Positions 1 to 64,000 of a DNA stretch of 64,000 nucleotides are shown one piece after another (positions within the stretch are counted from its first letter, which is position 1; each line of letters opens with the position of its first letter). Source of the DNA: Candidatus Magasanikiibacteriota bacterium (lineage in GTDB: Bacteria > Patescibacteriota > Patescibacteriia > Magasanikbacterales > UBA922); contig WJJZ01000010.1 in the NCBI GenBank assembly GCA_014729395.1, positions 92,544 through 156,543 of the forward strand. The letters are read 5' to 3'. The notes under the pieces were generated by a model, which saw only the letters and a program-made list of their open reading frames with translations, did not search any database and had not been told where the DNA came from. The position numbers were made by a program, and so were the translations under genes.

Positions 1-111
1 ATAGTACTTCATTGATTAAACAGATTAGTTTAATTACACTGATTATTCAGACCAAAACTGACAATTATATAATCAGTGTATTTTTCGAACCAATCCGCAT
101 AACTCTTCGTA

Positions 112-543
112 CTAAACACCAAGTTCTGCCATCTGCTCAGCAATTGAAGTGCTTTCTTTTTCAGTTTTAGTCTTATAATTAAGCCACTTACTCTTATCCC
201 AGACTTCCAGCCGGTTGTACAGACCAGCTACGGTTACATTTTTTTTTAGTCCGGCAAAAGTACGCAAATAATCCGGTAAAATAATTCTACCTTGCTTATC
301 CAATTTAACGTCCATTGCGCCTGCCAGCATCAATCTGGTAAAAGCACGGGCTTTGGCTTGTGAAAAAGGCAGCTCTGCCAATTTTTGAGCTAATTTTTCC
401 CACTCTTCTTTTGTATAAAGAAATAAGCAGTTATCCAAACCTCTTGTCACAACTGCTCCTTTACCCAGCTTCGCTCTAAATTTTTTTGGTACGGCCAAAC
501 GTCCTTTATCGTCAATATTGTGATAATACTCTCCGATGAACAT
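112..543 (-). CDS. mraZ: Transcriptional regulator MraZ (division/cell-wall cluster)
   Basis: 143-aa ORF with two MraZ-type repeats, each carrying a DxxxR motif (DDKGRLAVP and DKQGRIILP). Its size and the duplicated-domain architecture are typical of MraZ. Confidence 0.85.
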   Translation of the reverse strand: MFIGEYYHNIDDKGRLAVPKKFRAKLGKGAVVTRGLDNCLFLYTKEEWEKLAQKLAELPFSQAKARAFTRLMLAGAMDVKLDKQGRIILPDYLRTFAGLKKNVTVAGLYNRLEVWDKSKWLNYKTKTEKESTSIAEQMAELGV

Positions 544-685
544 AGATAAATATAAAACGCAAAACTACTAATTTCTAAACTACAAAATCTTTTTGTAATT
601 TGAATAATTTGTAATTTCGATTTTTTAATAGATAGACAAGCATCTTATCTATTTGGTGAGCGAAACTTGAAGGAAAAAGCAGATT

Positions 686-701
686 CCCCACTTATCCCCA
701 C
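686..701 (-). promoter_or_regulatory. Candidate MraZ operator: two GTGGGG direct repeats with 10-bp periodicity, about 145 nt upstream of mraZ
   Basis: The plus strand reads ccccacttatccccac, so the minus strand reads GTGGGGATAAGTGGGG. Established MraZ operators are direct GTGGG/TGGGN repeats with 10-bp spacing upstream of mraZ. Confidence 0.4.
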
Positions 702-818
702 TTGTTACCATTATAAAACACTTTTGTTAACTTTGCAACCATTTTTATACTCATTTTATCCACAAGTCTCCGCACCGCCATGACTGGGATGTGCCTTGTA
801 AACTGGTTTTGTTTCGAG

Positions 819-844
819 ATAAAAAAACAACCTTTTCGGTTGTT
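819..844 (-). terminator. Intrinsic terminator downstream of uvrC
   Basis: On the minus strand, a GGTTGTT/AACAACC stem with a 5-nt loop is followed by a run of T (plus-strand A tract 821-827). It lies just 3' of the uvrC stop. Confidence 0.5.
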
Positions 845-869
845 ATTTCCAATTTCTATATTAAATATC

Positions 870-2165
870 TTAAATTCTACCCTTTCTTAACTTCCTCTGG
901 TAACTAACAGCAAATCTATGTGCCTCGTCTCTCACTTGAATTAATATTTTTTGATTTTTATTTACCCATTCAACCAAATCTTTCTTTTTGGATCCTAAAA
1001 TAAATTCATTTTTCTTGCGCTTTGGACCTTTTGCAATGCCGACCACGGGAATATTAATATTTTTTTCTTTTAAGATTTTCTTAACTCGGTTGACTTGGGG
1101 TTTACCACCGTCGATTAGAAATAAGTTTGGTAGTGGCCAAATATTTTTTTGAGACGCATTGTCTCGTTTTTTAGACGTACTGCCGTTCGTCTCTACTACG
1201 CTGTGCTTTAAACGTCGTCTAATCACCTCTTCCAAACAATCAACATCACTCTGACCTTTGATTGTTTTAATTTTAAATTTTCTATACTGATATTTATCCG
1301 GCTCAGCGTTCACAAATACCACCATAGAACCAACTTTGCCACTTGCTCCCAAATTTGAAATATCATAACCTTCTATTTTTATATGATCCTGTCGAACATC
1401 TTCATTAGTGGGTTTTTTAAAAAAATCAATATTCAATAACGCAATGTCTTGAATTCTCTGTAAAGCTTTTATCTGATTTCTAAGTCTGGCCGCCTCTTCG
1501 TACTCTTGATCCTTGGAAGCTTTATCCATCTTCTGCTCCAGATTTTTTATCAAATTTTTTTTATTTCCACGCAAAAACATGACAAGAGGGCTGATAACTT
1601 TTTGTTTATAATTTTTAGGATCTATTTCATTTATACAAACTCCGAGACACTGCCCCATTTCATAATATAGGCATGGTCTCTTGCTACCGGGTTTACATGA
1701 AGAAATATTAAAAAGTTTTGACAATATTTTCATCACCATCTTGGTATTCAAACCCGGAAAAGGACCAAAAAGATGTTTAAAATTTTTCATCTGTTTTTTA
1801 TCCAACTGTTTCAATTCATGTTCACGAATAAAAACCACTTGTGGATATTCATCTTTCGTTATTGCGATATAATTCCAACTTTTATCATCCTTACCAAGTA
1901 CATTGTATTTTGGCTTATATTTTTTTATAAAATTCGCCTCCGCTATTACCGCTTCGAGTACTGAATCCGTGCTTTGCCATTTTACGTCCTTTACTTCATG
2001 GAACATATCTTCAATTGGACGATTACTGCTCTTTCCTGAAAAATAACTTTTAATTCTTGATCTAAGTGAGCTGGCTTTACCAACATAAATAATATTTTTT
2101 TTATCATTATAAAAAAAATATACTCCCGGTGTTGTTGGTATCTTTGAAAAATTAATTTTTTTCAT
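870..2165 (-). CDS. uvrC: Excinuclease ABC subunit C (UvrC), short form lacking the C-terminal (HhH)2 domain
   Basis: N-terminal GIY-YIG motif (GVYFFYN...IIYVGKASSLRSRIKSY), a central UvrB-interacting UVR segment (EEAARLRNQIKALQ) and a C-terminal RNase H-like endonuclease region. At 431 aa it is much shorter than canonical UvrC (about 600 aa), and no HhH tail is present. Confidence 0.85.
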   Translation of the reverse strand: MKKINFSKIPTTPGVYFFYNDKKNIIYVGKASSLRSRIKSYFSGKSSNRPIEDMFHEVKDVKWQSTDSVLEAVIAEANFIKKYKPKYNVLGKDDKSWNYIAITKDEYPQVVFIREHELKQLDKKQMKNFKHLFGPFPGLNTKMVMKILSKLFNISSCKPGSKRPCLYYEMGQCLGVCINEIDPKNYKQKVISPLVMFLRGNKKNLIKNLEQKMDKASKDQEYEEAARLRNQIKALQRIQDIALLNIDFFKKPTNEDVRQDHIKIEGYDISNLGASGKVGSMVVFVNAEPDKYQYRKFKIKTIKGQSDVDCLEEVIRRRLKHSVVETNGSTSKKRDNASQKNIWPLPNLFLIDGGKPQVNRVKKILKEKNINIPVVGIAKGPKRKKNEFILGSKKKDLVEWVNKNQKILIQVRDEAHRFAVSYQRKLRKGRI

Positions 2166-2216
2166 ATATTTCTTGACCCAAAAAACTAAAAATTATATAG
2201 TTTATAAGTAACCCTG

Positions 2217-3935
2217 GTGGTCTTTGGCATTTTTAGATTAACACTTGTTCAATTTTTTATCAATAAAAATATGACTAAATTAGGAAAAATTTTACTTCTA
2301 ATTATATTTATCGGCAGTCTTGTTGCCGGTCTATATTATACCGGTTTTTTAAATACGGAAACATTTGCCAGTGTAAAAAAAACCGTCTTGGAAAAAATTG
2401 ACAATAAAAAAATGAATTCCGAACCGGTAGAGGCGGAAATTGAGTCTGAGTCTGAAGCATCATATGCGGAATTAGTTTATACCGAAGGTGAGGTTTATAA
2501 ATTAAGAGACGAAAAACCCATTCAAATTGAAGAAGGTGAAATAATAAATAAATCAGATGAACTAAAAACCAATTCAAATAGTAAAGCGGAAATAATTTTT
2601 TTTGATAATAGCAGAATAAGACTTGCGGAAAATACTCGAATTAAAATTGAGTCAATGATTGACAAAGAAATTATTATAAAATTAATCGAAGGAGAAGTCT
2701 ATAACCGAGTCATGACAAATGATAAAAGAAATTACCAAATATATTATAATGATTTAATAAGTTCCGCATTGGGGACCGCTTTTTCCCTTTCCTCTCAAGA
2801 TAAAAAAATAAATATAAAAGTATTTGAAAGCAAAGTTGGTGTTGATTATGACGAAAATCATAGAGAATTGGATGCCGGTGAATTATTGGAAATAGCAAAA
2901 GAAACAAGAGAAGTTACAAAAATGGAAATGGATCTTGAAAGCGAACTAAATAATGATTTTTTTAAATGGAATAAACAAATGGACGAAGACAACGACTTTG
3001 AAATCAGTATTTTTGAAGATAATGAAACGGAGGAAAAAGATGAAGAAGATACCGGCGACAAAAATATTACAGCTTCGATCGACGGGGTTAATGTAAGCTG
3101 GCAAACTGATTTGAAGCCGAATAATGGGTTTAAAATCATTTGGTCAAAAGAACCCAAACCAAGCTACCCGATTCGATACAGTGATAAATATTTTTACTAT
3201 AAAAACCCCGAAGTAAGAAGTGGAAAAATTGATAATTTTGATGGTGATGGTAAGTACTACGTTCGCGTCTGTGTATATCAAAATTCTGTCTGTAAAAAAT
3301 ACAGCAATGAAGTTACAACCTATTTGGGAAATAATACCGAAAAAGAAGAAGGCGAATCCAATACTGTTAACTCTATTACATTAAATTTGGAAGGCAGTAC
3401 AGCCAATTGGTCGGTTGACGGTTATTCTCCCAAGGGATACAAATTACTCTGGTCAAAAAACCCAAAACCGAGTTACCCAACCAGAGCCGGTGATAAATAT
3501 GCTTATTATAGTAATCCAAATAGCAGAAGCGGTGAAGTTGATCTATTTGACGGCCCGGGAACTTATTATGTCCGTGTTTGCGAGTATTTGGGAGGAAAAT
3601 GTGGTCTTTACAGCAATCAAGTTACCGTAGAGCTTGGAACCGCAGGTAACGATGAAGTGGTCAATTCTATAAATTTAACTGTAAATGCTGACACAGCATC
3701 TTGGTCTGTTGATGGTTATTCTCCCAAAGGATACAAACTTTTATGGTCAAAAAATCCCGAACCCACCTACCCTACTCGTTCCGGAGATAAATATAGTTAC
3801 CTTAGTAACCCGGATACAAGATCAGGCAGTTTACATGCCTTTGATGGTCCCGGCACTTATTATATAAGAGTGTGTGAATACTTGGGCGGAGCTTGCGGAG
3901 TGTACAGTAATCAGGTTACGGTGGAATTAGATTAG
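2217..3935 (+). CDS. Secreted/membrane-anchored protein with an N-terminal TM segment, a FecR-like segment and three tandem ~85-aa Cys-containing beta-sandwich repeats
   Basis: N-terminal hydrophobic segment (LLLIIFIGSLVAGLYY). Three near-identical repeats share W..DG.SPKGYKLLWSKNP.P.YP.R.GDKY.Y.SNP..RSG..D.FDGPG.YY.RVCEYLGG.CG.YSNQVTVEL. A terminator hairpin follows the gene. Confidence 0.7.
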   Translation: MVFGIFRLTLVQFFINKNMTKLGKILLLIIFIGSLVAGLYYTGFLNTETFASVKKTVLEKIDNKKMNSEPVEAEIESESEASYAELVYTEGEVYKLRDEKPIQIEEGEIINKSDELKTNSNSKAEIIFFDNSRIRLAENTRIKIESMIDKEIIIKLIEGEVYNRVMTNDKRNYQIYYNDLISSALGTAFSLSSQDKKINIKVFESKVGVDYDENHRELDAGELLEIAKETREVTKMEMDLESELNNDFFKWNKQMDEDNDFEISIFEDNETEEKDEEDTGDKNITASIDGVNVSWQTDLKPNNGFKIIWSKEPKPSYPIRYSDKYFYYKNPEVRSGKIDNFDGDGKYYVRVCVYQNSVCKKYSNEVTTYLGNNTEKEEGESNTVNSITLNLEGSTANWSVDGYSPKGYKLLWSKNPKPSYPTRAGDKYAYYSNPNSRSGEVDLFDGPGTYYVRVCEYLGGKCGLYSNQVTVELGTAGNDEVVNSINLTVNADTASWSVDGYSPKGYKLLWSKNPEPTYPTRSGDKYSYLSNPDTRSGSLHAFDGPGTYYIRVCEYLGGACGVYSNQVTVELD

Positions 3936-3952
3936 ACCGGTATTAAAAAAAG

Positions 3953-3978
3953 GTCGTCCTGTTTTAAGGACGATTTTT
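3953..3978 (+). terminator. Intrinsic terminator after the repeat-protein gene
   Basis: TCGTCC/GGACGA stem with an 8-nt loop, followed by TTTTTT. Confidence 0.6.
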
Positions 3979-4046
3979 TATTAGTAGTAAGTTGTTATAG
4001 ACAAAAAACTTATAACTTTATAACTTACTACTTACATCTAAAAGCC

Positions 4047-4075
4047 TTTGACAAAAAATACTGTTTCCTCTAATA
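4047..4075 (+). promoter_or_regulatory. Sigma70-like promoter (TTGACA-17-TAATAT) for the 4122-5270 gene
   Basis: Consensus -35 TTGACA at 4047-4052, a 17-nt spacer and TAATAT at 4070-4075. A strong SD (GAAGGAGA) sits 6 nt before the ATG at 4122. Confidence 0.55.
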
Positions 4076-4121
4076 TAAAAAACCAAAAATAATCGACCTT
4101 TTACATCCGAAGGAGACCACC

Positions 4122-5270
4122 ATGGCCTACAAAACAAAGATTATTGATTACAAACCGCCTCGCAAGGATGCCAATACCGAGCAAATTGAGGTCAAGCTAA
4201 TACCGGACAGCAAAGGCAGGTTGGTCTTTGACCATGATCGTGATTTTTATTATTATCATGTAAAAGATGGTATCTGGATTAAAGTCAAACATGGACTTTA
4301 CCGTCTAAAACGTGTTTTTTCTTCAATGTTACTTACCTACTCTTATCTGGAATTGCCCTTAATCGAAAAAATAGAAAAAGAATGTGATAATGTGCACGTT
4401 GAATACTTGCGTACAGATAAAGACAATCGCCCTTATCTGGGTACGGTACTTTCGAAACTACAGCTTGCAATCGGCCGAGTAAGGGATGAAGACAAGGTCG
4501 CCGGTAAAAAACAAATTATTTTCTGTCGCCAACTAAGTTCATTGGAATCCGACAAGGAAACAGATGATATCGTTGTCGGTGTATTGAGGGCTCATACCAT
4601 GAAAGCGATTGCACGCTTTCAAAAACGACTGGCTACGATCCATCGCATTCAACCCAGGGTTCTTTTCTTATATACGAGGATAGAACGTATGATAGAACAA
4701 ATCGAGCAATTGAACCATCGCTCTCTTCACTATCTGGAACAGGTCTTGGAACATAGCCAAAGTCTTCAAACCGGTGAAGTCAGTGCTCAGGGTCACAAAC
4801 CTCTTATCAAAGAGTATCTACGAAAAACCGCGGAAAGCATACATCAAACCAATATTAAACCTTTCACCAGAACCCGCGAAAAACTCTTGCAGGAAATTCG
4901 GGAAGCCAAAGAATATATGTCTGCCAATAACTGGCAAGCTCTAAATAAAGTTACCCTAATAATGATAAATTCTTTGAAACTGAAATCACTCCGGGGTCCT
5001 CTGGAAAACATCATGATTGATCTTTCCTTGGGCATCCGTCGCCGCGAGCTCTTCTCAGCTTCGAGGCAATCCAAAGTATATGATCTCATCAGTAAAATAA
5101 CAACACAAGACTTAATTGAAATTGATGAAAGCGGCTTCGAAATCCCGGTAGCTGACAGAGTAGCCGGATATCTTGAGAAGGCTCGACTTCTACTGAAGCA
5201 ACCAGAGCCTAACAGGGAGGATCTAAAGGAGACCAAAAAATACATTGATGAGGCCATTGGCCTAATATAA
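4122..5270 (+). CDS. Hypothetical protein (382 aa), compositionally atypical with higher GC than its neighbours, as a stand-alone transcription unit
   Basis: Long ORF with its own consensus promoter, strong RBS and a bidirectional terminator at 5280-5302. Codon composition is visibly GC-richer than the flanking genes. No recognisable motif. Confidence 0.7.
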   Translation: MAYKTKIIDYKPPRKDANTEQIEVKLIPDSKGRLVFDHDRDFYYYHVKDGIWIKVKHGLYRLKRVFSSMLLTYSYLELPLIEKIEKECDNVHVEYLRTDKDNRPYLGTVLSKLQLAIGRVRDEDKVAGKKQIIFCRQLSSLESDKETDDIVVGVLRAHTMKAIARFQKRLATIHRIQPRVLFLYTRIERMIEQIEQLNHRSLHYLEQVLEHSQSLQTGEVSAQGHKPLIKEYLRKTAESIHQTNIKPFTRTREKLLQEIREAKEYMSANNWQALNKVTLIMINSLKLKSLRGPLENIMIDLSLGIRRRELFSASRQSKVYDLISKITTQDLIEIDESGFEIPVADRVAGYLEKARLLLKQPEPNREDLKETKKYIDEAIGLI

Positions 5271-5279
5271 AACAATGAA

Positions 5280-5302
5280 CCCCGACTTTTGCCGGGGTTT
5301 TC
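5280..5302. terminator. Bidirectional terminator hairpin between the 382-aa gene (+) and uvrA (-)
   Basis: CCCCG/CGGGG stem flanked by an A-rich 5' side and a T-rich 3' side. Confidence 0.5.
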
Positions 5303-7876
5303 TTATTTCCTTTTCAAAAATCTTTTCAAATACCTGCCAGTATAGCTGGGACCATAAATTGCTACTTGCTCAGGTGTACCAACAGTTACCAATTCACCAC
5401 CCTTGTCGCCCCCTTCAGGACCAAGATCTATAATCCAATCAGCACATTTTATAAGATCTAAATTATGTTCAATTACCATTACAGTATTTCCTTTACCAAC
5501 CAAGTCTTGTAAAACTGAAATAAGCTTTTTGACATCATCATAATGAAGACCTGTTGTAGGCTCATCCAATAAAAATAAAGTTTTGGTTGTACTTTTTTTA
5601 GCCAGTTCTTTACTTAGTTTTATCCTCTGTGCCTCACCGCCGGACAAAGTCTTGGCAGACTGACCTAATGTTAAATAATCCAAACCAACCCGACTCAACA
5701 TTTTTAATTTGTCGGCAATAACGGGAATGTCCATAAAAAAATCTTTTGCCTCGGCTATAGTCATATCTAGCACATCAGCAATATTCTTATCTTTATAATG
5801 AACTTGCAAAGTTTCATGATTAAATCTTTTTCCTTTGCATGCATCACATACAATCTCCACACTGGGCAAAAAATGCATCTCTATTTCCAAAACCCCTCTA
5901 CCTTCACAATTTTCACAACGACCCTGCGGACGATTGAAACTAAAACGACCGGGTTTATAACCTCTTATTCTAGCTTCCGGTGTAGCAGCAAAAATATCTC
6001 TAATACCGGTATAGGCTCCGGTATAAGTAGCCGGGTTAGACCGCGGACTTCTCCCGATTGGATTTTGATCAATTTTGATTATTTTATCCAAATAATCCAT
6101 TCCCAAGATCTCTTTGTGTTTACCGACTCTTTTTTTAACATGATGAAGCTTATTGGCAACAGATCTAAACAAAATATCATGCATCAAGGTGGATTTCCCG
6201 GAACCGGATACGCCCGTCAAACAAACAAAACGTCTAAGCGGTATTTCAACATCAATATTTTTCAAATTATGCTCAGCCGCCTTGTTTATCTTTAATTTTG
6301 GTGTAGAATTACTAATCTTTCTACGTTTATCCGGTACTACAATTTTTTCTTCCCCTCTCAAATATTTCCCAGTTAATGATTTACCCGGATCGCCAAAAGA
6401 TTTGCAACCAAAATCTCCAGTCTCCAGTCTCCAGTCTCCATTTTTTTTCTTATTTGTAACATCTAACAATTTCTCAAGCGACCCACTATATACAATCTTC
6501 CCTCCGTGTTCCCCTGCTCCCGGACCAATATCAACCACCCAGTCGCTTGTTAAAATTGTATCCTCATCATGCTCAACGGTAATGATAGTATTACCCTTGT
6601 CACATAAATCACGTAAAGTGCCCACCAGCTGATCATTGTCTTTTTGGTGCAATCCAATAGTTGGCTCGTCGAGTACATACATTGCCCCTACCAGTTGCTG
6701 ACCAACTTGAGAAGCCAATCTAATCCTCTGGGCTTCTCCACCGGAAAGAGTTCCGGCCCGACGATTTAAAGTCAAATAATGCAGGCCAACGTTTAGCATA
6801 AATTGCAAACGATTCAGAATTTCTTTCATAGCAGCGCCGACTATTTCTTTTTGTTTGTCGCTTAATTTATGATCCAAATCAACAAAAAAAGCCGCCGCTT
6901 CATCAATTGACATGGAAGTAATATGCCAAATATTTTTTCCAGCTATTTTTACATGCAAGGCGTTTTCATTTAGCCTTTTGCCTTTACAAACCGGACAAGG
7001 CTCTTCACTGAAAAGCTCTTTTGTGCCAAGACCGGTACAAAATTCACAATAACCATAAGGACTATTAAAACTAAATAATCTAGGTTCTATTTCCGGGAAA
7101 CTAAAACCATCTTTCGGACAAGAATATTCAGTACTGAAAATATTTTCGTTATTATCCGGATAAATTACTGTGCAAAGTCCGTTTGATAAATCCACAGCTG
7201 TTTCCACCGCTTCGGCCAAGCGACTTTTATCAATCTTTACGGTCGGAATTTTATCAATCACTATTTCAATTGTATGCTTTTTATTCTTAGACAAAATAAT
7301 TTTTTCTTTCAAGGATTTCATTTTTCCGTCAACCCTAACTTCGGCAAATCCTGAATTATACATATCATAAAGCATTTGATAATACTCACCCTTCCTACCA
7401 CGCACAACCGGCGACAAAATAATTAATTCTTTTTTAGTTTTTTTAATATTTTTTATAATGCGATCTACTATCTCATCCGTCGTCATCTTTTCAATCTTTG
7501 TTCCACACTTTGGACAATAGGGTTCACCAATTCTAGCAAACAAAACTCGCAGATAATCATAGATTTCCGTTAGAGTTGCAACCGTTGAGCGAGGATTAGC
7601 ACTATGAGCTTTTTGATCAATTGAAATGGCCGGTGACAAACCCTCAATCTCATCTACATCCGGCTTACTTAGACCACCTAAAAACTGTCTGGCATAAGCG
7701 GACAAACTTTCAATATATCTACGTTGACCCTCTGCAAAAATGGTATCAAAAGCCAGGCTCGACTTGCCTGAACCGGACAAACCTGTAAAAACAATCATTT
7801 TATTGCGTGGCAGCTCAAGATTAATATTTTTTAGATTATGTTCTCGAGCACCTTTTATTGTTATTTTCTCTTGCAT
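5303..7876 (-). CDS. uvrA: Excinuclease ABC subunit A (UvrA)
   Basis: Two ABC ATPase modules with Walker A (GLSGSGKSSLAFDT and [10 protein letters not shown]), ABC signatures (LSGGEAQR, twice) and zinc-finger Cys clusters. At 857 aa it is shorter than typical UvrA. Confidence 0.95.
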   Translation of the reverse strand: MQEKITIKGAREHNLKNINLELPRNKMIVFTGLSGSGKSSLAFDTIFAEGQRRYIESLSAYARQFLGGLSKPDVDEIEGLSPAISIDQKAHSANPRSTVATLTEIYDYLRVLFARIGEPYCPKCGTKIEKMTTDEIVDRIIKNIKKTKKELIILSPVVRGRKGEYYQMLYDMYNSGFAEVRVDGKMKSLKEKIILSKNKKHTIEIVIDKIPTVKIDKSRLAEAVETAVDLSNGLCTVIYPDNNENIFSTEYSCPKDGFSFPEIEPRLFSFNSPYGYCEFCTGLGTKELFSEEPCPVCKGKRLNENALHVKIAGKNIWHITSMSIDEAAAFFVDLDHKLSDKQKEIVGAAMKEILNRLQFMLNVGLHYLTLNRRAGTLSGGEAQRIRLASQVGQQLVGAMYVLDEPTIGLHQKDNDQLVGTLRDLCDKGNTIITVEHDEDTILTSDWVVDIGPGAGEHGGKIVYSGSLEKLLDVTNKKKNGDWRLETGDFGCKSFGDPGKSLTGKYLRGEEKIVVPDKRRKISNSTPKLKINKAAEHNLKNIDVEIPLRRFVCLTGVSGSGKSTLMHDILFRSVANKLHHVKKRVGKHKEILGMDYLDKIIKIDQNPIGRSPRSNPATYTGAYTGIRDIFAATPEARIRGYKPGRFSFNRPQGRCENCEGRGVLEIEMHFLPSVEIVCDACKGKRFNHETLQVHYKDKNIADVLDMTIAEAKDFFMDIPVIADKLKMLSRVGLDYLTLGQSAKTLSGGEAQRIKLSKELAKKSTTKTLFLLDEPTTGLHYDDVKKLISVLQDLVGKGNTVMVIEHNLDLIKCADWIIDLGPEGGDKGGELVTVGTPEQVAIYGPSYTGRYLKRFLKRK
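6414..6441. repeat. 7-nt tandem repeat (ctccagt, about 3.7 copies) inside the uvrA coding sequence
   Basis: Read directly from the sequence: tctccagtctccagtctccagtctcca. Three copies make 21 nt, which keeps the reading frame; a gain or loss of one unit would shift the frame. Confidence 0.8.
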
Positions 7877-8210
7877 AGATAATAATTCGGATATACTGAT
7901 AATGCGGATTTTCGGATTGTTTGGTTATAGACCGACAAACTATTCGGTTATTCCTTATCCGTATTAATAAAAATTACTTTGTTTGTTAATAATATAGTGG
8001 TCTAACACTAGACTATCCGTAAATCTGGATTATCCGTATATCCGCATCGTAATCACAAAAAGCCCCTTTTCGGGGTTAGTAATACAAAATATAAAATATT
8101 AATAAACGTACCTAGCTTAAATATTACTAAATCTAGGTAAATTTGTCAATAATATATAAATTTTATATAATAAATACATAAATAAATCTTCAAACATAAT
8201 TCAAAGTCAT

Positions 8211-8717
8211 ATGAAAAAAGTAATGGCATTATCAGGAGGGATTTTAATTTTTTTTCTGTTCTTGGGAGCCGGTTGCGCAGATCAAAATTCTACAGAAAAT
8301 GAAAATATTTTCGAGTCAAAATCGGCTGAGCAAGAAACAGATATTACAGTGACAAACCCTGATGAAGAAACGGGTGATACAGAGACTCAACCTGAAAACA
8401 CCGAAAATTTGGAACCTGTGTCTGAGTCAGAAACTACCGGTGATGAATTTTCCTTGAAAGCAGTTTCCCTGAGCAATGGTACTGTTAAACTAACATGGAA
8501 TATACCAGAAAATATGGCAGGTGAATCAATTAGAATATACCGCGGACCCAATGAAAACCCGGGACCAACAGTAAATTATTGGGTAAATCCCGGTATTGGT
8601 GCGGAAGAATATACATGGAACGATCTTTCACCGAGAACTGAATTTTTTAGACTGTGTCAGTGGCAGGACAATCAATGTGTGAAATATAGCGAAAATGTAA
8701 GTGTGGAAATTCAATAA
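8211..8717 (+). CDS. Lipoprotein with an acidic linker and a C-terminal domain homologous to the repeats of the 2217-3935 protein
   Basis: Signal peptide with a lipobox (LFLGAG|C). C-terminal C..W.DN.C.KYSENVSVEI resembles CEY.GG.CG.YSNQVTVEL. Confidence 0.7.
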   Translation: MKKVMALSGGILIFFLFLGAGCADQNSTENENIFESKSAEQETDITVTNPDEETGDTETQPENTENLEPVSESETTGDEFSLKAVSLSNGTVKLTWNIPENMAGESIRIYRGPNENPGPTVNYWVNPGIGAEEYTWNDLSPRTEFFRLCQWQDNQCVKYSENVSVEIQ

Positions 8718-8724
8718 AATATTA

Positions 8725-8753
8725 CAAAAAAATCCGCTCAATGCGGATTTTTT
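8725..8753. terminator. Bidirectional terminator between the lipoprotein gene (+) and the DUF218 gene (-)
   Basis: ATCCGC/GCGGAT stem flanked by an A tract and a T tract. Confidence 0.55.
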
Positions 8754-8757
8754 AATA

Positions 8758-9420
8758 TTATTTTTTTACCACCTCTGTTTCCTTTGAACTGTTTACCAAT
8801 ACTGCATTTGGCTGGGAATATTCCATCTGCCACCAACCTTTCAGCCTGGCAAGCATTTCTCTAAAATTTGTACCCCATATTATATCGCCAAAACTCAACT
8901 CTTCCAAGTCTGCCGGATATCCCACGGTTCTTATTTTTTGATTATTACAAAAAAAAAGTATTCGAGGCAAATGAAAACTCTGGGATACGGCAATTACATG
9001 AGTCAAATTATATTCTTCACGAGCTCTCAAACAACTTGAGTAAGTATTAAAACTGGCCGGATCTATCATAATATCTTCCGCATTTACACCCAAATTGATA
9101 GCATAATTCCGCATTGGCGTTATTTCATCAAAACGCATAGATCCGTCATCACCCGTCATAAATATTTTTTTTACTTTTCCTACTTTATAAAGCTCCACAC
9201 CCCTTCTAACTCTTTCCGCCAGCATTTCCGTCATAGCTCCGTTTTTATCAACTCCACCGCCAAAAACCATGGCGATCGGTGCATTCTCTATTTCAACTAT
9301 AGAATCATAAATAAAAACATTGAAAGAACTGACAAGTAAATTCGCATATACAAATATACCAAAAACTACGATTAATGTACTAACCGTTAATAAATATAAA
9401 GCTCTTAGAACTATTCTCAT
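8758..9420 (-). CDS. DUF218/SanA (YdcF/ElyC) family membrane-associated protein
   Basis: N-terminal TM segment, then a DUF218-like core (IAMVFGGG...IFMTGDDG...HVIAVSQSFHLPR). Confidence 0.7.
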   Translation of the reverse strand: MRIVLRALYLLTVSTLIVVFGIFVYANLLVSSFNVFIYDSIVEIENAPIAMVFGGGVDKNGAMTEMLAERVRRGVELYKVGKVKKIFMTGDDGSMRFDEITPMRNYAINLGVNAEDIMIDPASFNTYSSCLRAREEYNLTHVIAVSQSFHLPRILFFCNNQKIRTVGYPADLEELSFGDIIWGTNFREMLARLKGWWQMEYSQPNAVLVNSSKETEVVKK

Positions 9421-9463
9421 AATAAGCTATAGATAGTATAGCAAATATGAAAGATAAAAAAAA

Positions 9464-11515
9464 TTATTTATTGTTTTTTGAAGACATTTTTTTTAACTCT
9501 GATATTTCGTCTCGAAGTATTGCTGCAAATTCAAATTCCAAATTCTTAGCTGCTTCTTTCATCTTATGTTCCTTGTCTTTAATTATTTCCGACACCGGTC
9601 GATCATCGCCGGTCAAATCAAGTTGTAACAATTTTTTGTTTTTGCTTGTTTTGCCTGATAATTTAAGTTTTTTTGATGATATACCAAACTCCTCCAAAAT
9701 GTTCCTAATATTTTTTTCTATTGTTTTTGGCGTAATGCCATGTTTTTTGTTAAATGCCAATTGTTTTTTTCTTCTTCTGTTTGTCTCTTTGATAGCCCTA
9801 TCCACGGAACCGGTAATATTATCAGCGTACAAAACCACTTGTCCGTTTACATTTCTGGCCGCCCTGCCAATGGTTTGAACAAGACTGGTTTCACTGCGCA
9901 AAAAACCTTCTTTATCAGCATCCAATATCGCTACCAGAGAAACCTCCGGAATATCCAAACCTTCTCTCAATAAATTAACTCCCACAATTACATCAATTTT
10001 ACCCGCGCGAAGATCATTTATAGTCTGAATGCGTTCCAATGTTTTTATATCACTATGCAAGTACTTGACCTTAATTTTCATTTCTTTCAAATAGTCACTT
10101 AAATCCTCAGCCATTTTTTTGGTTAATGTTGTTACCAAAATCCTTTCCTTCTGATTTACTCGTTCATCAATTCGCTCCATTAAATCCTCAACCTGTGATT
10201 TATTCTTGCCCTTCTTTTCCGTAACCGGACGAATAATAACTTCCGGATCCACCAAACCGGTTGGGCGAACGATTTGTTCTGCCACCTGATCGCTATTTTT
10301 TATCTCATATTCAGATGGGGTGGCCGAAACATAGATCGTCTGCTCTACTCTACTCTCAAATTCATCAAATTTTAAGGGTCGATTATCTCGTGCGCTTGGT
10401 AATCTGAAGCCGTGTTCTACAAGTGTATCCTTTCTGGCTTTATCTCCATTATACATGCCTCTTATCTGCGGCACCGTAACATGTGACTCATCAATAACTG
10501 TCAAAAAAGCCTGTTCTTTTTCACTTATTCCGTGAACAAAGTAATCCAATAATGTAAACGGTGGCTCACCGGGTTCCCTGCCGTCAAAATGACGAGAGTA
10601 ATTTTCAATGCCGTTACAATAGCCGATATTATTAATCATTTCCAAATCATATCGAACTCGTCTTTTTAGTCTCTCATATTCCAGAACTTTTCCTTTTTTC
10701 TTGAACAGCTCCAATTGTTTTTTTAATTCCGCTTTTATGCTTTCAAAAGCTCTTTTTCTCAATTCACCTCGCACAACATAGTGTTTAGCCGGAAAAATCC
10801 AAATATCACTTTGCTGACGAATAACTTTTCTGGTGATGGGGTCTATTTGTTCAATCAGATCAATCTTTTTACTAATTTCAAATCTGTAAATTTTGTCTTC
10901 GTTTACGGGCATAATTTCAAAAACTTGACCACGCATTCTAAAAGTACCGCGCCTCAAGTCAGCGCTGGTTCTCTCAAACTGCATATCAATTAACTTTTCC
11001 AGCATACCCCGTCTATCCAAACTTGCTCCCTTTTCCAAATGTAGTACAAACTTTTCATATTCACCCGGAGACCCCAAGCCATAGATGGCTGACACCGAAG
11101 CGACTATTATTACATCACGCCGAGTAAGTAGAGCTTGTGTGCAAGCATGACGAAGCCTATCAATTTCTTCATTTATTTGAGCCTCTTTTTCAATATAGGT
11201 ATCTGAATTTGGTATATATGCTTCCGGTTGGTAATAATCATAATAAGAAACAAAATACTCAACAGCGTTATCGGGAAAAAATTCTCTGAATTCATTACAA
11301 AGTTGGGCGGCTAAAGTTTTATTGTGTGCGATTACCAGTGTCGGTTTCTGAATAGCTTCAATTACATTGGCAATAGTAAAAGTCTTTCCGGATCCCGTTA
11401 CCCCAAGTAAAGTTTGCTTATCATATTTTTTTTGTAAACCGGAAACAAGCGACTTGATTGCTTTGGGTTGGTCACCGGCCGGTTTGTATTTTGATTGTAG
11501 TTTAAATTTGTTCAT
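9464..11515 (-). CDS. uvrB: Excinuclease ABC subunit B (UvrB)
   Basis: Helicase motifs (GVTGSGKTFT and DESH), a UvrB beta-hairpin region and a C-terminal UVR domain (EFEFAAILRDEISELKK). Confidence 0.95.
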   Translation of the reverse strand: MNKFKLQSKYKPAGDQPKAIKSLVSGLQKKYDKQTLLGVTGSGKTFTIANVIEAIQKPTLVIAHNKTLAAQLCNEFREFFPDNAVEYFVSYYDYYQPEAYIPNSDTYIEKEAQINEEIDRLRHACTQALLTRRDVIIVASVSAIYGLGSPGEYEKFVLHLEKGASLDRRGMLEKLIDMQFERTSADLRRGTFRMRGQVFEIMPVNEDKIYRFEISKKIDLIEQIDPITRKVIRQQSDIWIFPAKHYVVRGELRKRAFESIKAELKKQLELFKKKGKVLEYERLKRRVRYDLEMINNIGYCNGIENYSRHFDGREPGEPPFTLLDYFVHGISEKEQAFLTVIDESHVTVPQIRGMYNGDKARKDTLVEHGFRLPSARDNRPLKFDEFESRVEQTIYVSATPSEYEIKNSDQVAEQIVRPTGLVDPEVIIRPVTEKKGKNKSQVEDLMERIDERVNQKERILVTTLTKKMAEDLSDYLKEMKIKVKYLHSDIKTLERIQTINDLRAGKIDVIVGVNLLREGLDIPEVSLVAILDADKEGFLRSETSLVQTIGRAARNVNGQVVLYADNITGSVDRAIKETNRRRKKQLAFNKKHGITPKTIEKNIRNILEEFGISSKKLKLSGKTSKNKKLLQLDLTGDDRPVSEIIKDKEHKMKEAAKNLEFEFAAILRDEISELKKMSSKNNK

Positions 11516-11623
11516 AGTTGTAGAGTTGTAAGTTTTTTTTGTTTAAAAAATTACTTACAACTATTTTCCCTAAATTTAGCCAAATCTAACAATCCAATTC
11601 TACCATGCTCTTGACAATGAAGC

Positions 11624-11652
11624 AAATTATATATAAACTTAATTTATCCCAA
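11624..11652 (+). promoter_or_regulatory. Sigma70-like promoter (TTGACA with an AT-rich -10) at the start of the ORF-free segment
   Basis: TTGACA at 11624-11629, with TATATA/TATAAA 15-17 nt downstream. Confidence 0.35.
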
Positions 11653-12770
11653 CAAGGATGTTGGTGCGCTTTGCAAGTCCTCAATGAGGAGGAGCAAACA
11701 GAACTGAACTCTCATGTTCTCCAAACCAGATACATCAAAAAAGTGGTCCTCTTACGAGGACGCGCAACACAGAATCAGTGTTTGGAACATAAGAGGGATA
11801 AGTCTGGCACTAACATCCTTCTTTTTTTTGTCAGTGCACAGTTCTCAGTTCACAGCCATCACTTGACGACTTTTTTTATACTTGATAAGATTAATCTTGC
11901 CGCTAGAGAAAAAGGCATGAGTGGCAATCGACAATTGTAGACGTTTAATTCGTCACAAAAATCGATTCAAACTTCTGGAAAGTTCGAGACTTTTAGTCAC
12001 GGATACTCTGGAAAAAGCTCATGAAAAAAACTCCAGTGGCACACGGGATGAGACATGTTTTTCACAATATCCAGGCGGTTGATCTGCCGGTGAGTGATAA
12101 ACGAACTTTAAAACGTTTTGATGTGTAGAAATAATTGGAGTCTAAGGTAAACCAACTAAAGACTCGATGTGTAGACACGCTAAAAATCGTGGAAACAATC
12201 GGTGCTGAGCATCGACTGATAACAAACGGTGGGTGCGAACGAGATCTTTGATCAAGTTCAAGCAAGTGTCTGTACAACAATTATGAAACGTGTCAGCTGG
12301 TGAACAGCTCACATGAGGTGAAACATACTCACGCGAAAAGTTCACACACTTTCAAGCGGAAAGTCAGTAGATTGGTAAAACCTTAGTGTTGCACCAAAAT
12401 CAACTTTCACAAATGAAAGAGCTGTCTGACAAGCACATCCAGAAGATATTACTTTAGAGAAACTTTCTTCCAAGATGAAAATCTTGGACTTTGCCTGAAT
12501 GGGTAAGTTGTAGAAAGTAAATCGAGAGTGAAAATCCGAAGGATTTGTAAAAAGATAGCGTGATCTGATGACCATCTCTAATCATCTGAGTAACAACGAA
12601 GATGAATCGTGGAAACACGATAAAGATAGGTCAAAAGTTTGCTTTCATAGAGAGTTGAATTCTGCTGAACAGGAAGCAAAAAGTAAACCGGGTAAAACTG
12701 GTTGAAAAAGAAAGTGTAAAGCAAAAAACGTTTAAGAGGTTTGTGCATGTCCATCCCTCTTTTTTTTATT
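11650..12770 (+). ncRNA. Candidate large non-coding RNA or decayed island: about 1.1 kb with no ORF over 111 aa on either strand, elevated GC, a purine-rich plus strand and internal repeats (aatcgtggaaaca twice)
   Basis: The six-frame track has only short ORFs here. Composition differs markedly from the flanking AT-rich genes. An upstream promoter is present, and a weak hairpin plus T tract lies near 12740-12770. The family is not recognised. Confidence 0.3.
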
Positions 12771-13229
12771 CAAAAAATATAATATAATGAACTCTAGACG
12801 CTGTGTCGGCCGGTCATCAATAATCGGTCGCAAGGAACCAACTTGTTCTTACCTGCCATGAAACCCGTATAACACGAGGTTTCTTTTGTAAAGAAATCTA
12901 CACTTACTCGAAGTCCGGTGGTGGGAAAAGAAACAAGAAGGAGGCCTAAACGCAGCGTCCTTTTTTAATTCCAATTAACAAGAGGATGGTTTAAAGTATT
13001 AGCTAAAGTAGAATGTTGCCGCTGCAAAAACAAGTAGAACAAGCACTAATACCACAAGCGCCCTATCCTTGAACCTCTTTCTGAATACCAATTCAAAAGG
13101 TATGTAAAGTATTAGATAAAAGAGAACAATTCCAAACAGTAGACATATGATATAGATTGAGGTTGTTTTTTAATAAGAATTACACACACCATTTTATAAT
13201 TTTTTTATACAAATTTTAACTTACCTCTA

Positions 13230-13257
13230 TTGACATTTTGTTTATTCTTAGTATAAT
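13230..13257 (+). promoter_or_regulatory. Consensus sigma70 promoter (TTGACA-16-TATAAT) driving a short transcript
   Basis: TTGACA at 13230-13235 and TATAAT at 13252-13257. Confidence 0.6.
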
Positions 13258-13263
13258 TAATTT

Positions 13264-13336
13264 AATGATAAGTTAAGTTGCGAGAATCCAATATCCGCTC
13301 CGAATTTCAGAACTCCCTTTTGGGGGGTTCTTTTTT
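13264..13336 (+). ncRNA. Candidate roughly 70-nt sRNA whose 5' 15 nt are perfectly complementary to the anticodon arm of the adjacent tRNA-like gene
   Basis: Bounded by the consensus promoter and an intrinsic terminator (GAACTCCC/GGGGGGTTC stem plus TTTTTT at 13310-13336). Positions 13264-13278 (AATGATAAGTTAAGT) are the reverse complement of 13440-13454. Beyond that, the transcript is a diverged inverted copy of the tRNA-like 5' half. Confidence 0.35.
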
Positions 13337-13415
13337 AATAAAAATTTATCTATATTTTATAAAAAATTTGTTTTTCATTAATCATCTACTTTATATAATT
13401 AATTCGGCGGTACGG

Positions 13416-13489
13416 GGGCGGAGAGCGGATGGCTCCGCGACTTAACTTATCATTTAAGTTTCTGGGGTTCGATTCCCCCTCCGTCCACC
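13416..13489 (+). tRNA. tRNA-like gene with a canonical acceptor stem, D arm and T arm but an aberrant anticodon arm (6-bp stem, 8-nt loop); CCA not fully encoded
   Basis: Acceptor GGGCGGA/TCCGTCC includes a G3:U70 pair. D-stem is GCGG/CCGC with GG in the loop. T arm is GGGG-TTCGATT-CCCC. Discriminator A is followed by CC. Anticodon arm is ACTTAA-CTTATCAT-TTAAGT. An upstream TATAAT sits at 13394-13399. Confidence 0.45.
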
Positions 13490-13498
13490 GTCTAATTC

Positions 13499-14851
13499 TT
13501 AAACCTCAACTTCCTCCTCGTACTCCGGCACATAGCTCTCTACCCCAAGAGCTTCTTTTATTTTATGAGCTAATTCAGTTACACCGTTCGGTTCACCATG
13601 AACACAATATACTTTTTTAGGTGCTTTGGTACCACTGTTTACCCAATTTACCAACTTTGTTTGATCTCCATGGGCTGATAAAGCTCCGATCGCTTTGATT
13701 TCACATTTTACACCCACATCTTGGCCAAAAATTTTTACTTTTTCGGCTCCTTCATACAGCCTTCTTCCCAAAGTACCATTCGCCTGATAACCGACAATAA
13801 TCAGAGTGGAATTGGAATCAGACAAATATCTGATTGCGTGATGCAAAATCCTACCACCATTCATCATTCCGGATCCCGCTATAACCACCTTTGGTCCTTT
13901 TTTTCTGTTAATTTTTTTTGACTCTTCTTTGGTATAAGTCATTTTTAAATTTGGAAATTCAAAAAAATCATCACCGGCTTTGTGCAAACACATAGCTTTT
14001 TGGTCATAGTATGATGGAAACTTTTTGTATACTTTTGTAGCGTCTATCGCCAATGGACTATCCAAATATATGGGAACATTTGGTAAAAGATTATCATGTT
14101 CAATCAATAAATTAAGCTCATAAAGCAGTTCTTGAGTTCTTTCAAGTGAAAAAGCCGGAATCATAATGGTACCACCCTTTTGAATACCCCTTTTCAAGAG
14201 ACCATGTATTATGCTCCGTCTGGTATCAATATCTTCATGCAATCTATCACCATATGTAGATTCTACAAGTAAAACATCCAATTCGTCTAAATTTTGCGTA
14301 TCCCTCAAAATCGGTACATTTTCATTTCCTATGTCACCGGAAAAGCCGATCTTTTTACCGCTTACCTCCACCTCTATAAAAGCGGCACCAAATATATGTC
14401 CCGCGTCTTTCCAAACAGCAAAAATATTATCTTCAATTTTAATCTTTTTATTATATTTTACACCTTTGCAATGCGATATGGCTTCTGCCACATCATTTTC
14501 ATCAAATAAAATTGGAGTATTATATTTTCTATGATTGTATTTCATAATACCATAAGCATCCTCCCATATCAGCTTGGCAAATTCACAGGTTGCCTCAGTC
14601 ATGTATATAGCTCCTGTAAAACCCTCTTTTATTAGTTTTGGTATCCTACCTATATGATCTAGATGAGCATGGGTTACCAACACAAAATCAATATCTTTTG
14701 GGTCAAATGGAAAATCATCATGATTTCGTCCTTCGTTAAAATTTGATCCTTGAAACATCCCACAATCAACCAAAAACCGATTATTACTGGTTTTTACCAA
14801 ATGACAAGAACCGGTTACTTCTCGATCTGCTCCACAAAATTTTATTTGCAT
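13499..14851 (-). CDS. MBL-fold beta-CASP ribonuclease (RNase J / CPSF-like RNA-processing exonuclease)
   Basis: Metallo-beta-lactamase HxHxDH motif (THAHLDHIG), followed by beta-CASP and RNA-specificity regions. 450 aa. Confidence 0.85.
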   Translation of the reverse strand: MQIKFCGADREVTGSCHLVKTSNNRFLVDCGMFQGSNFNEGRNHDDFPFDPKDIDFVLVTHAHLDHIGRIPKLIKEGFTGAIYMTEATCEFAKLIWEDAYGIMKYNHRKYNTPILFDENDVAEAISHCKGVKYNKKIKIEDNIFAVWKDAGHIFGAAFIEVEVSGKKIGFSGDIGNENVPILRDTQNLDELDVLLVESTYGDRLHEDIDTRRSIIHGLLKRGIQKGGTIMIPAFSLERTQELLYELNLLIEHDNLLPNVPIYLDSPLAIDATKVYKKFPSYYDQKAMCLHKAGDDFFEFPNLKMTYTKEESKKINRKKGPKVVIAGSGMMNGGRILHHAIRYLSDSNSTLIIVGYQANGTLGRRLYEGAEKVKIFGQDVGVKCEIKAIGALSAHGDQTKLVNWVNSGTKAPKKVYCVHGEPNGVTELAHKIKEALGVESYVPEYEEEVEV

Positions 14852-15036
14852 ATTTTGTACTATAATTAAATAATTTTACCATAACTAGACAAAAATTATT
14901 GTAAAATATTTGTATAATTATAGTTTAATTATTGTACTTAATACTTTGTATTCTACACTCTCATGACAAAAAATTAAATAGCAAAAAATAGAGATGACAA
15001 AATCACCCAATCTTGCTATAATGACAACAATCTTAT

Positions 15037-15705
15037 ATGAGTAGAAAAACTGAAGATATTGAAATCCAAGAGCCGCCTATTGAAGAGTTAAAAAAGCAGC
15101 GTTCCTGCTTGAAAAGAACTTGCTTTACAGGCTGCGGGTGTTTTTTTATATTTATAGTAATTTTTCTATTATTACTAAGATTTGCAGCCGGAAGCGGAAC
15201 TGAAAAACTGGAAACTGTTCCTGACAACTATCCTTTGGATATACCGATATATGATGAAGAAAATATTGAGTCTATAATATACACACACGGTCAAGGACGA
15301 GGACGAATTGTTGAAATTGCCGCCTTTATACCAAAACTTGTCCTTTCGCCAATTTTATTGGCTCTCGATGAATATGAACTTGTACCGATAAGCCAAGAAG
15401 AGCGTGAAGGCGCAAAAGGCTTTACATGGGAAAATTTTGTTAAGTTAATGAATGAACCCATGGCTGACAAGCGTGATCAACTGGAAATTTCTTGGCATGA
15501 ATTACCGGCTTCAAAAAAATTTATATTTGAATATTATAAAAATAAACTTAATAAAAACGATTTTAGCATAAAAGAATCAAAGATAACGGAACAGATTAAA
15601 AAAATAGGATTTAGTAAAAAAAATCTGGATGGTGAGTTGATAATCGAGGATAATCCAGATACCGAAGGCACTGATTTAATTATATTAAAAATTATTTTTC
15701 CATAA
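15037..15705 (+). CDS. Hypothetical membrane protein
   Basis: 222-aa ORF with one TM segment (CFFIFIVIFLLLL). An extended -10 (TGCTATAAT) lies upstream. Confidence 0.5.
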   Translation: MSRKTEDIEIQEPPIEELKKQRSCLKRTCFTGCGCFFIFIVIFLLLLRFAAGSGTEKLETVPDNYPLDIPIYDEENIESIIYTHGQGRGRIVEIAAFIPKLVLSPILLALDEYELVPISQEEREGAKGFTWENFVKLMNEPMADKRDQLEISWHELPASKKFIFEYYKNKLNKNDFSIKESKITEQIKKIGFSKKNLDGELIIEDNPDTEGTDLIILKIIFP

Positions 15706-15714
15706 TAAAGTTAT

Positions 15715-16635
15715 ATGTCCATCAAAATTATTAAAGAAAAAAAACTCACCTGGATCAATATTGATAAAGTGGACCAAAAAGCAATTGACTATCTGAATCA
15801 GAATTATAATTTCCATCATTTGGACATCGAAGATATTAAAGGTGACAGTCAAACGCCAAAAATAGACGTTTATAAAAACTATTTGTTTATTGTATTACAA
15901 TTTCCACATTGGCATGCAAAGACAAAAACAGTTATTCCCGTAGAAATAGATATATTTGTAGGAGACGATTTTCTAATTACAGTTCAACATACAAAAACAA
16001 AAGAAATGAAAAATTTCTTTTACAGATGTATGAAAAATAAAAAAGTTAAAGCTGACTGGATGAGTAATAGTTCGGGATATCTGCTATATAAATTAATTGA
16101 ATCATTATACAGAAATACTCAACCAATTTTAGACAATATAGGAAAAAAGATTTACGAACTTGAAGATGACATCTACGGTAATGAACAAGATGCGAAAACT
16201 ATCAAACTTCTAGCCATTCATCGTCGCAACATACTTAATTTTAGACGTATTTTGGACCCGCAACGCTATTTGATTTCCAGTCTATCTCACACCAGAAAAA
16301 CTTTCTTGGATGAATCAATGAGTATATACTTTGACGATGTAAACGACTATCTTAGTAAGTTATGGGCAATTATTGATACCTACAAAGATACGATAAACGG
16401 CCTCCATGTGACTGTTGAATCACTGATTAATCAAAGAACTACAAAAGTAATCAGTGCGTTGACGGTCATTTCAGTATCTCTTTTACCATTAACCCTTTTG
16501 TCAGGCATATATGGAATGAATATAGCTAACCTACCCTTCAACCAAAATCCGATCTGGGTTTGGTTAATGTTCTTGGGTCTGGCAACTGTTATCGTTATTG
16601 TAATTATAATAATGAGAAAAAGACGCTGGCTATAA
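15715..16635 (+). CDS. corA: CorA-family Mg2+/Co2+ transporter
   Basis: Two C-terminal TM helices with the YGMN signature (GIYGMNIANLP). 306 aa. Confidence 0.85.
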   Translation: MSIKIIKEKKLTWINIDKVDQKAIDYLNQNYNFHHLDIEDIKGDSQTPKIDVYKNYLFIVLQFPHWHAKTKTVIPVEIDIFVGDDFLITVQHTKTKEMKNFFYRCMKNKKVKADWMSNSSGYLLYKLIESLYRNTQPILDNIGKKIYELEDDIYGNEQDAKTIKLLAIHRRNILNFRRILDPQRYLISSLSHTRKTFLDESMSIYFDDVNDYLSKLWAIIDTYKDTINGLHVTVESLINQRTTKVISALTVISVSLLPLTLLSGIYGMNIANLPFNQNPIWVWLMFLGLATVIVIVIIIMRKRRWL

Positions 16636-16639
16636 AACC

Positions 16640-16735
16640 GTTCTCAGTTCACAGTTCTCAGTCATCAGACATTGTTGACACTTAGATATATAGCATTATA
16701 CTTTTACTGACTGTGAACTGCGGACTGTGAACTGC
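16640..16735. repeat. Imperfect inverted repeat built from CAGTTCACAG units, enclosing a promoter-like TTGACA...TATACT upstream of murJ; a partial homologous copy lies at 11841-11875
   Basis: Left arm is cagttcacagttctcagtcatcag. Right arm is ctgactgtgaactgcggactgtgaactg. TTGACA sits at 16683-16688. The segment 11841-11875 aligns at roughly 75% identity and includes its own TTGAC. Confidence 0.5.
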
Positions 16736-16739
16736 AAAT

Positions 16740-18353
16740 ATGATCCGAAAAATTATCAACAACCAAACAAAAACCGTGACCGGCGCCGCAATAGTAATCG
16801 GTGCCGCTTCTTTTGTTAGTAAAATCATGGCGGTTGCCAGAGATCGTATTTTTGCCCATCAATTTGGTGCTGATGAAGTTTTGGATATTTATTTTGCCGC
16901 CTTTCGCATTCCGGATACGGTATACAATCTTTTGGTGATTGGTGCTTTATCTGCCGGTTTTATCCCCGTTTTTACAAAATTGGTGGTAAAGGACAGACAG
17001 GAAGCCTGGAAAATAACCAATAGTATGATAAATATAATAGGTTTATCGATTATTGGAATCTGTACAATTCTTTATTTTTTTACACCACAGCTGGTAAAAA
17101 TTATTGTCCCCGGTTTTGGTCCTGAAGAAATCAAGCAAACTGTTATGCTAACCAGAATTATGTTTTTAAGTCCTTTTCTGCTAGGTCTTAGTAGTGTTAT
17201 CAGTGGAGCGCTTCAATCTTTAAAATCTTTTTTTGTTTATTCATTAACTCCGATAATGTACAATTTCGGTATTATTTTTGGCGCACTTGCACTAGTACCT
17301 TTTTTTGGAATTAAGGGTTTGGCATTCGGAGTTATTATAGGAGCCATACTTCATCTTACCATACAATTACCGACTATAGTTCATCACGGATTTAAATATA
17401 AATTTATTTTCAATTTGAAAAATAAACATGTTAAAGAAATCGGTAAATTGATGATTCCACGAACAATGGGACTTGCCGTCCACCAAGTAAATTGGTTGGT
17501 AATGACAATGCTTGCGTCAACTTTGGCAGCCGGTAGTATTGCCGTATTCAACTATGCCAATAATTTGCAGTTTTTTCCTGTCAGTATAATCGGCATTTCT
17601 TTTGCTTTAGCTGCATTTCCCACCCTATCTAAATTGGCGGCGGAAGGTAATATAAAAAAAATAAGTTTGCAAATATCCGGTGCCGTGAGACAAATACTAT
17701 TTTTTATTATCCCGATTATGGTTATTTTTATGCTTTTACGCGCTCAGATAGTACGTATCGTACTGGGTACCGGACAATTTGACTGGCAGGATACAATACT
17801 AACCATGAATACACTGGCATTTTTTGCATTATCATTATTTGCCCAATGTATCATACCTCTTTTAGCCAGAGGTTTTTATGCTCTCCATGATACATGGACT
17901 CCTTTTTTTATCGGTATTATAAGCGCAATAGTAAACATCGTTCTCGGAGTGTTACTAAAACAATACTTGGGTGTAGTCGGACTGGCTTTTGCCCTATCTA
18001 TTTCAATGATTATTCAGTTGGTACTCCTTTGGGTATTACTTAGGATAAAAATTGGCGGTTTGAATGAATTATCAATTCTGCAATCGATATATAAAATTTC
18101 CATTGCCGCAATTGTTATGGCTCTTGTTATACAACTGATTAAACCACCTCTTGCCGATATGGTAAATATGACAAAATTTTGGGGCATCTTAATACAAGGA
18201 ATGATATCGGGAGCAATCGGAACTTTGATTTATTTGTCAATTTGTTATATTTTAAAACTCAAAGAAATAAAACTACTCTCTTCCAGCATGAAAAAGAAAT
18301 TTTTAAGAGTTAAAAATGTTCAAGGAGAAGTTGGAAGCGCTGATGAAATTTAA
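16740..18353 (+). CDS. murJ: Lipid II flippase MurJ (MviN)
   Basis: Polytopic membrane protein with 537 aa and a conserved N-terminal region (VARDRIFAHQFGA...LDIYFAAFRIPD). Confidence 0.9.
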   Translation: MIRKIINNQTKTVTGAAIVIGAASFVSKIMAVARDRIFAHQFGADEVLDIYFAAFRIPDTVYNLLVIGALSAGFIPVFTKLVVKDRQEAWKITNSMINIIGLSIIGICTILYFFTPQLVKIIVPGFGPEEIKQTVMLTRIMFLSPFLLGLSSVISGALQSLKSFFVYSLTPIMYNFGIIFGALALVPFFGIKGLAFGVIIGAILHLTIQLPTIVHHGFKYKFIFNLKNKHVKEIGKLMIPRTMGLAVHQVNWLVMTMLASTLAAGSIAVFNYANNLQFFPVSIIGISFALAAFPTLSKLAAEGNIKKISLQISGAVRQILFFIIPIMVIFMLLRAQIVRIVLGTGQFDWQDTILTMNTLAFFALSLFAQCIIPLLARGFYALHDTWTPFFIGIISAIVNIVLGVLLKQYLGVVGLAFALSISMIIQLVLLWVLLRIKIGGLNELSILQSIYKISIAAIVMALVIQLIKPPLADMVNMTKFWGILIQGMISGAIGTLIYLSICYILKLKEIKLLSSSMKKKFLRVKNVQGEVGSADEI

Positions 18354-18355
18354 TC

Positions 18356-20155
18356 ATGAAAAACTATACAAATAAAATCAGAAACTTCTGCATAATCGCC
18401 CACATTGATCATGGAAAATCGACTCTGGCCGATCGTTTTTTGGAGTTAACCGAGACTGTGGATAAAAGAAAAATGAAAAAACAAATACTTGATCAAATGG
18501 AACTGGAGCAAGAAAGAGGTATTACAATCAAACTGCAACCGGTTAGAATGAAATATAAAGAACAAATTCTCAACCTTATAGATACACCCGGACATGTTGA
18601 TTTCACTTACGAAGTTTCAAGATCCCTGGCTGCGGTGGAGGGAGCAATTTTACTGGTTGACGCAACCCAGGGTGTTCAAGCTCAAACCATTGGCAATCTC
18701 TATCTGGCCTTGGAGCAAGATCTGGCCATCATTCCCGTATTAAACAAAATAGACCTGCCAAATGCGGATGTGGAAAAAACAAGTGCTGAAATAATTCACT
18801 TATTGGGTTGTAAAAAAGATGAAATACTTACCTGTTCTGCTAAAACCGGAGAAGGTATAGAGCATGTCCTGGATGCTGTGGTTGAAAAAATTCCCGAGCC
18901 AAAAAATCTAAGCAAAAATAAAACTCGCGCTTTGATTTTCGATTCTTTTTATGATGATTACAGGGGTGTTATAGCCTCCGTAAGGATAATTGATGGAGGT
19001 CTTAACAAAAAAGAAAAAATAAAATTTATGGGAACCGGTGCTGAAGCTGAGGTGTTGGACATAGGCTACTATTCGCCGACTTTAATTTCAGGCCACGATC
19101 TGGAAAATGGTCAAATTGGATTTGTCGTAACCGGCTTAAAAGAATTGGATGAAGTCCGAGTTGGTGATACCATTACCGGAATTGATAATCCGGCGCAAAA
19201 ACCCCTTCCCGGTTATAAAGAAGTAAAGCCTATGGTATTTGCCGGGATTTTTCCCAAAGAAGGTGATGATTATTCGGCCCTGCGTGACTCCATGGACAAA
19301 CTTAAATTAAATGATTCATCTCTTTACTACGAACCCGAACAATCCAAAGCTCTTGGTTTTGGATTTCGTTGCGGTTTTTTGGGTATGCTGCATTTGGATA
19401 TTTTTCAGGAACGCCTAAAAAGAGAGTTTGGACTTCATATTGTAGCCACTGTTCCCAGCGTCGCTTACAAAGTGTATTTAACTGATAATGAAAAAATCAC
19501 AGTAAAAAGTCCGCAAGATTTACCCGAGGTTCAAAAAATCGATTATATTGAAGAACCGATTATGAATGTAGATATCATAACACCGGAAGAATTTATTGGA
19601 AATGTTATGAATCTGGTTACTGAAAGAAAAGGAAGATATCTTAATACTGAATACCTAAGCGCCGGTTCACACCAAAGAGCCATGCTCCACTATGAAATAC
19701 CACTGGCTTCGCTTATAACCGATTTTTATGATAAACTAAAAACAGTAACGAGCGGTTATGCATCGTTAAATTATGAATTCAAAAAATACGAAAAATCGGA
19801 AATTGTAAAAATGGATATTTTAATAGCGGATGAACCTATTGAGGCTTTATCTACTCTGGTATGGAAGGATGAATCATTTAAAATTGGTAAAAAAATTGTC
19901 AGTTCCCTCAAGGAAACACTCCCGCGACAACAATTTGTACTAAAAATCCAAGCTGCCATTGGTGGAAAAATTATTGCCGCAGAAAGATTGAGTGCACTAA
20001 GAAAAGACGTTACGGCAAAACTTTATGGTGGGGATGTAACAAGAAAAAGAAAATTGCTTGAAAAACAAAAAAAAGGCAAGAAAAAAATGCTTGCAAGAGG
20101 CAAAGGAAAAGTTGATATTCCAACAGAAGCATATTTGTCAGTATTAAAACGATAA
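18356..20155 (+). CDS. lepA: Elongation factor 4 (LepA)
   Basis: GTPase G1 motif (AHIDHGKST), DTPGHVDF and the LepA C-terminal domain. 599 aa. Confidence 0.95.
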   Translation: MKNYTNKIRNFCIIAHIDHGKSTLADRFLELTETVDKRKMKKQILDQMELEQERGITIKLQPVRMKYKEQILNLIDTPGHVDFTYEVSRSLAAVEGAILLVDATQGVQAQTIGNLYLALEQDLAIIPVLNKIDLPNADVEKTSAEIIHLLGCKKDEILTCSAKTGEGIEHVLDAVVEKIPEPKNLSKNKTRALIFDSFYDDYRGVIASVRIIDGGLNKKEKIKFMGTGAEAEVLDIGYYSPTLISGHDLENGQIGFVVTGLKELDEVRVGDTITGIDNPAQKPLPGYKEVKPMVFAGIFPKEGDDYSALRDSMDKLKLNDSSLYYEPEQSKALGFGFRCGFLGMLHLDIFQERLKREFGLHIVATVPSVAYKVYLTDNEKITVKSPQDLPEVQKIDYIEEPIMNVDIITPEEFIGNVMNLVTERKGRYLNTEYLSAGSHQRAMLHYEIPLASLITDFYDKLKTVTSGYASLNYEFKKYEKSEIVKMDILIADEPIEALSTLVWKDESFKIGKKIVSSLKETLPRQQFVLKIQAAIGGKIIAAERLSALRKDVTAKLYGGDVTRKRKLLEKQKKGKKKMLARGKGKVDIPTEAYLSVLKR

Positions 20156-20343
20156 CATTGATTACACAGATTATTAAAGCTTGCACAGATAAGTGTCTAA
20201 GTATATTCCATGTAATCAATGTTTAATCCATGTAATCTATGACTCTATGAAAAAAAATAAATTCAAAACTTTGTGGATAATTATTAGTATGCTGGCAATT
20301 TTGGGAATGCTTTTTTTCACAATTATGCCCGCATTTTATTAAA

Positions 20344-20766
20344 ATGAATATAAAAAAATTTTTTTCATCCCCATATCATGTAATGTCGCCACACCATCAT
20401 TATCAGATGACTGTAATTTTTTTGTTTGTATTTGGTTTTTTCTTGGTAATTCCTTATTATCAATTGGTCAATATTTTGCAATATGATATTCAGACCTGGC
20501 AATGGTATTTTTTCTGGCCATGGCTTATCTTTTATTGTCTATATTGTTTGGTACAAAGATCAAAAATAACTCGCAAAGAAATGCTGAATCCACTGAAAAG
20601 ACCGATTATGCACTGGGTACTGCTAGGAATCACAATAGTCCTGATACATACGCAAAAAGAGACTAATTTGACAGATATTTATTCTCTTGATATTGCTTTT
20701 AGCGTCTTTAGTTTATTTTTGGCGGATTCATACTGGGATTTTAAGAAAATTAATCTATTTAAGTGA
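20344..20766 (+). CDS. Hypothetical small membrane protein
   Basis: 140-aa ORF with several hydrophobic, Trp-rich segments. A 31-aa hydrophobic ORF (20249-20343) precedes it. Confidence 0.4.
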   Translation: MNIKKFFSSPYHVMSPHHHYQMTVIFLFVFGFFLVIPYYQLVNILQYDIQTWQWYFFWPWLIFYCLYCLVQRSKITRKEMLNPLKRPIMHWVLLGITIVLIHTQKETNLTDIYSLDIAFSVFSLFLADSYWDFKKINLFK

Positions 20767-22541
20767 TTATGGATAAAATCTGGAAGGTGTTGCCTGATCC
20801 GCCGGAAGAATTTTACAAACAATTTCCTGAATTGCCTAAAGTAGTAGCGCAACTTCTTTATCATCGAAATATAAAAACACAAAAAAAAATCGATGAATTT
20901 TTGAATCCGGATTATTCACAAGATGTTCATGATCCATATCTTTTTAAAGATATGAAAAAAGCGGTTGATAGAATTTTAAAGGCGGTAAAAAAACAAGAAA
21001 AAATTACAATTCATGGTGACTATGATGCGGATGGAGTATCAGCTTCAGTAATTCTGGAATCCACCTTGAACAGTTTGGGTTTAGAAAATGTTGAAGTATT
21101 TTTACCCCATCGTGAAACCGATGGATATGGATTGAATGAAAACACAATAAATATTCTTTCTAAAAATGGTACAAATTTATTGATTACCTGCGACTGTGGA
21201 ATCAGCAATAAACAAGAGATAGAACTGGCTATAAAAAAAGGAATGGACGTAATTATAACTGACCATCATGATGTACCCGAGGAAATACCGCCAGCCCACG
21301 CAATCATACATCCTAAAATTAAAGATGAAAAATACCCTGATAAAAACCTGGCCGGTGGTGCGGTCGCTTTTAAGCTGGCACAGGGTTTGTTGCAAAAACA
21401 CGGTCAAACGAATTCCAAATTGGCAAATGGAGAGGAACATGAAGCTTTTGAAAAATGGCTATTGGATATGGTTGCCCTCGCCTCAGTAGCAGATATGGTC
21501 CCACTTGTCGGCGAATCTCGCACCCTTACAAAATATGGCTTAATAGTATTAAACAAAACAAAAAGATTGGGTTTACAAAAGCTCCTTTTGGAAGCCAGAC
21601 TTTTGAATGAAGACGGATCAAAAAAATACGAACTTGATGCGGATAAAATTGCTTTTCAAATTGCCCCCAGAATAAATGCTGCCGGTCGCATGAATCACGC
21701 TAATGTAGCCTACAAATTATTGATGACGGAAAAAGGTACGGATGCAATAGATTTGGCCTATGAATTGGACCAAAATAACAAGGAAAGACAAAAATTGACC
21801 GACCTTTTGGTAAAAGAAGCTATAAAACAAATAGAAAAAAACCAAAAAAATAATCCGATATTATTTGTAACCGGACATGGTTGGTCTACCGGTATTGTCG
21901 GTTTGATTGCCAGTAAAATAAAAGAAATGTATTATAAACCGACATTGGTTATGGCGGTAAACGATGGAGAAATAACCGGTTCTGGCCGGAGCATCGAAGG
22001 CTTTAATTTGATCGAGGCGATGCAAGAGATGCCGGATTTTTTTAAAAAATTCGGGGGTCATCCCATGGCCTGTGGTTTTACTCTAAAAGAAGATCCCGAT
22101 TCTTTTCGGCAAGCATTAATAAACAAATATAATGAAAAATGCAAAGGAAAAACACTTCTTCCCATTTTATCAATTGACACCGAAATTAATCTTGATGATG
22201 TGAATTGGGATCTATATGACGTGCTCGACAAATTTAAACCGTTTGGCAAGGATAATGAAAAGCCAAAATATTTAGCCCGAGGCTTAACAATTACAAGTTT
22301 TGAACCGGTCGGTAAAGACGGCAAGCATATGCGTATTATGGTCAAGCATAACAGCGCCAAAGTAAGAAAAACTATCGGTTGGAGGCTTTGTGATGACAAT
22401 AGCGACGGCCCCAACTGGTGCAAAGAGTTAAAAGCCGGTGATAAAATTGATATGGTGTTTGAAATAGATGTAAATGAATGGAATGGAAACAGGGAGTTGC
22501 AACTAACCATAGTTGATATAAAGAAAAGTGAGATTATATAA
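20763..22541 (+). CDS. recJ: Single-stranded-DNA-specific exonuclease RecJ
   Basis: DHH motifs (ITIHGDYDADGVSA and ITDHH) and a DHHA1 domain (GGHPMACG). 592 aa. Confidence 0.9.
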   Translation: MIMDKIWKVLPDPPEEFYKQFPELPKVVAQLLYHRNIKTQKKIDEFLNPDYSQDVHDPYLFKDMKKAVDRILKAVKKQEKITIHGDYDADGVSASVILESTLNSLGLENVEVFLPHRETDGYGLNENTINILSKNGTNLLITCDCGISNKQEIELAIKKGMDVIITDHHDVPEEIPPAHAIIHPKIKDEKYPDKNLAGGAVAFKLAQGLLQKHGQTNSKLANGEEHEAFEKWLLDMVALASVADMVPLVGESRTLTKYGLIVLNKTKRLGLQKLLLEARLLNEDGSKKYELDADKIAFQIAPRINAAGRMNHANVAYKLLMTEKGTDAIDLAYELDQNNKERQKLTDLLVKEAIKQIEKNQKNNPILFVTGHGWSTGIVGLIASKIKEMYYKPTLVMAVNDGEITGSGRSIEGFNLIEAMQEMPDFFKKFGGHPMACGFTLKEDPDSFRQALINKYNEKCKGKTLLPILSIDTEINLDDVNWDLYDVLDKFKPFGKDNEKPKYLARGLTITSFEPVGKDGKHMRIMVKHNSAKVRKTIGWRLCDDNSDGPNWCKELKAGDKIDMVFEIDVNEWNGNRELQLTIVDIKKSEII

Positions 22542-22580
22542 ATAATTTTTATTAAGTCTACCTTTTGTGTAAAGGCGTTT

Positions 22581-22652
22581 GTCATTCCCGCGAAGGCGGG
22601 AATCCAGGAGAACGGACTTCGCAGACTGGATCCCCGCCTTCGCGGGAATGAC
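22581..22652. repeat. GC-rich nested-palindrome repeat, copy 1 (GTCATTCCCGCGAAGGCGGGAATCCAG ... CTGGATCCCCGCCTTCGCGGGAATGAC)
   Basis: 27-bp arms with an 18-nt loop, and each arm is itself palindromic. Lies between recJ and the DUF523 gene. The minus-strand ORF 22058-22654 that covers it is spurious. Confidence 0.85.
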
Positions 22653-22708
22653 ATATTCTAATGTAATTAACTTCAACTCTACTTATTATCTATATAATTT
22701 AAAATAAC

Positions 22709-23128
22709 ATGAAAATTGCTGTTAGTGCCTGTTTGCTTGGAGTAAATTGCAGATATAATGGAAAAGCAAAAGGGTATAAAAAAATTTTAGACTTGGCAAA
22801 AAATAATACTTTAATTCCTGTATGCCCAGAACAACTGGCAGGTCTACCCACACCCCGCGAGGCAGCTGAAAATCTTGGAGAAAATGTTGTTACCAAGAGT
22901 GGGAAGAATTTAACAAGTGAATTCAAAAAAGGTGCAACAGAAGCATTAAGATTAATACAAATCACCGGATGTAAAAAAGTCATTCTCAAAGAACGCTCGC
23001 CTTCATGTGGTTCTCATAAAGTCTATGACGGAACTTTTTCTAATAGCCTAAGAGATGGAAATGGGGTATTCGCAAAATTATTAAAACAAAATAATATAGA
23101 AGTGTTATCAGAAGAAGATCTTAATTAA
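22709..23128 (+). CDS. DUF523 family protein (TudS/YbbK-like)
   Basis: N-terminal MKIAVSACLLGVNCRYNG with a conserved Cys cluster. 139 aa. Confidence 0.65.
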   Translation: MKIAVSACLLGVNCRYNGKAKGYKKILDLAKNNTLIPVCPEQLAGLPTPREAAENLGENVVTKSGKNLTSEFKKGATEALRLIQITGCKKVILKERSPSCGSHKVYDGTFSNSLRDGNGVFAKLLKQNNIEVLSEEDLN

Positions 23129-23146
23129 ATTCATTTTACAAGGCGT

Positions 23147-23554
23147 ATGAAAAAACTGATAATTTTTTCTGATGGCGGGGCCAGGGGAAACCCGGGTCCG
23201 GCTGCTATTGGTGTTGTTATAAAAGATGAAAATGGCAACACAGTCTCCAGCTACGGTGATTACCTGGGCGAACAGACTAATAATTTTGCTGAATATTCGG
23301 CTATTATTTCCGGCCTGGAAAGAGCCAAGGATATGGAAGCAGAAGAAGTGGAATGTTTTGTTGACAGTAAACTGGTTTGTGAACAATTAAACGGTAACTG
23401 GAAAGTCAAAGAAGCGACTTTACAAAAATTATTTGTTAAGGCTTGGAACCTAATGCAGGGATTTAAAAAAATAAGTATCAAGCATACTTACCGAGAAGGA
23501 AACAAAGAGGCGGATGCGGAGGTGAATAAAATATTAGATAAACAGGCTTTATGA
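23147..23554 (+). CDS. rnhA: RNase H type 1 (RNase HI-like)
   Basis: Catalytic residues in DGGARGNPG, AEY and DSKLV, plus a C-terminal REGN..AD. 135 aa. Confidence 0.8.
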   Translation: MKKLIIFSDGGARGNPGPAAIGVVIKDENGNTVSSYGDYLGEQTNNFAEYSAIISGLERAKDMEAEEVECFVDSKLVCEQLNGNWKVKEATLQKLFVKAWNLMQGFKKISIKHTYREGNKEADAEVNKILDKQAL

Positions 23555-23967
23555 AAATAGCACTTTGTTACAGTATGCAATACGCAGAAAAAGCAAAGGA
23601 GGTTCAAGATTGGTTCAAAAATCAAGGGCACGAAGCTTTCACCACCGGATTCAACAAAGAATTCATTGGATTAAACGATGAAGAAAAAGAAAGCTTAAAA
23701 TTAGAACAAAAATACGAACAAGACGCCATGCGAGAACATTGGAGTACCATCAAAAATAGCGATGCTATTCTAGTTTTAAATTATGAAAAACATGGTATAC
23801 CCGGATATATTGGCGGAAATAGTTTTTTAGAAATGGGCTGGGCCTATATTCTAAAAAAACCAATCTATCTTCTTAATCCAATCCCAAAAATACCTTATTA
23901 TGAAACAGAAATTATTGCTATGAAGCCGACGGTAATTCACGGTGACTTTTCTAAAATAATTAAATAA
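23551..23967 (+). CDS. Nucleoside 2-deoxyribosyltransferase-like (NDT/DNPH1-like, flavodoxin-fold) protein
   Basis: SDAILVLN...GGNSFLEMGWAYILKKPIYLL matches the NDT-family D.GT.FE.G.A.A.GKP motif. Its start overlaps the rnhA stop (ATGA), so the two are translationally coupled. Confidence 0.5.
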   Translation: MKIALCYSMQYAEKAKEVQDWFKNQGHEAFTTGFNKEFIGLNDEEKESLKLEQKYEQDAMREHWSTIKNSDAILVLNYEKHGIPGYIGGNSFLEMGWAYILKKPIYLLNPIPKIPYYETEIIAMKPTVIHGDFSKIIK

Positions 23968-24058
23968 ATTATAAAAATAAAATTTCTAAAATCCGTATAA
24001 AAATTTTATAAAGTTGATCTTGACACGCTCTTAAAAAAAGACTTATACTTTATAGACT

Positions 24059-24412
24059 ATGAACGAAGAAAAAATTATTGAAAAATTAAGTGAGCACGAC
24101 AGGAGGTTTGATGAACACGACAAAAGATTCGACGAGCACGACAGGAGGTTTGATGAAGTTGATAAAACTATGGACGTTTTAGCTATCAGAATCCTTGAAA
24201 ATCGAGAAGAAATTATAAAAATTAGAAAAGAAATGGCTACGAAAAAAGACATTAATGACATAAATAATACTCTGGATATTATATTAAAGCAATTAATTAA
24301 AATGGAGCAAGAAAACGTATTTGGTGGAAAGAGATTAGGAAGAGCGGAAAAACAACTGGAAAAACATGAAAAAGAAATAGCAGATATAAAAATTCAACTT
24401 CAGACAGGCTAA
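24059..24412 (+). CDS. Coiled-coil protein with three tandem HD(R/K)RFDE heptads (a 21-nt DNA repeat)
   Basis: Own promoter (TTGACA-17-TTATACT at 24020-24050). The antisense ORF 24043-24261 is spurious. Confidence 0.5.
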   Translation: MNEEKIIEKLSEHDRRFDEHDKRFDEHDRRFDEVDKTMDVLAIRILENREEIIKIRKEMATKKDINDINNTLDIILKQLIKMEQENVFGGKRLGRAEKQLEKHEKEIADIKIQLQTG

Positions 24413-24447
24413 ATAACTTCAATAAAAAGACTCGCCTTTTTGGCGGG

Positions 24448-25554
24448 TTATTTAATTTCATTGCCTAATTCTGATAAAAGCTTTTTTGCCTTGCGACTTA
24501 CTCTCTTTGGCACATCCACTATCACTTTCACATATTGATCCCCTCTTCCGCTTCTGTTTAATCTGGGTACACCTAGATTTTTCAACTTAAACTGCTGATG
24601 TGATTGTGTCCCGGCGGGAATAACCAATTTTTTATCCCCATCCAAAGTTTCAATTTCAATTTTATCTCCCAAAACAGCCTGTGAATATGAAATATGCTCT
24701 TCTGTATAAATATCAAACCCTTGGCGTTTGAACTTGGGATCTTCCTTTACATGAACTCTTACATAAAGATCGCCGGGATTGCCATTTATTCCGGCACTCT
24801 CCCCTTTTCCGGCCAAACGAATCGCTTCACCATTATTTATACCGGCCGGAATTTTTACACTGTATTTTGATTCGCTTCTTACTCGTCCATCACCGCCGCA
24901 ATGCTTACAGCTTTTTTCCGGTATCTCACCTTGACCACCACAATCGGGACAATTGGCTACCGACTGCATGGCGCCTAAAATAGTTTGTTGGACTCTCCTC
25001 ACCTGACCTTGACCTTTGCAAGTATCACATTTATTCATTTTGCTCCCCGGTTCAACCCCTGAACCGGTACAGACATCGCAATTATTATTTTTGGTCAATC
25101 TGATTTCCTTTTCAGTACCAAAAACGGCCTCTTTAAAATCAAGCTGAATATCCACTTGAATATCACTACCTCTGTTTCTGCTTCGACCCCGAGAACGACC
25201 GCCAAAACCAAACATATCACCGAACAAATCACCCAAGTCTATACCGCCAAAATCGAAATTTACATTTTGAAAACCACCTCCACCTCCTCGAGCAGCCCGC
25301 ATAAAATCATCCCAACTGGCACCACCGCCAAAACCGCCCTGCTGATCAAAAGTAGAGCCGAACTGATCGTACTGCTTGCGTTTCTCTTCATTCCCAACCA
25401 CTTGAAAAGCTTCATTTACTTCCTTAAACTTTTCTTCATCGCCATCCGGCTTATCCGGATGATATTTGTGAGCAAGTTTTCTAAAAGCTTTTTTTATTTC
25501 ATCTTGCGAGGCGCTTTTTTCTACACCGAGAATTTTATAATAATCTTTAGACAT
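24448..25554 (-). CDS. dnaJ: Chaperone DnaJ
   Basis: J domain with HPD (YYKILGV...HKYHPDK), a G/F-rich region and four CxxCxGxG zinc-finger repeats. Confidence 0.95.
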
Positions 25555-25579
25555 AAATCAATTAGCAACTAACAACGTT

Positions 25580-25658
25580 TCATTCCCGCGAAGGCGGGGG
25601 TCCAGGCACAAGGCGCATTAATTACTTAATTCTGGATTCCCGCCTTCGCGGGAATGAC
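25580..25658. repeat. GC-rich nested-palindrome repeat, copy 2, immediately upstream of dnaJ
   Basis: Same 27-bp arms as copy 1 with a 25-nt loop. A (TTGTTAG)x4 tandem repeat follows at 25674-25702. Confidence 0.85.
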
Positions 25659-25708
25659 ATCATTGAATGTTTATTGTTAGTTGTTAGTTGTTAGTTGTTA
25701 GTTTAGTA

Positions 25709-26296
25709 TTATTTAAACTTGACCAGAATCTCTCTATCCTTCTCAATAAACTTAATCAACCTCTCTACAATCTGACGAGCATTATCTTCAGTCGCTCTTT
25801 TAAATTCTTCCGTTTCAACCGACTCAATCGCCGAAGTTCTAATTTTTTCATAGGCCTCGTTGTAGCCATCATCATTATCAAAAACTCTTTTTAGGACTCC
25901 CTGATTATTTTCCATCTGAATCCCATTTTTTATCTCTACGCTGTTTATTTCTGTATGTGGTAATTTAATGGTAATTTTTTCTTCGGTGACCTCAACATCG
26001 TCTTCAGTTAATTTTGCCAAATCCACTCCGGCTCCTACTTCAACAATGCCGCGTGCAGTAATATCCTGCCCCCAAAAAATATCTTTCCAAGCACTGCCGG
26101 TGGATTTATCTATATTTACTTCCTGATTTAAAATAAAACTCTGGCTAACCAAAAAACCCTCGTTTTTAAGTCCGGTAACAATTGTCTGCTTTGTAATCAC
26201 TTCTTGGGATTCTTTCGGACTCCAAATAACATTCCCCAAATACAGTCCCAAAGCAAAAACAATGACCAAGCCTCCAAGTATAAAATATTTTCTCAT
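25709..26296 (-). CDS. Hypothetical membrane-anchored protein
   Basis: 195 aa with an N-terminal TM segment (ILGGLVIVFALGLYLG). Confidence 0.55.
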   Translation of the reverse strand: MRKYFILGGLVIVFALGLYLGNVIWSPKESQEVITKQTIVTGLKNEGFLVSQSFILNQEVNIDKSTGSAWKDIFWGQDITARGIVEVGAGVDLAKLTEDDVEVTEEKITIKLPHTEINSVEIKNGIQMENNQGVLKRVFDNDDGYNEAYEKIRTSAIESVETEEFKRATEDNARQIVERLIKFIEKDREILVKFK

Positions 26297-26308
26297 ATTT
26301 AAAACTTA

Positions 26309-26620
26309 TTATTTCTTTTTTACAGTTCCCCTAATTTCTTTAGTTTTCTCATTTCTAATTTCCTGCATTATTTCATCATACAATTGACGATCTTCGTCTG
26401 TTATTTCCACCTTTTTATTATAGGGCGAACCATCATTGGGCAGCCATTCTTCTTCACCAAGCTTCTCGTATACAGACATAATATCTTCCTTCAATTCATC
26501 TCTTGTGGCATACTGACTTGAAACCGCAATGTGGCATGTAGGGCAATAACCGTGGGAGGTAATACTTGTATCCCCTTCTCTCGTCGTTATTCTACCACAA
26601 TTGATACAGACAACTTTCAT
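26309..26620 (-). CDS. Zinc-ribbon protein (CxxC...CxxC) with an acidic C-terminus
   Basis: Has CINCG and CPTC Cys pairs. 103 aa. Sits between dnaK and dnaJ. Confidence 0.55.
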   Translation of the reverse strand: MKVVCINCGRITTREGDTSITSHGYCPTCHIAVSSQYATRDELKEDIMSVYEKLGEEEWLPNDGSPYNKKVEITDEDRQLYDEIMQEIRNEKTKEIRGTVKKK

Positions 26621-26679
26621 AATGAAAAATTAAAATTAAATAACTACCCCCGAAATTCGGAGGTAGATAAATTTAATCA

Positions 26680-28692
<2,013 letters not shown>

Positions 28693-28754
28693 TTATTTAT
28701 TAAGTAATAAATTATGTGAATTAATTTTATAAATATGTTTAATAAAAGACCTTT

Positions 28755-28826
28755 GTCATTCCCGCGAAGGCGGGAATCCAGGAAAACGGACTTTGCATAC
28801 TGGATTCCCGCCTTCGCGGGAATGAC
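28755..28826. repeat. GC-rich nested-palindrome repeat, copy 3, upstream of dnaK
   Basis: Same 27-bp arms with an 18-nt loop. Confidence 0.85.
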
Positions 28827-28944
28827 ACAATTTAAGTAAATTTGATACACAAAAGTTGTCAATTATCATCTCCCGAGTCTTATCTTTGTTTTATCACCAA
28901 AGAATTACCTGATTTTTTAATGTCAAAAATGTATTTTATAGGTT

Positions 28945-29400
28945 CTATCTCCTCACCAAATATCTCAAACTTACAAATAATATAATCAAACCTATCCATT
29001 TCAGTACCATCTTTAAAACTTCATTACGAATTAAAGTTTTCTTAGAACTACTATAAACAACGTCAAACTTTTGAGCACTCTGATATTTAAAAACCGTATT
29101 TTCCTGACCTTCTTTGTAGTCACTTATATTGTATTCAACCTTGATATTTTTACCCGAAGCTGAGGCCTTTTTTATCAATTAACTATTTATGGATACTACA
29201 TTATTCTCATCAACGGATGTCTCAACTAATACCAAAATCTTATTTTTATTTATTTGGAGTCCTTTATAAAAATAATAGTAATAACCAACTAAAAAGAGAA
29301 TAACACTAAAAACCAACAAACCAAAAGCTAACCAATGATACCTAATAGTAAAATTGCCTTTTTCTCAAATATCAATTCCTCTATTTATCAAACCACCATC
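28945..29400 (-). pseudogene. Decayed gene remnant for a small membrane protein, with a frameshift and an in-frame stop
   Basis: The minus-strand frames encode MDGGLINRGIDI*, then ...RYHWLAFGLLVFSVILFLVGYYYY...SINS*, then LIKKASASGKNIKVEY...LVRR. Adjacent fragments lie in the same orientation and are interrupted by stops. Confidence 0.3.
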
Positions 29401-29486
29401 CATACTTATTAATTAACCCCTCATTCCTTGACTCGTCGGTTGTATAGACCAACAAGTCAAGTCAGAGCAATTAATCACCCAAATTA

Positions 29487-29933
29487 TTACTTCTTTTCTT
29501 TTTTACTTATTCTTACTTGTACTTTCTTGGCCTTGCTTGGTTCTGCCTTTGGACAAGTAATTTTTAATACTCCATCTTCAAATTCCGCTTTTATCTTATC
29601 TTCTTTTACCGGAGCGGGAAGCGCAACTTGTCGGTAGAAAGAACCGCTACGCATTTCTTTTCTGTAGTAATTTTTTTCTTCCACTTCGTGCTCTTTTTTG
29701 CTTTCTCCTTGAAGAGTCAAAACACCCTTCTCTACGCTTACATCCACATCTTCCGGTCTGATTCCGGCCAACGGTGCCTCGATCACCACGTTATTTTTTT
29801 CTTCATAAACATCTATTGCCGGTACAAAACCTTTCTGCATAGTGGATTTATTATAATTTGATGGAAGACGATTCATCATAGCTTCCATCTCTTCAAAAGG
29901 GTCCCAATTTGGTGACCAACGTATTAGTGACAT
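29487..29933 (-). CDS. Small heat-shock protein (Hsp20/alpha-crystallin family)
   Basis: Alpha-crystallin domain (AIDVYEEKNNVVIEAPLAGIRPEDVDVSVEKGVLTLQGE...FEDGVLKITCPK). A strong SD (GGGAGG) is present. Confidence 0.9.
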   Translation of the reverse strand: MSLIRWSPNWDPFEEMEAMMNRLPSNYNKSTMQKGFVPAIDVYEEKNNVVIEAPLAGIRPEDVDVSVEKGVLTLQGESKKEHEVEEKNYYRKEMRSGSFYRQVALPAPVKEDKIKAEFEDGVLKITCPKAEPSKAKKVQVRISKKEKK

Positions 29934-29946
29934 ATGGATTTCCTCC

Positions 29947-29977
29947 CGTTAACACGTGATCGTTTAATCACGGTTAA
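29947..29977. promoter_or_regulatory. Near-perfect palindrome GTTAACACGTGATCG-TTTAATCACGGTTAAC directly upstream of the hsp20 RBS; candidate operator
   Basis: Read from the sequence: arms of 12-13 nt with one indel, positioned between the likely promoter and the SD. Confidence 0.4.
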
Positions 29978-30005
29978 CTTTTTTAAAAATAAATAAAAAT
30001 TTAAT

Positions 30006-30929
30006 TTACTTAGAAACCACAACCTTTGCCGGCTTTATTACTTTTCCTTTCATCATATATCCGGCTTCCAGTTCCTTGATTACAATTCCGGATTTATATT
30101 CATCCGATTCTTCTTCTCCCACAGCCTCATGCAGCTCCGGATCAAACTCCACACCAACAGTCTCAATTTCCTCAACTTCATGAGCTTCTAAAATAACACC
30201 AAACTGCTTCATTATTTGCTCTACCCCTTGGAACCATTTCTCTTGTTCAGGGTTAAAGTCTGATGGTTGGTAGCCGATAGCCAGTTTAAAATTATTATAA
30301 ACCGGAATAAATTCTTCCAAGACCTGCAGCTCACTCATCTTTACCCAATCACTTTTTCTATCTTCAATTTCTTTTTGTAAATTTTTATAATCCGCCAGAG
30401 CCCTCTGCCAACCCTGCTTTAATTCCCTTTTTTCATCTTCACAGCTTTCACAGCCACTCTTGCTCATGTTTTCATCCTTTTTTCCACAAAAATATTTCTT
30501 AATTATCTCTTTGGTATTTATTTCCACATTTTTGCTGTTTACTGCCTCTTCAGGATCAAACCATTTGTAGCTCGTGCCTTCTGTTTTATCCAAAATAATC
30601 TCTTGATTATCACCCTTTAAGCGAGCTCTATGTTGAAAGCTTATAATATGACTCGATCCATCCTGATATTTTTCCGATTCAATAATGCTTGTGGTTGTAA
30701 GCAAGTCCAGGTCGGTAATATCCAAATTTGTTTCTTCTTTCATCTCACGGATCGCCGCCTCCTCGGGAGTTTCGCCATGCTCTATTTGACCTCCCGGAGG
30801 TATGTACAAATTTTGCCATTTTGGCGAACGTACCAAAAAAATTTGATTATTATCGTTAACTATATAGGCGACGGAAACTACTTTGGGTTTTTTCTGTTTA
30901 TTTTTACTAGGCATATTACTAGTCCTCAA
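30006..30929 (-). CDS. grpE: NUDIX hydrolase-GrpE fusion protein
   Basis: N-terminal NUDIX box (GGQIEHGETPEEAAIREMKEETNL). The C-terminal roughly 150 aa are GrpE-like (long helix, then FDPELHEAV...ESDEY..GIVIKELEAGYMMKGKVIKPAKVVV). Confidence 0.8.
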   Translation of the reverse strand: MRTSNMPSKNKQKKPKVVSVAYIVNDNNQIFLVRSPKWQNLYIPPGGQIEHGETPEEAAIREMKEETNLDITDLDLLTTTSIIESEKYQDGSSHIISFQHRARLKGDNQEIILDKTEGTSYKWFDPEEAVNSKNVEINTKEIIKKYFCGKKDENMSKSGCESCEDEKRELKQGWQRALADYKNLQKEIEDRKSDWVKMSELQVLEEFIPVYNNFKLAIGYQPSDFNPEQEKWFQGVEQIMKQFGVILEAHEVEEIETVGVEFDPELHEAVGEEESDEYKSGIVIKELEAGYMMKGKVIKPAKVVVSK

Positions 30930-31275
30930 TCTTTTTCAGTATTTTCATAATTTCATTGTAATGTTTTTCTATAACATCTTTTTGTCTAAAATTTTTAGCA
31001 AATTCAGCCAATTTATCACAAACTTTAATAATATCTTCTTTCTCGGGATTATCAAAATCAGCACCCAAGTCTTCAAATTTTTGCCTCACCATCATTTCCA
31101 CATCCAAACTCTTTATTTTATCAAACTCCTGATCGCTTTCTTTTTTATAACCATAGTCCCTCATATCTTCTAAAACCTCGTTATGTGCTTCTTTAAAACA
31201 CTCCATCACCGCATCTCTAGCCATGATTGGTGTTACCTTCTTGGATAAGTCACAACCATATATTTTATACCCCAT
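30919..31275 (-). CDS. Hypothetical protein (118 aa) between hrcA and grpE
   Basis: ORF with no recognisable motif. It lies in the same orientation and is tightly packed within the heat-shock operon. Confidence 0.5.
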   Translation of the reverse strand: MGYKIYGCDLSKKVTPIMARDAVMECFKEAHNEVLEDMRDYGYKKESDQEFDKIKSLDVEMMVRQKFEDLGADFDNPEKEDIIKVCDKLAEFAKNFRQKDVIEKHYNEIMKILKKIED

Positions 31276-31283
31276 ATATTTAA

Positions 31284-32006
31284 TTAATTATTAAAAATAC
31301 TTTGAATAAAATTTAATAAATTATAATTTCTATGATAATTCATTCGAATTGGTCCCAATACTGTCAAAATATCGTTATTTCCCAAACCGGCAATCATTGA
31401 GCTTGATACTGATCCAAAAGGACTATCACTTCCGATTAAAATTTTTACTTTTTCATTTTTAGATATACTGTATAAATCCTCAACCTTATCCTCTACTTCG
31501 TCAAAAATACTGGAAAAACTTAAAACTCTTTTATACTCACGAAATTCCGGCTGACTAAATAAATTACTCAAACCGGTATAATAAATCGAAGTTCCATCAA
31601 AAGCGATAATAACAGCACAATTACATAAATTAGCTAGATATTTGGCAATTTTCTTCTTATTTTCTTTTGTAGAATTTTTTTTATCAATCAGTTTCTTAAT
31701 TTGCGTACAGACTACATCATCCGGTTTATTTTTTTCCAAAATATTTTCAATATAATACTTATAGCCCTTTTCAGTGGGAATGCGACCGGCTGATGTATGA
31801 GGTTGAGATAAAAAACCCTCTTTTTCCATATCTCGCATCTCATTCCTCAAAGTGGCACCGCTCACACCCAAACCGCCTTTTTCAGCTAAAAATTTCGAAC
31901 CAACGGGATCTGTGTTTAATACATAGTTATCCACAATCAATTTTAGTATTTTTTCTCTACGTTTTTTCATATTATCACTCTTAACCTTCGAGTGATAATA
32001 TACCAT
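31284..32006 (-). CDS. hrcA: Heat-inducible transcription repressor HrcA (short form); true start probably the internal Met at 31970
   Basis: N-terminal wHTH (ILKLIVDNYVLNTDPVGSKFL...SGATLRNEMRDMEKEGFLSQPHTSAGRIPTEKGYKYYI) and a C-terminal ...GPIRMNYHRNY. The promoter (-35 at 32020-32025, -10 at 31997-32002) lies downstream of the first ATG. Confidence 0.8.
   Translation of the reverse strand: MVYYHSKVKSDNMKKRREKILKLIVDNYVLNTDPVGSKFLAEKGGLGVSGATLRNEMRDMEKEGFLSQPHTSAGRIPTEKGYKYYIENILEKNKPDDVVCTQIKKLIDKKNSTKENKKKIAKYLANLCNCAVIIAFDGTSIYYTGLSNLFSQPEFREYKRVLSFSSIFDEVEDKVEDLYSISKNEKVKILIGSDSPFGSVSSSMIAGLGNNDILTVLGPIRMNYHRNYNLLNFIQSIFNN
31972..31998. promoter_or_regulatory. CIRCE-like inverted repeat TTATCACTC-N9-GAGTGATAA (consensus TTAGCACTC-N9-GAGTGCTAA) overlapping the hrcA -10 and transcription start
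   Basis: 16 of 18 positions match the CIRCE consensus, with symmetric substitutions and the exact 9-nt spacer. It sits immediately after the TTGACA-17-TATATT promoter on the minus strand. Confidence 0.55.
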
Positions 32007-32081
32007 GATGAAAAAACCATGTCAACATAATTTCTAAAACCTTACCGTTTCGGGCAAGGTTTTGAAATATTTCTGTTCTAA

Positions 32082-32675
32082 TTATTTTTCAGCAGTTCTT
32101 TTATACTCCTGAATATTGGCTATTTCACTCAATAAAACGTTTTCAACATAAATACCGCGTGCATAAAAAATTCTTTCCAATTCATTTTTTAATTCCGTCT
32201 CTACCGTGTCTCTCATCGGACCAATTATTTCATCTTGGTTAAAACGACTCATCACCATCCTGATACGGCTCCTCACGGTAGGTCTGATAATCTTTGCTAC
32301 AAAATCTTCACCAATAGTCTGCCAAATGGATGGAATCTGATGAACATCCAATCGCAATAAAATAGTACCTTCCACACCTATTCTATTGCCATCTTGGGTT
32401 ACAGCCGCAATCGGTATATCCCCCATTGCCTTTTCATTCTCCATGGTAAAATTTCTGGAAATACTATATTCCAAAGTCTGAGTATTAAACAACTTCGCCT
32501 TTTGCCAAAAAGGAATCTTGAAATGCAAACCCGGGGTCAATACTTTTTTTAATACACCTCTGCCCAAATCGTATACACAAGCAACGTAACCGGGAGGGAC
32601 ATAAATAAAAAAACCCTTCAAGACATCCTCCATCACGAAAGAATACATCAGTTTGTCCAAGGATTCTGAACTCAT
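32082..32675 (-). CDS. SPFH/Band 7 (prohibitin/HflKC-like) domain protein
   Basis: Band-7 core (VPPGYVACVYDLGRGV...VLTPGLHFKIPFWQKAKLFNTQ). 197 aa. Confidence 0.7.
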   Translation of the reverse strand: MSSESLDKLMYSFVMEDVLKGFFIYVPPGYVACVYDLGRGVLKKVLTPGLHFKIPFWQKAKLFNTQTLEYSISRNFTMENEKAMGDIPIAAVTQDGNRIGVEGTILLRLDVHQIPSIWQTIGEDFVAKIIRPTVRSRIRMVMSRFNQDEIIGPMRDTVETELKNELERIFYARGIYVENVLLSEIANIQEYKRTAEK

Positions 32676-32695
32676 ATTTTTATTATTAATAATAT

Positions 32696-33433
32696 TTAGC
32701 TATTTTTTTCTTCGTTTTTATTTTTCTTTTTTTTATCACTTGAATTAGTTTTGAATATTGCTTGACTGACAATACCAATAATCAGTGAAAAAATCAATGA
32801 TGTCAATATAAATAACGCTTTTACAAGTGGTAACCACCATAAGATCAAAAAAACCGCAGTTGGAAACAGTAGAAAATAAGCCAGATCAGCTTTTGTCAAT
32901 CCATACCTTCTTTTTCTGTAATTTAAGTAAATTTCCAAAAATAACCAGATTGCAACCACTCCCGGGAAAACAATATTATGTCTTGATGCCAGATCAAAAC
33001 CATAAAAAATTGTATTTATTACACCCGGAAAATTTATTGACGGATATAAAATATTTAACAATTTTTCACCGGTAATTCCTCTTAAAAAAACTTGATACAG
33101 CAAAACCAAGACTAAACCCTGGATCCCCAAGACCACCGCTTTTGCCCAAGGTTGTACCTTTCTTTTTTTTAAAATTTTTCTTATCTCTTCTTTTTTTAAT
33201 ATCGGATCATCCCTAAACTGTTTTTCGATACTGTCTATTTCTTCAATAAGCTCCAAATTTTTTACTTTATTTCTTTCCGTTATCAAGGTAAATGGTAATA
33301 ACGCAATTCTGAGAAAAACAGTTAATAAAACAATAGCCCAACCCAAATTTTCTCCGGTCCAGTTATTGTAAAGCCAAATGAGAAAATTGAACAATGGTTG
33401 ATATAGATAATCGTGCCAGATAATTTCAAGCAT
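32696..33433 (-). CDS. yidC: Membrane protein insertase YidC (short Oxa1-type)
   Basis: Conserved GWAIVLLTVFLRIALLPFTL motif, about five TM segments and a basic C-terminal tail. 245 aa. Confidence 0.8.
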   Translation of the reverse strand: MLEIIWHDYLYQPLFNFLIWLYNNWTGENLGWAIVLLTVFLRIALLPFTLITERNKVKNLELIEEIDSIEKQFRDDPILKKEEIRKILKKRKVQPWAKAVVLGIQGLVLVLLYQVFLRGITGEKLLNILYPSINFPGVINTIFYGFDLASRHNIVFPGVVAIWLFLEIYLNYRKRRYGLTKADLAYFLLFPTAVFLILWWLPLVKALFILTSLIFSLIIGIVSQAIFKTNSSDKKKKNKNEEKNS

Positions 33434-33553
33434 ATTGGATAATTAGACAATTTGATAAACAATTCCTATGTCCAATTAGCTAATTGTCTATTTGTCTAAT
33501 TACCAAATAACCTAACCGAAGTATAACAAGAAAAAGCCATATAATCAATTAAA

Positions 33554-34798
33554 CTAATCCTGTCTTAAAGCTTCAATCGGATCAAGCTCGGCCGCTTTTT
33601 TGGCCGGATAAATACCAAACAAAATGCCTACAAAAATTGAAAAACCGACCGCCACAACAATAGACAAAATTGAGATGTTATATGCCCACTCCAAATTGTA
33701 TGACTCTGCCACTAACTTTACAGCATATGCCAATATGGCACCAAAGATAACCCCTGCCATTCCACCACCGAAAGTTAATAGAACGGCCTCAGTTAAAAAT
33801 TGCCATAAGATATCAGACTTTTTTGCACCTACCGATTTCCTCAACCCTATTTCAAAAGTCCTCTCTGCGACTGATACATACATAATGTTCATAATACCAA
33901 CCCCCCCGACAATAAGAGAAATACAAACCAATGCGACTAACAAAACCGTAACACTACCTATAATTTGACCGAATATTTCCTGAGCCTCATCCATAGTGTT
34001 AACGGCAAAATCATCTTTATTCGGATCTGTTATATCGTGCTGTTCTCTCATTATATAAATAAGATCTTCTTGAGTTTGACCCGCTAAATTCGGATCTTTT
34101 AATTTTGCAACCGCAAAAGTTAAGTAATCCACACCTAGAACACGTTTTTGCATGGTTTCCAAAGGTATATATATCATTTCATCCAAATTAAAATAAAAAG
34201 CAGAGCCTCTTTCCGCCATTACTCCTATAATCCTATATTTTTTACCTTTAATTTTGATAAATTTACCAATCGGGTCTTCTCCATCAAACAAATTTTGCCA
34301 GGTCTGAAAACCCAGTACGGCTACCTGTGAAAGACTGGATTCCTCCTCCGGAGTATAAAAACGACCAAGTTCTATATCAGTCCCGTCAACCTCGGGAGCA
34401 CTGCTGCCCGCTCCCATAATAAAATACTTTTTCAGTTTATCTTGGTATGAGACAGCTTCTTGACCTAAAATTGCACCATATATGTCGGTAATATTCTCAT
34501 GCTCGAGTATGGCGTCCAGATCATCATTTTTAAAGGTGGTTATGGTAACACCCATTGCCAAACCGGTAGCGTTTTCACTGGAAGTTTTCCCGACATTTGG
34601 TACTTTTACTTCTATTTCAATATAATCAGTCCCAAAAATTTCCAATTGAGAGTTTAACAATCTTTCCAAACCGTATCCGGCGGCAAAAACAACAATAACA
34701 GCGGCAATTCCGATGCTGATAGCCAAGATCGTCAGAACGGTTCTGGCTTTTTTTCTAAGAAGAGATTTCTTAGCTAAATGTAGATAAAGATAATCCAT
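33554..34798 (-). CDS. ABC transporter permease, FtsX/MacB-like; start trimmed to the Met at 34798 to remove a 113-nt overlap
   Basis: N-terminal TM segment, a large extracytoplasmic domain and a C-terminal FtsX three-TM bundle (ERTFEIGLRKSVGAKKSDIL). The track ORF 33554-34918 overlaps the upstream gene. Confidence 0.8.
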   Translation of the reverse strand: MDYLYLHLAKKSLLRKKARTVLTILAISIGIAAVIVVFAAGYGLERLLNSQLEIFGTDYIEIEVKVPNVGKTSSENATGLAMGVTITTFKNDDLDAILEHENITDIYGAILGQEAVSYQDKLKKYFIMGAGSSAPEVDGTDIELGRFYTPEEESSLSQVAVLGFQTWQNLFDGEDPIGKFIKIKGKKYRIIGVMAERGSAFYFNLDEMIYIPLETMQKRVLGVDYLTFAVAKLKDPNLAGQTQEDLIYIMREQHDITDPNKDDFAVNTMDEAQEIFGQIIGSVTVLLVALVCISLIVGGVGIMNIMYVSVAERTFEIGLRKSVGAKKSDILWQFLTEAVLLTFGGGMAGVIFGAILAYAVKLVAESYNLEWAYNISILSIVVAVGFSIFVGILFGIYPAKKAAELDPIEALRQD

Positions 34799-34805
34799 AA
34801 AAATT

Positions 34806-36047
34806 TTACTCGTAACGCAAGGCATCGATTGGGTCCAGCTTGCTGGCTCTCCTTGCCGGTACCAAACCAAATATAAATCCAATAATAAAAGAAATACCAA
34901 CAGAAACGATAATCGCAAATATTGATATCACAAAATCCCAATCAAAACCCAAATATTGAGCAATAATTGAAACCAAATATGATATGCCAATACCCAGTGC
35001 TACACCTATTATTCCGGCAATGGTTGTTAAAACCACCGTTTCAATTAAAAATTGCATTAATATTTGATTATTTTTCGCTCCAACCGCTTTTCTAAGACCA
35101 ATCTCTCTAATTCTTTCCTGAACAGATACCAGCATAATATTCATAATACCAATACCACCAACCAAGAGAGCCAGTCCGGCAATTGCCGCTAAAAATAACC
35201 GAATGGCATTTGTTATATTAAACAATGCTTCAAGCCCGTCCTTTTGTGATGAAACTGTAAAATCATCAAAATCACCCGGTCCGATATCATGCATTTCCCT
35301 CAAAATTATCTCTATATCCTCTATAGCTCTTTCAATATTGTTCTCATCTTCCACTTTTACACGAGCATAGCTGATATAATCTATCCCGAGAAGCAATTTT
35401 TGAGCGGTCGTTACCGGTACATAAATTTGATTATCCTGATTACTAAACCCTGAAACGCCTCTCTCTTCCATTACACCGACGATTCTAAAATTATGTTTTT
35501 CAATTTTTACCAATTGCCCAATAGGATCGACATCGGCAAATAAATTATCTTTTACATCTTGACCTATCACCGCCACTCTCTGCATTGAACCCTCGTCATC
35601 TTTTGTAAAAAAATGACCGGCCGAAACCCCGGTGTCTTCAACAATAGGAAGATCAGCAGATGCACCTATAAAAGTTGTGTCGGTTTTATTTCCCTTCCAT
35701 ACTGCGGTGGCTGTTCCTCTTACATAAGCTGAATAAGCTTCCACATGGGGTGATCTGTTCGGATCTTTAAGAGCTTTTATATCATCATACTTAAGAGTGG
35801 TAATAATAATACCCATAACCGATGCGGGCGGACCCTCTTCGTCCGTACCACCCGGCAAGATACCAATCAGATTGGACCCGACACTTCGAACTTGATTTAT
35901 TATTAAACTCTGCGCGCCCGAGCCAACCGATATTATTACAATTACTCCCATTATACCGATTACTATCCCGAGCATAGTCAAAAAAGACCTAACCTTGTTT
36001 AGGCGTATGATATTTAAAGAATTATTTATATTTTCTTTTATATCCAT
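34806..36047 (-). CDS. ABC transporter permease, FtsX/MacB-like
   Basis: Same architecture (ERIREIGLRKAVGAKNNQIL). 413 aa. Confidence 0.8.
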   Translation of the reverse strand: MDIKENINNSLNIIRLNKVRSFLTMLGIVIGIMGVIVIISVGSGAQSLIINQVRSVGSNLIGILPGGTDEEGPPASVMGIIITTLKYDDIKALKDPNRSPHVEAYSAYVRGTATAVWKGNKTDTTFIGASADLPIVEDTGVSAGHFFTKDDEGSMQRVAVIGQDVKDNLFADVDPIGQLVKIEKHNFRIVGVMEERGVSGFSNQDNQIYVPVTTAQKLLLGIDYISYARVKVEDENNIERAIEDIEIILREMHDIGPGDFDDFTVSSQKDGLEALFNITNAIRLFLAAIAGLALLVGGIGIMNIMLVSVQERIREIGLRKAVGAKNNQILMQFLIETVVLTTIAGIIGVALGIGISYLVSIIAQYLGFDWDFVISIFAIIVSVGISFIIGFIFGLVPARRASKLDPIDALRYE

Positions 36048-36143
36048 AATATATACGGATTGCGGATGGAAGTTTTTTACTGATTTATGAATTAAAAATA
36101 TGCTTTAATCACTTTTATTCTTAATCCATAATAAATTCCGGTA

Positions 36144-36881
36144 TCATTTTGTAAGCTCTCCATTAAGACTGGCGATTTGACGTTTTGTAACCTTATCATC
36201 TGACTCAATCAAACCGTCTCTGATCTTGATAATTCTTTCTGCGTGTTGGGCAGTGTACTTTTCATGTGTAACCAAAATAATTGTATGATCCTGGCTGATA
36301 TTAAGATCCTGTAAAATTCTCATTACCTGCAAACCCGACTTTGAGTCAAGATTACCGGTTGGCTCATCAGCAAAAATAACTGATGGATTATTTACCAAAG
36401 CGCGCGCGATTGCCACTCTTTGTCTTTCTCCACCGGAAAGCTGATTGGATAAATTGTTTATTCTATGACTGAGTCCTACCGCTTCAACCGCTTCTTTGGC
36501 ATACTTCAATCTTTTCGGTTTGGGCATTTTTGTATATAAAAGCGGTAATATAACATTATCTAACACAGTGGTTCGCGGCAATAAATTAAAAGACTGAAAA
36601 ACAAATCCGATCTTATTCCCACGCATATAGGCCAGTTGATCATCATTTAACTTACTCACATCTTTTCCCTCGAAATGATAACTGCCACTTGTGGCCTTAT
36701 CCAAAAAACCCAATATATGCATAAGTGTTGACTTGCCTGATCCACTGGGGCCCATTATTGCGACAAACTCACCTTTATCTATTTCAAAGTCCATTCCGTG
36801 CAAAACTTTGGTGACAACTTGGCCATTAACAAATCTTTTTGTTAAATTTTTTACTTCTATCAATTTGTCTTTTTTAGTCAT
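36144..36881 (-). CDS. ABC transporter ATP-binding protein (MacB/LolD-type)
   Basis: Walker A (GPSGSGKST), ABC signature (LSGGERQR) and Walker B ([11 protein letters not shown]). Confidence 0.9.
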
Positions 36882-36882
36882 A

Positions 36883-38349
36883 TTATTTTTTTATTTTTTC
36901 CCAATCTTTAGCCTTGTCCAAAAAATTTTCTTTTATTGATAAAAAATATTCATAAGCTTCTTCATGTTCATTTGGAATGCGACCATCCAGTATAGCCTCT
37001 TCTATGGCTTTTTTTATTTTTCCCACTGTAGGTCCCGGTTTAAGGCCGCAAACTTTCATTATTTCCTCTCCTCTAACCGGAGACTGAAAAGCTCTCAGTT
37101 TGTCTTTTTCAATAACCTCACCTATTCTTTTTTCCAAATAATCATAATTTTTTAATCTCTTCTTTAATTTTTTGGGATTGCCGGTAGTTATATCGCTCCT
37201 ACATAGTATTAACAAGTCATCCAAATCATCTTCCAAATTGACTATTAACCGTCTAACCGCACTATCTGTTACGCCCTCGTCCATAAGGGCAATCGGCTGT
37301 TGATGCCAGCGAACCAATTTGGCTACATACTCGGTATCACTACGGCTCATTCTTAATCTTTTGCCGATTTTTCTAACAAGTTTTCTACCCAAATGCTCGT
37401 GCATATCAAAAGTCCAGCCTCTGCCTTTGACAAACTTTTTCGTTCCGGGTTTTCCCACGTCATGCATTAACGCGGCATACCTGAGAAGTGTATTACCACT
37501 CAATTTTGCCACTTTATCCACAACTTTAAAAGTATGGCTTAAATTATTTTTATGGCTGGTACCATATACATCCTCAACCCCGTATAAATTGGCAATTTCC
37601 GGTAAAAAAACATGAAGTAATCTGGTATTATATAAAACCCATAAACCAACAGACGGTGTCTCTGCGGATAAAAGTTTAAATAATTCTTCCTGAATCCGCT
37701 CAGCCGAAATATTTTTCAATTTACGGGAATTTTTTTTCATGGATTCATAAGTGTTTCTTTCAATGTCAAATTTCAACTGAGCGCTAAATCTAGCCGCTCT
37801 AAGCATTCTTAACGGATCATCAATAAAGGTTAAACTCGGATCAAGAGGTGTTTTTATCAATTTGTTTTTAATATCTTCCAAACCATTAAAAGGATCAATC
37901 TTTTTTTTACTCAATCCGGTTGCAATAACTTTTTGAGCAATAGCGTTTATGGTAAAATCTCTTCGTGATAAGTCATTTTCGAGGTTAGCCGGAGATACTT
38001 TTGGTTTTCGTGAACCTTTCTTGTAAACTTCCGAACGAGCTCCGGCAAATTCAATTTCAATATTTTTATTTTCTTTTGTTTCATTACTGATTACATACCT
38101 GGCTGTATCAAAATCCGGAAATTCAATCAATGTACCCTCCTCGTCCTTTTTAAATCCATAAGAATCTTTCATTTTAATATCAAAAAAACGAGCAAACTCG
38201 AGACCGCTGCCTATTACAACAAAATCAATATCTTTAATTGACTTTTTTTTTAATACCTTGTCCCTAACATAACCACCAACCGCATAGACTTCTGTCTTTT
38301 TATCTTTGGAAACACGGTATATAATTTTTAGTATTTTATTTATATTCAT
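36883..38349 (-). CDS. cca: CCA-adding enzyme (tRNA nucleotidyltransferase with HD domain)
   Basis: Pol-beta NTase head (VYAVGGYVRDKVL...DIDFVV) and an HD motif (AALMHDVGKP). 488 aa. Its stop abuts the ABC ATPase start. Confidence 0.85.
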   Translation of the reverse strand: MNINKILKIIYRVSKDKKTEVYAVGGYVRDKVLKKKSIKDIDFVVIGSGLEFARFFDIKMKDSYGFKKDEEGTLIEFPDFDTARYVISNETKENKNIEIEFAGARSEVYKKGSRKPKVSPANLENDLSRRDFTINAIAQKVIATGLSKKKIDPFNGLEDIKNKLIKTPLDPSLTFIDDPLRMLRAARFSAQLKFDIERNTYESMKKNSRKLKNISAERIQEELFKLLSAETPSVGLWVLYNTRLLHVFLPEIANLYGVEDVYGTSHKNNLSHTFKVVDKVAKLSGNTLLRYAALMHDVGKPGTKKFVKGRGWTFDMHEHLGRKLVRKIGKRLRMSRSDTEYVAKLVRWHQQPIALMDEGVTDSAVRRLIVNLEDDLDDLLILCRSDITTGNPKKLKKRLKNYDYLEKRIGEVIEKDKLRAFQSPVRGEEIMKVCGLKPGPTVGKIKKAIEEAILDGRIPNEHEEAYEYFLSIKENFLDKAKDWEKIKK

Positions 38350-38386
38350 TATATTTATCCGCTAACAAGCTGATGCATTCAGTTTA

Positions 38387-40267
38387 TTACTCCTCCTCCA
38401 ACACCTTTAAAACTACCTCCTGTCCTTCGGATAAACCCTCTATTATTTCAACCATACCACCATCACCCCTCAAACCGGTTTTAACCTGTACTCGTTTAAG
38501 CTCTCCATTATCCAAAATACGAACATATTTCTCGCCTTCTTCTGTCCTAACGGCCCTTTGGGGAATGAAAACCACATCATATTTTTCCTCCGTATAAAAT
38601 ATGATATTCGCAGTCATACCGTTTAAGATTTCATATTGACTATTGTCATCCAAAGAAACGGTAACCGTATAATAAACCACATCTTGAATTATTGTCTCTC
38701 CTTTTTCGATCTGTGTGACCGTACCCATAAACACAACATCATCGCCATACGCATCAAGTTTTATCTGAGCTTCGTCTTGCAAGTTTATTTTTACTATGTC
38801 AGTCTCAGGTATATCCACCTTTACTTCAAAATGAGGACTGATGAGCTTCATTACCACGTCCTGCGAAGTGACCAATTCTCCAACCTTGGCGTCAATTTTT
38901 CCCACTACACCATCCAGAGGAGCTTTGAGAATAGCTTTATCACGATTGGCAATAATTTGATTTAAATTTGCCTGTGCCTCCCACAAGGCCGCTCTATAAC
39001 CGGCAACGTCCACGTCTCGTGGTGGATTTTTTGCATCATTCAAACCGGCCTGAGCCTGGTCCACCAATGCTTGATATGCGGCAATGTCAGCCCCGGCCTG
39101 AATTCGTGTATTTTCCAAGGTCGTAACCGCGGAGTCATAAGCGATTTTATAAGTATCATAGCTATTCTTAGCGCTTTCTATGGCCTGTTTTTGATCAAGT
39201 AAACTGGCATATTTACTGGTTATATTTGATCTGGCGGTTTGAATTGTACTTTTCATGGTATCAAGTTCGGTTTGTGTCAAACCACCAACCGGAATCGTAT
39301 TATCCAAAACTTCAGAAACAGAACTTAATAAATCACGCATCTCAACCAAAGCTTGTTCCGTTATATCAACCGCGGTATCAATTGATTCATTGTCTGATAA
39401 AGTACTCAGAGGATTAATGGAATAATCCGCATCTTCTTTTGCATCTTTGGTTGTTAGGTATTTAGCGTTGGCGGTCTTTAATTTGCTCAAATCCAGAGCT
39501 GATAAAATTTCTTCAAAATCATCGTCGGCATAGGTATTATCAATACCTAAAATATTATCCGCCTCACGCAAAGCGTTTGTTAGAGTACTCTGAGTCGTCT
39601 GCAATAGAGCAACCATATCATCATAACTGTCTTGGACTATCAAACTATTCTCACCACCAACCGAAAGTTGAAGATTTTCCTCTGCTGTCTGTACATCAGC
39701 CTGTGCGCTTTTAATCGCGTTATCATACTTTGCTTGTATTTGGGTCAAATTCGCCTCAGCTTGTTTTAATTTTGCTTCCAATGTCGCAATATATTCATCC
39801 GTACTACCTGCCAGTTCTTTGCTCAAGTTGGCGTAAGCCTTGGAAACGGAAGCCCTTGCTTGAGCAATTCTGGCATTATATTCACCAAGCTCCAGTTCAG
39901 CCAATTTATCATCTTTTTTGACTTCATCATTAATATTAACATATATCTGACCGATTTTACCGGCTGTTTCAAATTTCAGATCTATTTCATCCGCAGATTC
40001 TACATTGCCGGTTGCATCCACTGTCTGAGAAAGAGTTCCTTTTTCCGTTATCACCGTGTCATACTCCGGACCTTCTTGACTTTTCTTTATTTGAGCATAA
40101 ACAGTACCGCTTGCAAACAAAATAACCACAAGCACAATATATGGCCATTTTTTCTTATACCACGGTTTTTGTTCATTCTCCAAAACTTCTTTTTCGCTAC
40201 TCTTTATCTCTTCTATTTCCTTGATTTTTTCAGCCTTTTTTTTCTTGTCAGCTTTTTTATTTTTCAT
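38387..40267 (-). CDS. HlyD/MacA-family periplasmic adaptor (membrane fusion protein) with a long coiled coil
   Basis: N-terminal TM segment, an extended coiled-coil and a C-terminal beta-barrel/HlyD_D23-like region. 626 aa. Confidence 0.8.
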   Translation of the reverse strand: MKNKKADKKKKAEKIKEIEEIKSSEKEVLENEQKPWYKKKWPYIVLVVILFASGTVYAQIKKSQEGPEYDTVITEKGTLSQTVDATGNVESADEIDLKFETAGKIGQIYVNINDEVKKDDKLAELELGEYNARIAQARASVSKAYANLSKELAGSTDEYIATLEAKLKQAEANLTQIQAKYDNAIKSAQADVQTAEENLQLSVGGENSLIVQDSYDDMVALLQTTQSTLTNALREADNILGIDNTYADDDFEEILSALDLSKLKTANAKYLTTKDAKEDADYSINPLSTLSDNESIDTAVDITEQALVEMRDLLSSVSEVLDNTIPVGGLTQTELDTMKSTIQTARSNITSKYASLLDQKQAIESAKNSYDTYKIAYDSAVTTLENTRIQAGADIAAYQALVDQAQAGLNDAKNPPRDVDVAGYRAALWEAQANLNQIIANRDKAILKAPLDGVVGKIDAKVGELVTSQDVVMKLISPHFEVKVDIPETDIVKINLQDEAQIKLDAYGDDVVFMGTVTQIEKGETIIQDVVYYTVTVSLDDNSQYEILNGMTANIIFYTEEKYDVVFIPQRAVRTEEGEKYVRILDNGELKRVQVKTGLRGDGGMVEIIEGLSEGQEVVLKVLEEE

Positions 40268-40326
40268 AAAACAATTAAAATCTATACTTGTATATTATGC
40301 TAAGTATTGAAAAAAATCAATGTTAA

Positions 40327-41337
40327 TTAAAAATCACATTTAATTGACTGTAAAAAAGACTCCATTTTTTTTCTAGGGTCTCCGGTTGTTTTTATACAAG
40401 CATATACAGCCTCGGCAAAAGGTAATTTTAATTTATACTTATTTTTTAATTTCATTAAACAGTAAACCGCATCAATACCCTCAACCGTCTGTCCAACTTT
40501 TTTAACAGCTTGCTTGGTTTTTAAACCGGAACCCAAATATTCTCCAAAACGACGATTCCTACTTTCCTCGCAAAGAGCCGTACCCACCAAATCACCAAGC
40601 CCTGCCAATCCGAAAACTGTTTCTTTTTTTCCTCCCATTGCAACAGTTAATTTGGAAATTTCATCAATAGCAAAAGCTATTAAACCTGATTTTGTATTTA
40701 AACCCATACCCATTGCGTCGCAAATACCCATGGCAATTGAATAAACATTTTTAAAAGAACCCCCCACTTCAACACCGACAATATCACTCGTTGGTAATAA
40801 TTTTAAATTTTTATTACACATTACCGACATTACTTTTTCCATCGCTTTTTTATTTTTTGATGCTATATTCATTGTTGTGAAAACTCCTCTTGCCAATTGC
40901 CCGGCAATAGCCGGCCCGGAAACACTAACAATATTTTTCTTTGTATTTTTTTTCAGATGCTTTGCCAATATATCGGGAATCATTTTTAATGATTTTGGCT
41001 CCAAACCCTTTGAAAGATCAACTATGATAGAATCATTTTTAATATTGCGCGCGGCAAAACCCAAGGTATGAGTAAAAACTCCACTGGGTACTGCAAAAAA
41101 AACAATCTCAGCCTCAGCCAAAGCATCAAAAATCTTTTCAGTAGGCATAATATTCTTAGATAATTTTACACCCGGCAAATATTTTTTATTTTCACTGCTT
41201 TTTTTAATTTGTCTTAGAGGTAAAAGATCACCCTCCCAATTCCAAAGATAGACCTTATGACCGTTTGAGGCTATTAATTGTGATATGGCCGTACCGAAAT
41301 TTCCCGCTCCCAAAACCGCAACTTTTATTTTCTTCAT
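40327..41337 (-). CDS. gpsA: NAD(P)H-dependent glycerol-3-phosphate dehydrogenase
   Basis: Rossmann motif (KVAVLGAGNFGTA) and a GpsA C-terminal domain. 336 aa. Confidence 0.9.
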   Translation of the reverse strand: MKKIKVAVLGAGNFGTAISQLIASNGHKVYLWNWEGDLLPLRQIKKSSENKKYLPGVKLSKNIMPTEKIFDALAEAEIVFFAVPSGVFTHTLGFAARNIKNDSIIVDLSKGLEPKSLKMIPDILAKHLKKNTKKNIVSVSGPAIAGQLARGVFTTMNIASKNKKAMEKVMSVMCNKNLKLLPTSDIVGVEVGGSFKNVYSIAMGICDAMGMGLNTKSGLIAFAIDEISKLTVAMGGKKETVFGLAGLGDLVGTALCEESRNRRFGEYLGSGLKTKQAVKKVGQTVEGIDAVYCLMKLKNKYKLKLPFAEAVYACIKTTGDPRKKMESFLQSIKCDF

Positions 41338-41349
41338 AAAATTAATCTA

Positions 41350-42156
41350 TTATGCTAAAAATATTATAATTAATAATCCGACTAAAATTCTATATACACC
41401 AAAAGGTTTGAAATTCCATTTTTGAATTACTTTCATTAAAATCCATATGGCTGCAAGACCGCTAAGCAAAGAGGTGATAAAACCGGCAATAAGCGTATAG
41501 AAATCTATATTTTCTACTCCTAAACTCAGTAGATCGTAAATCCCCAGCATACCGGCTAATAAAATTATCGGAATACTCATTAAAAACGAAAATTCGGCAG
41601 CGGTTTTTTTATCTAAACCTGAAAATAAACCGCCGGTCATGGTGATCCCAGATCTGCTGGTGCCCGGAATAAGAGCAATTGCCTGTACAAAAGAAATTAG
41701 AATTGCTTGCTTATTACTAATATTTTTTAAATCTTTTAACTTTTTTCCGGACTTTTTTGCGTACACATCTGCCCCTATCAATATCAAACCCCAAAAAATC
41801 AAACCGAAAGCAACCACTCCTGATGAACGCAGACTGTTTTCAATCCAGCCGGAGGCCAACAAACCGAAAATACCGGCCGGTACGATCGAAAAAAATAAAA
41901 TTATACCAAGACGTCGATTTTTATTTGCTGATAAGTCTTTTTTAAAAAAAGATTTTAATATATTCATTATTTTTTTTCTAAAGTAAACAATTACAGCCAA
42001 TAAAGTACCCAAATGTACAACAATATCAAAACTCAAGCCCTGATCAGACCAACCGAAAATTTTTGGTATAAAAATCAGATGTCCGGACGAAGATATCGGT
42101 AAAAATTCTGTTAAACCTTGAACTGCTCCCAAAATTATTGCTTGTACAATACTCAT
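41350..42156 (-). CDS. uppP: Undecaprenyl-diphosphatase (UppP/BacA)
   Basis: Conserved GLTEFLPISSSGHL and a C-terminal PGTSRSGITM. 268 aa. Confidence 0.9.
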   Translation of the reverse strand: MSIVQAIILGAVQGLTEFLPISSSGHLIFIPKIFGWSDQGLSFDIVVHLGTLLAVIVYFRKKIMNILKSFFKKDLSANKNRRLGIILFFSIVPAGIFGLLASGWIENSLRSSGVVAFGLIFWGLILIGADVYAKKSGKKLKDLKNISNKQAILISFVQAIALIPGTSRSGITMTGGLFSGLDKKTAAEFSFLMSIPIILLAGMLGIYDLLSLGVENIDFYTLIAGFITSLLSGLAAIWILMKVIQKWNFKPFGVYRILVGLLIIIFLA

Positions 42157-42977
42157 AAATCTTTAAATAAATTCTCAATATTTGTATTATTTGTAATAAT
42201 GTTTCTTCGTATTTCAAATAAATTTTCTTTGCTCTGCCAAGAACCGCTTTTTATGGTCAAACCCGCCCGGTAACCAAGACCCTTTGCCATTTCAATAATA
42301 TCTTGATTATACAAGCCAAAAGGATAAGATATTATTTTTATTTCTTTATCCAATAAATCATCCAAATATTTTTTACTATCACCCAACTCAGCCCGTGCGG
42401 TTTGCATGTCAACTCGAGTTAGATATTCATGATACCGCGTGTGAGATCCGAATTCAACCAGACCTGAGTCAGAAAGTTCCTTTATTTGATCCTTGCTTAA
42501 CCAATTATCACCTTTAACTCCGGTCATCAGATAAACACTGGATTTAATTTTATATTTACGCAAAATTGGCCATGCTTTGTCGTAAAAATCCTTAGCCCCA
42601 TCATCAAAAGAGATAATAATCGCCTTTTCCGGCAATACTCCGCGATTGATATATTCAACCGCCTCCTCCGTAAACAAGTCATTGTAACCTATTTTTTTTA
42701 TATATTCTAATATATCTTCAAATTTATCTTCTGATACATACCAAATTTTATTATTTTCGTTTACATCTGAACTCGGATTTCCAATATGATGAAAGAGTAA
42801 AACCGGTAACACAAACTGATCATCAATATTTACAAAAACTTCTTTATTGCTTGCGGTTGTCGAAGGGGATTCCCGCTCCGGAATAACAGAATTCTCATTA
42901 TTATTAATTATATTTCCACAACCATAGAAAAATAAAGTGATCAAAACAATACTAAACAAATATAAAAATCTTTTCAT
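42153..42977 (-). CDS. Polysaccharide deacetylase (NodB-homology) lipoprotein
   Basis: Lipobox (FFYGC) and a NodB motif (ISFDDG...SHTRYH). Confidence 0.8.
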   Translation of the reverse strand: MKRFLYLFSIVLITLFFYGCGNIINNNENSVIPERESPSTTASNKEVFVNIDDQFVLPVLLFHHIGNPSSDVNENNKIWYVSEDKFEDILEYIKKIGYNDLFTEEAVEYINRGVLPEKAIIISFDDGAKDFYDKAWPILRKYKIKSSVYLMTGVKGDNWLSKDQIKELSDSGLVEFGSHTRYHEYLTRVDMQTARAELGDSKKYLDDLLDKEIKIISYPFGLYNQDIIEMAKGLGYRAGLTIKSGSWQSKENLFEIRRNIITNNTNIENLFKDL

Positions 42978-44152
42978 AAAAACAACTTAGCAACACTGTA
43001 GACAGTCCCGACAGACAAAGCAATCAATAATAAAGCCACCAATATCGCACTATGATGAAGTTTGTATCTACCCACCGGCAAATCCCCTTTTTGCTTGGCG
43101 CGCCAATATATTAAAATCAAAAGCAACATCTGAAGGCTGATAAAAACCCCGCCCACAACATCAATAGTGGCAATAAAACTTCTCACACCCAACAAAAAAA
43201 TCGTTATCGGAACCAGCACAACCGCCATTACCGGTAATACTTTCCCCAGTTTCAGATCCCAGCTTAGTGAATCCCTCAAAGCAAGTCCATTTAATAAAAA
43301 ACTGGTGGCCATGGCAAAAAAAGCAAACAAATTGCCAAATATCAAAACCTGTCTTCCCAATTCCCGACCAAGGCCAATGGTGGCAATTTCGGTCGTCCTG
43401 TCTCCCGTAACACCAACAATGGCCAAAGTAAATACCGTATATATAAAAATATTAATCAGCCCGGCTATAATTATGGCTTTTTTGAATGAATCTTTCTTTT
43501 TTTCAAGTAAGGCTTCAGCCTCCGGAATGGCGGCGACACCCGAATATGCGAATAAAATTACTCCATAAGGTAACAACAACGTGGCAAAATTCGGTAATTT
43601 GATCAAAGTAAGTTCAATAAAAGGAGTACTGATACAAGCTATGTAGATTACAATAAAAAGAATTATTAGTGTGAGAATCAATTCAACTTTTTTTACGGTT
43701 CTTATGCCGATTATTATAATTATTGAACCTAAAAACCAAAAAACAACGCTCCACAAAAAATCAGGTCCTCCCAAAATTGCCGAAATGGTCTCTCCTTGGC
43801 CGATTATATAAACCGTTAATACCGAAAAAGACATTATATAGGCCAAAATCATCATCAACCACTTTCCCCAAGGGCCCAAATATTTTTCCGCATAACCAAC
43901 TAATTGTAATTTTTTTCTGGTTCTGATTGCAATTTCCCCTATCAATAAATTTAAACCCATCATGAGAATACCCAAACCGAAAATATAGAGCAGACCATAA
44001 AGCAAACCGATTTTAGCGACGGCATATGGAATACTTAAAATACCCGCACCAACAGTAGCACTGACAATTAGAGCCACTCCTTCAAATAACCCGATTTGTT
44101 TACGAAATTGCCCGTTATGGCTAACGAGTTTGCGCTTTTTTTTTGATTTCAT
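42974..44152 (-). CDS. Amino acid permease (APC superfamily)
   Basis: Roughly 11-12 TM helices. 392 aa. Confidence 0.8.
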   Translation of the reverse strand: MKSKKKRKLVSHNGQFRKQIGLFEGVALIVSATVGAGILSIPYAVAKIGLLYGLLYIFGLGILMMGLNLLIGEIAIRTRKKLQLVGYAEKYLGPWGKWLMMILAYIMSFSVLTVYIIGQGETISAILGGPDFLWSVVFWFLGSIIIIIGIRTVKKVELILTLIILFIVIYIACISTPFIELTLIKLPNFATLLLPYGVILFAYSGVAAIPEAEALLEKKKDSFKKAIIIAGLINIFIYTVFTLAIVGVTGDRTTEIATIGLGRELGRQVLIFGNLFAFFAMATSFLLNGLALRDSLSWDLKLGKVLPVMAVVLVPITIFLLGVRSFIATIDVVGGVFISLQMLLLILIYWRAKQKGDLPVGRYKLHHSAILVALLLIALSVGTVYSVAKLFL

Positions 44153-44155
44153 ATT

Positions 44156-44530
44156 TTATTTTTCCAACCTCTTTTTGACCTTATTTATAACTTCATTCAA
44201 ACTCCAGTCCGTTTTTACCAAATAATCCTTAATATCCATGGAAACTCCGTTTGAAATTTCTTTTGGTTCGGTTAAGTTGGTCAAAATTATTACAGGGACA
44301 TTTTTGCCCCATGTATCCTTGCGCAGTTTGTTTAACATCTCATAACCATCCATTCTTGGCATAACAATGTCGAGGAGTATCAAATCCGGTTTTTCTTTCA
44401 ACGCCATGTCCAAACCTTTTTCACCGTTTATCGCGCTCAACACCGCATAACCTTCTTTTTCAAGCTTACTTTTCAAAATTTTTGTCAAAGATGTTTCATC
44501 CTCGACAATCAGTATTTTTTGCTCTTTCAT
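44156..44530 (-). CDS. Single-domain response regulator (CheY-like receiver)
   Basis: Receiver-domain motifs (ILIVEDE, LILLDIVMP, K near residue 103). No output domain. Confidence 0.8.
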   Translation of the reverse strand: MKEQKILIVEDETSLTKILKSKLEKEGYAVLSAINGEKGLDMALKEKPDLILLDIVMPRMDGYEMLNKLRKDTWGKNVPVIILTNLTEPKEISNGVSMDIKDYLVKTDWSLNEVINKVKKRLEK

Positions 44531-44927
44531 ACAAATTTAATTCTTTTTTAACGTCATTGATTATCTCATCAAGACCATGATTAATTTTAGTATAATATTT
44601 TTTTATGTTTAATTTCTTGTATTTCTTTATATCTTCATCAGAATTGGAATTGGAAACAACAAAAACAGCGGGGGTATTTTTATCTCTTATGGTATTCATT
44701 TTTTCTAAAAAACCAAGACCATCATCGTGACCTATCAAATAGTGATCAAGCCAAACCAAATCAGTGTCCGGATGTTTTTTTATTGACTTTAGAGCCTGCT
44801 GAGCGTTATGAGTCATGTCAACCTCAAAACCGGATTCCTCCAGTCTATCCCTAACAACTCTGGCAAGAGGTTTTTCATCTTCAACTAATAGTATTCGATG
44901 TGATTTTTTATTTATTTTTTTTGTCAT
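44496..44927 (-). CDS. Single-domain response regulator (receiver only)
   Basis: Receiver-domain motifs (ILLVEDE, LVWLDHYL). No output domain. Confidence 0.8.
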   Translation of the reverse strand: MTKKINKKSHRILLVEDEKPLARVVRDRLEESGFEVDMTHNAQQALKSIKKHPDTDLVWLDHYLIGHDDGLGFLEKMNTIRDKNTPAVFVVSNSNSDEDIKKYKKLNIKKYYTKINHGLDEIINDVKKELNLYERAKNTDCRG

Positions 44928-44938
44928 AATCTATTTAT

Positions 44939-47743
44939 TTATTTTTTCTCTAATTTTTTAGTACCTTTTTTCCCTTTCATACCGCTAGCTGGAATAGATA
45001 CATAAAATGTACTGCCTTTATTCTTACCCGATTCAAACCAAATCTCGCCACCAACGCTTTCCAAAATTTTCTTCACCATATACAATCCCAAACCCGTACC
45101 GGTAGTATCTTTCTCTTTAACATTGTCAGCTCTGAACATTTTTTCAAAAATATGTTTTTGATCCTTTTTTGGTATTCCATAACCACTATCTTTAACAGAG
45201 AATACAATTTTATTTTTGTCTTTAGACAGGGATACCGCCACCGAACCACCCTTAGGTGTATATTTTACAGCATTTGTCAGTAAATTTTGTACGATGATTA
45301 TAAACAAATCCTTATCAACGCTTATCGCACCCAACTTTGATAAATTCCTGGTAATATGTAAATCTTTTTCTTTTATTTTAGGTTTAAGTTCTTTTATAAC
45401 ACTTTTTATGATAGGTTCTAATTTTACTTTTTTAGGTTCGATGCTAAATGTACCCAATTCCAATCTGGATACGTTTAGAAGAGCATTAACCAGATTTATC
45501 ATTCTGATATTTCCCCTTTCAATTTCAGAAACGTACTCTTTTTGAGAATTAGATAAATTCTTCACCTCGTCTGTCGCCAACATCTCCACGTACCATCTGA
45601 TTGTGGAGAGCGGTGTCCGGAGCTGGTGCGATGCTAACGATACAAACTCAGTCTTGGCTTTATCCACTTCTCTTTCTATACTTGTATCTCTGAAAACAAC
45701 AACACAACCGACAATTTCACCCTTCTCATTTCTAATCGGTGCCGCGCTATCTCCTACCGGAAGATCTTTTTCACCTTTTCTTCGCAAGACAGCCCCAAAA
45801 GGCATATTTTTAATTTCACCTGATTTTATCGCTTCATCAATAAAATCATCCAATAACTCATCCGTTGTTTCATCATAAAATTTATATACAGTATTATATT
45901 TCTTGCCTAACAAATCTTTTTCATCACAATTTACCAATTTGCATGCAACCGGATTTACTATCTGAATAAATCCTTCATTATCTATGACCAAAACCCCATC
46001 GCCGATACTTTGTAATATAGCGGCAATCCTATCTCTTTGTTTTTTAAAAATTACCCTTTCTTCATCCACATCTTCCAAAATATTCAAAATCGCCTTTTGC
46101 TGATCTCTTAATTCTGTTTCGCTTTCCACTATTTTCTTTGTTTGTTGCTTCACTTTTTTTTCAATATTTTTCCTGGACTTTTTCAGTGAATTCGTCATCT
46201 CCTTAAAAGATTTGGCCAAATCTACTATTTCGTCAGCTCCGGATAATTCTATTTTATAGTCTAAATCACCTCCACTAATTTTTTTTACCGCATACTGCAA
46301 CTGTCTAATGGATTTAAAAATAGTATTAGTTAGGTAATATAGAACAAGAATAACCAAAATAATCACCAAGACAAACAAAAAGCTCACATATAAAATAAAA
46401 TCTCTAAGCAACATATCAACTTCAGCTTTACTAACCTCTGCAACCAGACACCATTCCAAGTCCGGAATATAATAATGCGTGCCGTACCAATTTTCCCCTA
46501 GATTACTATAAGTAAACAAAGCGTTTTCTTGCTGAACGGACAAATCTTGCCCTATTTGTTTTTGATTAAAGCAAGCTATGGTATTTTTATTTTGAATATG
46601 TGTGTTTAATACGTCCTGACCGACATATTTTGTGGAAATTGTCCTTAGTGAGTAATCAGTACCAACCAAATATGTATCCAAACTATTCCATACTGACTCT
46701 TTTCTTTGTACAATCTTGTTTAATCTACTATTATCCACAGCTGTAACTATAACTCCTCCCAATTTATCTTTGATATAAACCGGTACAGCAAAATAAGACA
46801 CCGTATTACCATTATCATCCTCCACAAAATCACTAGATAATGAATCTTTTGTTTTTATAGCTTGCTGAAATGTATTAAAAAAAATACTGTTATTCAAATT
46901 TGGATCATTGTAGATGTTTATTCCCACCAAACTGGAGTCTTTGTCATCCCACAAAACCACGCCTTCAAAACTCACCAAACTCATTGCAGATAATGCGCTT
47001 GATTTTGTATAACTTTTTAAATAATTATCAGCTTCATAAAGCACCTTTAAACTGGAATTATACTCATAAAGATAGGCGGTTGCGGCAACTGAAAAAACGA
47101 CATTATCCGCTGTTGGTGAATCTACAATGTCAATATACATATATTTTTCCCTTATCTGCCCTCCGGCATCCCGCCACTCGTAAAAGCCATCAGCGACAAA
47201 GCCATTGCGAGTACTTTTCATAATGTCCCAAAATTCCGGCAGGCTCTCACTTAAAGTTGACAAACTCAAATTTTCAATATCAGGGTTAGTATGGAACCTG
47301 GCCACCAAACTGTTCACATCGGTTAAAGCCGTGTAACCCTCTTCACCCACGGGCCGGATGGCAATTTCTCTAAATTCAAGGTCCGCTTGTAAATCTTCCA
47401 CTGTTTTATCAGGATGCGCTAAGATATATTGATTCACTTCTTCAGCGACCTCCTTGGCTCTATCTTGTATTGATTTTTTTGCTATCTCAATATTTTTGCC
47501 CGTATTTTCTGAAAAAATTCTTTTAATTGAGGGGGAAAGCGTAAGATTCTCAAAATCACTCTTCATGTCGTCATAAAACAAAACAATACTGGCCTGATCC
47601 GTAAGTAATACTGAGTTCAATTCGGCTTTAATATCCTCTTTTAAGAATTTGGAAAAAAAAGTATATATCAACACCAAAAGAACAAGCATTGTTGCTAATA
47701 ATACTGCCGATAAAGGAAATGCGATTTTATTTCTAATTTTCAT
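44939..47743 (-). CDS. Sensor histidine kinase (TM, large extracytoplasmic Cache-like domain, TM, HAMP, PAS, HisKA, HATPase)
   Basis: H-box (SHQLRTPLSTI), N box, G boxes (DSGYGIP and GTGLGL). 934 aa. Confidence 0.9.
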   Translation of the reverse strand: MKIRNKIAFPLSAVLLATMLVLLVLIYTFFSKFLKEDIKAELNSVLLTDQASIVLFYDDMKSDFENLTLSPSIKRIFSENTGKNIEIAKKSIQDRAKEVAEEVNQYILAHPDKTVEDLQADLEFREIAIRPVGEEGYTALTDVNSLVARFHTNPDIENLSLSTLSESLPEFWDIMKSTRNGFVADGFYEWRDAGGQIREKYMYIDIVDSPTADNVVFSVAATAYLYEYNSSLKVLYEADNYLKSYTKSSALSAMSLVSFEGVVLWDDKDSSLVGINIYNDPNLNNSIFFNTFQQAIKTKDSLSSDFVEDDNGNTVSYFAVPVYIKDKLGGVIVTAVDNSRLNKIVQRKESVWNSLDTYLVGTDYSLRTISTKYVGQDVLNTHIQNKNTIACFNQKQIGQDLSVQQENALFTYSNLGENWYGTHYYIPDLEWCLVAEVSKAEVDMLLRDFILYVSFLFVLVIILVILVLYYLTNTIFKSIRQLQYAVKKISGGDLDYKIELSGADEIVDLAKSFKEMTNSLKKSRKNIEKKVKQQTKKIVESETELRDQQKAILNILEDVDEERVIFKKQRDRIAAILQSIGDGVLVIDNEGFIQIVNPVACKLVNCDEKDLLGKKYNTVYKFYDETTDELLDDFIDEAIKSGEIKNMPFGAVLRRKGEKDLPVGDSAAPIRNEKGEIVGCVVVFRDTSIEREVDKAKTEFVSLASHQLRTPLSTIRWYVEMLATDEVKNLSNSQKEYVSEIERGNIRMINLVNALLNVSRLELGTFSIEPKKVKLEPIIKSVIKELKPKIKEKDLHITRNLSKLGAISVDKDLFIIIVQNLLTNAVKYTPKGGSVAVSLSKDKNKIVFSVKDSGYGIPKKDQKHIFEKMFRADNVKEKDTTGTGLGLYMVKKILESVGGEIWFESGKNKGSTFYVSIPASGMKGKKGTKKLEKK

Positions 47744-49058
47744 CTTGCTCTTCTAAGTCTTTTATTTTTTCTTTTAATTCTTTCATCTTAAGTTCTCGTC
47801 CGATTAACCTCTTATTTATTTTTTTTAGGTCTTTTATCAATTCATCTTTTTCTTCATTCTTCTTTTTGTTTTGTTTAAACAGTCTACTAATCAATATGTT
47901 TAATTGTTCCATAATATTTCTTGAAAAACCTGAATATTTATTCAAATCTATCTCCGTTATTTGCGATCTCTTATTCCTATCCAATAAATCCTTATATAGA
48001 TTATTCAAGTCATAAAGTGCTTTGTGTAAAATATATACGTCTAAAATAATTAAAACAACCAGCATTAACAAAACAATAAAAAACAATTCCGACTCAACAA
48101 AAGACCAATTTTTTTTGACTTCATTAAGGTCATAAACCGTCAGTAAAAACCAACCCGTATTGATATCGCTTCCTTCATCGGAAAAACCGAAAATATACAT
48201 GAAATCCTTATTCCCCGACGGACGGAAAGAATCTTCAAAAACAACCTGCTTTTGTATTTCCTCATCTCCATAGGAGTCTAACAACTCACCCGTTTGCTCA
48301 AAAAGAAAATACGCTTCGGCTTGATACAAATTTCTGTTTTTTGAATTATCATACTTGATTTTCATTAATTTTTGTATTTCCTCTATCCCCAACACGACCT
48401 TCATCACACCCAAAAAATTTCCATATTCATCTTCCAAACGGGTGCAGAGCGACAATGAATCGGAATCTGCACTTTCGTCATACTCAATACCGGTGTAATA
48501 ATAACCCAGCTCTTTGCTAAGTTGCCACCAAAGTTCATCCGCTTGATAATAATCAGTGGTCCAATCACTTTGGGCGACATTGACACCATATTTGTTTGTA
48601 ATAAAAACTTCTTTTATTTGACCTCCACCTTGATTATCATTTATATAATCTTTTATTTCACGCAAATACAATGATAATTCATTATTGTGAAGTTCTTCCA
48701 TCCATGGAGTTGTAGATGTTTCCAAACTATAATTCCACTGCGAATCGCGTTCTAAAATAAATCTTTCAATTTCCGGTAGAGAGGAAAATGAGTTGAAAAA
48801 AAGATTGGAACTACTAATTTTATCCTTGTATTCTTTGGTATTGCCGATAAAATAAAACTGCTGAATAATGTCATGAACATTGTGGTTAATATCCAAAATT
48901 TCCAAATAAGATAATTCTTCAGCTCCGGTCTCAAAATTTTTCAAAAAATTTCTCTCAATAATGATGAACCCAAAATAATAAACTAAAAAACCAAAAAGTG
49001 AAGCCATTAATACATAATAAAACGCCAATTTACTTCTTTTCCTTATATTATTTTTCAT
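47733..49058 (-). CDS. TM sensor-like protein (TM, roughly 290-aa extracytoplasmic domain, TM, short cytoplasmic coiled coil) lacking an output domain
   Basis: Two TM segments. C-terminus ...DELIKDLKKINKRLIGRELKMKELKEKIKDLEE. Start and stop overlap the neighbouring genes. Confidence 0.6.
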   Translation of the reverse strand: MKNNIRKRSKLAFYYVLMASLFGFLVYYFGFIIIERNFLKNFETGAEELSYLEILDINHNVHDIIQQFYFIGNTKEYKDKISSSNLFFNSFSSLPEIERFILERDSQWNYSLETSTTPWMEELHNNELSLYLREIKDYINDNQGGGQIKEVFITNKYGVNVAQSDWTTDYYQADELWWQLSKELGYYYTGIEYDESADSDSLSLCTRLEDEYGNFLGVMKVVLGIEEIQKLMKIKYDNSKNRNLYQAEAYFLFEQTGELLDSYGDEEIQKQVVFEDSFRPSGNKDFMYIFGFSDEGSDINTGWFLLTVYDLNEVKKNWSFVESELFFIVLLMLVVLIILDVYILHKALYDLNNLYKDLLDRNKRSQITEIDLNKYSGFSRNIMEQLNILISRLFKQNKKKNEEKDELIKDLKKINKRLIGRELKMKELKEKIKDLEEQDEN

Positions 49059-51489
49059 TTTGATTATCTTTATTTTGTATTTTTTTTATCTTCTCTTTTA
49101 ATTCAATCATTTTTAACTCCCTTCCTACCATAAATTTATTTATTTTGTTTAACTCATCCATCTTTTCATTTAATTCTCTATTCAACTTCCCCATCTGCTG
49201 AATAATATCCACATAGTCAGACACATCTCTATCAAATATCAAAATAGACCCAACTTTACCGGATTCTGTTTTCAAAGGAAAAGTTTTTCTCCAAATTTCA
49301 ACTATTTTTTTGTTTTTATCGATTATTTGTAAACCTTCAACTGACTGTAGTGAATTAAGAGTTTTAAAACTTCTCTCAAATTTTGCCAGTGATGAAACGG
49401 TCATAAAATCCGACAATTTTTTACCGACCATACTATCTTTTGAATAACCGTAGAGATCTTCGGTGGAGTTATTGCAATCTTTTATAACACCATTGGTGTT
49501 GGCAATTATTATGGAATCCGGTGCCGACTCGAACAAATTTCTATATTTTCTTTGACTTTTTTTAATTTTTTGCTCAATTTTCTTTCTATCTGTAATATCA
49601 TTATACAATGCCACTATATCCCCGTTGGGCAAACTGAAAAATGAATTTTCCACCCATTTAGATAATCTTTTATCTTCATAAAAAAATTCTTGTAGATGTA
49701 CCGGCCTGGTAGTTTTACAAACGGATTTAATTTTTTTTATAAATTCAGTATTTTTTACTCCGGGGAACACATCTTGTAACTTCTTGCCGACAACCTCCTT
49801 TTTTTTGGCTTTACTGATCTTTTCACCCGCTTTATTTATGTCATCAATAATAAATTCTGAACAATTTTTTTGTGGTTTGTAAATTATCAAACCACTGGTT
49901 AAATTTTCAAATACACTCCTAATCTTTTTTTCTGATTTTTCTATTTCTTTAGCGGCCAATTTCACCGAACTAATATCCTTACAAACCACAAGAACATTTT
50001 TAACTTCGCCCTCTTTATTTTTTATAGGTGAAAAACTCTTCAAATAAAATTTTTCATTACTTGATTTATCTTTATATCCATATTCAGATGTTATATTCAC
50101 CCCTTCTTTTGCTGCAGAAAAGTCTTCTTTTGCTCTTTTTCGTATAGAAGCAGGCAATGTATTTAAATATAATTTACCCAAAACAGACTTTTTTGATTTA
50201 TATTTGTGACTCGAGATAGAACCATCATTGATTCTTATTATTTTTCCATTCAAATCCACCAGTTTAAGACAATCGGGGATTGATTCAAATAAAGCTCTGT
50301 ACAAACTTTCAGATTTTTTTAATTCTCTTCTCAGTTTATTTTTTTCCGTAATATCTCGCACAGAAACCATATCGGTTTTTTTGCCTTCATACTGAATAAC
50401 CTTTGCGGAAACTTCCACTGTAATCTCTTTTCCGGATTTAGTTGTTAATCTCAGTTTATAATTAGCCGGTACTTTTTTTCCCGCCATTCGTAAAGCATAA
50501 TTTTTCATTACATTTTTTTTATCTACAGGCGCAACATAATTTATAAAGTTTTTACCAACCAATTCGCTATTCTCATAGCCAATAATATTTTCAGTGGCTC
50601 TATTTACAAAAATAATTTTTCTACCACGCAACATCAAAATACCATCCATGCTTTCTTCAACCAATTTGGAATATTTCTCTTCCGATTCTTTTAATTTTTT
50701 CCCTCGCTTTTTTTTCTCTGTTATATCAGATGTAACCGTTACAAAACCAATTACCTTGCCTTCGTCATCACGTCTATATGACCAATCAACCCTGACGTCA
50801 ATTACCTCACCATCTTTACGCTTATTTTTTCCAAACCACGGAGTGGGTTCCGGTTGTTCTTTGATTAATTTTTTTATATATTTTTTTAATTCTTTTATAT
50901 TTTTTTCTGATGTTTGGTATATAAAAACATCACTTTTTAACAGCTCTTTTTCTTTGTAGCCGATCATATCTTCGTAGGTATCGTTGACGTACACTAAATT
51001 ACCTTCTGCATCCACTTCTGCGATTGCTAGTGGCACGGTATTGAGAATTTTTTCTTTTTCTTTTTTTTCTTTTTTTAATTTTTTTTGTAATTCTACTTTC
51101 TCTGTGACATCTTCAACCAATAAAAAAAGTTTTTCTACTTCCCCTTTTGTATTTCTGATTGGGATACCGTGGTAGTTTCTATGAGTTGTTTTATTCCCCG
51201 TGTATGAAGTATATTTTATTTTTTCAATAAAAAAAGGCTCACCCTTGAGACCCGCTTTGATGTATTTATTTAGTCCGGCTTTTTTATAAGTGGGAATTTC
51301 AAGTACATTCAAACCAAGAACGTCCTTTTTTCTCTTGGTGCCGGCCATTTTCATCATTACTCTATTAAAAAATTCAATTTTTCCTTTTTTATCAACAACA
51401 TAAGCACCGAAAGGGAGCTTTTCCAAAACCTCTTTTCTTATTTCAGGTAATACAATCTTACTTGATCTTTTTTTGACAGGCATAACCAA
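49048..51489 (-). CDS. Multi-PAS/PAC domain protein without a kinase domain; its C-terminal coiled coil is shared with the downstream gene
   Basis: At least five PAS/PAC-like repeats. C-terminus ...DELNKINKFMVGRELKMIELKEKIKKIQN. Confidence 0.75.
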   Translation of the reverse strand: MVMPVKKRSSKIVLPEIRKEVLEKLPFGAYVVDKKGKIEFFNRVMMKMAGTKRKKDVLGLNVLEIPTYKKAGLNKYIKAGLKGEPFFIEKIKYTSYTGNKTTHRNYHGIPIRNTKGEVEKLFLLVEDVTEKVELQKKLKKEKKEKEKILNTVPLAIAEVDAEGNLVYVNDTYEDMIGYKEKELLKSDVFIYQTSEKNIKELKKYIKKLIKEQPEPTPWFGKNKRKDGEVIDVRVDWSYRRDDEGKVIGFVTVTSDITEKKKRGKKLKESEEKYSKLVEESMDGILMLRGRKIIFVNRATENIIGYENSELVGKNFINYVAPVDKKNVMKNYALRMAGKKVPANYKLRLTTKSGKEITVEVSAKVIQYEGKKTDMVSVRDITEKNKLRRELKKSESLYRALFESIPDCLKLVDLNGKIIRINDGSISSHKYKSKKSVLGKLYLNTLPASIRKRAKEDFSAAKEGVNITSEYGYKDKSSNEKFYLKSFSPIKNKEGEVKNVLVVCKDISSVKLAAKEIEKSEKKIRSVFENLTSGLIIYKPQKNCSEFIIDDINKAGEKISKAKKKEVVGKKLQDVFPGVKNTEFIKKIKSVCKTTRPVHLQEFFYEDKRLSKWVENSFFSLPNGDIVALYNDITDRKKIEQKIKKSQRKYRNLFESAPDSIIIANTNGVIKDCNNSTEDLYGYSKDSMVGKKLSDFMTVSSLAKFERSFKTLNSLQSVEGLQIIDKNKKIVEIWRKTFPLKTESGKVGSILIFDRDVSDYVDIIQQMGKLNRELNEKMDELNKINKFMVGRELKMIELKEKIKKIQNKDNQNEK

Positions 51490-51496
51490 TTATTGC

Positions 51497-52168
51497 TTAG
51501 ACAGAAGCGCTTTCATTAATATTTAACACTTTTACTTTAGAGGATCCGCATTTTTTCTTAAATTTATTTATATTCGCTTCGATAACCGGCCAAGTATTAT
51601 AATGCATAGGTATGGTCATTTTCGGCCGCAGAGCTTTGACAGCCATGGCTGCGTCCTCCTCATCCATGGTATAGTGACTGCCTATAGGTAACAATGCCAT
51701 ATCCAATTTAAATTTATCACCAATCAATTTCATGTCACTAAAATAGGCTGTATCTCCGGCATGATAAATATTTTTCCCATCCATAGAAATAACAAAACCG
51801 GCCGGATGCCCCACAAAAGAACTATGAATTGCCAAGGTCATAAAGAAAGAAACATCGCCATCTTTATAAGTCCCGCCTATATTCATGCCAACCAAATTAT
51901 CATCACTTATTCCCCGAACTTTATTAAAATAAGTTTTTACAACTTCATGTATAGCTATAACTTTGGCTTTGGTCTTTTTTGCCAGTTTTACCGCATCGCC
52001 AATATGATCCTCGTGATCGTGGGTAATTAAAATATAATCCAGATCTTTAATTTCACTCAATTTGGTTTTACAAATTGGATTCCCGGTTATAAAGGGATCA
52101 ACAATTATTTTTTTTGAACCTTCAACCAAAAAAGCGGCATGGCCTAAATAAGTCAACTTTAATTTCAT
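51497..52168 (-). CDS. MBL-fold metal-dependent hydrolase (UPF0173-like)
   Basis: HxHxDH motif (ILITHDHEDHIGD). 223 aa. Confidence 0.8.
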   Translation of the reverse strand: MKLKLTYLGHAAFLVEGSKKIIVDPFITGNPICKTKLSEIKDLDYILITHDHEDHIGDAVKLAKKTKAKVIAIHEVVKTYFNKVRGISDDNLVGMNIGGTYKDGDVSFFMTLAIHSSFVGHPAGFVISMDGKNIYHAGDTAYFSDMKLIGDKFKLDMALLPIGSHYTMDEEDAAMAVKALRPKMTIPMHYNTWPVIEANINKFKKKCGSSKVKVLNINESASV

Positions 52169-52305
52169 AAATTTAAATATTATCTAAATAATCCACACTT
52201 ACATCTTCATTTCTTCATTATAACACAAAACTTATTAAAAATTAAGAAAAAGTGGATACAAAAAACAGCCCTAGATTAACCGGGCTGTTTTCTTTTTAAC
52301 AAAGA

Positions 52306-52827
52306 TTACCTGGCTACCCAAATAGCATCAGTATTTTCTGACTCACAAGCTCTTACGGTTACAATACCACTGGAATCCCTTTGCAAGGTATAACCGGTTG
52401 TAGAACTACTCCATGTGCCCGTACCATTAGGACTTACCGGTACCGCCCCCAGATAACCTTCACTTACAAGACCGGACAAATCAACACAGTTATCATCATC
52501 TGTGACATCTACATCACAATTAGAGTTATTATCATCACATCCACTAGCAACTGCATTACCGGTAATCATATACACTTCTCCGGCATTTGTATTGGAAACA
52601 GCTGTTAGATAAAAACCACCATTATCAACTTGGTCGATTTTAATGGCATTTATTACCTCAGCAACTTCTTGCCATCTAGTTGAATCTCTGGCATCTTTGA
52701 ATCTTGTCAAAGGATCCAAAGCCACGAAAATAACAGCTGCAATAATCGCAATAATTGCAATTACGATTAATAACTCCACCAAAGTGAAACCAGCAGCTGC
52801 CACACTTTTTTGTTTTGGCATAGACAC
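52306..52827 (-). CDS. Type IV pilin (major pilin candidate), paralog A
   Basis: Class III signal (G|FTLVELLIVIAIIAIIAAV) and a Cys-rich C-terminal domain. Roughly 80% identical to the 53386-53916 product. Confidence 0.8.
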   Translation of the reverse strand: MSMPKQKSVAAAGFTLVELLIVIAIIAIIAAVIFVALDPLTRFKDARDSTRWQEVAEVINAIKIDQVDNGGFYLTAVSNTNAGEVYMITGNAVASGCDDNNSNCDVDVTDDDNCVDLSGLVSEGYLGAVPVSPNGTGTWSSSTTGYTLQRDSSGIVTVRACESENTDAIWVAR

Positions 52828-52854
52828 AAAATTATTAAAAATAATATTTATTGA

Positions 52855-53352
52855 TTAACGAGTTAATTCTATTACCTCGCCCAATTCCGGATCGCAAACT
52901 CCCATAGTAACAACTGACCCCGACTCACGAACAATATAAAAATCTGTATTTCCCGTAGTACCACCCTTGGGATCTACCGGCATTCTTGGTACTTTTTTAT
53001 CATCAATCAAATCCGACAAATAAAGACAAGTGCTCGTCGTTATTTTGTTTCCACAGGCTATATCACAACCGGAATTGTCCGTCCCCAAAACATACACAAC
53101 ATTTTCTTGCCATGTGCTTGGGTTTGGGACTCTACCATCATGTTTAACAGTGTACACATGAATAGCATTCAAAAATTCGGATACTTTTACCCAGCGTTGA
53201 GCATTGCGAGAGTGGGCGAATAATTCCAAAGGATTAAGTAGCGAAAAAATTACCACCACAATAATAGATATTATGGTTATTACAATTAAAAGCTCAATTA
53301 AAGTAAAGCCTTTATTTTTGTTTTTCTTCTCCTTTGGAGGAACACAAAACAT
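52855..53352 (-). CDS. Type IV pilin-like protein
   Basis: Prepilin motif (KG|FTLIELLIVITIISIIVVV). 165 aa. Confidence 0.8.
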   Translation of the reverse strand: MFCVPPKEKKNKNKGFTLIELLIVITIISIIVVVIFSLLNPLELFAHSRNAQRWVKVSEFLNAIHVYTVKHDGRVPNPSTWQENVVYVLGTDNSGCDIACGNKITTSTCLYLSDLIDDKKVPRMPVDPKGGTTGNTDFYIVRESGSVVTMGVCDPELGEVIELTR

Positions 53353-53385
53353 ATCTAGAGGGTTTCTTTAACTTTTAACTAAGGT

Positions 53386-53916
53386 TTAACGAGCTACAAA
53401 AATTTCTGAACTGTTTTCTGACTCACAAGCACGGATGGTCAATATCCCGGTTGAATCTCTCTGGAGTGTATAACCAGTTGTAGAACTACTCCATGTGCCC
53501 GTACCATTAGGACTTACAGGTACTGCCCCAAGATAACCTTCACCTATAAGACCGGATAAATCAACACAGTTATCATCATCTGTCACACCGGTGTCACAAT
53601 AAACATTATTATCATCACAACCACTAGTTGTGGTATTACCAACGATCATATAAACTTCTCCAGCATTTGTATTGGAGACAGCTGTGAAATAATAACCACC
53701 ATTATCAACTTGGTCTATTTTAATGGCATTCATCAACTCTGATACTTCTTGCCAACGGGTTGAATCACGTGAGTCCTGGAACCTGGTTAAAGGATCCAAA
53801 GCCACGAAAACCACTGCCGCAATAATACCAATAATGGCAATGACGATTAGCAGCTCGACCAAGGTAAAACCTGACTCACTCCTATCGCCACAAAAAAGAT
53901 TCTTTTGTTTTTGCAT
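53386..53916 (-). CDS. Type IV pilin (major pilin candidate), paralog B
   Basis: Prepilin motif (G|FTLVELLIVIAIIGIIAAV). 176 aa. Confidence 0.8.
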   Translation of the reverse strand: MQKQKNLFCGDRSESGFTLVELLIVIAIIGIIAAVVFVALDPLTRFQDSRDSTRWQEVSELMNAIKIDQVDNGGYYFTAVSNTNAGEVYMIVGNTTTSGCDDNNVYCDTGVTDDDNCVDLSGLIGEGYLGAVPVSPNGTGTWSSSTTGYTLQRDSTGILTIRACESENSSEIFVAR

Positions 53917-53958
53917 AATCTTTTTTTTAAGAATAAAAATTTAATATATTATAGCAAA

Positions 53959-56085
53959 TTATTGTCTTTGTGTATATGTTGATAATACCCAACCTTCCCC
54001 ATCTTCGCCCAAATATAATTTTGACCAGTTTCCCGACTCCTGAACGAGGATATAAGTTTCACCCGGGGAAACTCTGGTCAAAATATCATAATTCAATCCC
54101 GGACCACGCCTAACATTAAGGTAGCCCACTTCCGTATCGGCTATAATTATAATTGGACCTTCGGGTGTGAAGGTGGCGGTGTCACCACCACTTTGTATAC
54201 TTGAGGTTGGGCTGGAAGTACTGAAAACGTCGCCAAATTCGGAAGATGTAGCAGTACTTGTAACACTTGTAGAAAATTCACCATCACCCAAATCACTCTC
54301 ATCATATTCTATATAATCATTTAAGGCGACTGTAACAATGGCCTTTAGATAATAAATATTTTCGTTTTCGGTCTTTGCGACTTCATACCCGTCTATATGA
54401 TTCAAAATGTAAGGAATTTTATCTGTATTCAATTTTTCCAATTCCGCTAAATATAAATTTTCCAATTTTTCCTCTCTATAAGATAACCATCTAAAATCAA
54501 CCGGAAAAATTACTCCCCCCGGATTCTCCGGTCTATCCAAAGGTGTCCTCCACAATACCTCACCTTCTTTTAGTCTGTTTCCAACATTGATACGGGACTC
54601 TGCCAAAGCTTCATTGTATGTTCCTGAACTATTGATGGTATCCTTCAAGATTCTTCCTTCCAGCCTATCTTCACTATATTCATCATTACTGACTGCAACC
54701 GGAATCTTGAGATCAAAACTCTGAGTTTCAGTATATTGAATCATAGATGAGACCAACTCTTGTTCACCTGTCTTCTTCTCGTAGACTCTAAACCAATAAG
54801 CACCCCCAACCGCTAAAATACCAAAAATACTAAGGATTATGAGCAAAAAAATTTGTTTTTTAAATCTCCTTTTTTTTGAATCCGCTGCCCTGCTAAAAGA
54901 AAAGTCCTCACTCATTTCGGTTATATCTTCCTGATCAACTTCATTGATCTTATCGAGTGTCTCACCTTTTAATAATACTTCTTTTTTAACCTCTTTCTCT
55001 TTTCCAAAACTGAAAAATTTCTTTATTTTCCCGGTAGTACCATTTTTATATTTTATAATTGGATCAGATTTGGACCACTTTGAATCCAAACCCCTCATAG
55101 CCAAACCAACCGCTCCTGTAAAATCAAGGGGGATATTCTTATCTAAGACTTGGACTTTACCTATAGTTATTTTAAAACCTAACTTTTTTTCTAAATAAAA
55201 ATCGATCTTCTTCAAGTTACTGGAACCACCAATCAAAACAACCTCTTCAACATTTTTTTGAGTTTTCTTATTATAAAACTTGATAACTTTGTCCAACTCC
55301 TTTGCAATCTCATCAAGACCACCCGCAAGAGCCACAAAAAGTTCTTTATCTTTTGGATAGAGACCAAACTTTAATTTATCTTTTTCCGCTTTTTTAAAAT
55401 CTACACCTTTGGTATCAACCACGCGTTTTGTAAGTTCGTCTCCGGCGATATTAAAGACAAAAGAATACTGCAAACCGGAAGAATCAAAAAAAGTAACCCC
55501 GGTTTTTTTTGAGCCAATATCCACCAGACAAATAGTATCTTTTGATTTTTCGTTCATAAGTGGCCTGTAAATAGCCAATGCCAGTGGATCAAATTCAGTA
55601 ATATTGACTTTCATTTTTTTAAAAAAAGTCCTCCACTCTGAAACCATATCTTTGTTGGCTGCCAAGGCTAAAATCCGTAAACCTTTTTTATTTTTTTCCA
55701 ATATTTTATAAGAATAAAGAATGTTTCCTTCCTCAAGTGGAATATTCATTTTAATTTCTTCTAAAACCAGCAAATCTCGTTCTCTTTTTTCATGTTCGCC
55801 CAAAGTAAAAACATGAGTATAAACTTGGTCTTCCTGCAGACCAAATATAAAACTACCAAAAAAAATTGCCTTTGGCTTGGCTTGTTGAAACAACTTTACA
55901 ATGTACCTTTTCAATGCTTCTTCATCTTTTATTTGACTATTTTCAACAACACCTTTTGGTAAGGAAACTTTGTTAATCGCTTTAAGACGAAATTTTCCAA
56001 AACCTGCTTTTGCAAGTTGTACCACTTCAATTGTATTGTCCGATATGTCAAGACCAATTGTATCTTTTGCCATGAAATCCGACAA
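53959..56085 (-). CDS. pilM: PilM-like actin-fold ATPase fused to a PilN-like TM segment and a C-terminal bacterial SH3-like domain
   Basis: N-terminal PilM (IGLDISDNTIEVVQL...). A TM segment at about aa 405-425. C-terminal GYLNVRRGPGLNYDILTRVSPGETY...NWSKL, which is SH3b-like. Confidence 0.75.
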   Translation of the reverse strand: MSDFMAKDTIGLDISDNTIEVVQLAKAGFGKFRLKAINKVSLPKGVVENSQIKDEEALKRYIVKLFQQAKPKAIFFGSFIFGLQEDQVYTHVFTLGEHEKRERDLLVLEEIKMNIPLEEGNILYSYKILEKNKKGLRILALAANKDMVSEWRTFFKKMKVNITEFDPLALAIYRPLMNEKSKDTICLVDIGSKKTGVTFFDSSGLQYSFVFNIAGDELTKRVVDTKGVDFKKAEKDKLKFGLYPKDKELFVALAGGLDEIAKELDKVIKFYNKKTQKNVEEVVLIGGSSNLKKIDFYLEKKLGFKITIGKVQVLDKNIPLDFTGAVGLAMRGLDSKWSKSDPIIKYKNGTTGKIKKFFSFGKEKEVKKEVLLKGETLDKINEVDQEDITEMSEDFSFSRAADSKKRRFKKQIFLLIILSIFGILAVGGAYWFRVYEKKTGEQELVSSMIQYTETQSFDLKIPVAVSNDEYSEDRLEGRILKDTINSSGTYNEALAESRINVGNRLKEGEVLWRTPLDRPENPGGVIFPVDFRWLSYREEKLENLYLAELEKLNTDKIPYILNHIDGYEVAKTENENIYYLKAIVTVALNDYIEYDESDLGDGEFSTSVTSTATSSEFGDVFSTSSPTSSIQSGGDTATFTPEGPIIIIADTEVGYLNVRRGPGLNYDILTRVSPGETYILVQESGNWSKLYLGEDGEGWVLSTYTQRQ

Positions 56086-56112
56086 TTTACATTATTTAAA
56101 TTCTAAATTTTT

Positions 56113-56523
56113 CTAAAAAACCACCTCTTCCCAGGTTGTTACATCCACATTGGAGCCGGAAAGGGTAGCTTCCACTCTTATTACCTTTGTATATATATCA
56201 ACTGTACCGGTAGCAAAAATTACCCGACTTCCACCGACTCCACTGACACCTATTATACAAGATCCATCACCTAAATACAAATTAGAACCTGTGTATCCGG
56301 CGTCCAATCTTAATCTGTTCAAAGCCTCTTCTATACAACCATCTGCCAAAAGTAATGCTTGGTCTCCTTTTTGTGAACTATAGCCCATTTCCAATTCACC
56401 CAAACCTAAAACAGAAGTGCTATAAGCCATAATAAGAGCAGCGGCTCCGACTATTACAATCGTAAGAAGGGCGGCTACACCACGGGAATCTTGTAAAAAT
56501 TTATTTTTTATATTATTTTTCAT
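56113..56523 (-). CDS. Pilus assembly / minor pilin-like protein
   Basis: N-terminal hydrophobic helix (GVAALLTIVIVGAAALIMA). 136 aa. Lies within the pilus operon. Confidence 0.5.
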   Translation of the reverse strand: MKNNIKNKFLQDSRGVAALLTIVIVGAAALIMAYSTSVLGLGELEMGYSSQKGDQALLLADGCIEEALNRLRLDAGYTGSNLYLGDGSCIIGVSGVGGSRVIFATGTVDIYTKVIRVEATLSGSNVDVTTWEEVVF

Positions 56524-56541
56524 AAATATTACTCACTTGGT

Positions 56542-57054
56542 TTAATTTCTCACCACGACTGAAGTCTGTAAATCCTGAGAATATATAAAATCAACACTCT
56601 GAATATCAGTCATGCCATATTCCGTGGTTATTTCTATATTTATATTATCCCTTTCGCCGGGAGCGGCTAAATTGCTAAAGCTGATAGAAGAAATCCGCAC
56701 ATTTTCAGTCGTAAGCGGAGTAGAAGTGGCACCACCCTCAATCAAAAATAGCCTACCCTGATTCACAGTAAAAACCAAATTATCTGCCCCACCCGGCATG
56801 ACCAACTCAAGAGTAGTACTGGTATTACCAGAGCTTGGATTTAGTGCATAATCGGCTGCTCTAATTTTTTGTGACATAATATCAATAGCCACTCGTCCAT
56901 TGGATTGGACTTCTTGAACTACAAAATTTTTATTTCTAGTATTTGTTATAGAAATTATAAAAGTGACAAAACCAACCACCGCTGCTCCAACAATAGCTAC
57001 ATATAAAATAGTTTCTACAAAAGAAAATCCTTTTTGATCTCTTATAATAAACAT
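56542..57054 (-). CDS. Pseudopilin / minor pilin
   Basis: Prepilin-type N-terminus (KG|FSFVETILYVAIVGA). 170 aa. Confidence 0.7.
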   Translation of the reverse strand: MFIIRDQKGFSFVETILYVAIVGAAVVGFVTFIISITNTRNKNFVVQEVQSNGRVAIDIMSQKIRAADYALNPSSGNTSTTLELVMPGGADNLVFTVNQGRLFLIEGGATSTPLTTENVRISSISFSNLAAPGERDNINIEITTEYGMTDIQSVDFIYSQDLQTSVVVRN

Positions 57055-57062
57055 ACAAAGAC

Positions 57063-60000
57063 TTAATTTCTATAATTTACCCTAACTTCTTCTAAAACAG
57101 GGGTATTACTACCATCACCAATTAACTCGGCTCTATACTGAACCCAACGATAACCGTTTAAATTTATAGGTACAAGTGACCCTGTAGAAGAAGTAAAGTA
57201 AGTTAGAACTCCGCTTGCACCATACCAGTCGGTCCAAGTTCCCGGAGTACCACCACTGTCGGGCGCAGCCCTAAGCTGTAATTTTACCTCGCAATCAGGA
57301 GTACAGATCGGGATGGTCTCGTCCCACTCAATAGTCTGGATGGACGAGGTGGAGCTCATATCATAAGCTGATGATTGCAATGATCCGGTTCCCACATAAG
57401 CACCCCCGCCACCGCCACAACTCCCGCTGTAATTTACTGTAAAACTACTTAATTTTGGGCTTAGGGTAGAACTGGAGGTTTCAAGTATAGCTTGATATTG
57501 AAAATACTGATTATCACTCAAATTGGTTAAATTAAACGAAGGCAGCGAAGTGGTATAGTTATCAGCCTCGGAATAATAAGTTGAGGCAGTCCCGTCCGGT
57601 CCAACAAAACTCTCACCCAAACAACCACCGTCATTACAAGAACGAACCTGGTATTTTATTCTTAAAGCTCCTCTTAAATAAATTTTTCTAATGTCATCAT
57701 CTCCCAAAATAGTATCCCAAATAGAAAATTCATCTACCAAACCATCAAAATATTTGGGGGTGCCCCCGGTATCTTCAATCCTACCGATACTATAAAATGA
57801 AGTTGTTTTTGTTCCGGTATCGGAAGTTATTTGATTTTGAAATTCTCCATCAACATACAATTTTATAAGTCCTGTACTGGAATTGCGCGTCATAAATATA
57901 TGGTGCCAGTTGTCATCATTTATTGCATTGTTACTCTGCACGCCATTACCATCACCAACCTTGAAACCGATATAACCATTATCATCGATCCATCCCCAGA
58001 AAATATCATTCCCACCACCACTTTGTTCAACCCCGGTAATACCGGGAGCATCCCAAAAGGTACTATCCCCTACCTGAGTGGTTTTGATCCAGTAGGAAAC
58101 CGAAGCGGTATCACCCAGCCACTGATTCAAATCGGCTGTGGAAGTAACATAGTCTTGGCTACCATCAAAATCCAAAGCACTACCGATCCTACCAGCTGAA
58201 CCAACAGTCGGACAAACCGTACCATAGCAAGCGGCGTCATTGCCATTGCTTGAGCCATCATCAAAAGAAACTGACCCACTGGATTCATCGAAATGGAACA
58301 AGGCCTGATTATTTGCCATATTAAAATTATCTTCGGTATAAACCGTTTCCAGTGAACCGTTGTCAGGTAGGCTCTTTTGATAAGGAGCAAAAGGAACCCA
58401 AGATATACTGGTCCAAGTACTTACTCCGCCGGAGTTAAAAATATCAGAAGTATAAGTGCCGGAACCGGCCGACATACCAGACCCGGTTAATTCCACTCTA
58501 TCCGTGTCATATTCAGTATTGGAATAACTACCATTATCAAATTCCGATTCGGTATTATCCACAAAACTGCCGGTGCAAATAGCAGACGAAGAATAGTCAA
58601 AAGCTTCTGCAAAGGCAACAAAACCGTAAGTTTCGCTTGTGTGACCCCTCTCACTGTCACTTACCTGATCTTCTTCAGCATGAAAACTACCTTGCGAGCT
58701 GGAATTGTTACAAGTAACTGACCAACTCCCATCTGTGCCATCCATCTCTTGCTGAAACCCTAACAAAAGCGGGGAGGCTGAATAAGAATTTTGATAGCTA
58801 AAAGGATAACAACCATTGTCATGACCCAAAACAGTGTCAGTAGTTCTGTAAGTTTCAAAGTCAGTACCACTGATTGTACCGGTTGAGTTGGCCTCAACTG
58901 CCACCCAACCGATTGTTTCCGTACCATGACTATTGACTGCCTCGGCCCCATTTAGAGCAATTCTCATACCATCTGTATCCGGCGGATCACTTTGAGATGT
59001 ATCTCTACTAACATAAGTGGAGATCCAAGTAGAATCATTGTTGGTCATGACTTGATGTAAGACGATCGGATCAACTGAAAAACTTTGTGCAAAACTAAGA
59101 GAATCATATGTCCAATTATTGTTCTCACCAACCGTATTTGTGTCATACTTATCAGCTTCAATTTTTATACCATCCACGTCCCACTTACCTTCCTCTATTA
59201 CAAAATAAGTTATTTGGTCACTAGATAAATCTAAAGCTGAAGGATTTTGAAGACGAACATCAAAACCGGTGGAGGTAACATTCCTAATTCGAACAGAAGC
59301 CGGGGCGGTATTATTACTTTCATAATATGAAGTTACGATTATGGGACTGGAATAGGTATTTTCCAAATCCACATCAGTCCAATTTTCATCAGTACTAACC
59401 GTTCCGACTTCCATCTGGAGATTGGCACAGCTTAACTCCACATCATCTATCGTTACTTGGTGTGTGCCATCACTTTCCAAGAAAGCTTTAAACATGATTT
59501 TGCCTTCGTCCGCGTCAAATTGCCACAAATTTTCATTGATGGTACTGGTGGTATTATAGTCACCGGCTCCGGCCACATCCCAACTGGATCCACCCCAGTA
59601 GTACCAAGTTGAACCATCATCATCAGAAATTTGAAAATAAACTTCCCCGCCATTTTTGGTGGAACTTACTGAAATTCCAGTCCAAGTATCTACTGAAGAG
59701 GGTTCATATGAGGCAACCGGATTAATCCCCGGAATATTATCCGGATAACCACCAGCTTCCCAATTTAAATCAACATTATCAAATCCAACCGTATAAGGAC
59801 CATCATTGTTACCAGTTTCCACCCACAAAGCCATTTTCAGATAATATGTACCGGCTGAGCTAACAGCTGAAGAGGCGTCAATTTGGCTGGCACCTGTCCA
59901 ACCACCTTCTCCAGATACGGTTATACTGCTACCAACTTGATTACTTGGAGCACCACTTGATGTATCAAGATAAACTCTAATTTCCGCCAAGTCCGGCGTA

Positions 60001-63000
60001 CTATTATAATCTAAAACTCTATAATCAAAATCTATGGTAACATTCGGATCATCTTGGGTAGTGGTAAAAGCTTGCTCCCAATAACCGCCAACCTCGTCAT
60101 TAGTCCCCTGAGGGACTGTAATATCAGCATAGCCACCCGGATTACCACCACTTGACTGATAAGAACCAACCGGTGTCACTTCTCCACCACCAACACCCCA
60201 ATCTGAAAAAGCCCAAACCCAATCCGGTATAATACCAATATTAATATTATCAAGTCTTACTTGACTTGTTCCATCACTTTCTAAAAAAGCCTTAAATTTT
60301 ATTTGTTCCCCACTGGTACTGAGTGAAGATATATTAGTATCAATAACACTCGCCGTATTGTAATCCATAACTCCGGCCACATCCCAGCTGGATCCGCCCC
60401 AGTAGTACCAATTGATACCATTATCAATTGTCAACTGGTAATAAATTTCTCCTGTACCTTTAATAGCGGTTTCGGTAAAACTATCCCAACTTTGTACCCC
60501 TGATGCAGAATAAGAAGAATTTGGATAAATATCCGGGTTATCAGTCGGATACATCGCATCCGGTAAATACTCCCAAGTTAACAAAATATTATCATAACCG
60601 ATTGTAAAAGGTCCGGTGCCCGGTCCACCGGGAGTTTCCACCCAAACGGCAATTTTTAGATAATAAGTGCCAGCGGTCGTAACCTTTGAAGAGGCATCTA
60701 TATTGACTTGCGAAGTCCAACCCTGGGTGGCGCTGATTTCTCCGGATGACCATACCTCCTGGCCGATTGTCGGTGCACCGGCCGATGAATCTACAAACAC
60801 ATAAAGCTGAAAAGTATCCGGTGTAGCATCATAGGCAGATACTTGCCAATCAAAATCCAATGTAACGATAGGGTTATCTTCACTAACAGTAAAAGCTTGA
60901 TAACCAAAGCCACCCACCTCATCATTACCACCGGAAGGAATATTTATTTCTGCATACCCACCCGGGTTACCTCCGCTTGTAGCACGATAACCGGTAACAT
61001 CAACTTCTCCACCTCCTTGATCCCAATCTGAATATCCCCAATTTGAAGCATCCACATCAAAACCCGGATTGAGTGTGGTACTGGATGACCCAGTTGATTC
61101 AATTCCGGAAAAATTAATCCCTTGTACCCAAGCCGGAAAAGGTTGACCGCTTCTACGTCTTTCCAAACGGACAGTATCATCATCCAAATACCTGGCTGAA
61201 AATATAGGCCGTGGCCAAGCTCCGCCGGTACCATTACAACCATTGTAAGACAAAGCCATTCTAGCACTGTCGTCATTCACTATATCTACGTCTTGATCAT
61301 AAGTTAGGTTACCACTATCACCATCTGCTTTGAATCTATAATCGACTGTTAGGTCATCATGAGTCAAAGCATAGACCTCAAAATTTTTGTTGTCAGTGTA
61401 TTCTTGACCGACAGCTACCTGACTTTCAGAAAGATTTTCCGCAACACCATTACCTAAGGTGATCAAAGTACCCTCCGCAGAATCACCAATACCATCATCT
61501 GTAGTATAGCCTACACCCCACACCCAAGTATTTACCCTACTAACTGAACTGATAGAGGCTGTATTATACTCTCCAATGGCGTTGGCTCCATTTCCACCGG
61601 CCGTACCAGTGATGTTTACTCGCTGGACTGTCCATTCACTACCCCACTCCAGTACCATGGCGGTGCTGTTTGCGCTATTGCCAGTATAATTTCTTTCCCA
61701 ATTTATTACATTTGAGCTGGATGGCCAGTATTTTATATGACAAACATCGTTATTACCGTTTGAAGTTTCCGGAGTTCGACAACCTGATCCATTAAAACCG
61801 GCCATTATCATAACTTGATCAATATCAGACCATGAAGTACCGGAGTTGTCAGTACCACTACCCACCCCACTACCATGGCTTATATCTTGTACATCTAATA
61901 ATTCAAAACCGGCCGAGGAACAAGCCTGCAGGCATTCCACTACCGTTACCACACCAATCCAACCATCAACTGAATTATTACGTGTAAATGTAAGTCTATC
62001 ATTTGCTCCGGAGACACCAAGATCACCGGTACCATTTGGGTCGGCTGTCAGAGCAATATAGTTTTCATCCGGTCCGCGATTTCCAGTACTACTTCCATCA
62101 CCATCCGATCCTCGAACTATAACAAAATAATTATCTGCCAAATCTTGATCCAAGGTTAAATTATAAGAATTACCGCTAAATTGACCTGAACCGATATAGT
62201 ATTCCTTGATTCTAAAAACCGACTGATCCGGAACCAACTCAGCTACACCGCCCGTTATTTGAATTTTGTCTGAATCATAAGTATAATTACCGGCTGTTGT
62301 AAAAGGCCAATCATAGTCGGTATTTGTACTACTACTAAATGTACCGTCTTCAATACCACCTGAATCACCAATTTCACCGGCTAATCTGGCGGTACCGCTA
62401 ACCACTTCTATTTCTGACGGATTAAAACTGTAACCAGATGAGGTACTAAAATTCCAAGTATAACCGGCACAAGCACTGCCACCGGAACCGGAACCGGCCA
62501 ATTTTACCTCTCCGGCAGTTGAATAATTTATATTACCATCATCAGTATAATAACGTGTGATATCAGACCATATCGGCTGACCACTACCACCGGACCAATC
62601 TCTTTGGACCCACTCATGAGAATCCCAATTGGTTAGGTAAGCTATTCTCTCCACTATGTTTTCCACCCCGTCTCGAATTTCCCAAGTTACGGTTACAGTT
62701 ACCTTTTTTGTATGGATATCGGTATAGAGACCGGGGCAAGCTACAATGTCGTCATTGGCATCTCGACACACATCATCAAAAATTATTAATCTTCTATATT
62801 GTCCGATTTGCTCTTCTGTCCCCTCACCTACAAAAACCCACTCACCTGTACTTGTGGATACAGCGCTTTTACTATATTGAATTTCATTCCAAGCCCCTTC
62901 TCTAATTGATTTTATGGCTTCAATCGCCTCTTGTGCCAAGGCTTCAGCTTCAGTCTGTTCGCCACCTTGAGACAAAGCATTGAAACTGCCGACTGACAAA

Positions 63001-63092
63001 GTTATAAGAGCAGAAGATATCAACGCAAAAATAGTCATGGCAATAATGACTTCTATCAATGTTTGGCCTGTTTTTTCCCTAAAAACAGTCAT
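57063..63092 (-). CDS. Giant (2009-aa) pilin-like adhesin: prepilin class III N-terminus, tandemly duplicated roughly 270-aa modules, and a LamG/concanavalin-like lectin domain
   Basis: N-terminus MTVFREKTG|QTLIEVIIAMTIFALI with E at +5. Two repeats (DW..GGGEV...SGGNPGGYA.I..P.G.NDEVGG...QAFT and WYYWGGSSWDVAG...KFKAFLESDGT). The LamG-like segment is ...FDGSQDYV...WIKTT...LYVDGEF. Confidence 0.85.
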   Translation of the reverse strand: MTVFREKTGQTLIEVIIAMTIFALISSALITLSVGSFNALSQGGEQTEAEALAQEAIEAIKSIREGAWNEIQYSKSAVSTSTGEWVFVGEGTEEQIGQYRRLIIFDDVCRDANDDIVACPGLYTDIHTKKVTVTVTWEIRDGVENIVERIAYLTNWDSHEWVQRDWSGGSGQPIWSDITRYYTDDGNINYSTAGEVKLAGSGSGGSACAGYTWNFSTSSGYSFNPSEIEVVSGTARLAGEIGDSGGIEDGTFSSSTNTDYDWPFTTAGNYTYDSDKIQITGGVAELVPDQSVFRIKEYYIGSGQFSGNSYNLTLDQDLADNYFVIVRGSDGDGSSTGNRGPDENYIALTADPNGTGDLGVSGANDRLTFTRNNSVDGWIGVVTVVECLQACSSAGFELLDVQDISHGSGVGSGTDNSGTSWSDIDQVMIMAGFNGSGCRTPETSNGNNDVCHIKYWPSSSNVINWERNYTGNSANSTAMVLEWGSEWTVQRVNITGTAGGNGANAIGEYNTASISSVSRVNTWVWGVGYTTDDGIGDSAEGTLITLGNGVAENLSESQVAVGQEYTDNKNFEVYALTHDDLTVDYRFKADGDSGNLTYDQDVDIVNDDSARMALSYNGCNGTGGAWPRPIFSARYLDDDTVRLERRRSGQPFPAWVQGINFSGIESTGSSSTTLNPGFDVDASNWGYSDWDQGGGEVDVTGYRATSGGNPGGYAEINIPSGGNDEVGGFGYQAFTVSEDNPIVTLDFDWQVSAYDATPDTFQLYVFVDSSAGAPTIGQEVWSSGEISATQGWTSQVNIDASSKVTTAGTYYLKIAVWVETPGGPGTGPFTIGYDNILLTWEYLPDAMYPTDNPDIYPNSSYSASGVQSWDSFTETAIKGTGEIYYQLTIDNGINWYYWGGSSWDVAGVMDYNTASVIDTNISSLSTSGEQIKFKAFLESDGTSQVRLDNINIGIIPDWVWAFSDWGVGGGEVTPVGSYQSSGGNPGGYADITVPQGTNDEVGGYWEQAFTTTQDDPNVTIDFDYRVLDYNSTPDLAEIRVYLDTSSGAPSNQVGSSITVSGEGGWTGASQIDASSAVSSAGTYYLKMALWVETGNNDGPYTVGFDNVDLNWEAGGYPDNIPGINPVASYEPSSVDTWTGISVSSTKNGGEVYFQISDDDGSTWYYWGGSSWDVAGAGDYNTTSTINENLWQFDADEGKIMFKAFLESDGTHQVTIDDVELSCANLQMEVGTVSTDENWTDVDLENTYSSPIIVTSYYESNNTAPASVRIRNVTSTGFDVRLQNPSALDLSSDQITYFVIEEGKWDVDGIKIEADKYDTNTVGENNNWTYDSLSFAQSFSVDPIVLHQVMTNNDSTWISTYVSRDTSQSDPPDTDGMRIALNGAEAVNSHGTETIGWVAVEANSTGTISGTDFETYRTTDTVLGHDNGCYPFSYQNSYSASPLLLGFQQEMDGTDGSWSVTCNNSSSQGSFHAEEDQVSDSERGHTSETYGFVAFAEAFDYSSSAICTGSFVDNTESEFDNGSYSNTEYDTDRVELTGSGMSAGSGTYTSDIFNSGGVSTWTSISWVPFAPYQKSLPDNGSLETVYTEDNFNMANNQALFHFDESSGSVSFDDGSSNGNDAACYGTVCPTVGSAGRIGSALDFDGSQDYVTSTADLNQWLGDTASVSYWIKTTQVGDSTFWDAPGITGVEQSGGGNDIFWGWIDDNGYIGFKVGDGNGVQSNNAINDDNWHHIFMTRNSSTGLIKLYVDGEFQNQITSDTGTKTTSFYSIGRIEDTGGTPKYFDGLVDEFSIWDTILGDDDIRKIYLRGALRIKYQVRSCNDGGCLGESFVGPDGTASTYYSEADNYTTSLPSFNLTNLSDNQYFQYQAILETSSSTLSPKLSSFTVNYSGSCGGGGGAYVGTGSLQSSAYDMSSTSSIQTIEWDETIPICTPDCEVKLQLRAAPDSGGTPGTWTDWYGASGVLTYFTSSTGSLVPINLNGYRWVQYRAELIGDGSNTPVLEEVRVNYRN

Positions 63093-63129
63093 TTGAAAAA
63101 AATTAATTTTCTTTCCTTTTCATCTTGTG

Positions 63130-63579
63130 TTATTGCTTTCTTTCTACCAAACCATATTGATTTACAAAAATAACCGCTTGATCACCTAATCTGTGTTTCA
63201 AAGTGGTTGTACCGGATTGATCAGGTAGACCACTACCTTTACTAAAATTTATTTCATCATTTGTGAAAGTGGAAGAAATTACAAGAGCTTCATTTAGCAC
63301 TACTTCCCTATCATAATCAGAATTGCGAGATGGATAAGAAGACCCCTGGTATAAAATATATCTATCTGATTCAAATTTAACGCCATATCTGGAATTATTA
63401 TTACCGGAAACACTTTTTTCCCTGGCAATACGCATGGCCTGAACAATTTGGGCACTGTTTTCATTTATTTGCGCTGAAACTTGCAAATTACCATAAATTG
63501 GCACCGCTGTAGCTGCCAAAATAAGGGTAATCCCCACTACTACCAGTAATTCTACAATTGAAACACCGGAATTATTCAT
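63130..63579 (-). CDS. Pseudopilin / minor pilin
   Basis: Prepilin motif (NNSG|VSIVELLVVVGITLILAA). 149 aa. Confidence 0.7.
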   Translation of the reverse strand: MNNSGVSIVELLVVVGITLILAATAVPIYGNLQVSAQINENSAQIVQAMRIAREKSVSGNNNSRYGVKFESDRYILYQGSSYPSRNSDYDREVVLNEALVISSTFTNDEINFSKGSGLPDQSGTTTLKHRLGDQAVIFVNQYGLVERKQ

Positions 63580-63603
63580 AAATATTTAAGCGCAAGCTAA
63601 AAA

Positions 63604-63996
63604 TTATCTCCTAATATTACCCGTGATATCATATATCGGAGTAATGATTGAAAGGGCCAAGAAACCTACAACCAAACCAATAAAAATCAACAAGACCGGT
63701 TCAATAGCGGCTGCTAGAGATTTTGTAGCTTCGTCCAATTCAGTTTCATAAAAATCCGACAGATACAACAAAGTCTCTGTCAAATTACCAGACTCCTCAC
63801 CCACTCTTACCATTTCAACCACTATTGTAGGATAGAGTGTGTAGTATTCTTTCAAATTATCTGACAAACTAAAACCTTTATCAATTCTTTTACTAATTTG
63901 GGTAACTGATCGCGAATAATAAAAATTTCCCAAAGTTTCTTTACTTATATCCATGGCCTCATCAATATTTAGACCACTTTTCAATAGTAAACCCAT
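63604..63996 (-). CDS. pilC: Type IV pilus inner-membrane platform protein PilC (GspF family), C-terminal part; the gene runs off the window
   Basis: Second T2SS_F repeat (...YPTIVVEMVRVGEESGNL...LAAAIEPVLLIFIGLVVGF). The reading frame has no start in the window. Confidence 0.8.
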   Translation of the reverse strand: MGLLLKSGLNIDEAMDISKETLGNFYYSRSVTQISKRIDKGFSLSDNLKEYYTLYPTIVVEMVRVGEESGNLTETLLYLSDFYETELDEATKSLAAAIEPVLLIFIGLVVGFLALSIITPIYDITGNIRR

Positions 63997-64000
63997 GGTT

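Follow-up and report, generated by a model that had tools for sequence, protein, structure and literature searches.

Once rRNA, RNase P RNA, tmRNA and introns are set aside, bacterial noncoding RNAs longer than ~500 nt number, to our knowledge, only a handful, and each has proved to be structurally surprising. GOLLD and ROOL, which are large RNAs of this kind, often adjoin tRNAs and/or sit in prophages. In YrlA (Y-RNA-like) and in eukaryotic Pol III transcripts, the 5′ and 3′ ends form a basal helix that is followed by a U-run. Patescibacteria have reduced genomes with little room for junk. Large RNAs that form RNA-only multimeric assemblies are reportedly the latest surprise in this field (Nature, 2025; PMC12286853), and our literature search found no such large RNA described for Patescibacteria.

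Here we describe a gap between two genes in a 64-kb stretch of Magasanikbacteria DNA (the window) and its counterpart in a sister genome, L001 (contig CAYSPW010000001.1). With a probability of roughly 0.6, we read the gap as a cluster of stand-alone genes for structured ncRNAs that is specific to this lineage and lies on the + strand, with the flanking uvrB and beta-CASP RNase-like genes on the other strand. It is probably a row of separately transcribed, tightly folded ncRNAs, and not a dead gene. Unit B would be the main product of this cluster, with unit A as a miniature paralogue of its closing/terminator module and unit C as a separately conserved partner gene of ~170 nt.

The locus is comparable to GOLLD, ROOL and OLE in the size of its main candidate (0.6-0.9 kb), its stand-alone gene and very high predicted structure, its enrichment in GC and purines relative to the surrounding intergenic DNA, and its patchy, lineage-restricted distribution. 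A tRNA-type gene also lies nearby, as is often the case for GOLLD and ROOL, although L001 has none and no phage genes are near. There are also differences. Covariance models for GOLLD, ROOL, OLE, HEARO and raiA found nothing even at E≤10 in the region, in unit B alone or in the L001 counterpart; the host belongs to the Patescibacteria; long cores are conserved within the known classes, whereas the interior of unit B is not conserved between its two copies; and in unit B the helix closing the giant domain lies directly against the terminal U-run. Units C and A, but not B, are reminiscent of 6S RNA in their length (~170-185 nt), paired 5′ and 3′ ends and stand-alone character, and in rod-like MFE folds that form an irregular extended hairpin with large internal loops before a terminal stem-loop. 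However, no Rfam 6S model matched at E≤10 when units A and C were searched singly, an extra 5′ side hairpin (P2) produces a three-way junction, and only the L001 fold hints at a central bubble. All three units resemble YrlA and the Pol III transcripts in how their ends are arranged, but neither sequence nor model searches link them, B exceeds such RNAs several-fold in size, and no Ro/Rsr gene was seen in the neighborhood. MITE-like elements offer another parallel in their complementary termini (here GGAUG...CAUCC), variable interior and short derivatives such as A beside the long B; the locus differs from them in having no dispersed copies, no transposase and a strand-specific fold.

More broadly, the initial annotation could not place the segment in a known RNA family, and our Rfam searches of the window, the region, the single units and the L001 counterpart likewise assign no family to A-C. 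Rfam 15 gave no match in the whole window at gathering thresholds, and models for RNase P RNA, tmRNA, SRP RNA and rRNA found nothing in the region, where ARAGORN also detected no tmRNA. A group I or group II intron was rejected: the sole match, group-II-D1D4-3 at 14.2 bits (E 3-7.6), is at chance level, and there is no domain V match, ORF or interrupted gene.

Gene content and composition of the gap

The gap at 11516-13498 lies between uvrB (9464-11515, - strand), an SOS-type gene, and a beta-CASP MBL gene (13499-14851, - strand). At 1983 nt it is the longest intergenic region of a window with a coding fraction of ~91%, the runner-up measuring 806 nt. The neighboring genes with Pfam assignments encode UvrA, DUF218, UvrB, MBL, CorA and MurJ; there is no reverse transcriptase among these six. 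The gap has no coding capacity. No ORF exceeds 111 aa on either strand, in agreement with the initial annotation, and each of the six frames holds 29-47 stops, one per 15-20 codons. Because all three kinds of stop codon are frequent in every frame, recoding cannot rescue an ORF and an alternative genetic code is ruled out.

Several properties ascribed to the segment at the outset hold up well. The + strand is purine-rich (54.7% over the segment first delineated and 57.8% in unit B), and the internal repeat is a 13-mer, AATCGTGGAAACA, present exactly twice, at 12185 and 12605, where the estimated chance expectation for such a pair is ~0.02. The described elevation in GC is real relative to other intergenic DNA (0.378 vs 0.285) but disappears against the window (0.362) or coding sequence (0.367). 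Within units A, B and C the GC content is 0.435, 0.391 and 0.454, respectively. The picture of a single, uniform 1.7-kb element had to be given up: the sequence resolves into three predicted transcription units and a spacer (12969-13258) that is AT-rich (GC 0.29) and without structure (z +0.75 and +0.07 in a 150-nt scan). The feature runs further right than the original limits, through two more units, D and E, to ~13490.

A block at 11586-11612, in the divergent promoter region of uvrB and unit A, was flagged by a tblastn match and is conserved with L001 (ACCATGCTCTTGACAATGAAGCAAAT here vs ATCATGCTATTAACAAGGAAGCAAAC in L001). The block shares bases 11611-11612 with the start of the unit A TTGACA and contains an extended -10-like TGGTAGAAT on the - strand, on which it may serve as the uvrB promoter.

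Predicted units A, B and C

Unit A is preceded by a predicted sigma-70-type promoter on the + strand (11611-11639; TTGACA-17-TAAACT, 10/12 matches); the TTGACA reported earlier is therefore present, but at 11611-11616 and not at 11624. The unit itself, a predicted structured RNA of ~185 nt (11646-11830, + strand), has its ends paired by a 14-bp helix (AAGGAUGUUGGUGC/GCACUAACAUCCUU; inverted repeat I6) that is followed by U8. Its MFE is -66.2 kcal/mol, with z scores of -5.3 on the + strand and -4.2 on the - strand. The 3′ 65 nt of unit A align with the 3′ end of the L001 unit B with a score of 43 (null 15.9+-3.0). Unit A, which L001 lacks, is on this evidence a shortened paralogue of unit B's 3′ end. 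Immediately beyond it, just upstream of the TTGACG -35 of unit B, the + strand carries 3.4 copies of a CAGTTCA heptad (11832-11855). The initial annotation had recognized a copy of a motif found upstream of murJ, and the heptad does recur there at 16641-16661 and, inverted, at 16708-16734; it is a candidate regulator-binding site.

Unit B, a predicted highly structured RNA of ~870-880 nt (11898-12767, + strand; fold energy and ensemble), follows a predicted promoter at 11863-11891 (+ strand; TTGACG-17-TAAGAT with an extended -10 TG). In the predicted fold, a 5′ domain (11898-12041) closed by UGCCGCU/AGUGGCA precedes an elongated, multi-branched giant domain (12045-12757, ~710 nt) that is closed by GGGAUG-A-GACAUG/CAUGUC-CAUCCC, with U8 directly after. 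Nested pairing of the 5′ half with the 3′ half gives window B a rod-like spine, part of which could be the legacy of an old inverted duplication. The fold is exceptional and strand-specific: the + strand MFE of -275 kcal/mol is 74 kcal/mol better than that of shuffled sequences (-201 to -203 kcal/mol), corresponding to a z of -8.4 or -10.9, compared with -3.9 for the antisense strand and +1.5 to -2.8 for 22 control windows. Expressed as fold excess, the sense and antisense values are -74 and -39 kcal/mol, and it is this strand asymmetry that points to RNA and not DNA as the folded molecule. The ensemble is also unusually well defined, with 90% well-defined positions and an entropy of 0.28 bits (controls 39-67% and 0.79-1.20 bits), and the closing helices have a pair probability of ~1.0.

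Ahead of unit C, overlapping TATAAT -10 hexamers can be read from the sequence at 12778-12788 (+ strand). The promoter scan did not list this site as a full promoter; its L001 equivalent is TTGACG-17-TATCAT. Unit C (12793-12966, + strand), recognized by its fold energy and its conservation in L001, is a predicted structured RNA of ~172 nt made up of an end-closing helix (P1), a hairpin (P2) and a long P3 that contains the conserved purine tract AAGAAGGAGGCC, and then U6. Its z score is -4.15 on the + strand and -1.64 on the - strand, and that of the L001 copy is -5.65. Eleven of the 32 pairs in the two-sequence consensus fold show compensatory double changes. In unit B, covariation is confined to the closing helices because the interior cannot be aligned. 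A covariance model of unit C (R1) scores 200.7 bits for each of its two source sequences and found no further copy among 34 sources (the window and 33 loci), and a metagenome scan with a 23-base unit C pattern returned six matches, all of them false positives in high-GC coding DNA. Pairing of the purine tract with the pyrimidine tails at the 3′ ends of units A and B was considered and rejected as a conserved interaction because it is significant only in L001 (p 0.002, vs 0.36-0.74 in the window).

Units A, B and C would each have their own sigma-70-type promoter, and in the predicted folds the U-run (U8, U8 and U6, respectively) directly follows the 3′ strand of the helix that closes the whole RNA (A and C) or the giant domain (B). 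With this layout, both RNA ends would lie within helices, with the closing helix probably doubling as the termination hairpin. The helix that abuts the U-run is long-range, closing ~140 nt in A, ~150 nt in C and ~700 nt in B. A terminator scan for loops of 3-8 nt did not report any of the three ends as a canonical terminator, since local hairpins are either absent or have loops of 11-16 nt, as in the alternatives that can be read from the sequences of A and B. We infer that the three units are transcribed, terminate at their U-runs and are functional. Folding the three A/B 3′ modules to a consensus gave no useful information. Further copies of the A/B termini were not found in the window or the compared loci; the only other exact terminus match (L095) is a chance match from a viral pattern scan.

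Relatives and rival explanations

The UvrB of L001 is 79% identical to that of the window and is its sister in the UvrB tree. At the same MBL-uvrB junction, L001 has a 1.3-kb ORF-poor stretch with counterparts of units B and C, in which position, boundaries and closing helices are kept. On the sense strand, the fold of this stretch is 72 kcal/mol more stable than that of shuffled sequences (z -6.4 to -8.4), compared with a z of -3.85 for the antisense strand and +4.5 to -3.7 for 16 controls, and the fold excess is again asymmetric (-72 kcal/mol sense vs -30 antisense). The promoter and start region of B aligns between the two genomes (TTTACA-17-TATTAT in L001, also with TGATA...; local alignment z 3.6), and both copies share an extended -10 and start, TTGCCGCTA, a CUCCAnUGGC block, a GGAUGAG/CAUCC closing helix with lineage-specific complementary extensions (pair probability ~1.0) and the 3′ end CAUCCyUCU8. 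Between these landmarks no alignment of the interiors is possible; the sequence is saturated, yet the fold excess per nucleotide is nearly the same in the window and in L001 (-0.084 and -0.075 kcal/mol/nt).

The evidence for the island comes from these two genomes; a third was not seen in the neighborhoods of ten UvrB/MBL relatives, seven of them with DNA. Among relatives with a UvrB that is ~77% identical, the junction measures only 78-90 nt in L002 and L096, and L091/L092 carry another gene there. In the P0003 genome (UvrB 77% identical, same MurJ-CorA-MBL-uvrB synteny), the slot is occupied by a SulP/STAS gene of 558 aa, oriented as the window's + strand. The MBL-uvrB junction is therefore a variable slot, and the RNAs are dispensable for the wider group. 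One relative genome (P0009; JGI sample 3300072015) has a 575-nt gene-free gap at this junction.

The SulP gene in the matching slot and strand raises the question of whether the gap is the wreck of such a transporter gene or of another protein gene. We regard this as highly improbable. Neither Sulfate_transp nor STAS, nor any other Pfam model, matched the six frames of the region at E≤10, and at E≤0.1 the concatenated six-frame translation had no match in 5.8 billion proteins, so that the protein search proposed in the initial annotation yielded no pseudogene remnant and its degraded-gene option is not sustained. Against relatives, tblastn matched only the DNA-conserved C/terminator segment, in several frames, with no frame-consistent similarity or coding conservation; within the sensitivity of these searches a pseudogene, SulP included, is rejected. 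A fold anomaly with conserved RNA-like boundaries is also not what a decaying gene would be expected to leave. Only slightly less improbable is an element acting at the DNA level or in cis, such as an origin, a recombination site, a CRISPR/TIGR-type guide array, a DGR template, or long UTRs or antisense regulators of uvrB/MBL. The gap could be so construed, being large, rich in hairpins and promoter-like sites, and situated beside an SOS-type gene, and the L001 counterpart contains one perfect DnaA box, but 11516-13498 has no DnaA box (TTATCCACA) even at one mismatch, and oriC was rejected on this ground. Guide arrays do not fit units A-C, which lack any repeat family of at least three copies; the only three-copy family found is in the spacer and D/E region, and the sole tandem or interspaced repeat of the gap detected by TRF is the 24-nt heptad array. 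A DGR template was rejected because the window has no template/variable repeat pair and no reverse transcriptase or effector gene lies nearby; apart from AT-rich stretches and the CAGTTCA heptad, the island resembles nothing else in the window. Finally, the predicted transcripts lead away from uvrB and end before the MBL stop codon and hence overlap no gene, and with nothing downstream on the same strand they are unlikely to be cis-regulators.

A decaying foreign or mobile remnant (foldback/MITE-like, or a prophage end) in a variable slot, its fold left over from old inverted repeats, deserves more attention, although we consider it unlikely. It would account for the different cargo that relatives carry at the junction, for unit A as a truncated copy of the B end in the pattern of miniature derivatives with conserved termini, for the adjoining tRNA-like gene with its inverted partial copy, and for the nested spine of window B. 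Yet the +-5 kb around the gap are free of integrase, transposase and phage genes, the termini have no other copies in the window or the compared loci to betray a mobile family, and the strand asymmetry in both genomes is unexpected for a neutrally decaying DNA palindrome, as is a fold excess that stays alike per nucleotide while the interior saturates. Streamlined genomes, we reason, would not be expected to hold 1-2 kb of junk so long, and the foreign island of the initial annotation is hard to square with a stretch that two deeply diverged genomes have both kept. A phage origin was rejected separately: blastn against 50,697 phage records returned only a 71-nt AT-rich chance match, and four pattern scans of viral contigs gave nothing or chance matches. 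Among the three options originally offered, the large structured ncRNA is thus the one we favor, on the grounds of the strand-specific fold excess, the well-defined ensemble, and the same anomaly, ends and promoter in L001.

If structured RNAs are indeed made here, our best guess, by analogy with OLE, GOLLD and ROOL, is that they may function as stable structural RNAs, either as a scaffold or as a protein-binding particle. A bolder possibility, which we put forward tentatively, is that B, A and C represent a new class of Patescibacteria RNAs, end-closed, U-tailed and ~0.18-0.97 kb long, in which selection keeps a stable global fold and the terminal module but not the interior sequence. On this view, B would be a giant ncRNA that serves as a scaffold, forms an RNA-only assembly, or acts as a decoy for a protein that binds or cleaves RNA. 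What sets the candidate RNA of ~0.9 kb apart is that its structural signal is very strong while its interior sequence is hardly conserved at all, and that it is accompanied by a miniature paralogue and by a partner RNA that is conserved. Should it prove real, the giant-RNA catalogue would reach the candidate phyla radiation, and units A and C (170-185 nt) would be compact targets for structure determination.

The spacer and the tRNA-like gene

Within the spacer, TTGCCGCT occurs a second time, at 13016, and the unit D -35/-10 elements lie there as well. A second B-like gene at 12969-13258, suggested by this TTGCCGCT, was rejected, since similarity to the B 5′ region is not significant (z 0.5-1.2) and there is no fold signal. 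Beyond the segment first noted, ~450 nt downstream of unit C, lies unit E (13416-13489, + strand), a tRNA-like gene that matches the Rfam tRNA model with 29.9 bits in E-value mode and has no counterpart in L001 or any other compared locus. It has an 8-nt anticodon loop with a 4-base anticodon UAUC, a G3.U70 pair, A73 and an encoded CC; ARAGORN misses it by default and at a lowered threshold calls it tRNA-?(Ile|Asp)(tatc). Unit D (13264-13337, + strand), also beyond that segment, is a predicted short antisense-like RNA whose promoter has a perfect consensus (13230-13257, 12/12) and whose terminator (13309-13331) is strong. Over its 5′ part it repeats the D and anticodon arms of unit E in inverted and diverged form (I1, 22 nt, 91%), and the predicted D:E duplex reaches -50.9 kcal/mol, compared with a null of -30.7+-4.5 kcal/mol.

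Setting and partition of the gap

Homologues of UvrB and of the neighbouring beta-CASP protein assign the window to a MAG of Candidatus Magasanikbacteria (Patescibacteria/CPR). The gene-free segment at 11560-13230 lies in a gap of 1983 nt (11516-13498) between uvrB (9464..11515, minus strand) and the gene of a beta-CASP/RMMBL hydrolase (MBL; 13499..14851, minus strand), in the local order UvrA(-), 168-aa ORF, DUF218(-), UvrB(-), gap, MBL(-), 222-aa ORF, CorA, MurJ. The gap exceeds every other intergenic region of the window by a wide margin (the window is about 91% coding, and its runner-up measures 806 nt), and the neighbouring genes inspected include no integrase, transposase or phage gene. 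As the initial annotation had stated, it holds no ORF above 111 aa. All three kinds of stop codon are frequent in each of its six frames (29-47 stops per frame), and thus stop reassignment would open none of them. The segment had also been called GC-elevated, which is true relative to other intergenic DNA (0.378 vs 0.285) but not relative to coding sequence (0.367); its structured units A-C reach 0.39-0.45. Its plus strand is indeed purine-rich (54.7%, rising to 57.8% in unit B, where adenine makes up 35.7%), and the internal 13-mer repeat is exact.

A degraded gene deserved particular attention because a SulP gene fills exactly the same slot, on the same strand, in a relative (the P0003 genome). 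The six frames of the gap had no Pfam match at E<=10, and their concatenated translation, searched with a cut-off of E<=0.1, matched none of 5.8 billion proteins. When all inter-stop peptides were compared by tblastn with 31 Patescibacteria loci, the only matches were to the unit C/terminator segment of the sister genome's locus (L001; CAYSPW010000001.1), in several frames at once, which indicates conservation of nucleotide rather than protein sequence. These searches, of the kind by which the initial annotation had proposed to recognize a pseudogene, rule against that option. The earlier failure to assign a known RNA family likewise stands: Rfam 15 gave no match in the whole window at gathering thresholds, and in E-value mode the region, units A, B and C singly and the L001 counterpart returned noise, the sole exception being the tRNA model on unit E.

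The gap had been read as harboring one 1.7-kb element. Instead, promoter-like sites, U-runs and folding split the plus strand into five parts: predicted structured RNA genes A (~11646-11830), B (~11898-12767) and C (~12793-12966) and, beyond an AT-rich spacer without fold signal (12969-13258), a short RNA, D (13264-13337), and a tRNA-like gene, E (13416-13489), both outside the segment. The reported TTGACA promoter is present, although at 11611 and not 11624. Also real is the element shared with the murJ upstream region, a CAGTTCA heptad repeated 3.4 times that directly precedes a TTGAC -35 in each case. The repeats lie at 11832-11855, just upstream of the unit B -35, and flank the murJ promoter as direct copies upstream (16641-16661) and inverted copies downstream (16708-16734). 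Allowing one mismatch, the heptad occurs eight times where 1.9 would be expected. It is a candidate site for a shared regulator connecting the RNA to a cell-wall gene. Just upstream of uvrB, a 26-nt block (11586-11612; 5940-5966 in L001) is identical at 21/26 positions and overlaps the unit A -35. An extended -10-like motif on its uvrB strand (TGGTAGAAT / TGATATATT) makes the block a probable promoter or operator of uvrB.

Folds of units A, B and C in two genomes

The 877-nt stretch of unit B has a minimum free energy of -275 kcal/mol, compared with -201 to -203 for dinucleotide shuffles (z of -8.4 with 20 shuffles and -10.9 with 8). Its reverse complement scored -3.9, and 22 equal-length control windows elsewhere in the window +1.5 to -2.8. 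The ensemble is similarly distinct, with 90% of positions well defined and a mean positional entropy of 0.28 bits, against 64% and 0.75 bits for the antisense strand and 39-67% and 0.79-1.20 bits for 14 control ensembles. In a 150-nt scan, all windows from 11701 to 12750 were negative (background -0.5+-1.4). Two domains are predicted, each with a closing helix of pair probability ~1.0: a 5' domain at 11898-12041 (UGCCGCU/AGUGGCA) and a giant domain of 713 nt at 12045-12757 (GGGAUG-A-GACAUG/CAUGUC-CAUCCC), the latter with a deeply nested predicted spine of depth 108 in which 34 pairs span >400 nt.

The L001 genome is the sister of the window's in a UvrB neighbour-joining tree (UvrB 79% and MBL 71% identical), and there too uvrB and the MBL gene are separated by an ORF-poor stretch, of 1.33 kb. 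Only ~255 nt of it, covering C with its promoter and the final part of B, can be aligned with the window by blastn or nhmmer. Its B counterpart is 969 nt long with a GC of 0.51 (locus, 0.44), and on the same strand as window B it folds with z of -6.4 to -8.4 (antisense -3.85; 16 controls +4.5 to -3.7) and 91% of positions well defined. Four blocks are common to both copies: the extended -10 and start (TGATAAGATTAATCTTGCCGCTA vs TGATATTATTCCTTTTGCCGCTA); CUCCAnUGGC; the GGAUGAG...CAUCC core of the helix that closes the giant domain, with extensions that differ yet remain complementary; and the 3' end, AAGAGG...CAUCCyUCU8. No alignment of the interiors (~700 and 850 nt) was obtained, yet excess stability per nucleotide is nearly equal (-0.084 for window B and -0.075 kcal/mol/nt for L001 B). 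From these two sequences we infer that selection may act on the fold as a whole and on the terminal modules, not on a conserved tertiary core.

Unit C, a small predicted RNA, is conserved between the two genomes. Its two copies have a common fold of 32 pairs, 11 of which have changed on both sides and still pair, among them 4/10 pairs of the end-closing helix P1. Both copies fold more stably than shuffles and favor this strand, with z of -4.15 in the window (antisense -1.64) and -5.65 in L001. A covariance model built from both sequences found no further copy in 34 sources (the window and 33 loci). Unit A, which the L001 locus lacks, is a miniature relative of B: its ends are paired by a 14-bp helix followed by U8, the module that closes B recurs in its closing strands, AAGGAUG...CAUCCUUCU8, and its last 65 nt align to the L001 B 3' end (score 43 vs a null of 15.9+-3.0). 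Its z is -5.3 on the plus and -4.2 on the minus strand.

Interpretation and rival explanations

In both genomes, the units share an architecture in which a long-range helix pairs the beginning of the RNA or domain with a 3' strand directly followed by a U-run, closing a span of about 140 nt in A, 150 in C and 700-860 in B. A standard terminator scan (3-8-nt loops) did not list the ends of A, B or C. Judging from the predicted folds, the closing helix would double as the termination hairpin and shield both RNA ends. The initial observation was thus largely right, and among the options it listed, a large structured noncoding RNA is the best supported reading, provided that a single element is replaced by an RNA gene cluster dominated by a ~0.87-kb RNA. 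We put the probability that A-C are functional RNA genes at about 0.6. A stable scaffold or protein-binding RNA is the role we favor, but any specific role is considerably more doubtful. The cluster is similar in kind to the large ornate RNAs of bacteria, although it is a member of none of those classes, and our literature search found no description of such an RNA in Patescibacteria.

The main rival is a decayed mobile or foreign remnant, and the MBL-uvrB junction is indeed a variable slot: it spans 78-90 nt in two relatives (L096 and L002) and 575 gene-free nt in the P0009 genome (compared by length only), and it is occupied by the SulP gene in P0003 and by a hypothetical gene carrying tandem 68-nt repeats in L091/L092. 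Among the junctions compared, the RNA island occurs only in the window and L001, and is therefore confined to one two-member clade of these relatives. The adjoining tRNA-like gene and the pattern of conserved termini with a miniature copy would also suit a remnant. Such an origin fits poorly, however, with a strand-specific fold whose excess stability is equal after sequence saturation; no dispersed copies turned up in the window or the fetched loci, and no mobility genes within +-5 kb. A replication origin, guide arrays, a DGR template and a regulatory UTR or antisense role were tested as well and were unsupported.

Units D and E and other features

Unit E is the sole tRNA-type gene of the 64 kb. 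It scores 29.9 bits with the Rfam tRNA model, is missed by default ARAGORN and was not found in L001 or the other fetched loci. It has an 8-nt anticodon loop (CUUAUCAU) with the 4-base anticodon UAUC, A73, an encoded CC, a predicted promoter of its own (TTTTCA-16-TATAAT) and a G3.U70 pair, which is the identity element for alanine. The predicted promoter of the D gene (13230-13337 with the promoter, plus strand) matches the consensus perfectly (TTGACA-16-TATAAT), and a strong terminator is predicted as well. Over its first ~45 nt, unit D repeats the D and anticodon arms of E in inverted and diverged form, and the predicted D:E duplex reaches -50.9 kcal/mol vs a null of -30.7+-4.5. Unit D may regulate the tRNA-like RNA in antisense, or it may be what is left of an inverted duplication.

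In the slot gene of L091 (7760-8000) and L092 there are about five of the tandem 68-nt repeats, and the product has 285 or 217 aa depending on the assembly, from which we infer variation in repeat number. Perfect TTATCCACA 9-mers (DnaA-box consensus) occur seven times in the 64 kb (756, 18457, 20272, 31927, 37514, 46731 and 58555), without clustering in the window and never within the RNA island; allowing one mismatch raises the number to 35 vs 22+-4 expected. The strongest local hairpin of the window (z -14.7) is a nearly perfect GC-rich inverted repeat of >20 bp (GTCATTCCCGCGAAGGCGGG...) at 22570-22650, in a 167-nt gap between two plus-strand genes. Another strong hairpin lies near 29427-29462 (minus-strand fold), inside the second-largest intergenic region (28681-29486, 806 nt, GC 0.30), and a further strong pair is found at 31960-32070 (region 31951-32100).

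What the first reader, a model, noticed from the sequence alone, without database searches (positions are those of the whole stretch)
13230..13489. tRNA-like gene with an aberrant anticodon arm, paired with an adjacent stand-alone small transcript perfectly complementary to that arm
The element at 13416-13489 has an almost textbook acceptor stem (including a G3:U70 pair), D arm and T arm (GGGG-TTCGATT-CCCC). Its anticodon arm, however, is a 6-bp stem with an 8-nt loop and no standard anticodon context. 150 nt upstream there is a consensus TTGACA-16-TATAAT promoter. It is followed by a roughly 70-nt unit that ends in a clean intrinsic terminator. The first 15 nt of that unit (13264-13278) are the exact reverse complement of the whole anticodon arm (13440-13454). 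The rest of the unit is a diverged inverted copy of the tRNA-like D arm and acceptor. Two separately promoted plus-strand RNAs that can form a 15-bp duplex over the anticodon arm would suggest an antisense, sponge or decoy relationship, rather than a plain tRNA. The alternative is the footprint of an inverted partial duplication at a tRNA locus.
Basis: seen in the sequence. Interest (0 to 1): 0.7.

Follow-up and report, generated by a model that had tools for sequence, protein, structure and literature searches.

The report
tRNA-like RNA with dedicated antisense partner
The window holds one copy of a conserved and apparently undescribed two-gene RNA module of ultra-small (CPR/Patescibacteria) bacteria: an alanine-type tRNA/tmRNA look-alike, plus a small RNA whose 5' end is kept complementary to that look-alike's "anticodon" arm, which suggests an RNA-only on/off or antidote pair acting on the translation machinery.

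Summary

**In the window**
- Positions 13416-13487(+) fold into a cloverleaf with G3:U70, A73, a GG D loop, a canonical T loop, a 6-bp stem and an 8-nt loop CUUAUCAU. It is only a borderline tRNA.
- Positions 13264-13337(+) are a ~70-nt sRNA with a 12/12 promoter and an intrinsic terminator. Its first 15 nt are the exact complement of the loop plus the 5' stem strand.

**In other genomes**
- A metagenome scan and a covariance model recovered about 38 homologous tRNA-like genes. Three were placed by neighbouring proteins in Candidatus Uhrbacteria, Candidatus Jacksonbacteria and Patescibacteria; the window is from Magasanikbacteria.
- At least 27 have a cognate sRNA with a consensus promoter and a terminator. 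Its 5' end complements that locus's own stem.
- Pairing covaries: 88.6% of cells paired versus 76% in shuffles, 0 of 500 shuffles as high.
- Gene order varies, and one partner lies on the opposite DNA strand. Paralogues with different loops have matching partners.
- Many relatives match Rfam tmRNA end to end with the middle deleted (TLD-only).

**Interpretation**
The most likely mechanism is that the sRNA 5' end nucleates on the loop and unzips the 5' half, switching off an alanine-accepting tRNA/tmRNA mimic. The cellular role is unknown. I found no Rfam family and no paper describing the pair.

The parts
13230..13257 (+). Promoter of the partner sRNA (TTGACA, 16-nt spacer, TATAAT)
   Evidence: 12/12 consensus match. 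The same TTGACA-17-TATAAT arrangement ends 7-12 nt before the complementary core in all 22 homologous partner genes.
13264..13337 (+). Partner sRNA, about 70 nt. The start is inferred at about 13263-13265 and the end lies in the U tract.
   Evidence: Position relative to the -10 box and the terminator. RNA fold. Homologues of 55-90 nt in other loci have the same layout.
13264..13278 (+). 5' seed of the sRNA: exact complement of the loop plus the 5' strand of the anticodon-like stem (13440-13454)
   Evidence: Exact 15-nt match, unique in the window. Intermolecular covariation across 21 loci.
13279..13303 (+). sRNA body: imperfect antisense to the D arm and 5' acceptor strand of the tRNA-like RNA
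   Evidence: Cofold pairs it with 13417-13439. The distal part alone is more stable with the cognate than with non-cognate or shuffled partners: -19.4 versus -13.2 and -12.2 kcal/mol.
13309..13331 (+). Intrinsic terminator hairpin of the sRNA, followed by a T run to about 13337
   Evidence: Terminator scan: 10 pairs, 5 of them G-C, then a T run.
13372..13399 (+). Promoter-like site of the tRNA-like gene (TTTTCA-16-TATAAT). The -10 box ends 16 nt before G1.
   Evidence: 10/12 match. Relatives have a TATAAT-like box at a similar short distance upstream of G1 (read from the sequence).
13416..13489 (+). tRNA/tmRNA-TLD-like RNA: 7-8 bp acceptor stem with G3:U70, A73, short GG D arm, 6-bp stem, 8-nt loop, T arm; followed by CC
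   Evidence: Scores 63.1 bits (E = 1e-12) against the family covariance model R1, though it was one of the sequences the model was built from, so it matches by construction.
13440..13459 (+). Anticodon-like arm: stem 13440-45 / 13454-59 and loop 13446-13453 (CUUAUCAU). This is the site bound by the sRNA seed.
   Evidence: The intramolecular stem covaries in the family alignment.
13534..13553 (+). Possible terminator of the tRNA-like transcript, lying inside the 3' end of the convergent beta-CASP gene. Weak assignment.
   Evidence: Terminator-like hairpin plus T-rich tail. Also 83% complementary to 13415-13426 (I19). Not conserved elsewhere and not tested further.

Best explanation
The locus is one copy of a conserved two-gene, RNA-only module of Patescibacteria (Magasanikbacteria here).

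**Gene 1** makes a ~72-nt stable RNA that imitates tRNA-Ala or the tRNA-like domain (TLD) of tmRNA. It has a G3:U70 acceptor stem, A73, a GG/T-loop elbow, and a helix capped by an 8-nt loop that starts with a U-turn-type CUUA.

**Gene 2** makes a ~70-nt sRNA from its own strong promoter. Its only conserved feature, apart from its terminator, is complementarity to gene 1's RNA. The complementarity is perfect over the loop and the 5' strand of the stem, and imperfect over the D region and the 5' acceptor strand.

**Proposed mechanism**
1. The single-stranded 5' end of the sRNA nucleates on the loop, a 5'-end-to-loop interaction as in IS10 RNA-IN/RNA-OUT.
2. It zips down the 5' half and converts the cloverleaf into a heteroduplex.
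3. This abolishes the tRNA-type surface needed by AlaRS, RNase P, EF-Tu or SmpB, and may create an RNase III substrate.

The sRNA would therefore be a dedicated off-switch or antidote for an alanine-accepting tRNA/tmRNA mimic.

**Proposed role**
The mimic itself most likely interferes with translation or tunes it. It could compete for SmpB and stalled ribosomes, as TLD-only tmRNA fragments do. Less likely, it decodes with its 8-nt loop.

**Shown versus inferred**
- Shown computationally: both genes, their signals, their conservation, and the covarying, cognate-specific complementarity.
- Inferred: expression, the direction of control, alanylation and the cellular role.
For: **Family and partner**
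- About 38 distinct homologues have G3:U70 (32 of 33 in alignment A2) and A73 (32 of 33), with covarying acceptor, stem and T-arm pairs.
- A partner is found in at least 27 of them. Its 5' end is complementary to that locus's own loop and stem.

**Covariation and specificity**
- Intermolecular pairs: 88.6% paired versus 76.2% in shuffles; 62 double-sided changes versus 22.5; 0 of 500 shuffles reach the observed values. Slid controls give 23-40% paired.
- Cognate duplexes average -46.1 kcal/mol versus -30.7 +/- 7.5 for non-cognate pairs. The cognate partner ranks first for 17 of 23 sRNAs and within the top 3 for all.
- The distal part is also cognate-specific.

**Independent transcription units**
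- Every partner has TTGACA-17-TATAAT ending 7-12 nt before the core, and a terminator 55-90 nt later.
- The partner lies upstream on the same strand in window-like members, at +108 to +142 in tmRNA-like members, and on the opposite strand in L108. The RNA complementarity holds in all arrangements.

**Paralogues with other loops**
- L055b: loop AUUAUCAA, partner GUGAUAAU.
- L039b: loop UCUUGCCA, partner UGGCAAGA. Cross-pairing with the other L039 module is about 20 kcal/mol weaker.
- L140b: loop CCUCGAGAA, partner CUCGAGGGCCC.

**Link to tmRNA and energetics**
- tmRNA-like members match Rfam tmRNA positions 1-374 with the central 310 nt deleted (30-42 bits, E = 1e-13 to 4e-8).
- TLD-only RNA is reported to inhibit tmRNA, perhaps by titrating SmpB (PMC4131195, citing Mao 2009).
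- The heterodimer is predicted to be 10-28 kcal/mol more stable than the two separate folds in all 17 pairs tested.
Against: **No direct evidence**
- There is no expression, binding or aminoacylation evidence. Everything rests on sequence.

**Sampling bias**
- The family was retrieved with a pattern that fixed the loop CTTATCAT and part of the T arm. Loop invariance is therefore partly by construction, and only seven pattern-independent members were seen.
- Partners were picked partly by complementarity, which inflates the pairing statistics. Their promoters, terminators and fixed distances are independent of that choice.

**Gaps and exceptions**
- Eight of the 38 members have no partner within about 400-500 nt. 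Two of these (L113, L124) come from 60-66% GC contigs.
- The module is absent from the syntenic site in 19 Magasanikbacteria relatives, so it is not a universal housekeeping element there.

**Points the model does not explain**
- The strongly conserved loop sequence is not explained by pairing alone.
- The window member is more tRNA-like (D stem, best Rfam hit tRNA) than TLD-like, so the SmpB link is weaker for it.
- Most Patescibacteria genomes have a standard tmRNA (5252 of 6765, with column headers). A role in trans-translation would therefore be accessory, and it is not demonstrated.
Confidence: 0.6

Rival explanations
1. The sRNA is the effector, for example a base-pairing regulator or a leaderless mini-ORF RNA beginning AUG-AUA-AGY. 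The tRNA-like RNA is its stable sponge, decoy or antitoxin and masks the sRNA's 5' end.
For: - The complementary core sits at the extreme 5' end of the sRNA, where many sRNA seeds lie.
- It reads AUGAUAAG, 0-3 nt from the predicted start.
- Reading from that AUG gives exactly 9 codons in 10 of 22 loci.
- tRNA-derived sponges are known (3'ETS-leuZ; from my own knowledge).
Against: - Beyond complementarity to its own tRNA-like partner and a terminator, the sRNA has no conserved sequence.
- The peptide is not conserved, its length ranges from 3 to more than 25 codons, and three loci have UUG or CUG in place of AUG.
- Other loop classes have no AUG at all (L140b).
- ATGATAAG is not enriched in the window: 5 sites versus 3.1 expected.
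- Strict conservation of G3:U70, A73, the GG D loop and the T loop argues that the tRNA-like RNA has a tRNA-type function of its own.
Confidence: 0.15
2. The tRNA-like RNA is a working decoder: an alanine-charged tRNA with an expanded 8-nt loop (four-base anticodon UAUC, or UAU plus an extra C). It causes +1 frameshifting or Ile-to-Ala misreading at AUA(N)/GAUA. The sRNA keeps this hazardous tRNA in check, giving a regulated mistranslation or toxin-antidote system.
For: - ARAGORN models it with anticodon 'tatc' in an 8-nt loop with U33.
- The three loop classes each resemble a real anticodon loop with one base inserted after the triplet: CU-UAU-C-AU, CU-CGA-G-AA and CU-UGC-C-A.
- A genuine tRNA-Ile(UAU) with loop CUUAUAA lies in L064.
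- AlaRS ignores the anticodon, and 8-nt loops are the classical frameshift-suppressor lesion (from my own knowledge).
- In tmRNA-like members the 9-bp stem roughly equals the D stem plus anticodon stem in length.
Against: - G8 in place of U8, a very short D loop, an extra base at position 26/27, an 8/4 acceptor/T geometry, and no D stem at all in tmRNA-like members. These score as tmRNA TLD, not tRNA.
- Position 37 would be a pyrimidine in two of the three classes.
- Only three loop classes were seen, so the resemblance to anticodon loops may be chance.
Confidence: 0.12
3. The two RNAs form a new kind of two-piece tmRNA. The tRNA-like piece supplies alanine, and the base-paired sRNA supplies a short reading frame for tagging.
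For: - tmRNA-like members are TLD-like by Rfam.
- Two-piece tmRNAs held together by base pairing exist (PMC11915505).
- A short frame with a stop at codon 10 recurs in the sRNA.
Against: - The pairing consumes the 5' half of the TLD, including the acceptor 5' strand, which would destroy the tRNA-like domain.
- The candidate frame starts inside the paired region, is not conserved in length or sequence, and lacks a tag-like C terminus.
- There are no pseudoknots.
- Standard tmRNA is found in 78% of Patescibacteria genomes (headers).
- Several modules occur on one contig.
Confidence: 0.05
4. Neutral relic or DNA-level feature: a decaying pseudo-tRNA plus an inverted partial duplicate, an inverted repeat used for DNA inversion or recombination, or repeats kept alike by gene conversion. 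No RNA-RNA function.
For: - The reverse complement of the sRNA body resembles the D arm and acceptor, so an inverted duplication is the likely origin.
- The module is an insertion relative to the closest genome, L001.
- A decayed extra copy of the sRNA 5' end seems to lie at 13147-13181 (D2).
Against: - The pair is conserved across at least three candidate phylum-level lineages, with compensatory changes.
- Consensus promoters and terminators are maintained on the partner.
- In L108 the repeat is direct at the DNA level, yet the RNAs remain complementary.
- Both gene orders occur.
- The perfect tract (9-16 nt) is shorter than what homologous recombination normally needs (from my own knowledge), while the adjacent sequence has diverged.
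Confidence: 0.04

Closest known systems
tmRNA tRNA-like domain and TLD-only / CDS-less tmRNA variants (mycobacteriophage DS6A, jakobid mitochondria, 'Standard NoCDS' entries of the tmRNA database)
   Same: - G3:U70 alanine identity, A73, a GGGGGUG.../...CACCUCCA acceptor, a D region without a stem, and a canonical T arm in the tmRNA-like members.
- Rfam tmRNA aligns end to end with the middle deleted.
- Size is about 65-72 nt.
- Three 'Standard NoCDS' instances are recorded in Patescibacteria (headers; PMC11915505 text). They may be members.
   Different: - All scores are below the tmRNA gathering score, and the window member scores best as tRNA.
- The helix is capped by a conserved 8-nt loop.
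- Members occur in addition to standard tmRNA in the phylum, sometimes several per contig.
- Above all, each has a dedicated complementary sRNA gene, which is not described for any tmRNA form in the papers I read (PMC11915505, PMC4131195).
Antisense RNA pairs that start by 5'-end-to-loop or loop-loop contact (IS10 RNA-IN/RNA-OUT, hok/sok, CopA/CopT); RNA-only antagonist pairs (type VIII toxin-antitoxin, sponge RNAs)
   Same: - A short RNA with a free 5' end complementary to the top of a stem-loop, then extension down one strand.
- The loop begins with a YUNR-type CUUA.
- Two tightly linked genes, patchy non-syntenic distribution, and several orthogonal copies per genome.
   Different: - These known pairs are mostly transcribed from opposite strands of the same DNA and control an mRNA.
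- Here the two genes are separate and usually on the same strand, the target is a tRNA-shaped non-coding RNA, and there is no conserved protein or toxin ORF.
- The comparison rests on my own knowledge of those systems and was not tested.
Canonical tRNA-Ala and frameshift-suppressor tRNAs with 8-nt anticodon loops (the suf class)
   Same: Cloverleaf, G3:U70/A73, T loop, G18G19 equivalents, and an 8-nt loop with U at the U33 position.
   Different: - G8, a short D loop, an extra base before the stem, and 8/4 helix lengths.
- Borderline tRNA score (29.9 bits) and no ARAGORN call at default thresholds.
- Relatives lack the D stem.
- A dedicated antisense partner is present.
Non-translational or regulatory tRNA look-alikes (S. 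aureus non-proteinogenic tRNA-Gly, B. cereus tRNA-Other, 3'ETS-leuZ sponge, tRNA-ProA-type mistranslating tRNAs with G3:U70)
   Same: tRNA-shaped RNAs that keep synthetase identity elements but deviate in the anticodon region, and that are thought to work outside normal decoding or to perturb it.
   Different: None of these is reported with a co-evolving antisense sRNA gene. No dedicated synthetase, Fem-type transferase or other conserved protein neighbour is seen here. This resemblance is recalled from memory and was not tested.

Membership tests
Canonical elongator tRNA | Cloverleaf with 7-bp acceptor, D, anticodon and T arms; T-loop TTCRANY; GG in the D loop | tested here: met
   Minimum-free-energy cloverleaf. 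Rfam tRNA alignment over model positions 1-71. ARAGORN drawing.
Canonical elongator tRNA | 7-nt anticodon loop with U33 and purine 37; 5-bp anticodon stem | tested here: not met
   8-nt loop CUUAUCAU on a 6-bp stem, with an inserted base before the stem. The same holds in all homologues.
Canonical elongator tRNA | Conserved tertiary nucleotides (U8, A14, normal-size D loop) and confident detection by standard finders | tested here: not met
   - G at position 8 and a D loop of 4-6 nt.
- ARAGORN at default thresholds finds none.
- Rfam tRNA scores 29.9 bits against a gathering score of 29, only in a local search.
- True tRNAs in related loci score 63-76 bits.
Canonical elongator tRNA | Aminoacylated and used by the ribosome | not testable with these tools
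   G3:U70 and A73 predict AlaRS recognition (established identity rule).
tmRNA (ssrA) | tRNA-like domain: G3:U70 acceptor, stem-less D region, T arm | tested here: inconclusive
   - Met by the tmRNA-like relatives: Rfam RF00023 aligns at both ends (30-42 bits, E down to 1e-13).
- All of those scores are below the gathering score of 47.
- The window member has a D stem, and its best match is tRNA rather than tmRNA.
tmRNA (ssrA) | mRNA-like domain with resume codon, tag reading frame and pseudoknots | tested here: not met
   The RNA is 72 nt, and a closed 8-nt loop replaces the roughly 310-nt body. ARAGORN in tmRNA mode finds nothing in the window or in 32 family loci.
TLD-only / CDS-less tmRNA variants | Little more than the TLD, and closer to tmRNA than to tRNA | tested here: inconclusive
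   True for the tmRNA-like relatives but not for the window copy. The family covariance model unites both: the window scores 63 bits and relatives score 54-88 bits, but these are the sequences the model was built from. SmpB binding was not tested.
Antisense RNA regulator pair / type I toxin-antitoxin | Two RNAs with extended complementarity, each with its own promoter and terminator | tested here: met
   These are predicted signals only; expression was not tested.
Antisense RNA regulator pair / type I toxin-antitoxin | Complementarity maintained by compensatory change across species | tested here: met
   12 of 20 pairs have double-sided changes, and 0 of 500 shuffles reach the observed values.
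Antisense RNA regulator pair / type I toxin-antitoxin | Target encodes a small toxic protein | tested here: not met
   Neither RNA has a conserved ORF. The frame from the sRNA's AUG varies from 3 to more than 25 codons and its sequence is unconserved. No conserved neighbouring protein gene was found.
T-box riboswitch | Long leader with a specifier loop and T-box sequence, controlling a downstream aminoacyl-tRNA-related gene by antitermination | tested here: not met
   - No Rfam T-box hit.
- The sRNA is only about 70 nt.
- Pairing spans 13-16 nt or more, not a triplet.
- Downstream genes differ between loci and have their own promoters.
- In the window nothing but the tRNA-like gene follows.
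Frameshift-suppressor tRNA | An otherwise normal isoacceptor with one extra base in the anticodon loop | tested here: inconclusive
   The extra loop base is present, but the body is not that of a normal isoacceptor. Activity cannot be tested here.

The most novel reading that the evidence does not exclude
These are a new class of RNA-only, sequence-addressable lock-and-key modules.
- The 'lock' is an alanine-accepting tRNA/tmRNA mimic that poisons or reprograms ribosomes. It would do so by titrating SmpB and entering stalled ribosomes, or by +1 or mis-decoding through its expanded loop.
- The 'key' is a cognate antisense sRNA that neutralises it.
- Several mutually orthogonal pairs occur per genome, behaving like mobile toxin-antidote or defence elements in genome-reduced CPR bacteria.
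Probability: 0.3. Interest if true: 0.9.

Novelty: new variant of a known kind. Interest (0 to 1): 0.8.

Why it matters
**If the pairing is functional**
It would be the first case I know of in which a bacterium encodes a dedicated, co-evolving antisense RNA for a tRNA- or tmRNA-shaped RNA. That would add a layer of RNA-only control, or RNA-only conflict, over aminoacyl-RNA use and possibly ribosome rescue.

**Implications for annotation**
- Some 'tRNA-???', 'tRNA-Ile(UAU)' and 'CDS-less tmRNA' calls in Patescibacteria genomes would belong to a distinct family with its own partner gene.
- The family gives a natural series linking tRNA-like and tmRNA-TLD-like architectures.

**Practical value**
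- It offers a set of naturally orthogonal RNA-RNA pairs on a tRNA scaffold.
- CPR bacteria are mostly uncultivated and their small RNAs almost unstudied. A module defined purely by sequence, with clear testable predictions (alanylation, SmpB binding, sRNA-dependent unfolding), makes an otherwise inaccessible part of their biology testable in vitro.

Tried and rejected
**Searches that found nothing or missed the element**
- ARAGORN at default thresholds and Rfam at gathering thresholds over the whole window found nothing.
- Synteny: 24 loci encoding relatives of the neighbouring beta-CASP RNase (55-71% identity in Magasanikbacteria) do not carry the element. L013 has normal tRNA-Met and tRNA-Glu at that spot. 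In the closest genome, L001, the region 12966-13498 is simply absent.
- The window's organism is a singleton. Its beta-CASP protein has no relative above 74% identity among 5.8 billion clusters, so close-relative comparison was impossible.
- Exact-sequence scans of viral contigs for either half of the tRNA-like gene found nothing. A strict D-arm plus T-arm pattern found nothing in metagenomes.
- The loop-plus-T-arm pattern in viral contigs gave 3 hits that do not match the family model.

**Checks that gave negative results**
- Conserved protein neighbour: all-against-all BLAST of flanking ORFs found none. The only multi-locus 'cluster' was spurious ORFs reading through the element itself.
- My first partner-finding script matched each element to its own opposite strand. 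This was corrected.
- Alignment A3 was spoiled by a typing error and was not used.
- ATGATAAG is not enriched in the window.

**Literature**
- Six full-text searches were completed: the loop sequence; CPR with tRNA-like; tmRNA with Patescibacteria; TLD-only tmRNA; expanded anticodons; tmRNA-like with antisense. None found a description of the pair.

**Explanations considered and rejected**
- T-box leader, two-piece tmRNA, invertible DNA segment and split-tRNA (Nanoarchaeum-type) assembly were all considered. They were rejected for the reasons given under the rival explanations and membership tests.
Full report
**1. The observation**

- *tRNA-like element.* Positions 13416-13487 on the plus strand fold into a cloverleaf as the minimum-free-energy structure (-32.4 kcal/mol, z = -3.5).
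  - The 7-bp acceptor stem contains G13418:T13484 (G3:U70), and an 8th pair is possible. A73 follows, then CC and G.
  - There is a short D arm with GG, a T arm GGGG-TTCGATT-CCCC, and a 6-bp stem capped by the 8-nt loop CTTATCAT.
- *tRNA detection.* It is a marginal tRNA.
  - ARAGORN at default thresholds and the whole-window Rfam run report nothing.
  - Rfam tRNA reaches 29.9 bits (gathering score 29) only in a local search.
  - ARAGORN at relaxed thresholds draws it with a four-base anticodon 'tatc'.
- *Upstream unit.* A 12/12 sigma-70 promoter lies at 13230-13257 and a clean terminator at 13309-13331. A 10/12 promoter at 13372-13399 precedes the tRNA-like gene.
- *Complementarity.* The 15-nt exact complement 13264-13278 / 13440-13454 is unique in the window and extends to 22 nt at 91%. 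Cofolding pairs the small RNA with the entire 5' half of the tRNA-like RNA (-66.2 versus -48.9 kcal/mol for the separate folds).

**2. Context and origin**

- The neighbouring genes are uvrA, uvrB, a DUF218 gene, a convergent beta-CASP metallo-beta-lactamase RNase, corA, murJ and lepA.
- Relatives of the beta-CASP protein place the window in Candidatus Magasanikbacteria (CPR/Patescibacteria).
- No relative is closer than 74% identity in a collection clustered into 5.8 billion proteins.
- None of 19 Magasanikbacteria loci with this gene carries the element.
- In the closest genome, L001, an upstream ~170-nt RNA candidate abuts the beta-CASP stop codon. Window 12966-13498 is therefore a lineage-specific insertion.

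**3. A family appears**

About a third of the hits are ~68-72-nt tRNA-shaped genes.

*Shared features*
- G3:U70 is present in 32 of 33 aligned members. The single exception in the table is a misaligned row (L028).
- A73 is present in 32 of 33. All have GG in the D region and a canonical T loop.
- Acceptor, stem and T-arm pairs covary.

*Two body plans grade into each other*
- Window-like members have an 8-bp acceptor, a D stem, a 5-6 bp stem and a 4-5 nt variable region. L078 shares the window's acceptor sequence but has a different stem.
- A larger group has no D stem and a 9-bp helix. Its acceptor, GGGGGUG.../...CACCUCCA, is often extended by leader-trailer pairing plus a U run.
- This second group matches Rfam tmRNA from model position 1 to 374 with the central 310 nt missing (30-42 bits, E = 1e-13 to 4e-8, below the gathering score of 47). 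They are TLD-only tmRNA look-alikes.

*Further members and taxonomy*
- A covariance model built from 33 members (R1) scores the training sequences, including the window copy, at 54-88 bits. It also finds further members.
- Exact look-up of neighbouring proteins places three loci in Candidatus Uhrbacteria, Candidatus Jacksonbacteria and 'Patescibacteria group'.
- Most loci are 30-49% GC. Two partner-less members come from 60-66% GC contigs.

**4. The partner is conserved and covaries**

- In at least 27 of about 38 distinct members there is a second gene nearby. Its RNA begins with (A/U/C)UGAUA(A/G)G and continues with the complement of that locus's own 5' stem strand, giving 9-16 nt exact or G-U tolerant pairing. 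Three further members sit too close to a contig end to tell.
- All 22 tabulated partners have TTGACA-17-TATAAT ending 7-12 nt before the core, and an intrinsic terminator 55-90 nt later.
- On an anchored alignment of 21 pairs, the 20 proposed intermolecular pairs are 88.6% paired. Shuffles give 76.2% and register-slid controls give 23-40%.
- There are 62 cells with changes on both sides against 22.5 expected. No shuffle out of 500 reaches the observed values.
- Cognate duplexes are about 15 kcal/mol more stable than non-cognate ones. The cognate partner ranks first for 17 of 23 sRNAs.
- The imperfect distal part, which faces the D region and 5' acceptor, is also cognate-specific (-19.4 versus -13.2 kcal/mol).

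**5. RNA-level rather than DNA-level**

- The partner lies about 100-150 nt upstream on the same strand in window-like members.
- It lies at +108 to +142, downstream of the tRNA-like gene's own terminator, in tmRNA-like members.
- In L108 it is on the opposite DNA strand and transcribed divergently. There the DNA repeat is direct, but the RNAs are still complementary at 19 of 20 positions.
- An invertible segment or a simple palindrome cannot explain these arrangements.
- The perfect tract is also shorter than recombination normally requires (my own knowledge), while adjacent sequence has diverged.

**6. Members found without the loop pattern**

The model recovered paralogues with other loops, each with a matching partner.

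| Paralogue | Loop | Partner | Note |
|---|---|---|---|
| L055, second copy | AUUAUCAA | GUGAUAAU | One compensatory loop change |
| L039, second copy | UCUUGCCA | UGGCAAGAUUGG | Acceptor like the window's; cross-pairing with the other L039 module about 20 kcal/mol weaker |
| L140, second copy | CCUCGAGAA | CUCGAGGGCCCUUUA-CCAAGCC | Partner downstream, behind TTGACA-17-TAGTAT |

- L110 and L130 carry two and three G3:U70 tRNA-like genes in tandem.
- The architecture is therefore general. Several orthogonal pairs can coexist on one contig, and specificity is set by complementarity.

**7. What it is and how it probably works**

Gene 1 keeps everything a tRNA-Ala or tmRNA TLD needs to be processed and recognised by AlaRS: G3:U70, A73, the elbow and the T loop. 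It has no standard anticodon loop. Gene 2 keeps nothing except complementarity to gene 1 and a terminator. The simplest reading is that the sRNA exists to bind the tRNA-like RNA.

- The geometry is a free 5' end against a loop that opens with a U-turn-type CUUA, then extension down the 5' strand. This is the geometry of IS10 RNA-IN/RNA-OUT (my own knowledge).
- Full pairing would dissolve the D/T elbow and the acceptor stem. That would abolish recognition by AlaRS, RNase P, EF-Tu or SmpB, and would offer a long duplex to RNase III.

What the mimic does when free is not shown.
- TLD-only RNAs are reported to inhibit tmRNA strongly, perhaps by titrating SmpB (PMC4131195, citing Mao 2009).
- Standard tmRNA is present in 5252 of 6765 Patescibacteria genomes, and only three 'Standard NoCDS' instances are listed (with headers; PMC11915505 text).
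- I therefore favour a regulated competitor or poison of ribosome rescue or tRNA-Ala use. The sRNA would be its antidote or off-switch.
- Tight linkage, variable order, patchy non-syntenic distribution, insertion relative to L001 and multiple orthogonal copies also fit a toxin-antidote-like selfish or defence module.

**8. Rivals**

- *The sRNA is the effector and the tRNA-like RNA its sponge.* This is possible. It is weakened by the lack of any conserved sRNA feature or ORF and by the strict conservation of tRNA identity elements.
- *A decoding, alanine-charged frameshift or mistranslating tRNA held in check by the sRNA.* This is attractive because three loop classes look like Ile(UAU), Ser(CGA) and Ala(UGC) anticodon loops with one inserted base, and a genuine tRNA-Ile(UAU) with loop CUUAUAA occurs in L064. 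However, the bodies are poor tRNAs.
- *A two-piece tmRNA.* This is unlikely because the pairing would destroy the TLD and no tag-like frame is conserved.
- *A neutral inverted duplication.* This is effectively excluded as an explanation for maintenance, though it is the likely origin.

**9. Comparison with known systems and novelty**

- The RNA fails membership tests for canonical tRNA (loop, U8, scores) and for tmRNA (no mRNA-like domain, below gathering score).
- It fails the test for type I toxin-antitoxin systems (no toxin ORF) and for T-box leaders.
- It works like a TLD-only tmRNA or tRNA mimic combined with a classical antisense pair.
- No Rfam family matches the sRNA. Six full-text literature searches found no description of the pair.
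- I rate it a new variant built from two known kinds of part. There is a real chance that it is a categorically new type of RNA-only module.

**10. Caveats**

- All evidence is computational. There are no expression data.
- The retrieval pattern fixed the loop and part of the T arm. Partners were chosen partly by complementarity.
- Eight members lack a detectable partner within about 400-500 nt.
- The reason the loop sequence is so strongly conserved is unexplained. So is the recurrence of a 9-codon frame from the sRNA's 5' AUG (10 of 22 loci).

Noticed in passing
window 12795-12965 (+); L001 5360-5545 (-): Candidate ~170-nt small RNA just upstream of the module. It has its own AT-rich promoter region, a closing stem GACGCTGTGT.../...ACGCAGCGTCC followed by a T run, and a conserved GAAGGAGGCC near the 3' end. 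The closest genome, L001, has the same RNA with a fully compensated closing stem (GGATACTATGC/GCATAGTATCC). There is no Rfam match at E <= 1. It is absent from the other 18 syntenic loci.
   Followed up: partly
window 11940-12775 (+); L001 ~5640-6640 (-): About 830 nt between uvrB and the 170-nt RNA contains no long ORF, only three short minus-strand ORFs of 67-77 aa. It shows many local hairpins and ends in a terminator-like hairpin plus T run at about 12731-12775. L001 has a ~1-kb ORF-poor, GC-richer stretch at the same place, also ending in a terminator. It could be a large non-coding RNA or a decayed gene. There is no Rfam hit and no blastn similarity between the two stretches.
   Followed up: partly
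window 13147-13181 (+): ATGATATAGATTGAGGTTG followed by TTTTTTAATAAGAATT resembles the sRNA's 5' seed (ATGATAAGTTAAGTTG) fused to the tail of its terminator. Repeat D2 (13161-13181 versus 13326-13346) is 90% identical. It is possibly a decayed, internally deleted second copy of the sRNA gene. No good promoter was seen.
   Followed up: no
window 12975-13030 and 13090-13135 (+): Two copies of a ~45-nt direct repeat (CCAATT.A.AAGG.T.GT.TAAAGTATTAG.TAAA..AGAA), about 108 nt apart, lie inside the inserted AT-rich segment. This was read from the sequence. Their meaning is unknown.
   Followed up: no
L039 9843-9913 (-); L055 288-354 (+); L140 592-666 (-); L110 261-333 (+); L130 118-186 and 291-362 (-); L096 544-615 (-): Further G3:U70 tRNA-like genes with other loops (UCUUGCCA, AUUAUCAA, CCUCGAGAA, CACCGAGAA, AUGGCA and others). 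Some lie in tandem arrays of two or three. At least three have their own cognate sRNA. ARAGORN labels two of them tRNA-Ser(cga). This suggests a larger superfamily with several loop 'addresses' per genome.
   Followed up: partly
L049 9522-9593 (+); L064 1476-1549 (-): L049 is a tRNA with a fully canonical D arm and body but no G3:U70. It carries the same 8-nt loop CUUAUCAU and has no partner sRNA. L064 carries a genuine tRNA-Ile(UAU) (75.7 bits) whose loop CUUAUAA differs from the family loop at its 3' end (CAU in place of AA, one base longer).
   Followed up: no
partner sRNAs of 22 loci (e.g. window 13265-13276; L043, L071, L119, L134, L098, L138): Reading from the 5' AUG gives M-I-S/G... with exactly 9 codons in 10 of 22 loci, across both body types. 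Elsewhere the frame runs from 3 to more than 25 codons, and three loci have UUG or CUG in place of AUG. The peptide sequence is not conserved. This is unexplained.
   Followed up: partly
window 13534-13553 (+) versus 13415-13426: A terminator-like hairpin lies inside the 3' end of the convergent beta-CASP gene. It is also 83% complementary to the 5' acceptor strand of the tRNA-like RNA (I19). In the tmRNA-like relatives, leader-trailer pairing that extends the acceptor stem seems to serve as the terminator.
   Followed up: no
L026-L144, many short contigs (JAAUYA/JAAUXW records; Ga0123355/57 termite-gut contigs): The same search pattern also picked up dozens of near-identical tRNA-derived repeats with the loop TTATCAT. 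Examples are GGGGGACTAGCTCAGTGGTAGAGCGCTCG-CTTATCAT-GCGAG... and GACCAGCCTCGTGGTCTAGTGGTCAG.... They look like eukaryotic tRNA-derived SINE-like elements or tRNA-Asp variants and are unrelated to the family described here.
   Followed up: no

What the first reader, a model, noticed from the sequence alone, without database searches (positions are those of the whole stretch)
30006..30929. GrpE fused to an N-terminal NUDIX hydrolase domain
The only GrpE homolog in the heat-shock block carries a complete NUDIX box (G-x5-E-x7-REMKEETNL) in its first roughly 150 aa, in place of the usual disordered N-terminus. Its C-terminal half is unmistakably GrpE (FDPELHEAV...ESDEY...GYMMKGKVIKPAKVVV). NUDIX enzymes hydrolyse nucleoside diphosphate derivatives. 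A covalent fusion to the DnaK nucleotide-exchange factor suggests a coupling between nucleotide or alarmone hydrolysis and Hsp70 cycling. I am not aware of this as a described architecture.
Basis: partly seen in the sequence, partly recalled or inferred. Interest (0 to 1): 0.6.

Follow-up and report, generated by a model that had tools for sequence, protein, structure and literature searches.

The report
GrpE co-chaperone carrying a NUDIX hydrolase
The heat-shock operon of this Magasanikbacteria (Patescibacteria) genome encodes a real and widely conserved GrpE, the factor that resets the DnaK chaperone, whose floppy N-terminal tail is replaced by an apparently intact nucleotide-cleaving NUDIX domain. 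I found no paper describing this architecture, and its function is untested.

Summary
The ORF at 30006-30929 (minus strand; probable ATG at 30914, 302 aa) has a full-length Pfam NUDIX domain (E 3e-23) followed by a full-length GrpE domain (E 5e-38).

It is not an assembly artefact. At least 117 distinct 90%-identity clusters and 35 of the 80 best-matching species-representative genomes retrieved carry the same single ORF. The NUDIX box is strict in 35/35 and dN/dS is 0.04-0.10.

The gene occupies the grpE slot of a CIRCE-preceded hrcA-grpE-hsp20-dnaK-dnaJ block.

New findings:
- **The NUDIX module is accessory and swappable.** Sister species with 93-97% identical DnaK have a GrpE with a 20-60 aa acidic tail instead. 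NUDIX and GrpE-core histories disagree (for example 51% versus 92% identity in one pair).
- **Other modules occupy the same position.** Relatives carry two NUDIX domains, an HD phosphohydrolase (also hrcA-HD-grpE-dnaK) or DUF1653.
- **The domains look independent.** AlphaFold2 gives a confident minimal NUDIX fold joined by a floppy linker to the N-terminal end of the GrpE stalk, away from the domain that contacts the DnaK nucleotide cleft.

Substrate and any coupling to DnaK are untested. My best guess is a heat-shock-regulated nucleotide-sanitising or alarmone-hydrolysing enzyme tethered to the DnaK machine. No literature on the fusion was found. It is a new variant of a known kind, of moderate to high interest.

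The parts
30006..30914 (-). Complete NUDIX-GrpE coding sequence (302 aa plus TAA stop at 30006-30008), starting at the ATG at 30914. The mechanical ORF extends to a TTG at 30929.
   Evidence: Identical to the 302-aa NCBI protein P0001.
30923..30927 (-). Shine-Dalgarno-like GAGGA 8 nt upstream of the ATG, inside the last codons of orf118 (whose stop TAG is at 30919-30921).
   Evidence: Read directly from the sequence.
30498..30884 (-). NUDIX hydrolase domain (residues 11-139 in 302-aa numbering).
   Evidence: Pfam PF00293, E 3.2e-23. AlphaFold2 pLDDT about 96. Foldseek TM 0.80-0.85 to 4kyx, 5gp0, 6ypf and 1vc8.
30723..30791 (-). NUDIX box GQIEHGETPEEAAIREMKEETNL (G42...L64), holding the metal-binding and catalytic residues E48, R56, E57, E60 and E61.
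   Evidence: Invariant or at least 90% conserved in 30 aligned fusion proteins. The strict box is present in 35/35 species representatives.
30453..30497 (-). Lys-rich flexible linker (residues 140-154) between the NUDIX domain and the GrpE stalk.
   Evidence: pLDDT below 50 for residues 146-155 and pTM 0.49. This is the variable, gapped region of the alignment.
30441..30452 (-). CxxC motif (C155-E-S-C158) at the N-terminal end of the GrpE stalk helix.
   Evidence: Present in 15/35 fused and 31/45 unfused relatives.
30183..30449 (-). GrpE helical part: long stalk helix plus four-helix-bundle helices (residues 156-214 and 222-244). It includes G230, the equivalent of E. coli G122.
   Evidence: AlphaFold2 secondary structure. 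Pfam GrpE match. Alignment to 1dkg, 4ani and 3a6m. G230 is invariant.
30012..30176 (-). GrpE C-terminal beta-domain (residues 247-301). In known DnaK-GrpE structures this is the part that inserts into the DnaK nucleotide-binding domain.
   Evidence: The role is inferred from the established structures 1DKG and 4ANI.
31972..31998 (.). CIRCE-like operator TTATCACTC-N9-GAGTGATAA, immediately upstream of the probable hrcA start.
   Evidence: 0 of 100 shuffles gave a match. The same element lies upstream of hrcA in 70 of 86 related loci.
31284..31970 (-). hrcA (heat-shock repressor), first gene of the operon. The probable start is the ATG at 31970; the longer ORF starting at 32006 would read through CIRCE.
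   Evidence: Pfam HrcA PF01628, E 1.4e-12.
30919..31275 (-). orf118, a 118-aa ORF of unknown family wedged between hrcA and NUDIX-grpE.
   Evidence: No homologue in 80 related loci.
29487..29933 (-). hsp20 (small heat-shock protein), 72 nt downstream of grpE.
   Evidence: Pfam HSP20, E 1e-23.
26680..28680 (-). dnaK, the Hsp70 partner of GrpE.
   Evidence: translation. Used as the phylogenetic marker.
24448..25554 (-). dnaJ (J domain, CXXCXGXG zinc domain and C-terminal domain).

Best explanation
This is the genome's operon-encoded housekeeping GrpE. In one Patescibacteria lineage (Magasanikbacteria and relatives), a minimal single-domain NUDIX pyrophosphohydrolase has been inserted into, and largely replaces, the acidic disordered N-terminal tail.

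**GrpE half.** Residues 156-302 form the stalk helix, four-helix bundle and beta-domain. I infer that this half works as an ordinary dimeric nucleotide-exchange factor for the adjacent DnaK.

**NUDIX half.** Residues 11-139 keep every catalytic residue and are under purifying selection. I infer an active Mg2+-dependent hydrolase of a nucleoside-diphosphate-X compound.

**Geometry.** The two halves are joined by a flexible Lys-rich linker. In the parallel GrpE dimer, two NUDIX domains would therefore hang side by side at the distal end of the stalk, where other GrpEs carry the tail that reaches the DnaK substrate-binding domain. That is not next to the nucleotide cleft.

**Regulation.** The protein is made from a CIRCE-preceded (presumably HrcA-controlled) operon, so the hydrolase would be produced in fixed stoichiometry with the chaperone machinery and induced by heat stress.

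**Most likely role (inferred, not shown).** I think it is an accessory, exchangeable stress module that destroys a non-canonical or inhibitory nucleotide close to DnaK. Candidates are Ap4A and related dinucleoside polyphosphates, oxidised or otherwise damaged NTPs, and ADP-ribose. GrpE-emptied DnaK would then reload with clean ATP. I do not think it is a step in ADP release itself.

**Evolution.** The module behaves as a cassette. It is gained, lost or exchanged between close relatives, probably by homologous recombination through the conserved hrcA and grpE-core flanks. It can be duplicated, or substituted by an HD phosphohydrolase.
For: **Domains.** Pfam calls both domains at full length. 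The GrpE half aligns to the solved GrpEs 4ani, 3a6m and 1dkg, and the NUDIX half to AtNUDX1, Rickettsia MutT and E. coli MutT.

**Structure.** The AlphaFold2 model gives the NUDIX domain a pLDDT of about 96 and the linker (146-155) below 50. It shows a 59-residue helix and a beta-domain, with pTM 0.49. Foldseek TM scores to minimal NUDIX enzymes are 0.80-0.85.

**Not an artefact.** 117 of the best 120 database clusters carry PF00293 plus PF01025. About 36 clusters at 50% identity do so. 35 species-representative genomes have it as a single ORF.

**Catalytic competence.** G42, E48, R56 and E60 are invariant, and E57 and E61 are at least 90% conserved. The strict box occurs in 35/35. In pairs where synonymous sites are not saturated, NUDIX dN/dS is 0.04-0.10.

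**Operon and regulation.** The order is hrcA, orf118, NUDIX-grpE, hsp20, dnaK, dnaJ. CIRCE lies at 31972-31998 and in 70/86 related loci.

**Accessory, cassette-like behaviour.**
- Fused and unfused species are interleaved on a 625-column DnaK tree.
- Sister pairs have DnaK 93-97% identical and GrpE core 75-82% identical, yet differ in NUDIX versus a 20-60 aa acidic tail. Both forms share the MTDEQ-like start and the 'FFGKxCKxCE' junction.
- GrpE-core distances track DnaK distances (rho 0.85), whereas NUDIX distances do so only weakly (rho 0.37).
- In L011/L013 the GrpE core is 92% identical and the NUDIX domain 51%. In L022/L024 the values are 68% and 81%.

**Phosphohydrolase theme.**
- NUDIX-NUDIX-GrpE exists (P0150, P0174).
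- HD-GrpE exists (P0169, P0266, P0267) with an invariant H..HD..H..D motif, in an hrcA-HD-grpE-dnaK context.

**Published link.** Ap4A binds DnaK, GroEL and ClpB (Johnstone & Farr 1991, as cited in PMC7705103).
Against: - No substrate can be assigned. The scores fall below the cutoffs of every NCBIfam equivalog (MutT 45.7 against 97.9; NudB 37.2 against 103), and the structural neighbours span many specificities.
- The module is dispensable in sister species with nearly identical DnaK, so nothing shows that it acts on DnaK-related nucleotides at all.
- The attachment point is at the far end of the stalk, which does not favour capturing nucleotide leaving the cleft.
- A third, non-enzymatic-looking module (DUF1653) also occurs at this position. 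The GrpE N-terminus may therefore simply tolerate additions.
- The monomer model says nothing about the dimer or the DnaK complex.
- The NJ trees are on short, divergent domains, and several dS values are saturated.
- I could not scan whole genomes for a second grpE or for compensating stand-alone NUDIX genes.
Confidence: 0.45

Rival explanations
1. Co-expression only ('Rosetta stone' without spatial coupling). An ordinary housecleaning NUDIX enzyme, of the kind JGI annotates as 'nucleoside triphosphatase', was captured by the heat-shock operon. It was fused to GrpE only because that gives stress-inducible expression, and perhaps a dimerisation scaffold, in a tiny genome with few regulators. 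It acts on the bulk nucleotide pool, independently of DnaK.
For: - The linker is flexible and pTM is low.
- Presence or absence differs between species with 93-97% identical DnaK.
- The domain belongs to a widespread family of stand-alone NUDIX proteins of about 139 aa in Patescibacteria, Chloroflexi and Woesearchaeota. These are 31-33% identical to it, and JGI labels them 'nucleoside triphosphatase'.
- CIRCE control of the operon is conserved.
Against: - Placing the gene in the operon would achieve co-regulation without a fusion. Yet none of the 45 unfused loci has a separate NUDIX gene of this kind near grpE.
- The same attachment point has independently received an HD phosphohydrolase and a second NUDIX copy. 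That suggests selection for being on GrpE.
Confidence: 0.3
2. One reading: the NUDIX domain hydrolyses the ADP (or ATP) handled by DnaK, making nucleotide exchange irreversible or tuning it.
For: GrpE is the ADP-release factor and NUDIX enzymes cleave nucleoside diphosphate derivatives (established knowledge). The catalytic residues are conserved.
Against: - Plain ADP is generally a poor NUDIX substrate, and destroying ATP next to an ATP-dependent chaperone would be counter-productive (established knowledge).
- The domain hangs from the distal end of the stalk (helix 156-214, of which roughly the first 35-40 residues form the free stalk and the rest joins the four-helix bundle), about 5-9 nm from the beta-domain that contacts the cleft (with the 1DKG and 4ANI geometry).
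- Sister species do without it although their DnaK is unchanged.
Confidence: 0.07
3. Regulatory or structural replacement of the tail. The NUDIX domain acts mainly as a ligand sensor or a steric module. It would modulate substrate release from the DnaK substrate-binding domain, or the thermosensing stalk, in the way NUDIX domains serve as ligand-binding modules in NrtR-type regulators.
For: - It replaces exactly the acidic tail of close relatives. In E. coli GrpE that tail influences substrate release (established knowledge).
- It abuts the stalk and a CxxC motif.
- DUF1653, which has no known enzymatic function, occurs at the same site.
Against: The full catalytic box is retained in 35/35 species, with dN/dS 0.04-0.10, whereas sensor-type NUDIX domains commonly lose catalytic residues. 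The analogous HD module also keeps its metal-binding motif.
Confidence: 0.12
4. Conflict-driven module. The rapid swapping of N-terminal modules on GrpE reflects an arms race with phages or other mobile elements that depend on the host DnaK-GrpE system. An example would be a NUDIX or HD domain degrading a phage- or defence-related nucleotide signal.
For: Presence/absence polymorphism, mosaicism and module replacement between close relatives resemble the turnover seen at conflict loci. grpE was originally defined as a host factor for phage lambda (established knowledge).
Against: There are no defence or mobile-element genes in the conserved neighbourhood. Purifying rather than diversifying selection acts within each NUDIX lineage. 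I did not run a PADLOC scan.
Confidence: 0.05
5. Sequencing or assembly artefact (a frameshift or chimera joining two genes).
For: None found.
Against: The same uninterrupted ORF occurs in at least 117 protein clusters from NCBI, JGI, ENA and Logan assemblies and in 35 species-level genomes. The junction is conserved and both halves are under purifying selection.
Confidence: 0.01

Closest known systems
Canonical bacterial GrpE (E. coli 1DKG; Geobacillus kaustophilus 4ANI; Thermus 3A6M)
   Same: - Full-length PF01025 match.
- Long stalk helix, helical bundle and C-terminal beta-domain.
- Invariant glycine equivalent to E. coli G122.
- Position in an hrcA-grpE-dnaK operon with CIRCE.
   Different: The disordered N-terminal tail of about 30-60 aa is replaced by a folded NUDIX domain of about 130 aa. 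Many members, including this one, have a CxxC motif at the start of the stalk.
Minimal single-domain NUDIX hydrolases (Arabidopsis NUDX1 5GP0, Rickettsia felis 'MutT' 4KYX, Thermus Ndx1 Ap6A hydrolase 1VC8, E. coli MutT and NudI/YfaO)
   Same: Same fold (TM 0.74-0.85), complete NUDIX box and similar size. It is related (31-33% identity) to a widespread stand-alone family of about 139 aa.
   Different: It is covalently attached to a co-chaperone. It scores below the cutoff of every NCBIfam equivalog (MutT, NudB). The substrate is unknown.
HD-GrpE of other Patescibacteria
   Same: A phosphohydrolase domain of about 150 aa is fused to the N-terminus of GrpE at the same junction, in the same hrcA-X-grpE-dnaK slot, with CIRCE upstream.
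   Different: The catalytic fold is unrelated (HD metal-dependent phosphohydrolase, nearest to PRK10119/YedJ-type). The family is far rarer (three 90% clusters).
Other bifunctional NUDIX fusions (for example NadM-Nudix, 2QJT; NrtR regulators)
   Same: A NUDIX module is appended to a protein of a different function. 2qjt appears as a weak sequence hit.
   Different: In those cases the partner is a metabolic enzyme or a DNA-binding domain from the same pathway (NAD metabolism). Here the partner is a chaperone nucleotide-exchange factor, and no shared pathway is established.

Membership tests
GrpE (PF01025), nucleotide-exchange factor of DnaK | Profile match above the curated threshold over the whole domain | tested here: met
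   130.8 bits against a cutoff of 25.8, profile 12-165/165. The best PDB hits are 4ani (1.4e-17), 3a6m and 1dkg.
GrpE (PF01025), nucleotide-exchange factor of DnaK | Architecture: long N-terminal helix, helical bundle and C-terminal beta-sheet domain | tested here: met
   The AlphaFold2 model has helices 156-214 and 222-244 and strands at 247-301, with pLDDT 72-92. Foldseek hits to 4ani, 9bls and 9a81.
GrpE (PF01025), nucleotide-exchange factor of DnaK | Conserved functional residues (the equivalent of E. coli G122, and the DP..HEA motif of the beta-domain) | tested here: met
   G230, P259 and E263 are invariant and H262 is at least 90% conserved across 30 fusion proteins. G230 aligns with position 122 of 1dkg.
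GrpE (PF01025), nucleotide-exchange factor of DnaK | Genomic context with hrcA, dnaK and dnaJ under CIRCE | tested here: met
   Unfused orthologues occupy the same slot in sister species.
GrpE (PF01025), nucleotide-exchange factor of DnaK | Homodimerisation and acceleration of ADP release from DnaK | not testable with these tools
   This needs biochemistry. Only a monomer could be modelled.
NCBIfam GrpE equivalogs (PRK14140 and others) | Score above the equivalog cutoff | tested here: not met
   The best score is 92.9 bits against a cutoff of 137. This is a divergent Patescibacteria GrpE. It is a member of the Pfam family but not of any curated equivalog.
NUDIX hydrolase superfamily (PF00293) | Profile match above threshold | tested here: met
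   82.6 bits against a cutoff of 21.1, profile 4-132/134.
NUDIX hydrolase superfamily (PF00293) | NUDIX box G-x5-E-x7-R-E-U-x-E-E-x-G-U with the catalytic glutamates | tested here: met
   G42, E48, R56, E57, E60 and E61 are all present. The penultimate G is N in this protein and G in the family consensus. The strict box is present in 35/35 species representatives.
NUDIX hydrolase superfamily (PF00293) | Alpha/beta/alpha sandwich NUDIX fold | tested here: met
   pLDDT about 96. TM 0.80-0.85 and rmsd 2.0-2.6 A to 4kyx, 5gp0, 6ypf and 1vc8.
NUDIX hydrolase superfamily (PF00293) | Mg2+/Mn2+-dependent pyrophosphohydrolase activity on a nucleoside diphosphate-X substrate | not testable with these tools
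   Supported only indirectly, by dN/dS of 0.04-0.10.
MutT 8-oxo-dGTP diphosphatase (TIGR00586 / PRK10776) | Equivalog score cutoff | tested here: not met
   45.7 bits against 97.9, and 41.5 against 148. Only the N-terminal half, including the box, aligns.
NudB dihydroneopterin triphosphate diphosphatase (PRK09438) | Equivalog score cutoff | tested here: not met
   37.2 bits against 103.
NUDIX Ap(n)A hydrolases | Specificity signature downstream of the box (a tyrosine about 16-18 residues after it, as I recall from Dunn et al. 1999) and demonstrated Ap4A cleavage | tested here: inconclusive
   An aromatic residue (Y83, or F in some members) lies 19 residues after the box. The structural matches to 3i7u and 1vc8 are no better than those to other specificities.

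The most novel reading that the evidence does not exclude
In Patescibacteria, the N-terminus of GrpE is a hot-swappable docking site for nucleotide (pyro)phosphohydrolases: NUDIX, tandem NUDIX or HD. These enzymes would edit the nucleotides available to DnaK at the moment GrpE empties it, for example by degrading Ap4A-type alarmones or damaged ATP that would otherwise occupy the Hsp70 nucleotide site. That would be a previously unrecognised enzymatic layer of Hsp70 regulation. It would also give a natural handle on the decades-old question of whether Ap4A binding to DnaK has physiological meaning.
Probability: 0.2. Interest if true: 0.8.

Novelty: new variant of a known kind. Interest (0 to 1): 0.6.

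Why it matters
As far as I know, no Hsp70 nucleotide-exchange factor is known to carry a nucleotide-degrading enzyme. Here one does, in at least 117 sequence clusters from an uncultured phylum with minimal genomes. An unrelated phosphohydrolase fold (HD) has been recruited to the same spot.

If the enzyme acts on nucleotides that compete for DnaK, this would show that cells can police the chaperone's nucleotide supply locally. It would also connect the old observation that the heat-shock 'alarmone' Ap4A binds DnaK to a dedicated enzyme.

If the fusion serves co-regulation only, it is still useful in three ways:
- It shows how reduced genomes wire a housecleaning enzyme into the heat-shock regulon.
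- It shows that the GrpE tail is a recombination-exchangeable cassette.
- Natural fused and unfused pairs with near-identical DnaK provide ready-made controls for experiments.

There is also a practical point. These proteins are annotated only as 'GrpE', so the NUDIX function is invisible in current annotation.

Tried and rejected
- **NJ tree of the GrpE core alone.** Fused and unfused sequences were interleaved, but 145 residues is too short to trust. I replaced it with a 625-column DnaK tree.
- **All-pairs dN/dS script.** It timed out. I reran it on 10 chosen pairs. Several dS values are saturated, so only three pairs are quoted for omega.
- **Context of the stand-alone NUDIX P0230 (43% identical).** The only contig is 684 bp, so there is no usable context. 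The HD-GrpE P0169 is on a 1-kb contig, so context came from P0267 instead.
- **Search for a split nudix + grpE arrangement as a fusion precursor.** None of the 45 unfused loci has this type of NUDIX within about 5 kb. L048 has only a fragment, about 5 kb away on the other strand.
- **Internal start.** Met150, preceded by AAGGA, could in principle give a NUDIX-less GrpE. The Met is not conserved in the family, so I set this aside.
- **Taxonomy of the most divergent fusions via cluster members.** Almost none carry names.
- **AlphaFold-database fold search for full-length matches.** The library was unavailable.
- **Palindrome between grpE and hsp20.** It is not conserved in relatives.
- **Substrate assignment from sequence or structure.** Nothing discriminates between specificities.
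- **Literature.** Seven full-text searches found nothing on the fusion or on a CxxC in GrpE.
Full report
**1. What is at the coordinates**

The window has an ORF at 30006..30929 on the minus strand, 307 aa from a TTG. The likelier start is the ATG at 30914, giving 302 aa. It is preceded by GAGGA (30923-30927), and it sits 5 nt after the stop of the upstream orf118. The 302-aa product is identical to an NCBI MAG protein named only 'nucleotide exchange factor GrpE [Candidatus Magasanikbacteria bacterium]'.

Pfam finds two full-length domains (307-aa ORF numbering; subtract 5 for the 302-aa numbering used below):
- NUDIX PF00293 (residues 16-144, E 3.2e-23).
- GrpE PF01025 (residues 152-307, E 5.2e-38).

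The NUDIX box GQIEHGETPEEAAIREMKEETNL has every catalytic residue. The only departure from consensus is N for the penultimate G. No other GrpE or NUDIX box exists in the 64-kb window.

**2. Not an artefact**

- A search of 5.8 billion proteins returned 466 relatives. Of the best 120 clusters, 117 carry both Pfam domains, are 266-403 aa long and 37-53% identical, and come from NCBI, JGI, ENA and Logan assemblies.
- An exhaustive HMMER search of 50%-identity representatives shows about 36 fusion clusters among the best 150.
- In one-genome-per-species contigs, 35 of the 80 best loci have the fusion as one uninterrupted ORF. This ranking favours full-length matches, so it is not a prevalence estimate.
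- The record titles that name a lineage say Magasanikbacteria or Patescibacteria. Many TPA assemblies are titled 'uncultured Gammaproteobacteria', which I take to be mislabelled because they nest among the others in the DnaK tree.

**3. Both halves look functional**

In an alignment of 30 fusion proteins, G42, E48, R56 and E60 are invariant. E57 and E61 are at least 90% conserved, as are many GrpE positions, including G230, the counterpart of E. coli G122. The strict motif G-x5-E-x7-RE-x2-EE is present in 35/35 species representatives.

For pairs whose synonymous sites are not saturated, NUDIX dN/dS is 0.04-0.10, similar to the GrpE half at 0.07-0.15.

AlphaFold2 with this alignment gives:
- a very confident NUDIX fold (residues 10-141, pLDDT about 96);
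- a low-confidence linker (146-155);
- a 59-residue helix (156-214) and a second helix (222-244);
- a beta-domain;
- pTM 0.49, meaning no fixed relation between the two halves in the monomer.

Foldseek matches the N-terminal half to minimal NUDIX enzymes of many specificities: 4kyx, AtNUDX1 5gp0, Rosa NUDX1, Ndx1 Ap6A hydrolase, MutT, NUDT15 and GDP-mannose hydrolase, with TM up to 0.85. It matches the C-terminal half to GrpE structures.

NCBIfam equivalogs for MutT and NudB are hit only below their cutoffs. The substrate therefore cannot be called.

**4. Context**

On the minus strand the order is:
- yidC-like and SPFH genes;
- a CIRCE-like operator (31972-31998, TTATCACTC-N9-GAGTGATAA; 0/100 shuffles gave a match);
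- hrcA, then orf118, then NUDIX-grpE, then hsp20;
- a spacer;
- dnaK, two small ORFs, then dnaJ.

CIRCE lies upstream of hrcA in 70 of 86 related loci. The fusion is therefore the grpE of a classical CIRCE-preceded heat-shock operon, presumably under HrcA control.

**5. The NUDIX module is accessory and exchangeable (new)**

The other 45 loci have a 170-230 aa GrpE in the same slot, with no NUDIX gene of this type within about 5 kb. On a 625-column DnaK tree, fused and unfused species are interleaved down to very short branches.

| Pair (fused / unfused) | DnaK identity | GrpE core identity |
|---|---|---|
| L005 / L035 | 97% | 79% |
| L022 / L077 | 96% | 75% |
| L002 / L059 | 93% | 82% |

Pairwise alignments show the same M(T/S)DEQ-like start and the same 'K-rich, FFGKxCKxCE, EEYKxGWQRALADY' junction in both forms. 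Between these lies either about 130 aa of NUDIX domain or a 20-60 aa acidic low-complexity tail.

GrpE-core distances follow DnaK distances (Spearman 0.85), whereas NUDIX distances do so only weakly (0.37). Individual pairs are strongly discordant in both directions:

| Pair | GrpE core identity | NUDIX identity |
|---|---|---|
| L011 / L013 | 92% | 51% |
| L008 / L015 | 73% | 35% |
| L022 / L024 | 68% | 81% |
| L008 / L017 | 83% | 95% |

The NUDIX tree also disagrees with the DnaK tree.

The shared junction argues for one origin. I infer that this was followed by loss and allelic exchange, probably by homologous recombination through the conserved hrcA and grpE-core flanks.

**6. Other modules at the same position (new)**

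- NUDIX-NUDIX-GrpE: P0150 and P0174, about 448 aa. P0150 is seen on 8 contigs of up to 391 kb, and P0174 lies downstream of hrcA.
- HD-GrpE: P0169, P0266 and P0267, 52-56% identical to one another, from three data sources. The H..HD..H..D motif is invariant, and on independent contigs the order is hrcA, HD-grpE, dnaK, with CIRCE upstream.
- DUF1653-GrpE: about 205 aa, at least five clusters.

Two unrelated metal-dependent phosphohydrolase folds at the same junction is the strongest indication that hydrolase chemistry, and not merely bulk, is being recruited to GrpE.

**7. Mechanism**

*Shown:* the domain composition, the conservation of catalytic residues, the operon and operator, the flexible tether and the cassette-like evolution.

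*Inferred from established GrpE structures (1DKG, 4ANI):* GrpE is a parallel dimer. Its beta-domains and bundle engage the DnaK nucleotide-binding domain. Its N-termini lie together at the far end of the stalk, near the DnaK substrate-binding domain.

Two NUDIX domains would therefore sit side by side about 5-9 nm from the nucleotide cleft. That geometry, the dispensability of the module in sister species, and the poor fit of ADP or ATP as useful NUDIX substrates all make direct participation in ADP release unlikely.

My preferred reading (confidence about 0.45) is a stress-induced, DnaK-proximal sanitising or alarmone-degrading enzyme. Ap4A is an attractive candidate because it accumulates on heat shock and was reported to bind DnaK, GroEL and ClpB (Johnstone & Farr 1991, as cited in PMC7705103). 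Nothing here tests that.

The main rival (about 0.3) is simple co-regulation and scaffolding, with no spatial meaning. The domain belongs to a widespread stand-alone family of about 139 aa that JGI annotates as 'nucleoside triphosphatase'.

Lesser rivals are:
- a sensor or tail-replacement role (0.12);
- a conflict-driven module (0.05);
- an artefact (0.01).

**8. Comparison with the known, and novelty**

The protein passes the tested membership criteria of Pfam GrpE and Pfam NUDIX. It fails the equivalog cutoffs for the curated GrpE, MutT and NudB families.

I found no publication on a NUDIX-GrpE or HD-GrpE architecture, or on a CxxC in GrpE, in 8 million full texts. The proteins do exist in public databases under the plain name GrpE.

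I classify it as a new variant of a known kind: a known exchange factor with an unprecedented and interchangeable enzymatic N-terminal module. Interest is 0.6. An Hsp70 specialist would be surprised, and natural fused/unfused pairs make the question directly testable. Function remains conjecture.

**9. Limits**

- Whole genomes could not be scanned for a second grpE or for compensating NUDIX genes.
- Only a monomer was modelled.
- The trees are neighbour-joining, some on short and divergent domains.
- Several dS estimates are saturated.
- The AlphaFold-database library was unavailable.

Noticed in passing
window 30919-31275 (-): orf118 is a 118-aa ORF inserted between hrcA and NUDIX-grpE, with its stop 5 nt before the grpE ATG. 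It matches no Pfam or NCBIfam family (only a sub-threshold DUF7326 hit). It has no homologue in any of the 80 related loci, where hrcA abuts grpE directly.
   Followed up: partly
window 30441-30452 (-); also L035, L059, L077 and others: A CxxC motif lies at the very start of the GrpE stalk helix, within a conserved 'FFGKxCKxCE' junction. It is present in 15/35 fused and 31/45 unfused relatives. In a parallel GrpE dimer, four cysteines would come together, which could form an inter-subunit zinc or redox clamp on the thermosensor stalk. I found no literature on this.
   Followed up: partly
L083 5001-5918; L084 807-1724; L082 34-957 (proteins P0267, P0169, P0266): HD-domain phosphohydrolase fused to GrpE at the same junction, in hrcA-HD-grpE-dnaK operons of other Patescibacteria. 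The H..HD..H..D motif is invariant.
   Followed up: partly
L086 1591-2934 (P0174); P0150: NUDIX-NUDIX-GrpE proteins of about 448 aa with two tandem NUDIX domains. P0174 lies downstream of hrcA (L086). P0150 is seen on 8 contigs of up to 391 kb.
   Followed up: partly
proteins P0326, P0328, P0344, P0361, P0369 (no locus fetched): DUF1653 (PF07866)-GrpE fusions of about 205-222 aa in Patescibacteria. This is a third kind of N-terminal module on GrpE.
   Followed up: no
window 31972-31998: A perfectly palindromic CIRCE variant (TTATCACTC-N9-GAGTGATAA) lies inside the mechanically called 5' end of the hrcA ORF, so the true hrcA start is probably the ATG at 31970. The conserved 'VVYYHSK' peptide seen in relatives' stop-to-stop hrcA ORFs (which run upstream of the true start) is CIRCE read in frame.
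   Followed up: yes
window about 28760-28835: A GC-rich palindromic element (…CATTCCCGCGAAGGCGGGAATCC…GGATTCCCGCCTTCGCGGGAATG…) sits in the AT-rich spacer upstream of dnaK. It creates a spurious ORF (28689..28862; 'VIPAKAGIQ…RLRGNDK'). It resembles a dispersed repeat or a structured element.
   Followed up: no
window 29948-29978: An inverted repeat, GTTAAC-(A)CGTGAT-N6-ATCACG-GTTAAC, lies between the grpE stop and the hsp20 ribosome-binding site. It could be an operator or an attenuator for hsp20. The core pattern was not found in any of the 86 related loci, and it occurs by chance in 8% of shuffles at one mismatch.
   Followed up: partly
L001-L080 record titles: Many TPA MAGs titled 'uncultured Gammaproteobacteria bacterium' carry Magasanikbacteria-type hrcA-grpE-dnaK loci and nest within that group in the DnaK tree. 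The titles look like placeholder mislabels.
   Followed up: no
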